Below are positions 1 through 29,520 of a DNA stretch of 29,520 bases, piece by piece (within the stretch, counting starts at the first letter, position 1; every line of letters starts with the position of its first letter). The DNA comes from Candidatus Zixiibacteriota bacterium (GTDB taxonomy: Bacteria; Zixibacteria; MSB-5A5; GN15; FEB-12). The notes beneath the pieces are model-generated. The model was not told the origin of the DNA, did no database searches, and saw only the letters and a program-made list of their open reading frames with translations. Made by a program: the position numbers and the translations under genes. The DNA lies in the NCBI GenBank assembly GCA_041742355.1, contig JBGSIV010000227.1, forward strand, positions 1 to 29,520, written 5' to 3'.

Positions 1-15
1 AAAAGTCTATGACTA

Positions 16-105
16 GTCATTGCGAGCGCAGCGAAGCAATCTCTCCGTTGGCCAAGACGCTGGTACGAAGAGAGATTGCTTCGTCGCTCCGCTCCTCGCA
101 ATGAC
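16..105. repeat. REP/RPE-like palindromic element (GTCATTGCGAG...GAAGCAATCTCT / AGAGATTGCTTC...CTCGCAATGAC)
   Basis: Arms GTCATTGCGAG (16-26) and CTCGCAATGAC (95-105) are reverse complements; inner GAAGCAATCTCT pairs with AGAGATTGCTTC. Matches a widespread intergenic palindrome type. Confidence 0.8.
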
Positions 106-239
106 TGCCAACAGCCGCGCTCGGGGCTTTTCAACAGGCCCTACAGGAGAAGACCTTTCGGTCCGGCCCCAAAATACACTAAAATGACCGGGGTGGTTCG
201 CCTTCGGTGGCCCAAAATCTGCCCGTGGCCCGACTTTCC

Positions 240-267
240 TTGACAAAGTTACCGACTCCTGTATCCT
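240..267 (+). promoter_or_regulatory. Putative sigma70 promoter for the ECF sigma gene
   Basis: TTGACA (240-245), 16 nt spacer, TATCCT (262-267); GAGGA RBS just before ATG 293. Confidence 0.5.
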
Positions 268-292
268 TGGGGAGACACACAGCCGAGGACAT

Positions 293-874
293 ATGGTCGA
301 GGAAACAACGGGCTCACTGACGGATTTGGTACACGCCTGCTGCGCCGGGGACGAGGAGGCGTGGCGCGATCTGTTGACCCGGATTTCCCCGCTTGTTTTT
401 GCCATCTGCCGCGAGCACCGTCTTTCGCAGGAGGAATCGCTCGATATCTTTGGTCAGGTCTGCTACCTCATGGTGCGCAACATCGGGCAGGTTCAGGAAG
501 CCGGCCGTCTTTTTGCCTATGTTGCCACGATTGCCCGCCGCCAGATATACAACCGCTTCACCCATGACCGCGGCCTGAATTTCGTTCCCAACGAAGCGCT
601 GCTCGACACCCCGGACCCGTCGGCCGCCGAGCCCGATCGCGAGTACGCGATTTCCCGGCAGCGGCGGCTGCTTCAGGAGGTTCTGGCGACCCCGCCCCCC
701 CGCGACTACCGGCTGCTGCACGCTCTCTTTTTCGAGGAGACGGAGCCGACGTATGAGGAGATTGCCGCCCGCCTGCACATGCCGGTAGCCTCGATCGGTC
801 CGACCCGCGCCCGAGCGCTCAAAAAACTGGAGCGCCTGCTCGTACGACGGGGGTTCAAATTCGATGTATTTTAG
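293..874 (+). CDS. ECF-type RNA polymerase sigma factor
   Basis: 193 aa; region 2 (GDEEAWRDL...DIFGQV...AYVATIARR) and region 4 (TYEEIAARLHMPVASIGPTRARALKKL). Confidence 0.92.
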   Translation: MVEETTGSLTDLVHACCAGDEEAWRDLLTRISPLVFAICREHRLSQEESLDIFGQVCYLMVRNIGQVQEAGRLFAYVATIARRQIYNRFTHDRGLNFVPNEALLDTPDPSAAEPDREYAISRQRRLLQEVLATPPPRDYRLLHALFFEETEPTYEEIAARLHMPVASIGPTRARALKKLERLLVRRGFKFDVF

Positions 875-912
875 TCATTCCGAAACGGGACGTATTCCCA
901 GAGGACAGTGAC

Positions 913-1491
913 ATGCCGTCGCGAAAAGAACTGATGGAACGCCTGCAACGCTATCTTGAAGGGCAGATGGAAGCCGACGAGAAGGCGTTGTTTGAAAAGC
1001 AACTCGAGGGGGACCCCGAGCTGCGCCGGATGCTCCAGCTGCAGCGTGCCCTCGCCCGGGAAACCGCCGAAGGGGGCGACCTGCGGCAGGCCGCGAAAGG
1101 TCTCATCGACCGCTTCATCAAGGACCTTCACCGCAGCAAGGAAACCGGCCATCGCGCTTTTCTGACGTTCGATTCCGGCCTGCTCCCGTTACCCGTGGGT
1201 ATCCGCCCCGCATCGGTCGACAGTCGGCGGCTCAAGTATGCCGCCGACAACATCCAGCTTGAAGTATCCGTCTACCCGGCCTCACCAGGGAGTTTCGAGG
1301 TGATCGGCCAGGTCGAGGGATACCCCTCCGGAGTAACCCTTAACATCACATTGTCGCGCGGCCGAACCATCCTCCGGGAAACCGCAAATCCGTTTCAGGT
1401 GTTCCATTTCGCCCGCGTCCCTCAAGGGGGCTACGCCCTGACTGTTGCCGACCCCGATGGTCGGCAGGTCGAATTCTCCCTTGAGTTGTAG
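913..1491 (+). CDS. Putative cytoplasmic anti-sigma factor
   Basis: Directly follows the ECF gene; N-terminal anti-sigma-like helices (LQRYLEGQMEADEKALFEKQL), a LTFDSGLLPLPVGIR motif and a beta-rich C-terminal domain; no TM helix; GAGGA RBS at 901-905. Confidence 0.65.
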   Translation: MPSRKELMERLQRYLEGQMEADEKALFEKQLEGDPELRRMLQLQRALARETAEGGDLRQAAKGLIDRFIKDLHRSKETGHRAFLTFDSGLLPLPVGIRPASVDSRRLKYAADNIQLEVSVYPASPGSFEVIGQVEGYPSGVTLNITLSRGRTILRETANPFQVFHFARVPQGGYALTVADPDGRQVEFSLEL

Positions 1492-1752
1492 CGCAGCCGC
1501 AACTCGCCGATCTCGTCTCCGAACGCCTGCCGGATCGCCCGGTGCTCCGCCTGAGGACTGTCCCAGTCGATACTAGTGCTGCAGGGTGCGTCCGGCTCCC
1601 CGCAACCGACAATCAACAGTACCTCGTGGCGACTCACTGTGCGTGCCGTAACTGGGACAGAATGCTGCTTTACCCCGTGTCTTCCCGCGCTTCTTACTCA
1701 CCATGCCGCACGTCGTGATCGCTCTCACCTTCGCCCGTAAAGGGGGTGCGTC

Positions 1753-3177
1753 GTGACAACCCGCATCTGCGTCCTCCGAATCCTGATCACCCTGTTGATC
1801 AGCGGCTGCTCCGTCGCCGACGTTTGTGCCGACAGTAACGATCTGCCCGGCCAGGCGGTCGTACAACTTGACCGGCACAGCTCGGCCGCCCGGGTCTTCC
1901 GTGGCGCCGGAGTCACGGTCCTCGACAGCGTCCCGGGTCTTGGCCTCTACCTGGTGTCTTTCCCCGCAGATATTCCGATCGAGCGGAAGCGGGCTGCGCT
2001 CGCCCGCAGGCCCGGCATCCTGCGCACGCATCCCAACCGTTCGCTCAAGCTGGTGCGGCCGTTTCAAGTCGAGGTCGGATGGCCGGATGACGACGCCCCG
2101 GTGTTTGTCAGCGGTGAACAACCCGCTTCCTACTACGGCCAGCCCTCGGTTCTTTCGATCGGCCTGGACTCGGCCCACACCCTCTCTCAGGGCGATGGCG
2201 TCACTATTGCGATCATCGACAACGGCGTTGACCGCACCCACCCGCTTCTGGACAGCCTGTCGGCGCCGCTTCTGAACGACCTCGTTGACAGTGACGACGA
2301 CCCGAGCGAAGTTCCGGGAGCGCTCTACGGCCATGGCACTTTCACCGCCGGCCTGATCCGGCTGGCTGCTCCCGCCGCCGATCTTATGGTCATCCGCGCT
2401 TTCGACAGCAGCGGCGTCAGCACGATCTTCACCATCAGCCAGGCTATCAGCTGGGCGGTGGATAACGGCGCGGACGTCATCAACATGAGCTTCGGCACGT
2501 CCGTTTCCAACGGCCTGCTCGAACTTGCCTGCAGCCGCGCCATACAGGCGGGGGTTGTCCTTGTGGCTGCGGTCGGCAATGCGGGCACGACTCAGCCGGT
2601 GTATCCGGCCGCCTACAACGGCGTCATTGGGGTCGGCGCCATCGACACCCTGGACTTCATCGCACCGTTCTCCAACGGCAACAGCGCCGATGTTTGCGCT
2701 CCCGGTATCAGCCTCTACAGCGCTCTGCCCAATCCCTGGCTCTGGGGGACATGGAGCGGCACCTCGTTCTCCGCGGCGCTTGTTTCCGCTACCGCGGGTC
2801 TGGTCCTCGCGCTCAGTCCGGAAATGGCCCCGCTCGATGTGGAATCCCACCTTCGGTCTACGGCTGATACCAATCTCGCCTGGGGCGCCGTTATCCCGCC
2901 CGACCTGTACTACGGCTACGGTCGGATCAATGCCTGGACGGCGGTCCTAGCTTTCCAGCCCATGCCGGCGGCCAAGTCCGGCGTTTTCACCGTGAGCGAC
3001 GTGCGGCTTATTGCCGAAGCATGCGCGACCGGTTACGTACGCGGCAACTCCTCGGCCTGGCGGCTGGACCTGAACCACGATGGCGTCATCAATCGCGCCG
3101 ACCTCGAACTTGCGGTTCGACTCCTCTTCGGCCCGCCGGACGACCCGGATCCTTTCCGATCGCGGCCGCAACGCTGA
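1753..3177 (+). CDS. Secreted S8 (subtilisin-like) serine peptidase with C-terminal dockerin-like Ca-binding repeat
   Basis: Signal-peptide-like N-terminus; catalytic triad motifs IAIIDNG, GHGTFTAG, SGTSFSA; oxyanion AVGN; C-terminal DLNHDGVINRADL. Confidence 0.92.
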   Translation: MTTRICVLRILITLLISGCSVADVCADSNDLPGQAVVQLDRHSSAARVFRGAGVTVLDSVPGLGLYLVSFPADIPIERKRAALARRPGILRTHPNRSLKLVRPFQVEVGWPDDDAPVFVSGEQPASYYGQPSVLSIGLDSAHTLSQGDGVTIAIIDNGVDRTHPLLDSLSAPLLNDLVDSDDDPSEVPGALYGHGTFTAGLIRLAAPAADLMVIRAFDSSGVSTIFTISQAISWAVDNGADVINMSFGTSVSNGLLELACSRAIQAGVVLVAAVGNAGTTQPVYPAAYNGVIGVGAIDTLDFIAPFSNGNSADVCAPGISLYSALPNPWLWGTWSGTSFSAALVSATAGLVLALSPEMAPLDVESHLRSTADTNLAWGAVIPPDLYYGYGRINAWTAVLAFQPMPAAKSGVFTVSDVRLIAEACATGYVRGNSSAWRLDLNHDGVINRADLELAVRLLFGPPDDPDPFRSRPQR

Positions 3178-3590
3178 TTTGCAGTTGGGGGATGATCACC
3201 TGACGAGGCGCCCACAGAGGGCGCCTTGTTCTTTTGTGAAAAGAATGCTCATGACGAGATTTGACGTATTTTTGCCACCCCGAGAAGTGACTGTGATCAG
3301 AAATGCAGATTACCGCCTTTTGTGACAGGTGGTGTCCTCTCAATCGGCGGATGTATCCCTGCCCACCTGTCCAAGGCGGTAAAAGTCGCACGTTGTGGCG
3401 GGATTGCTGCACACGGAGCGGCGGGTATATAGCGCCGCTTCCACAACCGCTCTGTGGGATACTGGGGAGCATGACCTTCCCCGGGGTATCGACACCGCTC
3501 TCTCCTGGGAAAGGGGGGAGGCTCCCGAGCACGTGATGCAGCGGGATTGATATGTAAAGTCCCCCACGGGTTGCAGCAAACCCTGCCCAT

Positions 3591-3630
3591 AACCGGCTGG
3601 ACAGCGCCCTCCGCGCCAGCCGGTTTTCTT
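3591..3630 (+). terminator. Intrinsic terminator-like hairpin upstream of the RND operon
   Basis: AACCGGCTGG (3591-3600) / CCAGCCGGTT (3616-3625) perfect 10-bp stem followed by TTCTT. Confidence 0.6.
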
Positions 3631-3767
3631 ATGCCGGAAAGGACCCGAATACCGGCTGATTTTCTTCCCCGGCCCAGAACTTGTCGGCCTTCTCGTTGTT
3701 ACAGGGGGATACTATTTCTCGGCGAAGCGTGATGCTTCGCTTCAACCAACAGCCAAAGAGCAGCCGC

Positions 3768-4889
3768 ATGAACACACCATATCTTGTCAGCACCCTGGGC
3801 CTTCTCACCGCAGCCGTTCTCCTGGTGGTCGGCCCGGCCGTCGGGCAGGGGGCGCCGCCCACGCTCGTTGTTACCGAACCTGTGAAATCCATGGAATTCC
3901 ACGACCAGATCACCCTGACCGGCCGGACAGAAGCCTGGGTCACCAGCCGGATTGTCGCCGAAATTGCCGGCCGCGTCGAGCTTGTCAACGCCGGTGAGGG
4001 AAGGGCCGTCCGCAAAGACGACCCCCTCATGACGATTGACTGTCTCCAGATGGAGTACGCCGTCAAAGCCAAAGCGGCCGAGGCCGAGCAGGCCCGGCTG
4101 AAAGCCATGCTCGCCTCCGACGCCCTCGAACGCGCCGAAGATCTCTTCGCGCGCCATCTCATTCCCGAAACCACAGCCGACTCGGCCCGTACCTGGGCGA
4201 CCATAACCGAACAGAGCTACTTCCAGATCGAGGCCGATCACCAGCGCCTCGCGGTCGATTATGACCACTGTACCATCCGCGCCCCCTTCGCCGGCTACAC
4301 CGGCCGCAAGCTCATCGATGTCGGCGAGTGGGTGAATCCCGGCACCCCGGTTTTCGAGCTGGTCGATATCGCCCACATTCGCGTCCGCGTCGACCTGCCC
4401 GAACGTCTCTTCGGCCAGCTCTCGATCAGCAGCGCTGTGACCGTTCAATCCGGTGACCGTGGTAACGCGGACCTTTCCGGCAAGGTCATCGGCATCTCGC
4501 CGAATGCGTCCGAAGAAACCCACACGTTCCCGGTTATCATCGATGTTCCCAATCCGGATGCCCGGCTCGCCGGCGGAATGCTCGTGCGGGCCACCCTCTC
4601 GCTGGACAACAAGTTTGCCGGCCTCGCCGTTTCCAAGGACGCTCTCGTCCGGCAGGGTGCGCAGACCATGGTGTATACCGTCGTGGACGGCAAGGCCGTT
4701 CCCGTCCCGGTTGTGACCACCTCGACGAACGGCGATATGGTCGCTGTCCAGAGTGAGATGTTGCGCGAAGGGACCGCGGTCGTTGTCCGCGGCAATGAAC
4801 GCATCTACCCCGGCGCCGCCGTCACTGTCTCAGGCGCCCCAACCGCGCCCGAACAGGTTGCTCCATCCGCTTCCGCGGCCGGGCACTAA
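3768..4889 (+). CDS. RND efflux periplasmic adaptor (membrane fusion protein)
   Basis: Signal/anchor after ATG 3768 (preferred start); lipoyl-like halves AEIAGRV...EG and IRAPFAG...DVGEWV flanking a coiled hairpin; adjacent to the RND permease. Confidence 0.92.
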   Translation: MNTPYLVSTLGLLTAAVLLVVGPAVGQGAPPTLVVTEPVKSMEFHDQITLTGRTEAWVTSRIVAEIAGRVELVNAGEGRAVRKDDPLMTIDCLQMEYAVKAKAAEAEQARLKAMLASDALERAEDLFARHLIPETTADSARTWATITEQSYFQIEADHQRLAVDYDHCTIRAPFAGYTGRKLIDVGEWVNPGTPVFELVDIAHIRVRVDLPERLFGQLSISSAVTVQSGDRGNADLSGKVIGISPNASEETHTFPVIIDVPNPDARLAGGMLVRATLSLDNKFAGLAVSKDALVRQGAQTMVYTVVDGKAVPVPVVTTSTNGDMVAVQSEMLREGTAVVVRGNERIYPGAAVTVSGAPTAPEQVAPSASAAGH

Positions 4890-4922
4890 CGCCCCAACCC
4901 CCTTCACAAGAGAGATGCGACC

Positions 4923-7900
4923 GTGAGCCTCATAACGACTTCCATCCGCTTTCCCATCACCGTCATCGTCGGCGTCCTCGTGGCCGTCGTGGGCGGCGTC
5001 ATTGCCCTCACGCGCGTACCCGTGCAGCTCACGCCCGAGGTCGAACGCCCCGTTGTGACCGTGAGCACTACCTGGGTCGGTGCTTCTCCCGGGGAAATCG
5101 AGAAAGAGATTATCGAGAAGCAGGAGGAGTACCTCAAGTCGATCGAGGGCCTGCTGGAAATGACCTCTCAATCAGAAGACAGTCGCGCCACCATCACCCT
5201 TGAGTTCCCCGCCGGCACCGATCTGACCGGCGCCGTTGTCCGTGTCACCAACAAGCTCAACGAGGTCCCCTCGTACCCGACGACGGCCGATCGCCCGATT
5301 GTCACCACCTCCGGCCAGCTTGAAGGGGCTATCGCCTGGTTTACGGTCAAGGCCGACTCTGCGGGCGTCTACGTTCCCCACAACCAGGAAGTCATCGAGG
5401 ACCTGGTCAAGCCGCGCCTCGAGCGGGTGGAGGGCGTTGCATCGATCAACATCTTTGGCGGTCTGGAGCGTGAGCTCCATGTCGTCTTTGACCCCGACCT
5501 GCTCGCCTCGTCAGGCATCACCATCGACCAGCTTGCCGGCGCGCTTCGTAACGACAACCGGGACATCTCGGGCGGCGACTTTTCCGAAGGCAAGCGCCGC
5601 TACGTCGTGCGCACGATTTCCCGCTATGAATCCCCCGAGCAGGTTGCCCGCACAGTCGTCACCGTTCGCGGCGGCGTGCCGATCCGGGTCGGCGATGTTG
5701 CCGAGGTGGAGTTGACCTACCAGAAGCCTTTCGCTATGGTTCGCCATCTGGGGGCTCCTTCCATCGCCTTCAACGCCCAGCGCCGTGTCGGCGCCAACGT
5801 CATCGACGTAATGGACGGTCTGATGGCCCAGACCGATATTATCAACAAGGAGATCATGGCCCCGCGCGGCATGCACATCGAAAATGTCTACCGTGAGACG
5901 GTGTATATCGACTCGGCCATTGATCTCGTGCTCTCGAACATCTACCTCGGCGGTTTCCTCACGATCCTGACTCTGTTCTTGTTCCTGCGTTCGCCCTCGG
6001 CCGTCCTCGTGATATCGCTGGCCATTCCCATCTCGATCGTATCGAGCTTCCTCGCGGTGGCGCTCACCGGGCGTTCGCTCAACGTGATTTCGCTCGCCGG
6101 CATGGCCTTCGCGGTCGGCATGGTGGTCGACAGCGCCATAGTTGTTCTGGAAAATATCTATCGCCACATGCAGATGGGGAAGAGCCGGTGGGAAGCCGCT
6201 TTGGACGGCACCAGGGAAGTCTGGGGCGCCCTGCTCGCCTCGACCGTCACCACGGTCGCCGTCTTCCTGCCCATCATGTTTGTCAAAGAACAGGCCGGGC
6301 AACTCTTCAAAGACATCGCAGTTGCCATCTCGACCACCATCATTCTCTCGCTGATTGTTTCGATCACGGTGATTCCCACGCTGGCGTCGCGCATGCTGAA
6401 GGTCTCGACAAAACTGGCCGGGCAAGATGACTCCAAAGGCTGGCTCGCCCGGTTCGCCCGGAGAGTAGCCGATATCGTCGACTGGTCCAACAGCACCGGT
6501 CGGCGACGGTTCGGTACGATCCTCGGCATCCTCGTCGTCGCCGTCGGCCTGACTGTCCTGCTCCTTCCGCCGGCCGAGTATCTGCCCAACGGCAACCAGA
6601 ACCTCATATTCGGGTTCATTCTCCCGCCCCCCGGTTACAACCTCGATGAAATGGTCGGAGCGGGAGAGATGATCGAGAATCAGTTGCGCCCACTCTGGGA
6701 GACCGATCCCGCTTTGGCCGACACCTTACCAGGCGGCGGCATCGACAACTTCTTCTATGTCGCTTTGCCCAATCAGGCTTTTCTGGGAATGGCCGCCCGC
6801 CATCCGGAACGCGCCGCTGAACTCGTCCCGATCGCCAACCAGAGCCTGTTCTCCATTCCCGGGGCGATCGGTTTCGCTTCCCAGGCGTCGCTTTTTGAAT
6901 CAGGCTTCGCCGGCACTCGCTCGGTGCGTATCGATATCTCCGGTCCCGAATTGCCCGAGATTCTCCAGATCGCCATCCAGGTTTTCGGACAGGTTCCCCA
7001 GGTGCTCCCCGGTGCAAACTCACGGCCCATTCCCGGCCTCGATCTTGGCAACCCGGAGGTTCGGGTGTATCCCGACCGTGTCCGTGCCGCCGATGTCGGC
7101 CTCGACGCTTCCTCTATCGGTCGATCGGTCAACGCGCTGGTCGACGGCGCCGTTGTCAGCGAGTACTTCCACAACGGCCGCGAGGTCGACCTGCTCATCA
7201 AGGGTCGGGACGATTGGAGCCGCCACACGCAAGACATTGCGATGCTCCCCATCGCCACTCCCGGCGGCCGCATTATCACCATCGGCGATGTCGCCGACAT
7301 CCGCCAGGAACAGGGGCCCGTCCAGATCAATCACATAGAACGCCTGCGCACCGTTTCGATTGAGACCATCCTTCCCGACAACCTTCCTCTCGAGGAGGCG
7401 GTTGCCCGTCTCGACCGGGAGATCGTCGAACCGATGCGTGCCCAGGGGGTGCTCGGCGGCCTCTACGACATCAACCTCTCCGGTACCGCGGACGACCTGA
7501 CGAAACTCCGAACGGAGCTGATGACCGACTTCCACATCGCGATCATCCTGACCTACCTGCTGCTGGTCGCTCTGTTTCAGTCTTTCACCTACCCGCTGGT
7601 GGTCATGCTCACTGTCCCGCTGGCCACGTTTGGCGGTGTCGTCGGCCTGGATCTGCTGCAGGTATTCGATCCGTCGCAGCAGCTTGATGTCCTTACCATG
7701 CTTGGTTTCGTCATCCTCGTCGGTACGGTGGTGAACAACTCGATTCTCATCGTCTACCAAGCCCTCAACCTCATGCGCGAGGGTTGGGAGCCGCGCAGCG
7801 CAGTGAAGGAATCGGTCCGCGTCCGTGTGCGGCCAATCTTCATGACCACCGGCACCACGGTGCTCGGGATGCTGCCGCTGGTAGTTATGCCCGGCGCCGG

Positions 7901-8093
7901 TTCCGAGCTCTACCGCGGTATCGGCGCGGTTATTATCGGCGGCCTGTCGGTTTCGACCATCACCACGCTGGTGCTGACGCCGCTCGTCTTCTCCTACGCA
8001 ATTGAATTGGTGCTGAAGGTCCGCGGCCTGTTCGGCCTCGAACAGCGTGCGGCCGGTGTCGCGCCCTCCCTGCAGGAGGAAAGCCGGGGCTGA
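4923..8093 (+). CDS. RND efflux permease (AcrB/AcrD/AcrF family)
   Basis: 1056 aa with two large periplasmic loops; GMVVDSAIVVLENI and RVRPIFMTT motifs. Confidence 0.95.
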   Translation: MSLITTSIRFPITVIVGVLVAVVGGVIALTRVPVQLTPEVERPVVTVSTTWVGASPGEIEKEIIEKQEEYLKSIEGLLEMTSQSEDSRATITLEFPAGTDLTGAVVRVTNKLNEVPSYPTTADRPIVTTSGQLEGAIAWFTVKADSAGVYVPHNQEVIEDLVKPRLERVEGVASINIFGGLERELHVVFDPDLLASSGITIDQLAGALRNDNRDISGGDFSEGKRRYVVRTISRYESPEQVARTVVTVRGGVPIRVGDVAEVELTYQKPFAMVRHLGAPSIAFNAQRRVGANVIDVMDGLMAQTDIINKEIMAPRGMHIENVYRETVYIDSAIDLVLSNIYLGGFLTILTLFLFLRSPSAVLVISLAIPISIVSSFLAVALTGRSLNVISLAGMAFAVGMVVDSAIVVLENIYRHMQMGKSRWEAALDGTREVWGALLASTVTTVAVFLPIMFVKEQAGQLFKDIAVAISTTIILSLIVSITVIPTLASRMLKVSTKLAGQDDSKGWLARFARRVADIVDWSNSTGRRRFGTILGILVVAVGLTVLLLPPAEYLPNGNQNLIFGFILPPPGYNLDEMVGAGEMIENQLRPLWETDPALADTLPGGGIDNFFYVALPNQAFLGMAARHPERAAELVPIANQSLFSIPGAIGFASQASLFESGFAGTRSVRIDISGPELPEILQIAIQVFGQVPQVLPGANSRPIPGLDLGNPEVRVYPDRVRAADVGLDASSIGRSVNALVDGAVVSEYFHNGREVDLLIKGRDDWSRHTQDIAMLPIATPGGRIITIGDVADIRQEQGPVQINHIERLRTVSIETILPDNLPLEEAVARLDREIVEPMRAQGVLGGLYDINLSGTADDLTKLRTELMTDFHIAIILTYLLLVALFQSFTYPLVVMLTVPLATFGGVVGLDLLQVFDPSQQLDVLTMLGFVILVGTVVNNSILIVYQALNLMREGWEPRSAVKESVRVRVRPIFMTTGTTVLGMLPLVVMPGAGSELYRGIGAVIIGGLSVSTITTLVLTPLVFSYAIELVLKVRGLFGLEQRAAGVAPSLQEESRG

Positions 8094-8132
8094 CGTTGGC
8101 CGGATGACCTGATCGGATCTGCTGAGTGATTG

Positions 8133-8164
8133 AGGCGCAGCTGAATTGGCCGCGCCTTCTTTTT
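8133..8164 (+). terminator. Putative intrinsic terminator after the RND permease
   Basis: AGGCGC...GCGCCT stem followed by TCTTTTT; sits between convergent genes. Confidence 0.55.
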
Positions 8165-8247
8165 GCCTATCGGTTGATTCGTGAGCGCGCCCGGCCTGGC
8201 AGGCAGCTCTTGTGGAAGATCCCCCGGTCCTGACGACCAGCGAACGG

Positions 8248-10020
8248 CTACACGGTCAGCAGTTGCTTCTGCGCCAGCTCGCGGTACAGCGGCGAACAGG
8301 CCAGCAGTTCTTCGTGCGTCCCCTGGCCGACGATCTGCCCGCTATCGAGCACGACAATTCGGTCCGCATGTCGCACAGTGGCCAGGCGGTGTGCGATGAT
8401 GATCGATGTCTTTCCGCGCAGCGCCTTTTCCAGCGCCACCTGGATCAGCTCTTCGTTGCGCGTATCCAGCGCCGAGGTCGCTTCGTCCAGGAGCATGATC
8501 GGCGGGTTCTTGAGCACCGCCCGAGCCAGGCACATCCGCTGCCGCTCCCCGCCCGAGAGCGTCACTCCGCGCTCGCCCACCTCCGTTTCATACCCGTTCG
8601 GCAGCCGCTCGATGAAATCGTGAATGTTCGCGACGCGCGCCGCGGCGGTCACCTGCTCCATTGTCGCCGTCTCTTCCCCGTAGGCGATATTCTCCCGGAT
8701 GCTCCCCGTGAACAGCACCGGATCCTGATCCACCAGCCCGATGATTCCCCGCAGTTCCTTCACGCCCAGGCGCCGGATATCCACGCCGTCGATGCTGATC
8801 GTCCCGCTGTGCGGATCGAAGAACCGCAGCAGCAGGTTGATCACGGTCGTCTTGCCCGATCCCGATGGCCCCACGATGGCCACGGTCTCGCCCGGTTCGA
8901 CCGCCAGGGACAGGTGGCGCAGGGCGAAGTCATTGTCCTCGTAGGCGAAATCGACCTGCTCGAAGACCACCCGGCCCTCGACGCGGTCCAGCGTTTTGGG
9001 TGTTGGATCCTCCACCACCGCGGGCGGGATATCGAGGTACTCGAAGATCCGCTGTACTGCCGCCATTTCCGACTGCACCTGGACGTTCATGGTCGCGAGC
9101 TCCTGCACCGGAGAATACAGATATGCCGTGAGCATGTAGAAGAGCATGACCTGGCCCAGGAGCAACGATCCGTCGCCGACAAGGTACGTGCCCCACGAGA
9201 GGATCACGACCGGGGCGATCATGTTGATGAAGTGCACGAAGTTCACCGCCAGCGAGTTGGCGACGCTGTTGCGAATGTACAGTCCGGTCAGGTTGTCCAT
9301 CACGCGGTCGAGTTTGCGCTGCTCCCTCCGTTCCTGCGCGAAGGCGCGGATGGTCCGGATTGCGCCGAACGATTCGGCCAGGTGCCCCGACAATTTCGCC
9401 AGTGTTTCCTGCAGCGCCCCGATAATGGCGTGCAGCCGCTTCCCGAACCGGTTCGAAACGTAGATGCTCAGCGGCACCGGTATGATCGCGACCAGGGTGA
9501 GTTCCCAGCTGACATTCAGCAGCCCCGCCATTACCGCCACCAGCCAGAGGACGTTGGTCAGGAAATTCACCAGCGTGGAGGCCAGCAGCCCCTGCACCCG
9601 CTGGACATCGGCCATCAGGCGGGACATGATCTCGCCCACCTGGTTCTTCTGGAAGAAGCGCACCGGCACGCGGCAGAGGTGGCCGAACATTTGCGATCGG
9701 ATGTCGGCGATGATGTGCGCCCCGACGTACCCCGCGAGGTAATCCCGGACCCAGCCGACCAGTGTGTTCGCAAGGTACACGCCGGCCAGGAATGCGCCAA
9801 ACAGCAGAATCGGCGTCAGGTCGACCTCTCCCGTGCTCTCCGCTTCGGCCACCAGGTGAGGGATGAGCGTGTCGATCATGTACATCACGGCGTAGGGCAT
9901 CGCCAGCATGAGCGCGATCCCGATGACCATCGTGAGGAGCAGCACCAGTTCGTGCTTCCAGTACGGCTTGAGATACTGCCAGAGCCGCCTGCGTGTCGTT
10001 GCGTCCGGTATCATGCCCAC
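8248..10020 (-). CDS. ABC exporter, fused permease/ATPase (MsbA/Sav1866-like); candidate RiPP exporter
   Basis: N-terminal TM domain; Walker A GPSGSGKT, signature LSGGERQR, Walker B MLLDEAT; no N-terminal C39 peptidase. Start is GTG 10020 or ATG 10014. Confidence 0.93.
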   Translation of the reverse strand: MGMIPDATTRRRLWQYLKPYWKHELVLLLTMVIGIALMLAMPYAVMYMIDTLIPHLVAEAESTGEVDLTPILLFGAFLAGVYLANTLVGWVRDYLAGYVGAHIIADIRSQMFGHLCRVPVRFFQKNQVGEIMSRLMADVQRVQGLLASTLVNFLTNVLWLVAVMAGLLNVSWELTLVAIIPVPLSIYVSNRFGKRLHAIIGALQETLAKLSGHLAESFGAIRTIRAFAQERREQRKLDRVMDNLTGLYIRNSVANSLAVNFVHFINMIAPVVILSWGTYLVGDGSLLLGQVMLFYMLTAYLYSPVQELATMNVQVQSEMAAVQRIFEYLDIPPAVVEDPTPKTLDRVEGRVVFEQVDFAYEDNDFALRHLSLAVEPGETVAIVGPSGSGKTTVINLLLRFFDPHSGTISIDGVDIRRLGVKELRGIIGLVDQDPVLFTGSIRENIAYGEETATMEQVTAAARVANIHDFIERLPNGYETEVGERGVTLSGGERQRMCLARAVLKNPPIMLLDEATSALDTRNEELIQVALEKALRGKTSIIIAHRLATVRHADRIVVLDSGQIVGQGTHEELLACSPLYRELAQKQLLTV

Positions 10021-10169
10021 GTCTGCTGTGCCTTCCTTGCTGTCGCCGTCGTGTCGTTCGTCTGCGGTCGCGCCGCCGCCTCATATATTAGCCTGCTGCC
10101 GGGCCAAAGTAAATCCCTGTTTGCCCCTCAGTACTTTCCGCCGGAGGCCTGTCCGCTTTCGTCTGTCAT

Positions 10170-10197
10170 AAAAAACGGCCGCTTCGACAGCGGCCGT
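10170..10197 (-). terminator. Intrinsic terminator after the second radical SAM gene
   Basis: ACGGCCGCT/AGCGGCCGT 9-bp stem (10175-10197) with an A run (10170-10175) giving a U tract on the minus strand. Confidence 0.75.
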
Positions 10198-10232
10198 CAT
10201 AGTGTTGTGACCTGCAGGTATAGCGCGCCAGG

Positions 10233-11333
10233 CTACTTCTGCGTCGACGGCTGCGGTTCCTGAAACCGCTCCAGCAATTCCCGAATGAAGTCCGGTTCAA
10301 TCGCCTGCTCGCCGCGCTTCTGTTCGATTTGCCACATGCAGTACGGGTTGTTGGCCCGCTCTCCGGTGGCCGAGACCGACGTGGTCATGCAGCCGCCCCG
10401 GCACAGTGGGAGGTATCGGCAGGAGTGGCACGCGCCCGTCGCCGTCCCCTTCGTGAATTTGCGGTTGTACAGGAATTTGGTCGGGTCATTCCAGATTTCC
10501 GTGAACGACCGTTCCCGGATGTTCCCTTCCACAAACTCCGGCTGCAGCGAGAGGCAGCCTTTGACGTCGCCGTTCGAGCAGATGCCGGCGATGCGGAGGC
10601 CGGCGCGACAGCCGAGGAACACCCCGTAGTCCCACAGCTCCGTTCCCTTGCATCCGTAGTAGCCGATATTCTCGCCGACGTCGATGCCCATGCGGTCGTC
10701 TTTCTTGAACTCGATGAGCTTGTCGACGAGCGTCTCATACTCCTCGAGGTTCATCACCATCTCCCGTTCCATGCGGCCGGTGACGGTCGTCATCTGCACC
10801 CGCCACTGGGGACACCCGACCGAGATCAGGTCGGCGTGGATGTTATCCATGTCCTTCAGGTTGATCTTCGAAATCTGGCTGACCGCCTCGTAGCGAATGC
10901 CGCGGGCCGTCATGAGGCTCATGGCATGCAGGCACTTGTCGTAGCTCGTGTTGCGCTGCCGGATGTAGTTGTGGATGTCCTTGGATCCGTCAAAGGAGAT
11001 GCCGATGTTGCGGAATCCCAGCCGCGCGAACTGATCCACGATTTTCTCGTCGATCAGCATCGCATTCGAGATGAGATACAGCATGACCCCGTTCGCTCCG
11101 ATCCGCTCCGCCAGCACGGGCCAGTCCTTGCGCAGCAGCGGCTCGCCGCCCGAGAGGGTAATCCCCTCCGAACCCAGACCGGTCAATTCGTCGATCAGCG
11201 CCAGTGCTTCGTCGGTCGTCAACTCGTCGCTTCGCGGGACACCGGCCGAGGTGCCGCAGTGAAGGCAACGCATGTTGCAGGCATAGGTGATTTCCCAGAC
11301 GACCTGCTGGGGGAAGAATTTGTACTCCGTCAT
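10233..11333 (-). CDS. Radical SAM/SPASM enzyme, PlpX/splicease-like
   Basis: VVWEITYACNMRCLHCG (CxxxCxxC), SGGEP, QWRVQMT..GR, GENIGYYG, GCRAG...GDVKGCLSL, CHSCRYLPLCRGGC...NNPYC. These match motifs I recall from PlpX-family spliceases. AAGGAG RBS lies within the upstream gene's end. Confidence 0.85.
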   Translation of the reverse strand: MTEYKFFPQQVVWEITYACNMRCLHCGTSAGVPRSDELTTDEALALIDELTGLGSEGITLSGGEPLLRKDWPVLAERIGANGVMLYLISNAMLIDEKIVDQFARLGFRNIGISFDGSKDIHNYIRQRNTSYDKCLHAMSLMTARGIRYEAVSQISKINLKDMDNIHADLISVGCPQWRVQMTTVTGRMEREMVMNLEEYETLVDKLIEFKKDDRMGIDVGENIGYYGCKGTELWDYGVFLGCRAGLRIAGICSNGDVKGCLSLQPEFVEGNIRERSFTEIWNDPTKFLYNRKFTKGTATGACHSCRYLPLCRGGCMTTSVSATGERANNPYCMWQIEQKRGEQAIEPDFIRELLERFQEPQPSTQK

Positions 11334-11337
11334 GGCG

Positions 11338-12705
11338 CTACTCCTTATTGGCGATTTGCGATTGATCTTGTTGCGAACGGCGCTGCATCTCCTGCTGGCG
11401 GGAACGCGCGATTATTTCCAGCATGGGCTGGAGGTTGTGCTTCCAGGTTTCGCACACCTCGACATCGGACAATCCCCGTTCGAGGCGGCGCGAGGGGCAA
11501 GCACCCATGCAGATGGGCAGCAGGTCGCACTCCGTGCACCGGGCATTGTCGAAGGGAGAGAAGTCAAACAGCGACCGGAAATTCGGGTGCTGGTAGTTCA
11601 TTTCCTCGGTGATTTGCCCGCACGCTTTCTCGGTCAGCCCGGCGTGGTTCCAGCAGCGGTACAAGTATCCCTCCGGGTCGATGAGGTGGGAATTGATCAT
11701 CGACGCCATGCAGAACGAGGAGAGGGGGGACGGGAGCTTGTCGATGCTGAACCCCTGCTCCAGCAGGAGCCGGTGGTAATCGACCTCGATATGCGAGAAG
11801 TCCGTCGAATCGTAACACGATTCGGAAATGTTCGCGCACACTTTCGACGCCGCCTCAACCATGCCGAAGTGCACGCCGACACGTTCCCGCAAACCGGCGG
11901 CCGTCAACTCGGCCAGCAGCTCGGTGATCGTGTCGGGGGTAAAGGACTTGTCGACATTCACCCGGATGCCGACCGTCATTTTGGTCGATGCGTACTTGAT
12001 ATTTTCGATAATCTTGTAGAAGCTCCCGCGTTTGCTCTTCAGCGGTCGCTTGACGTCGTGAATCCGGGCCGGGCCGTCCAGGGTCACCTGCACGAACGTC
12101 ACCCGCCAGTCCACCAGGCGATCAACCGTCTCCGGCGTCAGCAGGTAGCCGTTGCTCACCATCGAGGCGCGGTACGTGTACTGGTAGCGTTCGGCCATTT
12201 CCATGAACGCCTTGGTCAGCTCCTCGATGACATCGAGGGCCAGCAGGGGCTCGCCGCCGTACCAGTCGACCGAGAGATTCTGCAGGTGCTTCGCCTGCTT
12301 TTCCACGAAGCCGACCAGCGCCGTTCTGACCTCGGGCGACATTTTCCGCTTCGTTTTCTCCTCATAGCAGTACACGCAGGCCATGTTGCAGGCCATCGTC
12401 GGCGCGATGACCAGTCCCAGCCCCGTCCGGTCGTAGCGGTTCAGGTGGTGCTGAAACCGGAGGTCATAGAACTCCGAGAAACCATCCTTCCGCACGAATC
12501 CCCCAAACTCCAGCTGCTTGAGAAGTTCCGCTTCCGGCTCGGTCAACTCCGCCGCCCCGGGCCCGCGCAGCTTCGCGACCAGGTTTTCGTAAACCCCGTA
12601 GTTCTCGTCGGTCATCAGGGCAACCGCTCCGGAAAACGCGTTGTAGGCGATGTGGTAGCCGTCCTGCCATCGCTGGAAATGGTTATAGCGAGACACGGTA
12701 GACAT
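11338..12705 (-). CDS. Radical SAM/SPASM peptide maturase with N-terminal RRE-like domain (Cys-rich peptide/thioether-forming type)
   Basis: Likely start ATG 12705 (MSTVSRYNHF...IAYNAFSGAV); CNMACVYC, WYGGEPLL, QVTLDG; SPASM cysteines CMAS...YRCW...CTECDLLPICMGACP...C. Confidence 0.9.
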   Translation of the reverse strand: MSTVSRYNHFQRWQDGYHIAYNAFSGAVALMTDENYGVYENLVAKLRGPGAAELTEPEAELLKQLEFGGFVRKDGFSEFYDLRFQHHLNRYDRTGLGLVIAPTMACNMACVYCYEEKTKRKMSPEVRTALVGFVEKQAKHLQNLSVDWYGGEPLLALDVIEELTKAFMEMAERYQYTYRASMVSNGYLLTPETVDRLVDWRVTFVQVTLDGPARIHDVKRPLKSKRGSFYKIIENIKYASTKMTVGIRVNVDKSFTPDTITELLAELTAAGLRERVGVHFGMVEAASKVCANISESCYDSTDFSHIEVDYHRLLLEQGFSIDKLPSPLSSFCMASMINSHLIDPEGYLYRCWNHAGLTEKACGQITEEMNYQHPNFRSLFDFSPFDNARCTECDLLPICMGACPSRRLERGLSDVEVCETWKHNLQPMLEIIARSRQQEMQRRSQQDQSQIANKE

Positions 12706-12841
12706 GCTTTGATTCCGCCATTTGCAGTTCTTGACGCGGGGCAGTGCCCGGTTCTGCCCCACGCTGGTTCGCATCGTATTTCGGATGCGCCTATCTGTTC
12801 GAGGGACCACATCGACGGCCGGCCATTCATCGGACCGTCGA

Positions 12842-12874
12842 TCTGCAGGCCGGTATTACTGTCCGGCCTGCAGA
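12842..12874 (-). other. 12-bp stem-loop downstream of precursor B
   Basis: TCTGCAGGCCGG (12842-12853) / CCGGCCTGCAGA (12863-12874), perfect; no U tract. Confidence 0.8.
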
Positions 12875-12890
12875 ACAATCAGCATTCCGA

Positions 12891-12986
12891 TCACATGTAA
12901 ATCGGATCAATCCCGTACAAAGCCTTGGGACGCAGACAGCTGCACGGCCGATTCGCCACGGCCTGCGGGTCGACTAAATAGATCAT
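12891..12986 (-). CDS. RiPP precursor peptide B, 31 aa: MIYLVDPQAVANRPCSCLRPKALYGIDPIYM
   Basis: Translated by hand (below ORF-track cutoff); RBS AGGGAGGTGA at 13000-12991; paralogous to 13135-13221. Confidence 0.9.
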   Translation of the reverse strand: MIYLVDPQAVANRPCSCLRPKALYGIDPIYM

Positions 12987-13095
12987 GTAGTCACCTCCCT
13001 TCGATCGTTATGCTGTTGTGGTTCCCGGCCAACCTCGTCGTGAGCCTGGCTTTGGAGCCGCAATTTTCCACTTTCCCTGCGTTTGAAATCAGATC

Positions 13096-13124
13096 GCACC
13101 GGAGGCAGCTATCGCCTCCGGTGC
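13096..13124 (-). other. 11-bp stem-loop downstream of precursor A
   Basis: GCACCGGAGGC (13096-13106) / GCCTCCGGTGC (13114-13124), perfect; no clear U tract. Confidence 0.8.
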
Positions 13125-13134
13125 CATGGCGGTA

Positions 13135-13221
13135 TCAGATGTCGATACCGTAGAGAGCCTTCGGGACTTTGCAGGTGCACGGGCGATTCGCCACAACCTG
13201 CGGGTCGATTAAATAGATCAT
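13135..13221 (-). CDS. RiPP precursor peptide A, 28 aa: MIYLIDPQVVANRPCTCKVPKALYGIDI
   Basis: Translated by hand; RBS GGAGGT at 13232-13227, 5 nt from ATG; 22/27 aa identical to precursor B with multiple synonymous changes. Confidence 0.9.
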   Translation of the reverse strand: MIYLIDPQVVANRPCTCKVPKALYGIDI

Positions 13222-13578
13222 TCCGAACCTCCGTGAATGATCTTGCTCCAGGAGCGGCCGCAACACCGCCGGGGAATTCAGAAAGGAGACTCTTCCGGCG
13301 AACCGCGAGCACCCCTATGCAGCAAGTGGTGAGTGTAACGGATGCCCGACCGAACCAGGTCGCCCCGGATGCATCAGCACCCCGGACAACTCATCCAGGC
13401 GAGCGTGGGCTTCTCATTCTTCTATGGCATGCAATTTGGATAGCGGCAGCGGCAGAAGGACTGTGCCGAAACACCATGCCCCCAATTCACTGCCTACTCG
13501 AATTTCACTGGTATCCCATCAGACACTATCAACGAGACCACGAATGTCATGTCAACGTCATTTTGGTCCTACTTACAA

Positions 13579-13607
13579 AAAGTAAGCGTCATGGACAAAA
13601 GTGTCAA
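13579..13607 (-). promoter_or_regulatory. Putative sigma70 promoter for the RiPP cluster
   Basis: Minus strand TTGACA (13607-13602), 17 nt spacer, TACTTT (13584-13579) in an AT-rich patch. Confidence 0.45.
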
Positions 13608-13776
13608 GGACTAACTGGTCAAGTATCGTCAGAAATTGGATAGAACGTGGTCTCTATGCTGGTTCTTCGCCAAATCGCTTGAATCCCCCTCTGTAATCAC
13701 CTACATTTTGGTACGCGAATCACTACGTTCGGATGCGAATTTTCGTCACCGCTTACGTAACCCGGAGGGTCATTCG

Positions 13777-14784
13777 ATGCGCGCCATGGTTCTCGAACAA
13801 CAGAAGCGCCCCCTTCAACTCCGCCACCTCCCCGACCCGACCCCCGGCCCCGGGCAGATTCTCCTGAAAGTCCACACCTGCGGTGTCTGCCGCACCGACC
13901 TGCATGTCCTCGACGGCGATTTGCCTGAACCGGCCCTCCCGCTCATCATGGGCCACCAGATTGTCGGCAGCGTCGCCGCCCTCGGCGCCGGTGTCACCAC
14001 GCACGCGATTGGCGACCGCGTCGGCGTTCCCTGGCTGGGGGGGAGCTGCGGACAGTGTCACTTCTGCCGCACCGATCGCGAGAACCTCTGCGACAGGGCG
14101 CGCTACACCGGCTACCAGCTCAACGGGGGCTTCGCCGAGTTCGCGGTCGCCGACGAGCGTTTCTGTTTCCCCATCCCGGAGGACTATCCAAGTCTGCAGG
14201 CCGCCCCGCTTTTGTGCGCCGGGCTCATCGGGTACCGCGCGTTGCGCATGACCGGCGACTCGTCACGGCTCGGGCTCTACGGTTTCGGCGCCGCCGCGCA
14301 TATTGTCATTCAGGTCGCCCGCTACCGGGGGCGGGAGGTCTACGCTTTCACGCGCGAGGGGGATACCGAATCCCAGCAGTTCGCCCGCGACCTCGGCGCG
14401 GTCTGGGCGGGCCCCTCCGGGGAGATCCCTCCTGACCCCCTCGATGCCGCCATTATATTCGCCCCGGTCGGCGACCTCGTGCCGACCGCCCTGAAAGCCC
14501 TAACCAAAGGCGGCATCGTCGTCTGCGCCGGCATCCACATGTCGGATATCCCGTCGTTTCCCTACCGGCTCCTGTGGGAGGAGCGCTCGATCAAGTCTGT
14601 TGCCAACCTGACCCGCCGCGACGGCGAGGAGTTTCTGCGGCTCGCCCCGCTCGTTCCGGTTCGCACCGAGGTTCACGCTTATCCGCTGGAGAAAGCCAAC
14701 GTAGCGCTCGACGACCTTCGCGCCGGTCGGTTCACCGGCGCCGCCGTTGTCGTGGTGGATGAAGGCGCCGCCCCTGCCTCCTGA
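13777..14784 (+). CDS. Zinc-dependent alcohol dehydrogenase family protein
   Basis: CGVCRTDLH, GHQIVG, structural Zn CGQCHFC...NLC, APLLCAG, GFGAAA; GGAGGG RBS before ATG 13777. Confidence 0.95.
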   Translation: MRAMVLEQQKRPLQLRHLPDPTPGPGQILLKVHTCGVCRTDLHVLDGDLPEPALPLIMGHQIVGSVAALGAGVTTHAIGDRVGVPWLGGSCGQCHFCRTDRENLCDRARYTGYQLNGGFAEFAVADERFCFPIPEDYPSLQAAPLLCAGLIGYRALRMTGDSSRLGLYGFGAAAHIVIQVARYRGREVYAFTREGDTESQQFARDLGAVWAGPSGEIPPDPLDAAIIFAPVGDLVPTALKALTKGGIVVCAGIHMSDIPSFPYRLLWEERSIKSVANLTRRDGEEFLRLAPLVPVRTEVHAYPLEKANVALDDLRAGRFTGAAVVVVDEGAAPAS

Positions 14785-14823
14785 GAGGTGGATTCGGCGC
14801 GCCATTGGCTCATGCGGTCGCCC

Positions 14824-14852
14824 TTGACTTTTCCGCGCGGGCGGCCTATATA
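14824..14852 (+). promoter_or_regulatory. Putative sigma70 promoter for gdhA
   Basis: TTGACT (14824-14829), 17 nt spacer, TATATA (14847-14852). Confidence 0.45.
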
Positions 14853-14920
14853 CCGATGATTCCGTCCATGACTTCGGAGCGAAGAATCGCCCCTCGGCCT
14901 GGTTTACGTGAGGAACGCCC

Positions 14921-16258
14921 ATGTCCAGCTTCGTCGCATCCTTCATCGCCGACCTGCGCAACACCCACCCCGGCCAGCCGGAATTCCACCAGGCGGTCCA
15001 CGACGCCCTCATGGCGGTCGCCCCGGTCCTGGAGAAGAACCCCGCCTACCGCGATGCCGCGTTGCTCGAACGCCTTGTCGAACCGGAGCGCGTCATCATT
15101 TTCCGCGTGCCGTGGGTTGACGACGACAACCGCGTGAGGATAAACCGCGGCTACCGCGTCGAATTTTCAAGCACGCTCGGCCCGTTCAAAGGCGGCCTGC
15201 GTTTCCACCCCGGCGTGACACTCGGTATCCTGAAGTTTCTCGCGTTCGAACAAACGCTCAAGAACAGCCTCACCACGCTGCCGTTGGGCGGCGCCAAGGG
15301 GGGCTCCGATTTCGATCCGAAGGGCCGCTCCGACCAGGCGGTCATGCGCTTCTGCCAGAGCTTCATGAACGAGCTTTTCCGCCATGTCGGCCCGCACATC
15401 GATATCCTCGCCGGCGATATCGGCGTCGACCGCCGCGAACTCGGCTTCCTCTACGGCCAGTACAAACGCCTCCGCAACGCGTTCGATTCGGGAGTGATGG
15501 GCAAAGCGCCCGCCTGGGGCGGCACCGTGCTGCGTCCCGAGGCCACCGGGTACGGGTGCGCCTGGTTCGCCGCCGAAATGCTCGCCACCCGCAACGACTC
15601 GTTTGCGGGCAAGCGTGTCGCGATCTCCGGCTCCGGAACGGTTGCCCTCTATGCCGCCGAAAAGGTCGCGACGCTCGGCGGCAGAGTGGTCGCGATGTCC
15701 GACTCGCACGGCTTTATCGTCGATGACCAGGGGATCGCGGGGGAGAAACTGGAATTTTTGAAACAGCGCAACGACCGCCGCGCCCCTCTGCGCGAGTATG
15801 TCGAGAAGTTTGACGGCAGTTACTCCGAGGGGCCGCACATCTGGCATGTCCCGGTTGATATCGCCATCCCCTGCGCCACGCAGAATGAAATCAACACCGA
15901 GGACGCCAGGGCCCTCTTGCGCAACGGCTGCACCTGTGTGTGCGAAGGGGCCAACCAGCCGCTTACGGCCGATGCCTCGATGGTACTTCAGGAGTCAGGT
16001 ATCCTCTATGGCCCCGGCAAGGCGGCCAACTGCGGCGCGGCCGTGGTCTCGGCGTTCGAGACCGCACAGAATACGCTCGGCCTCAACTGGTCGGCCGAGG
16101 AGATCGACTCCCGCCTGCACGACCTGATGCGCGCGATCCACGACCGCTGTCTGCGCACCGCTGTGGAGCACGGCTGCCCGGGCAATCTGATAGTCGGCGC
16201 GAACATCGCCGCGTTCACGCGCCTTGCGGATGCGATGCTGGAGCAGGGAGTGGTGTAG
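14921..16258 (+). CDS. gdhA: NADP-type glutamate dehydrogenase (divergent)
   Basis: GQPEFHQAV, EPERVIIFRVPWVDD, GPFKGGLRFHP, GGAKGGSDFDPKG, RPEATGYG, PCATQNE, GANIAAF. Confidence 0.9.
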   Translation: MSSFVASFIADLRNTHPGQPEFHQAVHDALMAVAPVLEKNPAYRDAALLERLVEPERVIIFRVPWVDDDNRVRINRGYRVEFSSTLGPFKGGLRFHPGVTLGILKFLAFEQTLKNSLTTLPLGGAKGGSDFDPKGRSDQAVMRFCQSFMNELFRHVGPHIDILAGDIGVDRRELGFLYGQYKRLRNAFDSGVMGKAPAWGGTVLRPEATGYGCAWFAAEMLATRNDSFAGKRVAISGSGTVALYAAEKVATLGGRVVAMSDSHGFIVDDQGIAGEKLEFLKQRNDRRAPLREYVEKFDGSYSEGPHIWHVPVDIAIPCATQNEINTEDARALLRNGCTCVCEGANQPLTADASMVLQESGILYGPGKAANCGAAVVSAFETAQNTLGLNWSAEEIDSRLHDLMRAIHDRCLRTAVEHGCPGNLIVGANIAAFTRLADAMLEQGVV

Positions 16259-16318
16259 GGGGGAGAGAATCCGAATCAACGAACCTTGGCAGGGGTTTCT
16301 ATTTCCTTACGGCAACAC

Positions 16319-16771
16319 TCAGTCGCACGGGCTGCCTATCCACTCTGCGATCGCATGCAATGGGCTATCAATGATGGGGTTCATAGGCAAGGTATCGCAT
16401 CGGCCGGTTTCGTAAATCAGGATAATTTTTGTCCACGTGCCGGTCTCACCGTCCCCCGAATAGTCGTGGGCTTGCAGAACAACCTCCCCGGAGAAAACGT
16501 CATCCACCAGGTTGTATACATCAGGCGAAGCCGATGTCAAAAACAGCACGGTATCGCAAACCTGGAAGTGGACCGATGCCACCTGAAGAGCGTAGACTGA
16601 GTCGGCTGCTGTAATCTCGAAGTGCATTTGTCCCCCGCCATCGGTATCCCAGATGAGTTTGGCCACAGGACCGCCGGGTCTTGGTGAGTCAACCGATTTC
16701 TTGTGGCAGGCGCCCATGACGATCAAGGCACAGACGCATGTTAGGATAATAAGGCACGATGATCTACTCAT
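16319..16771 (-). CDS. Putative lipoprotein of unknown function (150 aa)
   Basis: Start ATG 16771 with GGAG RBS; hydrophobic signal and lipobox-like VMGA-C followed by HKKS. Confidence 0.65.
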   Translation of the reverse strand: MSRSSCLIILTCVCALIVMGACHKKSVDSPRPGGPVAKLIWDTDGGGQMHFEITAADSVYALQVASVHFQVCDTVLFLTSASPDVYNLVDDVFSGEVVLQAHDYSGDGETGTWTKIILIYETGRCDTLPMNPIIDSPLHAIAEWIGSPCD

Positions 16772-16988
16772 ACGTGTGATCTCCCACGTTCTTCGATTGA
16801 AGGCCATGATTCGATTCGGAAACCCTGACGATGGAACTAACGGCACCCCCGCCTGTTTGTCAAGGCGAACTCAGCAACATCAGAGCCTCTTGTCGGCGTA
16901 CGCGCGTTTCTTATGGACCTACCGGCAATCCCCTCACCTGTGAACTCGGATGCCGGGATGATGCCTCGCGACCGTCCGCCCCTTTCCC

Positions 16989-18854
<1,866 letters not shown>

Positions 18855-18876
18855 AACCACTACACAATCCTTCCTG

Positions 18877-19650
18877 TTAGTCTCGGTGCGCCACAAGGGC
18901 AAACAGCATCGGGTACTTCGGCGCTCCTTCCGGCGGGTACCAGTACCCCTCGCGCTCGATCCAATCGTCGCCGTAGCGGTAGCACAGGCCGTCGGACTCC
19001 TCCAGCCGTTCCACTCTCAGACCGGCTGCGATCACCGCCGTGACAATTTCTCCCAGCGAGTGCTGCCACTCGACCGACTCTTCACTGGGTACGTAATCTT
19101 TGTCCGCGTAGTCCGGGTCGTTGTACCGCTTCGCCTCCCGCTCGAAATATGACACACCTTGTAGGTAGACGGTGGCGATCGGGTGAATGTCGACCATCAG
19201 AAATGTCCCGCCCGGTTTCAGGTGGTGCGCGACAACTCTTGCCCACCGGTCAAGACCGCCGACCCAGTGGTGCGTCCCATACGATTGGAATACGATATCG
19301 AATGTCCGGTCGATCTTTCCGGTTAGTTCAACCACATCGGACCGCACGAATTCTGCCTTCAGGCCCGTCTGCCGTGTCAGTTCATGGGCCAACTCAATTG
19401 ATCGCCCGGAAATATCCACGCCCGTCACCTCTGCTCCCAGCCGGGCCCAAGACAACGTATCCAGTCCGAACTGGCAGAACAGGTGCAGCAGCGACTTGCC
19501 GCGCACGTCGCCCAGGAGGCGCCGCTCGATTGGTTTGAGCGAATTCCACCCCGCCAGAAACTCCCGCACGCGGTAGTCCGGATGGTTGAAATGCACGTCG
19601 GCGATCTCGTCCCAGAGCCGACGGTTTTGCTCGTGGTTGGGATCGGGCAC
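18877..19650 (-). CDS. Class I SAM-dependent methyltransferase
   Basis: Likely start GTG 19650 overlapping the lptG stop (TAGTG); NRRLWDE, LLHLFCQFGLDTLSWARLGAEVTGVDIS, LKPGG. Confidence 0.88.
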   Translation of the reverse strand: MPDPNHEQNRRLWDEIADVHFNHPDYRVREFLAGWNSLKPIERRLLGDVRGKSLLHLFCQFGLDTLSWARLGAEVTGVDISGRSIELAHELTRQTGLKAEFVRSDVVELTGKIDRTFDIVFQSYGTHHWVGGLDRWARVVAHHLKPGGTFLMVDIHPIATVYLQGVSYFEREAKRYNDPDYADKDYVPSEESVEWQHSLGEIVTAVIAAGLRVERLEESDGLCYRYGDDWIEREGYWYPPEGAPKYPMLFALVAHRD

Positions 19651-20735
19651 TATTTCCTCGCCCGGAGCATTAAGAACACTCCCACCAGGAAGAACAACCC
19701 GTTGACCCCCCAGACAGCGACCTCCACCGGGATCTTCTGGTTGTAGCCCGCCGATTGCAGCACGCGGAAGAGCACGAAATACACGAGCGAAATGAGCGCC
19801 CCGATCGAAATCGACACCGCCAGCCCGCCGCGCCGCGGATTGGACGCAATCGGCACGCTGATCAGCACGACAATGAAGGACGACAGGGGAAAGGCGTACT
19901 TGATCCCCAGATCGACAATTTCCCGGTGGTATGGTCCCCCGGTTCGCTTCATCAGGTCGATATAGTCCTGCAACTCTTGCAGCCCCATATCGTCGGGGTC
20001 GCCGATCTTTTTGGCGAAATCCTCCGGCTTCTCCTTGATATCCGAAAACGGCATCACCTGGAATTCCCGGTAGGTTTCCCCGTCCTCCTGCGAAAAGGTC
20101 CGCTCGATCCCGCCGAAGAGGGTCCAGTTGCTGTCGGCGTAGACGATGCGGTCGGCGGTGATAATCTTGCGCAGGCGGTTTTCCGAGGTCAGGTACACCC
20201 GCACGCCGGTTCCGACCTCCCGCTCGACATTGAATCCCTCGATCGTGTATATATAGCCGGGTTCGATCTGCCGGTAGATGTTGGTCACCTGGGTCGAGAT
20301 GCGGCGCGACCGTTTCTCGATGGTGTATTCCTTGATCTCCAGCCGGCGCTGGTTGGCCGGCGGATAGATGTATTCGCTGTAGTAGAAGTGTCCCGCCGCG
20401 AGCCCGATCGCGACGAGGAGGTAGGGGAAGGCCAGGCGGTAGAGCGACAGCCCGGAGGCCTTCATCGCGAGGATCTCGTTCCGCCGCGCCAGGATCGAGA
20501 CTGAGAAGAGGCTCGCGATCAGGATGAACATCGGCAGGAATGACTTTATCACCCACCCGCCGAAGTGGAAGTAGTACTCGAGAATCGAGAGGATCGGCAC
20601 TTTGTGGTCGATGAAATCGCGCAGCTCCTCGATCACGTTGATCACCGTGATCGTCAGCCCCACCGCCACCGTCACCACCAGCAGCGCCAGGAAGAACCCT
20701 TTCAGCAGGTAGAGGTCAAGCCGCTTCAGAATCAT
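19650..20735 (-). CDS. lptG: LPS export ABC transporter permease LptG
   Basis: LDLYLLK N-terminus, NEILAMKASGLS motif, 3+3 TM helices around a periplasmic domain; follows lptF. Confidence 0.88.
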   Translation of the reverse strand: MILKRLDLYLLKGFFLALLVVTVAVGLTITVINVIEELRDFIDHKVPILSILEYYFHFGGWVIKSFLPMFILIASLFSVSILARRNEILAMKASGLSLYRLAFPYLLVAIGLAAGHFYYSEYIYPPANQRRLEIKEYTIEKRSRRISTQVTNIYRQIEPGYIYTIEGFNVEREVGTGVRVYLTSENRLRKIITADRIVYADSNWTLFGGIERTFSQEDGETYREFQVMPFSDIKEKPEDFAKKIGDPDDMGLQELQDYIDLMKRTGGPYHREIVDLGIKYAFPLSSFIVVLISVPIASNPRRGGLAVSISIGALISLVYFVLFRVLQSAGYNQKIPVEVAVWGVNGLFFLVGVFLMLRARK

Positions 20736-22071
20736 CGTACTTCCTCTTTTTCGACCCGCGCAGCCAGGCCAGCACCGGTTGCTCCGTCACCACCTTGTAC
20801 AGCAGGTACAGGCCGATCGCCCCGATCAGGATGTTCGCCGACCACATTGCCACAAACGGGCTGATCAATCCGCGGTCGGCCAGATCCTCTCCGCCGATCA
20901 GGAACGCCCAGTACACCACGAACAGCAGAATCGAAATCGCGATCGCCACCCCCATCCCGCCCCGCCGCGTCATCACCGCCAGCGGCGCGCCGATCAGGAT
21001 GAAGGCCAGCGACGCCGCCGGAATCGAGTACTTCTTGTAGATTTCGATCTGGTACTTGTTCACGATCCGCTGCTGCGCGGCGACCTGTTCGCGGTTCCGC
21101 TCCACGGTCCGCGACAGCGCTTCGGCGTCCCGCTGCACGACATGCAGCGCCGCCGAGTCGCTGCGGACATCTTTCATCGGCCACGAAAACGTGTCGGCAA
21201 ACAGCATATCTGCCCGCGCCGCCAGCGACGCCTGGATCTTCTCCTCGAACGGCGGTATCGCCGCTTGCGCCCGCTCGACATTTCCCCGCATCTGCTCGAG
21301 TCCCATCTCGCGGTCGGTGCGGTACTCGCTGTCGGTCCGCTTCAACTCCGACCCCGTCTCCCCGATATTGATCACCTGCGACTCGAAGTCCGTCCGACGG
21401 TAGTTCTCCGGCTTCTCCGTGTCGAGCTCGTGTACCTCGCCGTTGTACAGCGTGAACTGCATCGTCCGGTTGTTGTTGAGCATCTGCAGGTAGCCGTATT
21501 CGGCCACGATGATTCTCGGCTGCCGCGCATTCTTCGTCTCGTTGATCCGCACGCCATCGACCCGCGAGGTCTTGTGGTCGATATCGTCGATCAGCACGAG
21601 GTACCCGGGAATGTCGGTGATGAATATTCCCGACCGGAACACGAGCGTCGGGCGCATCGCCGCGATATCCCCCCACAGGTGCCGCGCCTGCTTGTTCAGG
21701 TCCGGCAGGATCCGGTCGTTGAACTGGATCATGCCGTAGGTGATGGCGCCCCCCGCCACCAGGAGCGGCAGAATGATCCGCAGGAGGTTGATCCCCGAGG
21801 CCTTGATGGCGGTGATCTCCATGTCGGAGGTCAGCCGTCCGAACGCCATCAGCACCGCCACCAGCACCGACATCGGCACCGAGAGCGCCAGCATCCACGC
21901 CAGGTTCAATCCCACCAGTTCGAGCGCCACCCAGATCGACAGATCCTTGTCAATCACGTGGTCGATAATTTTGGGGACGTAGTCGATGACCAGCAGAAAC
22001 GTAATGGTAAAAAAGGCGAAGAGAAACGGCGCGATGTGCTCGATGAGTATGTAGCGTGTCAGCTTTTTCAT
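20716..22071 (-). CDS. lptF: LPS export ABC transporter permease LptF
   Basis: LTRYILIE, FGRLTSDMEITAIKASGI, IGAPL...RRGG motifs; long periplasmic insert. Confidence 0.88.
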   Translation of the reverse strand: MKKLTRYILIEHIAPFLFAFFTITFLLVIDYVPKIIDHVIDKDLSIWVALELVGLNLAWMLALSVPMSVLVAVLMAFGRLTSDMEITAIKASGINLLRIILPLLVAGGAITYGMIQFNDRILPDLNKQARHLWGDIAAMRPTLVFRSGIFITDIPGYLVLIDDIDHKTSRVDGVRINETKNARQPRIIVAEYGYLQMLNNNRTMQFTLYNGEVHELDTEKPENYRRTDFESQVINIGETGSELKRTDSEYRTDREMGLEQMRGNVERAQAAIPPFEEKIQASLAARADMLFADTFSWPMKDVRSDSAALHVVQRDAEALSRTVERNREQVAAQQRIVNKYQIEIYKKYSIPAASLAFILIGAPLAVMTRRGGMGVAIAISILLFVVYWAFLIGGEDLADRGLISPFVAMWSANILIGAIGLYLLYKVVTEQPVLAWLRGSKKRKYDDSEAA

Positions 22072-22168
22072 AAATGCAAGCGAATATAATGCTTATACAT
22101 ATGGCCGCAAAGGTTGAATTCCCCCGCCCGTACTTTACTTCCCGTTCCCGTCTGCGTACCTATACCGC

Positions 22169-23392
22169 ATGAATGACTACGTGATCAACCCTTTTCGGCA
22201 GGCTTCCCCGGCCGGGGGCCATTCGTTGGTAGGCGCATGTGCCGACAACGACCCGCTGACTTTCCACCGGACCCTGCCCGGCTACACCCCGACACCGCTG
22301 GTTTCCCTGCCGGGCCTCGCCCGGGAGCTCGGGGTGGGGGAGATCCTCGTCAAGGATGAATCCCACCGCCTCGGTCTCAACGCGTTCAAAGTTCTCGGCG
22401 CCTCCTGGGCCGTCTACCGGTATCTCAAAGCCCGCTGGGAGTCCGAAACCGGCCAGCCGTTCGGCGACACCCTGACCCTCACCCCCGCCCAGCGCGCCCA
22501 TTTCGGCGACCTGACTTTATCCACCGCCACCGACGGCAACCACGGACGGGGCGTCGCCTGGACCGCCCGTACACTGGGCCTGCGCGCTGTCATCTACATG
22601 CCCCGGGGCACGGTCCCGGCCCGCGTTCTGAACATCCGCCGCGAGAATGCCACAGTGGAAGTCATCGACGGCACCTACGACGACGCGGTCGAAAAGATCA
22701 AGGCCGACTCCGCCCGCAACGGTTGGCAGATCGTCTCCGATACCTCCTGGCCCGGCTACGACCAGATCCCCGGGTGGATTCAGGCCGCGTACACCAGCAT
22801 GTTCCGCGAGATGGAGACGGTCATCCACGCCCCCGATGACCCGATGGTCGACCTCGTCTTTCTGCAGGGCGGGGTTGGCGCCCTCGCCGCCGGGGCTATC
22901 TGGTACTACGTGGGCCGCTACGGCGCCCGTCGTCCGAACTTGGTCTGCCTCGAGCCAACCGATGCCGCCTGTTTGCTCGAGTCGGCCCGCACCCCCGATG
23001 GCTCACCGGCTGTGTCCCGGGGCAAACTCACCTCTATCATGGCCGGTCTCAACTGCGGCGTGCCATCCGCCATCGCTTGGCCGATTGTCCGCGATGCCAC
23101 CGATCTGTTTGTCGCGATGGAGGATTCGTACGCCTGGGAGGCGATGCGCCGCTACTACCATCCGGCCGTCGACAACAACGGAACGGCCGACCCGCGCATT
23201 ACGTCTGGCGAATCCGGCGCCGCCGGACTTGCCGCGCTGCTTGCCCTCTTGCAGGCCGATGACCTCGCACCCGCCCGGGAGTTTCTCGGCCTCAGCCCGG
23301 CCTCCCGCATCCTGCTGCTCAATACCGAAGGTGCCACCGATCCCGAGGGGTTCGCCCGTACGATCCAGAGCACAGGGGAGAGGCCGCGATGA
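22169..23392 (+). CDS. dpaL: Diaminopropionate ammonia-lyase (PLP-dependent)
   Basis: GYTPTPL, KDESHRLGLNAFKVLGA, ATDGNHGRG, SDTSWPGY, TSIMAGLNCG, GESGAAG, NTEGATDP. Confidence 0.9.
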   Translation: MNDYVINPFRQASPAGGHSLVGACADNDPLTFHRTLPGYTPTPLVSLPGLARELGVGEILVKDESHRLGLNAFKVLGASWAVYRYLKARWESETGQPFGDTLTLTPAQRAHFGDLTLSTATDGNHGRGVAWTARTLGLRAVIYMPRGTVPARVLNIRRENATVEVIDGTYDDAVEKIKADSARNGWQIVSDTSWPGYDQIPGWIQAAYTSMFREMETVIHAPDDPMVDLVFLQGGVGALAAGAIWYYVGRYGARRPNLVCLEPTDAACLLESARTPDGSPAVSRGKLTSIMAGLNCGVPSAIAWPIVRDATDLFVAMEDSYAWEAMRRYYHPAVDNNGTADPRITSGESGAAGLAALLALLQADDLAPAREFLGLSPASRILLLNTEGATDPEGFARTIQSTGERPR

Positions 23393-23545
23393 GAATCAGG
23401 CGCAGGTCAAATCCCTTCTGCTACCCTTCGCAACATTACTGACCCGCACGATCGCAATGACCTCAATCCATCACTACCGCTTCGAGTGATTTGACTTCCG
23501 CCTTACCGGACCCAATCGGCCTCTCTATCCGTACAAGATATCACC

Positions 23546-24118
23546 ATGACCAAACGCCAACCCATAATTCTCACGCTCGGTCACTCCAACCACCCGCTCG
23601 ACCACTTTCTCCACCTCCTCCGCACTCACGCGATCGAACTCCTCGTCGATGTCCGCTCCCGCCCCTACTCCCGCTTCTTTCCGCACTTCAACAAAGCCCG
23701 GCTCGAAGCCGCGGTCACCGAAGTCGGTATCGGCTATCGCTACCTCGGTGACCTTTTGGGTGGCAAACCCGACGATGACCGTTTCTACGACCCCGAAGGC
23801 TATGTTCTCTACGGCCTGCTTTCCCGGTCGCCGCACTTCCTCCACGGTATCAACGAACTCGTCGCCGAAGGCCGTCGCCACCGTGTGGCGATTATGTGCG
23901 CCGAGGAAGACCCATCGGAGTGCCACCGCCGCCTCCTCATCACCCCCTTGCTCATCAACCGCGGCTTCGCCGTGCTGCACATCCGCCGCGATGGTTCGCT
24001 GCTGGACGAAATCACCTACTGCGACACTTCGTCGGCCGACAGTCAGATTTCCCTCTTCGACCGCCTCCCCGATACCGGCTGGAAGTCCGCCCAGCCCATC
24101 CGCACCTCAAAAAAGTAG
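23546..24118 (+). CDS. DUF488 family protein
   Basis: TLGHSNH, LVDVRSRPYSR, LGG, IMCAEEDPSECHRRLLI. Confidence 0.9.
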   Translation: MTKRQPIILTLGHSNHPLDHFLHLLRTHAIELLVDVRSRPYSRFFPHFNKARLEAAVTEVGIGYRYLGDLLGGKPDDDRFYDPEGYVLYGLLSRSPHFLHGINELVAEGRRHRVAIMCAEEDPSECHRRLLITPLLINRGFAVLHIRRDGSLLDEITYCDTSSADSQISLFDRLPDTGWKSAQPIRTSKK

Positions 24119-24175
24119 CCCCTTCCCGTGCGCAGCCCTCTTGCGCCCGCTGTGGACCTGTCGTATGTTGACAGC

Positions 24176-25117
24176 ATGCAGCCGAAGAAGATCAGCGAGC
24201 TGGTCGTCGACGACACCGTCGTCGCCTACTACGCCGTGCGCAAACGCGAGGTTCGCGAGTACTCCAAGGGGAAGTTCATCTCGCTGGAGTTCGGTGATGC
24301 CTCCGGCCGCATCGCGGGCGTGGTCTGGGAACCCGATGTCTTCTGCCTCAACGATCTCGAGGAGGGCATGGTGGTGAAGGTGCAGGGGAGAGTCGGCGAG
24401 TACAACGGCCGCCCCCAGCTCGCGGTGAGCCGAATCCGCGCCGCCGCCGATGATGAGTACTCCCTCGACGACATCCTCCCGCACTCGAAGCAGTCTCTCG
24501 AGGAACGCCGCGCCCGCATCCTCAAACTCACCGGCCAGATCGAGAACAGCTGCATCAAGCGCCTTGTCATGTCGTTCTGGGAGGACGAGCCGTTCTTCGA
24601 GAAGTACCTCAACTCCCCGGCCGGCAAACTCTGGCACCACGCGTTCATCGGCGGCCTCGCCGAACACTCCGCCAATGTCGGCGAACTCGCCCTTCGTATC
24701 GCCCAGGGCTATGATTTTCTCAACCGGGATTACCTCATCTTTGGCGGCCTCCTCCACGACCTCGGCAAAGTCAACACGTACTACGGGCGCGCGGCTATCG
24801 ACTACACCGACGAGGGACGGCTTGTCGGCCACATCTGCATCGCCGATGTCTGGGTGTGCGAACGCGCCGCGAAGATCGAAGCGCTCCAGCCGACCCTCCT
24901 GACCAAACTCCGCCACCTGCTCCTGTCGCACCAGGGAGAATACGAGACGCCGGTTAGGCCGATGATGGCCGAGGCTTTCGTCCTGTACTACTGCGATGAA
25001 GTCGACTCCAAGCTCGACGCCATCAACCGCATCCGCGAACGCCAGGGGGCAGGCTGGTCCGAGTACATCAAGCTCCTCGACCGCTTCCTGTACTTCGAGG
25101 ACCCGCTCAAGGAGTGA
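24176..25117 (+). CDS. yhaM: YhaM/Cbf1-like 3'-5' exoribonuclease (OB fold + HD domain)
   Basis: OB fold (GDASGRIAGVVW...VQGRVGEYNGRPQL); PAGKLWHHAFIGGLAEH, LLHDLGK, GRLVGHI, LSHQG. Start ATG 24176. Confidence 0.88.
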   Translation: MQPKKISELVVDDTVVAYYAVRKREVREYSKGKFISLEFGDASGRIAGVVWEPDVFCLNDLEEGMVVKVQGRVGEYNGRPQLAVSRIRAAADDEYSLDDILPHSKQSLEERRARILKLTGQIENSCIKRLVMSFWEDEPFFEKYLNSPAGKLWHHAFIGGLAEHSANVGELALRIAQGYDFLNRDYLIFGGLLHDLGKVNTYYGRAAIDYTDEGRLVGHICIADVWVCERAAKIEALQPTLLTKLRHLLLSHQGEYETPVRPMMAEAFVLYYCDEVDSKLDAINRIRERQGAGWSEYIKLLDRFLYFEDPLKE

Positions 25118-25121
25118 CCCC

Positions 25122-25835
25122 GTGGCCGACACCATCCTCGAACTGCGGCACGTCACGCGCACAATCGGCGACAAAACGATCATCGAGGATTTCTCGGCCG
25201 AGTTTAAAAAGGGACAGATTTACACTATTATCGGCCCCTCCGGCGCCGGCAAATCCTCGCTCCTGCGGATGCTCAACCGCCTCGACGACCCTTCATCCGG
25301 CGAAATCCTTTTCCACAGTATCGATATCCGCGAACTCCCGCCGACCCGCCTGCGCTGCAAGATCGGTTACCTTTTCCAGACCCCGCACATGTTCGAGGGG
25401 ACTGTCCGCGACAACTTTTTCTATGCTGAGTGCGCCCGCACCGAGGAGATCGCCGGCCGCCTCGCCGATCTCGTCCAGATCGACCACGCCCTCATCGACG
25501 CCGACACCGAACCCCTCTCGGTGGGCCAGAAGCAGCGGGTTGCTCTCGGACGGCTTCTCGCCACCAACCCGGAGATTGTACTGCTCGATGAACCGACATC
25601 GGCCCTCGACCCGAGCATCACGGAGGCAATCGAAGCCACCGTTCGCGGCATAGTCGAGCGCACCGGCCTGACTGTCATCTGGGTCACCCACCATCCCGAC
25701 CAGGCGCTGCGCATGGGCGGCGAGACCCTCCTCATGGTGCAGGGGAGACTCATCGAATCCGGCCCGAGCCGCGAGGTCATCAACAATCCGTCCACGCCGC
25801 TCGGAAAGCGTTATCAATCGAGGGAACTGCGATGA
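25122..25835 (+). CDS. fetA: ABC transporter ATP-binding protein (FetA/YbbL-like)
   Basis: GPSGAGKS, LSVGQKQR, LLDEPTSALD, WVTH; GTG 25122 with GGAG RBS; overlaps fetB start. Confidence 0.8.
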   Translation: MADTILELRHVTRTIGDKTIIEDFSAEFKKGQIYTIIGPSGAGKSSLLRMLNRLDDPSSGEILFHSIDIRELPPTRLRCKIGYLFQTPHMFEGTVRDNFFYAECARTEEIAGRLADLVQIDHALIDADTEPLSVGQKQRVALGRLLATNPEIVLLDEPTSALDPSITEAIEATVRGIVERTGLTVIWVTHHPDQALRMGGETLLMVQGRLIESGPSREVINNPSTPLGKRYQSRELR

Positions 25836-26629
25836 ACGGCGTCGGTAACGGTCCCACGTTTGTGCAGGTCGGCCTTGCGCTGGTCCTGGTCGTTATCGCG
25901 ATCGTGGTCAGCCGGTACTGGAAGCTTAACCTCACCAAAGACATGTCCCTCGGCACCGTCCGCTCCTTCATTCAGTTGGTCGCGGTCGGTTACGCCCTCG
26001 AGTTCATCTTCAACATCGACAGCTGGTGGCTCATTGTCCTGACTGTGCTGGTCATGATGACCACCGGCGCCTACACGTCGATCGAGCGCGTCAAGAGGCT
26101 CGACCGCACGTTTCCTATCGCGTGGCTCGCCATAGCGTCCGGCTCGGTCGTTACCATCGCCGTCATGCTCCTGGTGGACATCATTCCTTTCACCGCGCGT
26201 TACGTGATCCCCCTCGGCGGTATGATCATCAGCAATTCGATGAACGCCTCTGCGCTTGCGATGGCGCGCCTCACCTCTGATCTCCGGGGCAACACGCTGG
26301 CGATCGAAACCTCGCTGGCGCTGGGTAAACCCTGGCGCGAGGCCTCCCGCGGTTTCCAGCGCGACGCCGCCACGACCGGCATGACCTCGACGCTCAATTT
26401 CATGAAGACCGTCGGCATCGTCGCCCTCCCCGGCGCCATGACCGGCATGATCCTCGGCGGCGCCGACCCGCTCGAGGCTGTCCTTTTGCAGATCATCGTC
26501 GCCTACATGCTTCTCTCGGCCACCACGATCACGTCGATCGTCGCGGTCGAACTGACCGTCCGCCGCTTCTTCACTCCCCACCACCAGCTCCGCCGTATCG
26601 CCACCGCCCCCGTTACCAGCAAGTCGTAG
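25832..26629 (+). CDS. fetB: ABC transporter permease FetB/YbbM (UPF0014)
   Basis: RSFIQLVAVGY, IPLGGMIISNSM, GIVALPGAMTGMILGGADP. Confidence 0.9.
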   Translation: MNGVGNGPTFVQVGLALVLVVIAIVVSRYWKLNLTKDMSLGTVRSFIQLVAVGYALEFIFNIDSWWLIVLTVLVMMTTGAYTSIERVKRLDRTFPIAWLAIASGSVVTIAVMLLVDIIPFTARYVIPLGGMIISNSMNASALAMARLTSDLRGNTLAIETSLALGKPWREASRGFQRDAATTGMTSTLNFMKTVGIVALPGAMTGMILGGADPLEAVLLQIIVAYMLLSATTITSIVAVELTVRRFFTPHHQLRRIATAPVTSKS

Positions 26630-26666
26630 GGCAGGGAGCCCCCAGGCTTCTGCCATTGACGTACTC

Positions 26667-26774
26667 CGTGCGCGGCAGATGTCCACAACCTACGTGCGTG
26701 GCGGATGTCCACAACTCACGTGCGCGGCAGATGTCCACAACTTACGTGCGCGGCAGATGTCCTCATCTGCCGCG
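26667..26774. repeat. Tandem 26-bp repeat (3 full units plus a fourth ending in a hairpin)
   Basis: CGTGCG(C/T)GGC(A/G)GATGTCCACAAC.. units start at 26667, 26693, 26719 and 26745; the last forms CGCGGCAGATG-TCCT-CATCTGCCGCG (26749-26774). Confidence 0.9.
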
Positions 26775-26971
26775 ATACAATAGGCCGACTCGGTCGCTCT
26801 CTGGCGAGGCTTGCCTCCGTTTGTCCTTGCACGGCCCGATGTCCCCACCGCCGAAAATCCCTTGTCTTTTGACCGATTTCGTGTACCTTATCGGGGTCCG
26901 ACAGCCGGCCGATCGCGGCGTTCCCGTCGTCATCGCCCCATCGGACAACGACATCGCTAGTTCTACTATAC

Positions 26972-27056
26972 GGAGAGGTGGCCGAGCGGCTTAAGGCGCA
27001 CGCCTGGAACGCGTGTATAGGGAAACCTATCCAGGGTTCAAATCCCTGCCTCTCCG
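26972..27056 (+). tRNA. tRNA-Ser(GGA)
   Basis: Acceptor GGAGAGG/CCTCTCC, D-loop GCCGAGCGGCTTAAGGC, anticodon arm CACGC-CTGGAAC-GCGTG, long variable arm ATAGG-GAAA-CCTAT, T-loop GGTTCAAATCC; CCA not encoded. Confidence 0.96.
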
Positions 27057-27252
27057 CTTTTTCATGCCCGGCCACCAGGCTGGTCCACTGAATCGCCCTA
27101 CCAACTAATCACCCGATCTTTCTTGTTGGACAGTGGGTACATTTGTCTATCTTATATGGGCAAGCGTCGCAGTACTCCCCTGTACCGCGTCTATGGCACC
27201 CAGAATACGTCAACATTGACTTTCGCGTACCTAGTCTTCAGGAGCAACATCC

Positions 27253-28590
27253 ATGAATCGCACCACCGGGCTTCTTTTCATCCTGACCCTGCTGATGGTT
27301 ACCGCCCTCGCGGTCACTGTCGGCGCCACCGTCCCCGGCACCATGAACTACCAGGGCCGCCTGACCAACGCCTCGGGCACGCCGCTGGTCGGCACCTACT
27401 CCGTCCAGTTCACCATCTATGACGCCTCCTCCGGTGGCATGGTGAAGTGGCAGGAAACACAATCCATCACCACTGGCGCCGGCGGCCTATTCTCCGTGCA
27501 ACTGGGCTCGGTAACACCGATCAGCAGCAACGTATTCAGCACAGCCTCCCGCTGGCTTGGCGTCAGAGTCGGCGCCGATCCGGAGTTGTCCCCCCGCCAG
27601 CCCCTCGCCAGCGTCCCGTACGCCCAGCGCGTCGCTACTGTCGACAGCGCCGCGGGTGGCCATATCACCGGCGACCTTTATGTCCGAGGCACCCATATTG
27701 GCATCGGGTCGAATATTGACCCTGCGTCCAATAATCAGGGGATGCTGACTGTCAATAGCATCCTCCCCGGTGTCTCATTCGTGGGTGCCGGAATTGTGGT
27801 CGGGAATGACGCGGGCCCTGCCTATCTCGCCGTGGGCAAGGACTCTGAGAACTACATGTGGGCCGGGTACAGTGACGCTCATGGGAAGTTAGGGGTCAAT
27901 ACCGGCTTCTGGAAGAAGCCGCTGTACCTGCAAACCACTGGTGGCCCAATAGCTGTTGGCTCCTGGGACTACGTTCCGGAAGCGCGCCTGCATCTGTTCG
28001 GTTCCGACAACATCGCACATGGCAAGAACGCCTGTGTTGCTATTACCAACTACGCCACCAACGGCGGCTCCTGGTACCTCCGCGCCGGCGCCACCGGCAC
28101 CAGTACCGGACCCGGCGCTTTCTCCATCGCCAACTCCTCGTCCTATCGCCTCGTCATCGATTCCACCGGTAACGTCGGCATCGGCACAACAAACCCAGTG
28201 TACCCCCTCCAATTGGGCAACGGCGCCTACTGCAGCGTCGGCGGCACCTGGACCAACGCCTCCGACCGCGACCTGAAGACTGAATTCACCCCGGTCGATG
28301 GCCAGGCGCTCCTCGACCAGCTCTCCGCCCTCCCCATTACCGAGTGGCGCTATAAAGCCGACTCCACCGACATCCGTCACATCGGCCCCACCGCGCAGGA
28401 TTTCGCCGCGGCCTTCGGCCTGGGCGGCGACACCACCGCCATCTCCACCGTCGACCCCTCCGGCGTCGCCCTCGCCGCGATCAAAGAGTTGCACCGCCAG
28501 AACCAGGAACTCCAAAGCCAGAACGCGAACCTCAAAAGGCAACTCGAGGATCTCGCCGTAAGAGTCGAGAAGCTGGCGGCCGGCAAGTAG
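27253..28590 (+). CDS. Secreted fibre-like protein with C-terminal peptidase S74 (intramolecular chaperone) domain
   Basis: Signal peptide; TMNYQGRLT...LSPRQPLASVPYA N-domain; GNVGIGTTNP repeat; SDRDLK...WRYK...HIGPTAQDF...AIKEL followed by a coiled coil; AGGAG RBS. Confidence 0.88.
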   Translation: MNRTTGLLFILTLLMVTALAVTVGATVPGTMNYQGRLTNASGTPLVGTYSVQFTIYDASSGGMVKWQETQSITTGAGGLFSVQLGSVTPISSNVFSTASRWLGVRVGADPELSPRQPLASVPYAQRVATVDSAAGGHITGDLYVRGTHIGIGSNIDPASNNQGMLTVNSILPGVSFVGAGIVVGNDAGPAYLAVGKDSENYMWAGYSDAHGKLGVNTGFWKKPLYLQTTGGPIAVGSWDYVPEARLHLFGSDNIAHGKNACVAITNYATNGGSWYLRAGATGTSTGPGAFSIANSSSYRLVIDSTGNVGIGTTNPVYPLQLGNGAYCSVGGTWTNASDRDLKTEFTPVDGQALLDQLSALPITEWRYKADSTDIRHIGPTAQDFAAAFGLGGDTTAISTVDPSGVALAAIKELHRQNQELQSQNANLKRQLEDLAVRVEKLAAGK

Positions 28591-28622
28591 TAGCCGATCC
28601 TTTGAAGACAGCAGTCTTTGTC

Positions 28623-28655
28623 CGGGCAGGTCACGCCGACCTGCCCGTTCCTTTT
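28623..28655 (+). terminator. Putative intrinsic terminator
   Basis: CGGGCAGGTC/GACCTGCCCG 10-bp stem followed by TTCCTTTT. Confidence 0.65.
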
Positions 28656-28825
28656 GAATCCGGGAACCGCCCTTTCCATCAAAGTCGTTTACACGAGAGT
28701 CCTATCGATATACCTTTGGAGGAGCATCTGGGGTGAATCTGCCACTGCGTGCCAATGAAATCACGGTTCCGTGTTCTCTCTTAAGTCCTGCCCGCTGCGG
28801 CGGGAATCGACAGATGGAGGAAGGT

Positions 28826-29317
28826 ATGTCCAAAACACTGCGCCTGCTACTCGGGGTTTCGATCCTGGCTCTCGTGCTTCTCGCCCAGCCGCTGCTCGCC
28901 CAGGAGAAGCCCATCCAGCTTTCGCTCTTTGCGCCGGTTCAGCTCATTTCCGAAGATGAGGCTATCGCCGGCATCCGCCTCAGTCTGCTCTACGGAAAAA
29001 ACAAGTACGTCAGCGGGCTGGACTGGGGTCTGGTCAACCACTCGACCGAGGGACGATCGGTCGGTGTGCAGTTCGGCTTCGTCGGCCTGAACGATGCCGA
29101 CTTCATGGGCTGGCAGAACACCGCCGTGAACCTCACCAAGGGCAATTTCGAAGGATTCCAGTGGGGAATCGTGAACTACGCCGGCCATGCCAGCGGATTC
29201 CAGCTCGGGCTCGTCAACTATGCCGTGACCATGAGGGGGCTGCAGATCGGCCTGGTGAACATCATCAAACAGGGCGGGCAGTTCCCCGTCTTCCCCATAG
29301 TCAACTGGTCGTTCTAG
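28826..29317 (+). CDS. Secreted LA_2272-type G-x-Q-x-G-x-x-N repeat (beta-solenoid) protein
   Basis: ATG 28826 with GGAGGAAGG RBS; signal peptide; repeats GVQFGFVG, GFQWGIVN, GFQLGLVN, GLQIGLVN; ends FPIVNWSF. Confidence 0.85.
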   Translation: MSKTLRLLLGVSILALVLLAQPLLAQEKPIQLSLFAPVQLISEDEAIAGIRLSLLYGKNKYVSGLDWGLVNHSTEGRSVGVQFGFVGLNDADFMGWQNTAVNLTKGNFEGFQWGIVNYAGHASGFQLGLVNYAVTMRGLQIGLVNIIKQGGQFPVFPIVNWSF

Positions 29318-29325
29318 ACCATAGA

Positions 29326-29350
29326 TGACGGGAGCTCGCCGCTCCCGTCA
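29326..29350. terminator. Hairpin between convergent genes
   Basis: TGACGGGAGC / GCTCCCGTCA perfect 10-bp stem; no U tract. Confidence 0.5.
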
Positions 29351-29370
29351 CGCTCCGTGGGTCCGCTCCC

Positions 29371-29520
29371 TCATGGCGCAATCCGGGAGTTCAGGCGCTC
29401 GAGCTCCCGGTAGGCGCGCTTGGCCGAGAGAAACAGCCCGGCCAGGTGGGGCGCCTGTCGGACGAACGCCAGCCGCCGGAACGGGGAAACCACCGGCCGA
29501 ATCCGTCGCGCCCGGCGAAT
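29371..29520 (-). CDS. Partial CDS (C-terminus), function not assignable
   Basis: Open frame from the window edge to TGA at 29373-29371: ...IRPVVSPFRRLAFVRQAPHLAGLFLSAKRAYRELERLNSRIAP; converges on the hairpin. Confidence 0.45.
   Translation of the reverse strand: MRRARRIRPVVSPFRRLAFVRQAPHLAGLFLSAKRAYRELERLNSRIAP

Follow-up and report, generated by a model that had tools for sequence, protein, structure and literature searches.

Do two different radical SAM/SPASM enzymes modify one and the same small peptide? The question is raised by five genes, all on the minus strand, in a 29,520-nucleotide stretch of DNA (the window) from an uncultured Zixibacteria bacterium: two precursor peptides, enzymes of 455 and 366 amino acids, and an ABC exporter (Table 1). 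A sequence-only reading of this DNA had proposed the five-gene set, and all five open reading frames were found where it had placed them. It had further proposed that the larger enzyme forms Cys thioethers and that the smaller one, a splicease, excises tyramine from the same substrate. Wherever computation could test a prediction of this hybrid, the prediction was borne out, which supports it at that level, both reactions being predicted ones. We put at about 0.5 the probability that the locus belongs to a family of RiPP gene clusters, distributed across the Zixibacteria, in which a thioether enzyme and a tyramine splicease act on one peptide. A literature search that left out the main splicease survey (Scott 2022) found no published account of this enzyme-pair family.

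Table 1. Features of the cluster in the window, in order along the minus strand
Feature	Position	Strand	Basis and remarks
pepA (precursor A)	13135..13221, stop codon included	-	Open reading frame and translation; 28 aa, MIYLIDPQVVANRPCTCKVPKALYGIDI
Hairpin after precursor A	13096..13124	-	Terminator-like; 12-bp stem, 9 G-C pairs
pepB (precursor B)	12891..12986	-	Open reading frame; 31 aa, MIYLVDPQAVANRPCSCLRPKALYGIDPIYM
Hairpin after precursor B	12843..12873	-	Read from the sequence; stem of about 11-12 bp, U-run absent
455-aa radical SAM/SPASM maturase bearing an RRE at its N terminus, proposed to cross-link Cys by thioethers (sacti/ranthi-type)	11338..12705	-	NCBIfam, PDB and fold matches
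366-aa radical SAM/SPASM enzyme, RRE-less, proposed splicease	10233..11333	-	NCBIfam and Pfam matches
Intrinsic-terminator-like hairpin separating the exporter from the 366-aa gene	10174..10198	-	10-bp stem, then UUUUUU
590-aa ABC exporter (transmembrane domain and ATPase)	8248..10020	-	Pfam ABC_membrane 27-305, ABC_tran 367-516

The two precursors share one plan. A 7-residue N-terminal tag (MIYLIDP in pepA, and of the same MIYL[I/V]DP form in pepB) is followed by C15-x-C17 and L23-Y24-G25, as had been noted earlier for both peptides, and pepB has the longer tail. The pepA gene is nested in a 43-aa open reading frame with a GTG start. Ribosome-binding sites precede the ATG codons of both genes (GGAGG at 6 nt for pepA, GGGAGG at 7 nt for pepB). 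Contigs from RNA libraries (three runs, all from one study) cover both precursor genes, for example one spanning 12928-13270 (13 differences) and one spanning 13169-13400 (no differences); DNA carry-over is a possible source. Each precursor gene is followed by a hairpin, folding at -26.7 kcal/mol (z -4.3) after pepA and at -29.5 kcal/mol (z -5.4) after pepB, with 0 of 200 shuffles equalling the native value in either case; the one after pepA is possibly an attenuator or a transcript-stabilising structure.

At E <= 1e-100, an orthologue of the 366-aa enzyme is encoded in 82 of 285 Zixibacteria genomes and in 39 of 130 genera. Directly upstream of the 366-type gene, the window and all 19 fetched loci carry a gene for an RRE-type radical SAM protein of 445-461 aa. 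Together with one 2.5-kb contig (L003), these make up the 21 sources in which peptides were sought, and in 20 of them the enzyme pair adjoins one to five tag-bearing peptides; the exception is L003 itself, which begins inside the cluster. Homologous pairs without similar peptides had been named as an outcome that would count against the initial reading; the search for them came out in its favor, similar peptides accompanying the pair in those 20 sources. A pattern describing the tag alone, with the YG filter off, gave 46 matches in the 21 sources, and YG was present in 44 of these, all preceding enzyme pairs. The two matches lacking it were an 8-residue fragment and a 36-aa peptide of locus L029 with three Cys. 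As a chance background, [LMC]YG occurred in 62 of 3,669 stop-to-stop fragments of 25-70 aa from the same DNA, so the association of YG with the tag exceeds chance.

Across relatives the architecture is a MIYLIDP-type tag, a Cys-rich middle and [L/M/C]-Y-G, in precursors of 28-44 aa. Each locus has one to five divergent copies, whose middles and tails are hypervariable. Alignment of pepA with 37 relatives left only M1, P7, Y24 and G25 invariant. The residue before YG is L in 29 of the 44 peptides, M in 10 and C in 5; every peptide has two to six Cys, the first of them at residue 15 in 26 peptides and at residue 16 in 8, and 3-19 residues follow YG in all 44, so that Tyr is never C-terminal. The C-x-C of the initial reading is present in the window peptides but is not a family motif; it is peculiar to the window, CX3CX3C being the usual arrangement among relatives. 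In 20 loci, neither an additional conserved small gene nor a conserved Y-type gene was seen.

The larger enzyme had been read as an RRE-bearing maturase of thioether type, and the structural evidence favors this. Its reading frame is open from a GTG at 12810, while orthologues begin at the Met of MSTVSRYNHFQRW. In the model, strands 8-12, 17-22 and 27-32 are followed by helices 33-47, 56-68 and 78-90 (pLDDT 89 over residues 8-90), which is, as modelled, an N-terminal RRE fold. Among solved structures, the best match is CteB (a SCIFF maturase, PDB 5wgg/5why) by both sequence (phmmer to 5wgg, E 3e-14, residues 17-241) and fold (Foldseek, full-length, E 1e-20, TM 0.65-0.71, about 18% identity). 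Like CteB and the ranthipeptide enzyme PapB, it has an RRE at the N terminus, then a radical SAM core and a SPASM end rich in Cys, and its substrates are Cys-rich; unlike them, it works beside a splicease-like partner and on a far shorter leader. The Pfam SPASM model gave no match at E <= 0.01. Twelve Cys are invariant in 25 sequences, C106/C110/C113 of a CX3CX2C motif and nine beyond, a number compatible with one catalytic and two auxiliary clusters.

The best NCBIfam matches, all full-length, are to families named for maturases of Cys-rich peptides: TIGR04334 (Clo7bot peptide maturase; 330 bits, cut-off 600), TIGR04463 (304, cut-off 525) and NF038107 (CefB, Cys-every-fifth; 207, cut-off 600). 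PapB (NF047865, 134 of 340 bits) and SCIFF (TIGR03974, 82 of 425 bits) follow, likewise below their cut-offs. To our knowledge the chemistry of the Clo7bot, TIGR04463 and CefB families is unpublished, and a literature search on the three family names returned nothing relevant; it is accordingly from CteB and PapB, which are more distant, that thioether formation is predicted.

The smaller enzyme begins 4 nt past the stop of the 455-aa gene, with an AAGGAG, 7 nt before its ATG, overlapping the end of that gene. Pfam recognizes Radical_SAM (87.6 bits) and SPASM (36.4 bits), and the CX3CX2C motif (C19/C23/C26) and seven SPASM Cys (C242, C260, C302, C305, C311, C315 and C332) are conserved in 61 sequences. 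The splicease-related families named in the initial reading proved to be its three best NCBIfam matches, all below cut-off: TIGR03913 at 209 of 592 bits, TIGR04103 at 206 of 725 (less than one third) and TIGR04133 at 181 of 425. AhbD (149 bits) and MftC (148 bits) come next, and PqqE is weaker (84 bits). Under the NCBI rule, both enzymes lie outside every named family, no curated cut-off being reached. Among roughly the first 112 of the 113 nearest cluster representatives, all but the fusion protein P0187 likewise have TIGR04103, TIGR03913 or TIGR04133 as their best match, and no other gene of the window's genome exceeds 66.5 bits with TIGR04103 (205.6 for the 366-aa gene). The two enzyme types also occur joined: in a natural fusion of 938 aa, a splicease-like domain is combined with one of 455 type (E 7e-77, with 32% identity across 440 residues). 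No obvious YG peptide adjoins the stand-alone splicease-like gene of another Zixibacteria genome (L039; 239 bits with TIGR04103).

To place the substrate, the 366-aa enzyme was modelled with precursor B, SAM and three 4Fe-4S clusters. The complex scored 0.89 (runs 0.89, 0.85 and 0.92) against 0.02 for the best control, a mark that 116 of the 157 solved complexes and 2 of the 215 mismatched pairs attained, though a job with supplied alignments and riding ligands lies outside the tool's calibration. Contacts agreed between runs to at least 92%, with a partner pLDDT of at least 76. In the model L23-Y24-G25 is seated in the active site, as expected if L-Y-G is this enzyme's motif: Y24 and G25 contact residues 12, 59, 61, 88, 109, 111 and 260-262, positions that adjoin the invariant G62-G63-E64 and shortly precede the CX3CX2C motif. 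Residues 2-3 of the peptide contact SPASM residues 293-295 and 308-312. The model supports binding, and it gives a possible location of the peptide rather than the type of reaction.

Similar placement of X-Y-G in the active site is described for AlphaFold models of PlpX, PcpX and RhaX (PMC11414181). The known spliceotide systems (PlpX/PcpX of type I, with a Y protein; RhaX/RasX and RcsX of type II, including Rheinheimera) also resemble the present one in having an RRE-less radical SAM/SPASM enzyme, substrates with an invariant X-Y-G in which X is L or M, and TIGR04103 and its relatives as family matches. They differ in phylum. Known spliceases depend for their activation on a Y protein or on a leader that forms a helix (PMC11414181), whereas the 20 Zixibacteria loci have neither a conserved Y-type gene nor a long helical leader, and a 7-residue leader is too short to form the activating helix. 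Here the splicease-like enzyme is instead always coupled to a second, RRE-bearing radical SAM enzyme. In the complex model its own C-terminal helix (348-355) contacts the peptide, and one might speculate that this helix stands in for the activator.

A paralogous system provides a natural control. Eleven other Zixibacteria loci, one of them in the window's own genome (contig 25), likewise have a tagged peptide that is rich in Cys and some 30 aa long, a 455-type RRE enzyme (31-36% identity) and a second small radical SAM/SPASM enzyme, but the latter is a different one (27-31% identity) and is not splicease-like. In the 3 of 11 that were scanned, its best matches, of 150-170 bits, were to AhbD, MftC and a pseudo-SAM family, with TIGR03913 at only 111-118 bits and TIGR04103 at most at 92; in the window's genome the paralogue accounts for the 66.5 bits given above. 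The 11 paralogous peptides, from 9 of the 11 loci, keep the Cys and a similar tag (MKFIExP or MKLIRLP), yet they end in aromatic plus hydrophobic motifs and none of the 11 contains YG. Tag and Cys thus go with the 455-type enzyme, YG with the splicease-like one.

The claim that the cluster includes an ABC exporter stands as to the gene itself, but a terminator-like hairpin divides it from the enzymes. An exporter homologue adjoins the enzyme pair in 16 of 20 loci. The NCBIfam matches of the window's exporter are MsbA-like and below cut-off, and Pfam shows no C39 peptidase match in it. A third, B12-type radical SAM gene is found in 12 of the 20 loci and is absent from the window, where this hairpin occupies its position.

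Each half of the predicted chemistry has a competitor. The 366-aa enzyme might act on Tyr-Gly by forming a Tyr-Cys or Tyr-carbon cross-link, by modifying a beta-carbon or by epimerisation, yielding a doubly cross-linked peptide with no keto-amide. Such a side-chain cross-link would give the invariant Gly after Tyr no evident role, whereas an invariant YG preceded by L, M or C is exactly the X-Y-G signature of a splice site; splicease-related models, moreover, outrank those of all cross-linkers among the family matches. Yet the scores are far under the splicease cut-offs, the known activators are missing from the loci, the complex model is blind to reaction type, and similar radical SAM/SPASM sequences can differ in reaction, as with StsB, which resembles MftC yet forms sactionine bonds (PMC10288494). 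L-Y-G and M-Y-G have both been spliced in experiments, with a loss of 135.06 Da (PMC11626197), and we regard another Tyr-Gly chemistry as unlikely, though a serious competitor. It is also rather improbable that the 455-aa enzyme makes no thioethers, the Cys serving as disulfides or metal ligands and the enzyme modifying the peptide otherwise or mainly scaffolding the tag for its partner. That its nearest families are not known to have published chemistry and its scores are sub-cut-off leaves room for this, as does the small number of Cys in the window peptides, just two and only two residues apart; Rheinheimera spliceotides contain a pair of Cys joined as a disulfide (PMC11626197). The best matches, however, are all maturases of Cys-rich peptides, the closest relative of solved structure, which aligns along the full length with the RRE included, is a thioether synthase, and the 12 invariant Cys suit the three clusters such an enzyme would carry. 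All 44 peptides have at least two Cys, with constant spacing between the tag and the first of them, and the paralogous system retains Cys and 455-type enzyme together.

A very improbable third account makes the peptides precursors of an intracellular redox cofactor, like PQQ or mycofactocin, rather than of a bioactive peptide destined for secretion. In each of these two pathways a small peptide is modified at a Tyr, and MftC is a radical SAM/SPASM enzyme that carries out an oxidative decarboxylation at a C-terminal Tyr. The 366-aa enzyme does match MftC and, more weakly, PqqE, and its Tyr lies near the peptide's end, but the MftC score (TIGR03962, cut-off 265) ranks under the splicease-related ones and the Tyr is never terminal. 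Divergent, multicopy precursors with hypervariable middles and tails are unlike those of cofactors, and the frequent exporter and the confinement of the system to part of the phylum also speak against this account. No mycofactocin genes lie near the cluster, and no cofactor-type accessory genes were conserved in the loci examined.

For the thioether and splicease hybrid, an order of events can be proposed that uses the three parts of the precursor (tag, Cys beginning at residue 15, and near-C-terminal L-Y-G). The RRE of the 455-aa enzyme would bind the tag, and its radical SAM chemistry, aided by the SPASM clusters, would bond the sulfur of a Cys to carbon in a different residue, at -2.016 Da per link. 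The RRE-less 366-aa enzyme would then admit L23-Y24-G25 to its barrel and remove a tyramine equivalent (C8H9NO, -135.07 Da), leaving a Leu-derived alpha-keto-beta-amino amide, and the ABC transporter would export the product. No protease gene is encoded in the cluster, so the tag is probably retained. In known spliceotides, the alpha-keto-beta-amino amide is the warhead responsible for protease inhibition. The two radical enzymes would thus probably give this uncultured bacterium a peptide with a sulfur-bridged ring and a Tyr excised from its backbone, whose keto-amide may block proteases.

The five minus-strand genes of the window (see the table) form a real, conserved RiPP cluster, which we regard as almost certainly a functional RiPP family. 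When the ORFs were re-read on the minus strand, the coordinates, lengths, spacing, and residue numbers of the sequence-only reading all proved correct. Each precursor gene carries a strong GGAGG-type site 6 to 7 nt 5' of its ATG and is followed on the 3' side by a stable hairpin (z of -4.3 for A and -5.4 for B; 0 of 200 shuffles were as good). The 455-aa enzyme is taken to start at the Met at 12705, although its frame is open from the GTG at 12810; 24 relatives begin at the equivalent of MSTVSRYNHFQRW. An AAGGAG ribosome-binding site for the 366-aa gene overlaps the 3' end of the 455-aa gene, a hairpin with a U run lies between the 366-aa gene and the exporter gene, and the exporter itself has no peptidase domain by Pfam.

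Genes of the candidate RiPP cluster, with positions in the window
Feature	Position	Strand	Basis or remark
Five-gene cluster	8248-13221	minus	ORFs and translation
Precursor A, 28 aa, MIYLIDPQVVANRPCTCKVPKALYGIDI	13221..13135	minus	ORF
Precursor B, 31 aa, MIYLVDPQAVANRPCSCLRPKALYGIDPIYM	12986..12891	minus	ORF
455-aa radical SAM gene	Met at 12705	minus	frame open from GTG at 12810
366-aa radical SAM gene	11333..10233	minus	ATG 4 nt past the stop of the 455-aa gene
ABC exporter, 590 aa	10020..8248	minus	last gene of the cluster

Three RNA libraries, all from one study, yield contigs over both precursor genes at 90 to 100% identity and in several allelic forms, a hint of expression. The same study gives almost no cover of the enzyme genes; because the contigs come from one study, they are uninformative on relative expression. 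One RNA contig aligned to window positions 12991-13335 (run X9, record 19) matches only at 12991-13016, 13201-13223, and 13310-13335, with different letters between, and since only these conserved short stretches match, related strains in the sample carry different peptide cassettes within the same framework.

Other parts of the window also deserve mention. Three plus-strand genes (1753-8093) converge on the end of the exporter gene; they encode a subtilase (Peptidase_S8, 1753-3177), a membrane-fusion protein of the HlyD type (3681-4889), and an RND pump of the AcrB type (4923-8093). Besides the window, only one of the 20 loci has the membrane-fusion and pump genes, and the subtilase lies outside the stretch compared; its position beside a predicted protease-inhibitor cluster may be a coincidence. 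A 637-aa protein (16989-18902, minus) is an unusual fusion of a class II fumarase/aspartase-type lyase with a domain that binds cyclic nucleotides. A 445-aa protein (27253-28590, plus) ends in Peptidase_S74, the intramolecular chaperone of endosialidases and tail fibers; the adjoining ORFs have no Pfam match, and the gene may be phage derived or encode a surface fiber.

Spliceases, which are under development for protein engineering, equip gene-encoded peptides with beta-amino acids and a keto-amide warhead. The 366-aa enzyme has a CX3CX2C motif at residues 19-26, a seven-cysteine SPASM pattern, and no RRE. Its three best NCBIfam matches are TIGR03913 (209 bits), TIGR04103 (206 bits; nif11-class maturase 3, which we take to be the PlpX family), and TIGR04133 (181 bits), none of which approaches its cut-off (592, 725, and 425, respectively), and the next are AhbD (149 bits) and MftC (148 bits). 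Among the matches listed, the nearest representatives from other lineages also have one of these three families as best match, at ~160 to 317 bits, the exception being the fusion protein P0187 discussed below, and none of them reaches a curated cut-off. The enzyme thus sits in a broad splicease-related group and in no curated family. TIGR04103 was above its cut-off in 0 of 14 control genomes. No splicease structure has been solved, and in the PDB the 366-aa enzyme is matched best by SkfB, PqqE, CteB, and SuiB; searches of the ESM Atlas gave generic radical SAM/SPASM clusters only, most commonly from Myxococcota. A stand-alone splicease-like gene in another Zixibacteria genome (L039) has a 106-aa ORF without YG upstream.

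The 455-aa enzyme resembles maturases of cysteine-rich peptides. Its best NCBIfam matches are all to such enzymes and all fall below cut-off: Clo7bot (330 bits; cut-off, 600), TIGR04463 (304 bits; cut-off, 525), CefB (207 bits), FlmE/OhkG (198 bits), geopeptide (183 bits), and PapB (134 bits). Among solved structures, the closest by sequence is that of the thioether synthase CteB (E of 3e-14 over residues 17-241), and CteB is also the best fold match, over its full length (E of 1e-20, TM of 0.65 to 0.71). In the AlphaFold model (pLDDT of 89), residues 8-90 form three strands followed by three helices, the fold of an RRE, and twelve cysteines are invariant in the alignment. Our searches returned no relevant literature on OhkG, FlmE, Clo7bot, CefB, or geopeptide, and PMC10288494 makes no mention of TIGR04334, TIGR04463, TIGR04103, TIGR03913, or PlpX. 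That the 455-aa enzyme makes thioethers seems to us reasonably probable.

Named relatives of the 366-aa enzyme all come from Zixibacteria metagenome-assembled genomes. Orthologues of 56 to 77% identity were found at 20 places in 61 related genomes, and phylum-wide, 82 of the 285 genomes, belonging to 39 of the 130 genera, carry the enzyme (E <= 1e-100), with none in the 51 genomes of six Zixibacteria families. In the 50%-identity library, which holds 494 clusters at E <= 1e-30 to the enzyme, the orthologous group is a single representative (58% identity), and the next full-length relative has 43% identity.

We compared 19 fetched orthologous loci, one 2.5-kb contig, and the window. Gene order is kept in 20 loci, with the peptides followed by an RRE-type radical SAM gene (445 to 461 aa) and a small radical SAM gene (~366 to 372 aa); an ABC exporter is present 3' in 16 of the 20. 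In 12 of the 20 (L012-L019, L022, L023, L025, and L027; for example, L013:3380-4813), a B12-binding radical SAM gene of ~477 aa separates the small radical SAM gene from the exporter gene. Its product matches B12/radical SAM families best, a RiPP C-methyltransferase model among them, always below cut-off, and is probably a C-methyltransferase. The gene is absent from the window, where a terminator-like hairpin stands at its position, and from L011, L021, L026, and L028, and by-eye comparison showed no link between its presence and the residues around YG. Neither a protease nor a small Y-type gene is conserved in the 20 loci.

A pattern built on the N-terminal tag alone gave 46 matches in the window, the 19 loci, and the 2.5-kb contig, and 44 of the 46 carry YG, against a background of only 62 fragments with [LMC]YG among 3669 fragments of 25 to 70 aa from the same DNA. 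The 44 YG peptides are spread over the window and all 19 loci, with 1 to 5 at each locus; the 2.5-kb contig, which begins inside the cluster, has no tag-bearing peptide. Of the two matches that lack YG, one is an 8-residue fragment and the other a 36-aa peptide with the tag MIFLIEP and three cysteines (L029:3734-3841, plus), which directly precedes a normal YG precursor and is the one exception in the family. When 38 of the peptides are aligned, only M1, P7, Y24, and G25 are invariant columns. YG is preceded by L in 29 of the 44 peptides, by M in 10, and by C in 5, and the residue before that is Pro in 42, with Ala confined to the two window peptides. All 44 have 2 to 6 cysteines, the first at residue 15 in 26 peptides and at residue 16 in 8. 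Most often the cysteines are arranged as CX3CX3C, and the C-x-C of the window is unusual; the window peptides are also the two shortest of the family.

A paralogous system provides a natural control. At eleven Zixibacteria loci, including one in the genome of the window (contig 25), a 455-type enzyme (31 to 36% identity) is paired with another small radical SAM/SPASM enzyme (27 to 31% identity to the 366-aa enzyme). The 455-type partners still match Clo7bot and TIGR04463 best, and three small paralogues that were scanned match AhbD, MftC, or a pseudo-SAM family best (150 to 170 bits), with TIGR03913 at 111 to 118 bits and TIGR04103 at no more than 92; within the genome of the window, TIGR04103 scores 205.6 bits for the window gene versus 66.5 for the paralogue. 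The paralogous peptides number 11 and come from 9 of these loci. They begin with a tag similar to that of the window peptides (MKFIExP or MKLIRLP), contain cysteines, some in a P-C-x-C much like that of the window, and end in aromatic and hydrophobic motifs; YG occurs in 0 of the 11. They remain from 13 pattern matches after two were left out as unrelated, one at a locus without a 455-type gene (L041) and one a 45-aa ORF with D-Y-G on the opposite strand ~3 kb from the enzyme pair (L035). Tag and cysteines, being common to both systems, therefore track with the shared 455-type enzyme, and YG goes with the splicease-like enzyme, in loci that are kin and whose counts are not independent. On contig 25 (L042, ~4115-6714, minus), a 28-aa peptide with the tag MKFIEKP, P-C-P-C, and no YG is encoded between a 462-aa Clo7bot-like RRE radical SAM gene and a 360-aa radical SAM/SPASM gene (best matches, MftC and AhbD).

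The two enzyme types also meet in P0187, a 938-aa fusion protein of another, low-G+C lineage from the 50%-identity library, which joins a splicease-like domain (residues 6-342) to a Clo7bot-type RRE radical SAM/SPASM domain (residues 500-929); the latter has 32% identity to the 455-aa enzyme over 440 residues, RRE region included. The fusion indicates that the two types work together elsewhere as well. Scans of genome contigs and metagenome contigs for its locus gave only relatives of 24 to 38% identity. Two metagenome contigs with long P0187-like matches (L055 and L065) proved unrelated; each has four separate radical SAM genes in a row, preceded by the gene for a long, repetitive protein rich in Gly, Tyr, Asn, and His, and may be a repeat-peptide system of the cyclophane type.

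We modeled a complex of the 366-aa enzyme and precursor B, from alignments of 61 and 38 sequences, respectively, with SAM and three 4Fe-4S clusters as ligands. The complex scored 0.89 (runs of 0.89, 0.85, and 0.92) versus 0.02 for the best control, a mark that 116 of the 157 solved complexes but only 2 of the 215 mismatched pairs reached, a calibration that does not extend to user-supplied alignments and riding ligands. At least 92% of contacts are shared between runs, and partner pLDDT is at least 76. The lowest-error contacts set Y24 and G25 against enzyme residues 12, 59, 61, 88, 109, 111, and 260-262, on the active-site face of the barrel, adjoining the invariant G62-G63-E64 and shortly ahead of the cluster motif. 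SPASM residues 293-295 and 308-312 contact residues 2-3 of the peptide, and the C-terminal helix of the enzyme (348-355) contacts the peptide too. As a prediction, the model supports binding of precursor B by the 366-aa enzyme and is silent on the type of reaction; its placement of Y24-G25 agrees with AlphaFold models of proven spliceases (PMC11414181).

Spliceases excise a tyramine equivalent at X-Y-G to leave an alpha-keto-beta-amino amide, and known ones require a partner protein or a long leader: cyanobacterial enzymes need a Y protein, while other types use a leader helix as activator (PMC11414181). Rheinheimera enzymes are reported to have spliced M-Y-G and L-Y-G with a loss of 135.06 Da, yielding products that inhibit elastase, chymotrypsin, and cathepsin B (PMC11626197), and a survey (Scott 2022) is reported to have counted YG-associated PlpX-like enzymes in 189 genera, with 27 enzyme-substrate pairs confirmed (PMC10849128). 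Our literature search, to which the content of the Scott 2022 survey was external, found nothing that connects spliceases to Zixibacteria or to a thioether enzyme coupled with them, and no paper on Zixibacteria together with RiPPs and radical SAM enzymes; among the matches listed, spliceases were named together with ranthipeptides or sactipeptides only in reviews and the Rheinheimera paper.

It is likely that the 366-aa enzyme acts at Y-G, and that the reaction there is tyramine excision has somewhat better than even odds. The most likely product, with a probability of about 0.5 for the statement as a whole, is a short peptide that would retain its 7-residue tag, have its cysteines cross-linked by the 455-aa enzyme and its L-Y-G spliced by the 366-aa enzyme, and then be exported. 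More tentatively, and we think this, taken as a whole, less likely than not, these may be nearly leaderless hybrid RiPPs made throughout the phylum, in which the 7-residue tag would suffice to recruit both radical SAM enzymes to one peptide of 28 to 44 aa: a CteB-like thioether synthase would bind the tag through its RRE, and a splicease working without a Y protein would read the tag with its SPASM domain, the activating helix being built into its own C terminus.

On that tentative version, the fusion engineered for RhaX would already have a counterpart in nature, the enzyme would be a compact splicing tool of one protein with a very short recognition tag, and the products would be alpha-keto-amide protease inhibitors constrained by thioethers and diversified as 1 to 5 cassettes per genome. 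If the two-enzyme reading is right, the family would offer a splicease for ~30-aa peptides that carry a 7-residue tag, with no need of a partner protein. Within the literature searched, the Scott 2022 survey being outside it, this would also be the first case in which nature combines backbone splicing and thioether macrocyclization. The 82 genomes, with up to five variable cassettes each, would likewise amount to a large natural library, from an uncultured phylum, of keto-amide peptides with a constrained structure. A ready comparison for what distinguishes a splicease from other radical SAM/SPASM enzymes comes from the paralogous system without YG.

Follow-up and report, generated by a model that had tools for sequence, protein, structure and literature searches.

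Two short open reading frames of a Candidatus Zixiibacteriota genome, which we call A and B, are almost certainly tandem RiPP precursor genes. They form an operon on the minus strand with genes for two radical SAM/SPASM enzymes and a transporter, in the order A, B, rSAM1, rSAM2, and ABC exporter. We favor a hybrid reading in which rSAM1 carries out RRE-guided cross-linking of Cys residues, rSAM2 splices tyramine out of the peptide at an LYG motif, and the ABC transporter exports the product; as a whole, this reading has a probability of roughly 60%. The genes lie as follows in the window, by which we mean the whole stretch of 29,520 nucleotides that was analysed.

Positions 13232-13227, minus strand: Shine-Dalgarno sequence of A, GGAGGT, 5 nt upstream of the ATG
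Positions 13221-13135, minus strand: precursor gene A, 28 aa, MIYLIDPQVVANRPCTCKVPKALYGIDI; residues 1-7 (MIYLIDP) putative leader/recognition motif, Cys15 and Cys17 a CxC core, LYG at 23-25, then a 3-residue tail
Positions 12998-12993, minus strand: Shine-Dalgarno sequence of B, GGAGGT, 6 nt upstream of the ATG
Positions 12986-12891, minus strand: precursor gene B, 31 aa, MIYLVDPQAVANRPCSCLRPKALYGIDPIYM; layout as in A, with a 6-residue tail behind LYG
Positions 12705-11338, minus strand: rSAM1, radical SAM/SPASM protein with an N-terminal RRE-like domain, 455 aa from ATG 12705
Positions 11333-10233, minus strand: rSAM2, radical SAM/SPASM protein that lacks an RRE, 366 aa, beginning 4 nt past the rSAM1 stop
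Positions 10020-8248, minus strand: ABC exporter, 590 aa, transmembrane and ATPase domains

The initial annotation had proposed A and B as paralogous ORFs of 28 and 31 aa, and both are present on the minus strand, each behind the strong GGAGGT ribosome-binding site that it had ascribed to them. Comparing the two codon by codon over the first 27 codons, we find 15 identical codons, 7 that differ synonymously and 5 replacements, which reproduces its count of 22 identical residues. The synonymous differences fall at exactly the seven conserved residues it had named (R13, C17, P20, L23, G25, I26 and D27), and its I/V, V/A, T/S and KV/LR replacements are recovered, from A to B, as I5V, V9A, T16S, K18L and V19R. 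Over the same codons the Nei-Gojobori method gives a dN/dS of 0.15 (pS 0.54, pN 0.13). At the nucleotide level the two are 78% identical within the 81 coding bases that they share, as opposed to flanks of 60 bases that, compared ungapped, are 20% identical upstream and 23% downstream, so the similarity does end outside the ORFs, as had been claimed. When the 4.37-Mb genome was searched with B, A was retrieved at E 1.1e-11, and no match was seen besides A and B itself; the similarity is therefore not a product of chance. The suggestion of purifying selection on translated peptides is upheld both by the dN/dS value and by the occurrence of family ORFs upstream of maturase genes in 48 of 52 loci (see below). 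A longer form of A that opens at GTG 13266 (43 aa) was considered and rejected, as 78 of 78 aligned relatives begin at the Met of MIYLIDP.

The mechanical ORF of rSAM1 opens at GTG 12810. Translation most likely starts at ATG 12705, since 39 orthologues open at this position with M-x-K-x-S-R-Y-N-H-F. The rSAM1 and rSAM2 genes are 4 nt apart, and no Y-protein candidate was noticed between the genes. The ABC exporter has no C39 peptidase domain, and no protease for leader removal is encoded in the operon. A gene for an S8 subtilase lies in its neighbourhood. A scan for rSAM1 relatives, with one genome per species, returned 101 stretches, from which 79 loci were kept. Fifty-two of these (L003-L054) are close loci, in which rSAM1 is 47-61% identical or is a fragment of such a protein, and they are labelled mostly Zixibacteria, Ignavibacteria or FCB group. 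The remaining 27 are remote loci (23-32% identity, mostly Firmicutes) that gave peptide matches at chance level only and were excluded from later counts.

The peptide family precedes the rSAM1 homologue in 48 of the 52 close loci, with 1-5 precursor copies per locus. Searching with a regular expression retrieved 86 peptide ORFs spread over 47 loci, each of them upstream of rSAM1 and sharing its strand, and one further peptide, missed by this search, was spotted by eye in L053. A Shine-Dalgarno-like site stands before 85 of these 86 ORFs; the remaining ORF is at a contig end. Readable upstream DNA is lacking at four loci, three of which begin inside the enzymes (L006, L044 and L054) and one of which is N-masked just upstream (L007). 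On the other side, rSAM2 directly follows rSAM1 in all 42 loci that are sufficiently long, and an ABC exporter is present downstream in 32 of 34. The exporter follows directly in 16 of them, as in the window, and behind an extra gene of ~1.4 kb in the other 16; in both cases scanned, this extra gene encodes a B12-binding radical SAM protein. Of 285 genomes that belong to the phylum, 85 encode an rSAM2 orthologue. The nearest cluster found (L102) is in a genome of the same genus, with an rSAM1 that is 69% and an rSAM2 that is 77% identical, and it encodes ...GNRPPCTRCRIKPLYGIDPVPI. The initial annotation had regarded frameshifts or stops in homologous loci, or conservation that extends into the flanks, as signs against coding function. 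None was found, with the exception of one locus (L041), where the peptide is truncated and rSAM1 has an internal stop; this locus is either decaying or mis-assembled.

An alignment of 78 unique family peptides, 28-48 aa in length, gives the consensus MIYLIDPxxxxxxxCxxxCxxxCxxxxPLYGVPxxxx. M1, P7 and the Tyr of the YG motif are invariant, and conservation reaches 90% or more at L4, at two of the Cys columns, at the Pro that precedes L-Y-G and at the Gly. The core between these motifs is hypervariable and holds 1-5 Cys residues per peptide; the initial annotation had placed the variation next to the cysteines, which is seen both in the T16S, K18L and V19R differences between A and B and in the contrast between this core and the conserved N- and C-terminal motifs of the family. 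Neighbouring Cys residues are spaced as CxxxC in 114 of 157 pairs and as CxC in 4. The Tyr is followed by Gly in 76 of the 78 peptides and by Ser in 2, and the X of XYG is Leu in 56, Met in 12, Cys in 9 and Ile in 1. Around this site, Ile is found at -4 in 33 peptides, Lys at -3 in 37, Pro at -2 in 75, Val or Ile at +2 in 72, and Pro at +3 in 48, and the tail past Y-G runs to 3-13 residues. A and B stand at the short, minimal end of the family, with two Cys residues arranged as CxC and a site that reads K-A-L-Y-G-I-D, the sole two of the 78 with Ala at -2. Given these deviations, A and B may differ from their relatives in how, or how well, they are processed.

Neither Pfam nor NCBIfam has a name for the family. 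A and B have no Pfam match at E <= 0.01, and a search of NCBIfam with A, B and eight relatives at E <= 10 gave chance-level rows only (CsgC, MoaA, GGGWT). With a family profile, 20 of 61 related genomes (the source genome among them) yield matches, up to 11 in one genome, and a collection of 5.8 billion proteins yields 193 at E <= 0.001; among the 120 listed of these 193, none carries a Pfam domain or a name beyond "hypothetical protein". The family was not found in the literature that we searched, and it may already sit among the 939 published predicted splicease systems. Full-text searches for radical SAM RiPPs in Zixibacteria or Ignavibacteria, or for the string IYLIDP, returned nothing on the family, and one supplementary file of PMC10288494 holds no YLIDP-type string.

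The first maturase, rSAM1, matches Pfam Radical_SAM. Its CxxxCxxC motif (C106, C110 and C113) and nine further cysteines, those of the SPASM domain included, are invariant in 35 orthologues. Among proteins of solved structure, CteB (5wgg) matches best, at E 3.8e-14, and the alignment begins at CteB residue 15, within the N-terminal domain. Among NCBIfam models, the best matches are the Clo7bot maturase TIGR04334 (330 bits, cut-off 600), TIGR04463 (304 bits, cut-off 525) and the CefB "Cys-every-fifth" maturase NF038107 (207 bits, cut-off 600), followed by the PapB model (134 bits, cut-off 340) and the SCIFF maturase (82 bits, cut-off 425). The cut-off is reached for none of these five named families, and as a consequence "thioether" is used here as the nearest analogy for the cross-link.

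Strand addition is the typical binding mode of RiPP recognition elements. We predicted the complex of rSAM1 with peptide B from alignments of 35 rows for the enzyme and 76 rows for the peptide, and obtained a score of 0.68 as compared with 0.01 for the best of three controls. Of 157 solved complexes, 116 attain this mark, as do 2 of 215 mismatched pairs. At least 58% of the contacts agree between runs, with a peptide pLDDT that is low (46-59). The model shows this mode: it sets peptide residues 1-7 alongside rSAM1 residues 26-31, close to residues 61-69 and 432-440 of the enzyme, and Cys15, Cys17 and residues 18-21 of the peptide contact core and SPASM residues. The RRE-like domain of rSAM1 is thus predicted to bind the MIYLIDP leader. 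The score may partly reflect the solved CteB-peptide structure.

The SCIFF/CteB and PapA/PapB systems of ranthipeptides and sactipeptides likewise combine an RRE with radical SAM and SPASM domains in one enzyme and act on Cys-rich cores, and the strand pairing of leader and RRE is, in our case, a prediction. Apart from the scores of rSAM1 under the SCIFF and PapB cut-offs, the differences are the CxxxC repeats of the family (CxC in A and B), the second enzyme and the YG motif. The Clo7bot, TIGR04463 and CefB families, which supply the best rSAM1 matches, share tandem short Cys-rich precursors with the present operon, whereas rSAM1 falls below all three cut-offs and the peptides match no NCBIfam or Pfam model. 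To our knowledge, these three families are themselves uncharacterised. The thuricin CD operon also pairs two precursors with two radical SAM/SPASM enzymes (TrnC and TrnD; PMC12093266). Here, by contrast, between one and five precursors per locus go with the same two enzymes, which belong to different subfamilies, and a two-component product is not indicated.

The second maturase, rSAM2, is not extended at the N terminus: residue 14 is the first of the radical SAM domain. The two highest NCBIfam scores are with TIGR03913, a family that is uncharacterised (208.9 bits, cut-off 592), and with TIGR04103, the nif11-class maturase 3 model, taken here to stand for PlpX-related spliceases (206.5 bits, E 5e-61, positions 6-346 of 412, cut-off 725). 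Next in score come AhbD, MftC, NirJ2 and the StsB model. No member of TIGR04103 above cut-off is present in the source genome or in 14 control genomes. Those rSAM2 orthologues that were listed are all named just "radical SAM protein".

The spliceotide literature supplies the closest comparison for the YG motif. According to five reports (PMC11414181, PMC11626197, PMC9811515, PMC10849128, PMC10533398), tyramine is cut out by spliceases at XYG motifs, with MYG and LYG among the natural sites, RasA combines LYG with two Cys residues, and inhibition of serine/cysteine proteases requires the ketoamide. PMC11414181 adds that binary systems outside cyanobacteria work without a Y protein, which belongs to type I systems only, and that published spliceases are phylogenetically diverse; splice tags derived from PlpA are printed as GPIRPLYGLPI in Table 1 of PMC10533398.

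Set beside these systems (PlpA/PlpX-PlpY of Pleurocapsa and the binary RhaA/RhaX, RasA/RasX and RcsA/RcsX of Rheinheimera), the operon shows the same arrangement of a radical SAM/SPASM enzyme that adjoins XYG precursors. LYG, a natural site (RasA, PlpA), is present in both A and B, whose cores have two Cys residues, as does that of RasA, and the binary systems have no Y protein. The published tag context P-L-Y-G-(L/V/I)-P is matched by the family consensus, from which A and B depart with Ala before Leu. We regard the close match between the family YG site and published tags as the strongest argument for splicing. There are differences as well: spliceotides have long Nif11-type or helical leaders, whereas the precursors here are of 28-48 aa with a 7-residue N-terminal motif, a second, RRE-bearing radical SAM enzyme is always present here, and rSAM2 scores far under the TIGR04103 cut-off. 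Splicing is a candidate reaction in this family.

The most serious alternative, which we consider distinctly less probable yet well worth weighing, accepts A and B as real RiPP precursors and has rSAM2 carry out some other radical modification at or near Tyr-Gly: a sactionine-type thioether from Cys to Gly or Cys to Tyr, a carbon-carbon or ether cross-link of Tyr, or an epimerisation. The product would then be multiply cross-linked and contain no ketoamide. Several relationships of rSAM2 are in keeping with such chemistry. Its lower NCBIfam matches include MftC (147.8 bits, cut-off 265), the StsB sactisynthase model (106.7 bits), WgkB and PqqE (83.5 bits, cut-off 381), its best solved relatives are SkfB and PqqE, and no curated cut-off is reached by any of the 109 that were scanned among the 150 nearest 50%-cluster representatives. 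Moreover, PMC10288494 shows that there are Cys-to-Gly sactisynthases among MftC-like enzymes and that similarity over the full length is a misleading guide. Against this stand the invariant Y-G in its P-L/M-Y-G-V/I-P context, which mirrors the published splice tags, and the fact that the Cys-directed, CteB-like role is already filled by rSAM1. In addition, the number of Cys residues varies from 1 to 5 while YG is constant, which favors a reaction at YG that is independent of Cys.

Natural fusion proteins, among them P0307 (938 aa), join an rSAM2-like half to a Clo7bot-like rSAM1 half. Fusions of this type fit two enzymes that act on one substrate, and they would also fit a recognition domain of rSAM1 that serves both enzymes. 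Four stand-alone rSAM2 paralogues (L108-L111) are 31-39% identical. No clear YG precursor is seen beside those of L108, L109 and L111, and at L110 an upstream ORF of 95 aa ends in RYGVPPE, which is suggestive only as a YG precursor.

A redox-cofactor precursor in the manner of PqqA or MftA, in which the carbon would come from the invariant Tyr and the remaining peptide would be discarded, is very unlikely. It is true that mycofactocin (MftA/MftC) and PQQ (PqqA/PqqE) start from very short precursors with a conserved Tyr, as would A and B with their 28-31 aa, and that rSAM2 is moderately similar to MftC and PqqE, with scores under the cut-offs of both. However, a cofactor precursor would not be expected to have a hypervariable core, multiple gene copies (1-5 at a locus, and as many as 11 matches to the profile in one genome) and a dedicated ABC exporter, nor a patchy distribution over the genomes of the phylum. 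The Tyr of A and B is not C-terminal and has no Glu partner, and throughout the 78 peptides there is no C-terminal Val-Tyr, no E-x-x-x-Y and no conserved Glu.

The reading that we prefer, with cross-linking by rSAM1 and splicing by rSAM2, can be laid out as follows. MIYL(I/V)DP would be the entire leader and, going by the predicted complex, would pair as a β-strand with the RRE-like domain of rSAM1, a placement that would bring Cys15 and Cys17 close to the active site of this radical SAM enzyme. Being CteB-like, rSAM1 would install Cys-based cross-links, most likely thioethers. Motif and homology suggest that rSAM2, which has no recognition domain of its own, targets the invariant Tyr-Gly within the C-terminal motif, which reads K-A-L-Y-G-I-D in A and B and I-K-P-L-Y-G-V/I-P in the family, and that it is most likely a tyramine splicease, which would convert Leu-Tyr-Gly to the α-keto-β-leucine-Gly ketoamide. 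The product exported by the ABC transporter would be a small constrained ketoamide peptide, plausibly an inhibitor of serine or cysteine proteases by analogy with published spliceotides.

More tentatively, and at somewhat less than even odds, we suggest that these operons define a hybrid RiPP class. In this class a 7-residue strand would be the whole leader, rSAM1 would both cross-link the Cys residues and present the peptide to a tyramine-splicing rSAM2, and the resulting thioether-constrained α-ketoamide protease inhibitors would be the smallest that are known to be gene-encoded. They would be diversified by tandem copies, carried by ~30% of the genomes of a single, poorly studied phylum, and expressed in sediments and soils.

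If the hybrid reading is true, the genes at the heart of a widespread natural-product family escape gene callers, its product being defined by ORFs of 28 and 31 aa. Cross-linking of Cys and tyramine splicing of the backbone would be linked in one minimal scaffold with a 7-residue recognition tag, which would be attractive for engineering ketoamide protease inhibitors and would help to explain how a splicease that lacks a recognition domain of its own finds its substrate. A cluster that 85 of 285 genomes carry, in a phylum dominated by uncultured members, would also gain a function that can be tested. Should the generic reading of A and B as RiPP precursors alone hold, the gain in annotation would be solid but ordinary.

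The features around A and B bear on how the precursors are transcribed, and three can be placed.

Positions ~13385-13403, minus strand: putative transcript 5′ end, ~165-180 nt before A, where the RNA-library contigs X3, X5 and X7 stop
Positions 13124-13096, minus strand: GC-rich hairpin after A, 12 bp, -26.7 kcal/mol, z -4.5
Positions ~12874-12842, minus strand: strong hairpin after B, 12-bp stem, -34.8 kcal/mol, z -6.5

The hairpin after A was also flagged as terminator-like in the scan, with a weak U tail, and is likely an attenuator or mRNA stabiliser. Across the family, the 60 nt past the stop codons fold with a mean of -21.1 kcal/mol, as compared with -13.9 kcal/mol in coding controls, and 53% of these stretches reach -20 kcal/mol or lower as compared with 10% of the controls; the loci compared are kin and not independent, and base composition is unequal between the two sets.

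Contigs from RNA libraries of two studies (X3 and X7 from one, X5 from the other) are confined to ~12855-13403. X3 covers 12855-13032 and 13169-13403, X5 covers 12918-13389, and X7 covers 13162-13385, and the end at 12855 falls near the hairpin after B. None of them covers 12700-12835 or 13414-13700, while a DNA run (X2) also spans 12700-12826 and runs to 13464 and further. Taking the coincident contig ends alone, and bearing in mind that contigs, as opposed to reads, are strandless and may stem from DNA carry-over, we have a weak hint of a short transcript that extends from ~165-180 nt upstream of A to the hairpin after B. In the proposed mechanism, a short and abundant mRNA would carry A and B and would be bounded or attenuated by the hairpin behind each gene. 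A promoter scan of 12700-13700 found no sigma-70-like promoter, and an Rfam scan reported a tRNA at 26972-27056 only, with no match in the 5′ region of the operon.

Least likely of all, and close to dismissal, is the notion that A and B are duplicated DNA, a non-coding repeat that is not translated or a pair of decaying relics: the Ala that both have at -2 (Pro in 75 of 78 relatives), their minimal CxC core, and the truncated peptide and broken maturase of L041 would accord with it, whereas the low dN/dS, the seven codons that differ synonymously only, the end of similarity at the ORF borders, the strong Shine-Dalgarno sequence on both ORFs, the intact maturase genes with all Fe-S cysteines present, and the cover of the region by RNA-library contigs argue against it, as do environmental variants, which leave the frames of A and B both open. 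Of the 39 differences that distinguish these variants, 31 were listed: the spacer of 148 nt has 21 of them, B (96 nt) has 6 and A (87 nt) has 4. Among those listed, the two ORFs thus hold 10 differences in 183 nt versus 21 in the 148 nt of spacer. Five of the 10 are synonymous; the others change B at M31I and A9T, and A at I28V and V19R, the last by two bases.

At locus L029, a close rSAM1 relative of the window cluster from another genome, a second sub-cluster encodes two peptides that both retain the leader, as MDYL[VI]DP, and from which the P-L-Y-G motif is missing. These peptides adjoin a paralogue of the RRE-bearing maturase rSAM1, and this paralogue is not accompanied by a separate rSAM2. 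The arrangement fits a pairing of the leader with rSAM1 and of YG with the candidate tyramine splicease rSAM2. At L110, a 95-aa ORF ending in ...IVRYGVPPE precedes a stand-alone rSAM2 paralogue (36% identity); it carries an XYG site and a V-P-P tail like those of the peptide family, but has a long leader. The two maturase types also occur as natural fusions: P0307 (938 aa) joins an rSAM2-like N-half to a Clo7bot-like C-half of the rSAM1 type, and the C-half of a second fusion, P0241 (731 aa), scores 318 bits on TIGR04103, the model for nif11-class maturase 3.

L029 779-2666: second sub-cluster with two peptides
L110 (G225:C149) 1274-1561 and 6-1010, minus strand: 95-aa ORF and rSAM2 paralogue

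A further B12-binding radical SAM gene lies between rSAM2 and the exporter in 16 of the 32 related clusters that bear an exporter, and is methyltransferase-like in both copies scanned (n = 2). The window cluster is without it. Gly at -5, counted from Tyr-Gly (C-G-I-K-P), is present in 13/31 peptides of loci with the extra gene versus 1/23 of those without, and Cys as the residue before YG occurs in six peptides versus none, both being comparisons among kin that are not independent.

L003 6390-7919: extra B12-binding radical SAM gene
L010 6486-7927: the same gene, which is found at 14 other loci as well

One relative, L041, is damaged, with its peptide cut to 20 aa and its rSAM1 interrupted by an internal stop; it is either a decaying locus or an assembly error.

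L041 3811-3873: truncated peptide
L041 4001-5359: rSAM1 with internal stop

Related-locus contigs from two RNA libraries (X3 record 7, X7 record 12) match the window only at three short patches, one of which falls within the untranslated region upstream of A, the 28-aa precursor gene. This patch, for which Rfam gave no match, may be a conserved 5' element.

Window 13310-13335, 13201-13223 and 12991-13016: patches shared with the X3 and X7 contigs

In the window, the end of the ABC exporter gene is faced convergently by an S8 subtilase gene and then an RND adaptor/permease pair. Possible roles with respect to the peptide are those of leader protease, target or efflux partner, and the set could also be unrelated to it.

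Window 1753-3177, plus strand: S8 subtilase
Window 3681-4889 and 4923-8093, plus strand: RND adaptor and permease pair

The phylum name of the organism is uncertain because the public labels of close relatives conflict, with L036/L049 given as 'uncultured Ignavibacteriales' and P0123 and other relatives as 'candidate division Zixibacteria'. Elsewhere on the contig, a fumarase/aspartase-type lyase is unusual in being fused to a cyclic-nucleotide-binding domain at its N-terminus. Immediately past a tRNA gene sits a protein with a Peptidase_S74 domain, which is known from phage tail fibres, and this region may be the edge of a prophage or island.

Window 16989-18902, minus strand: class II fumarase/aspartase-type lyase
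Window 26972-27056, plus strand: tRNA gene
Window 27253-28590, plus strand: Peptidase_S74 (endosialidase chaperone) domain protein
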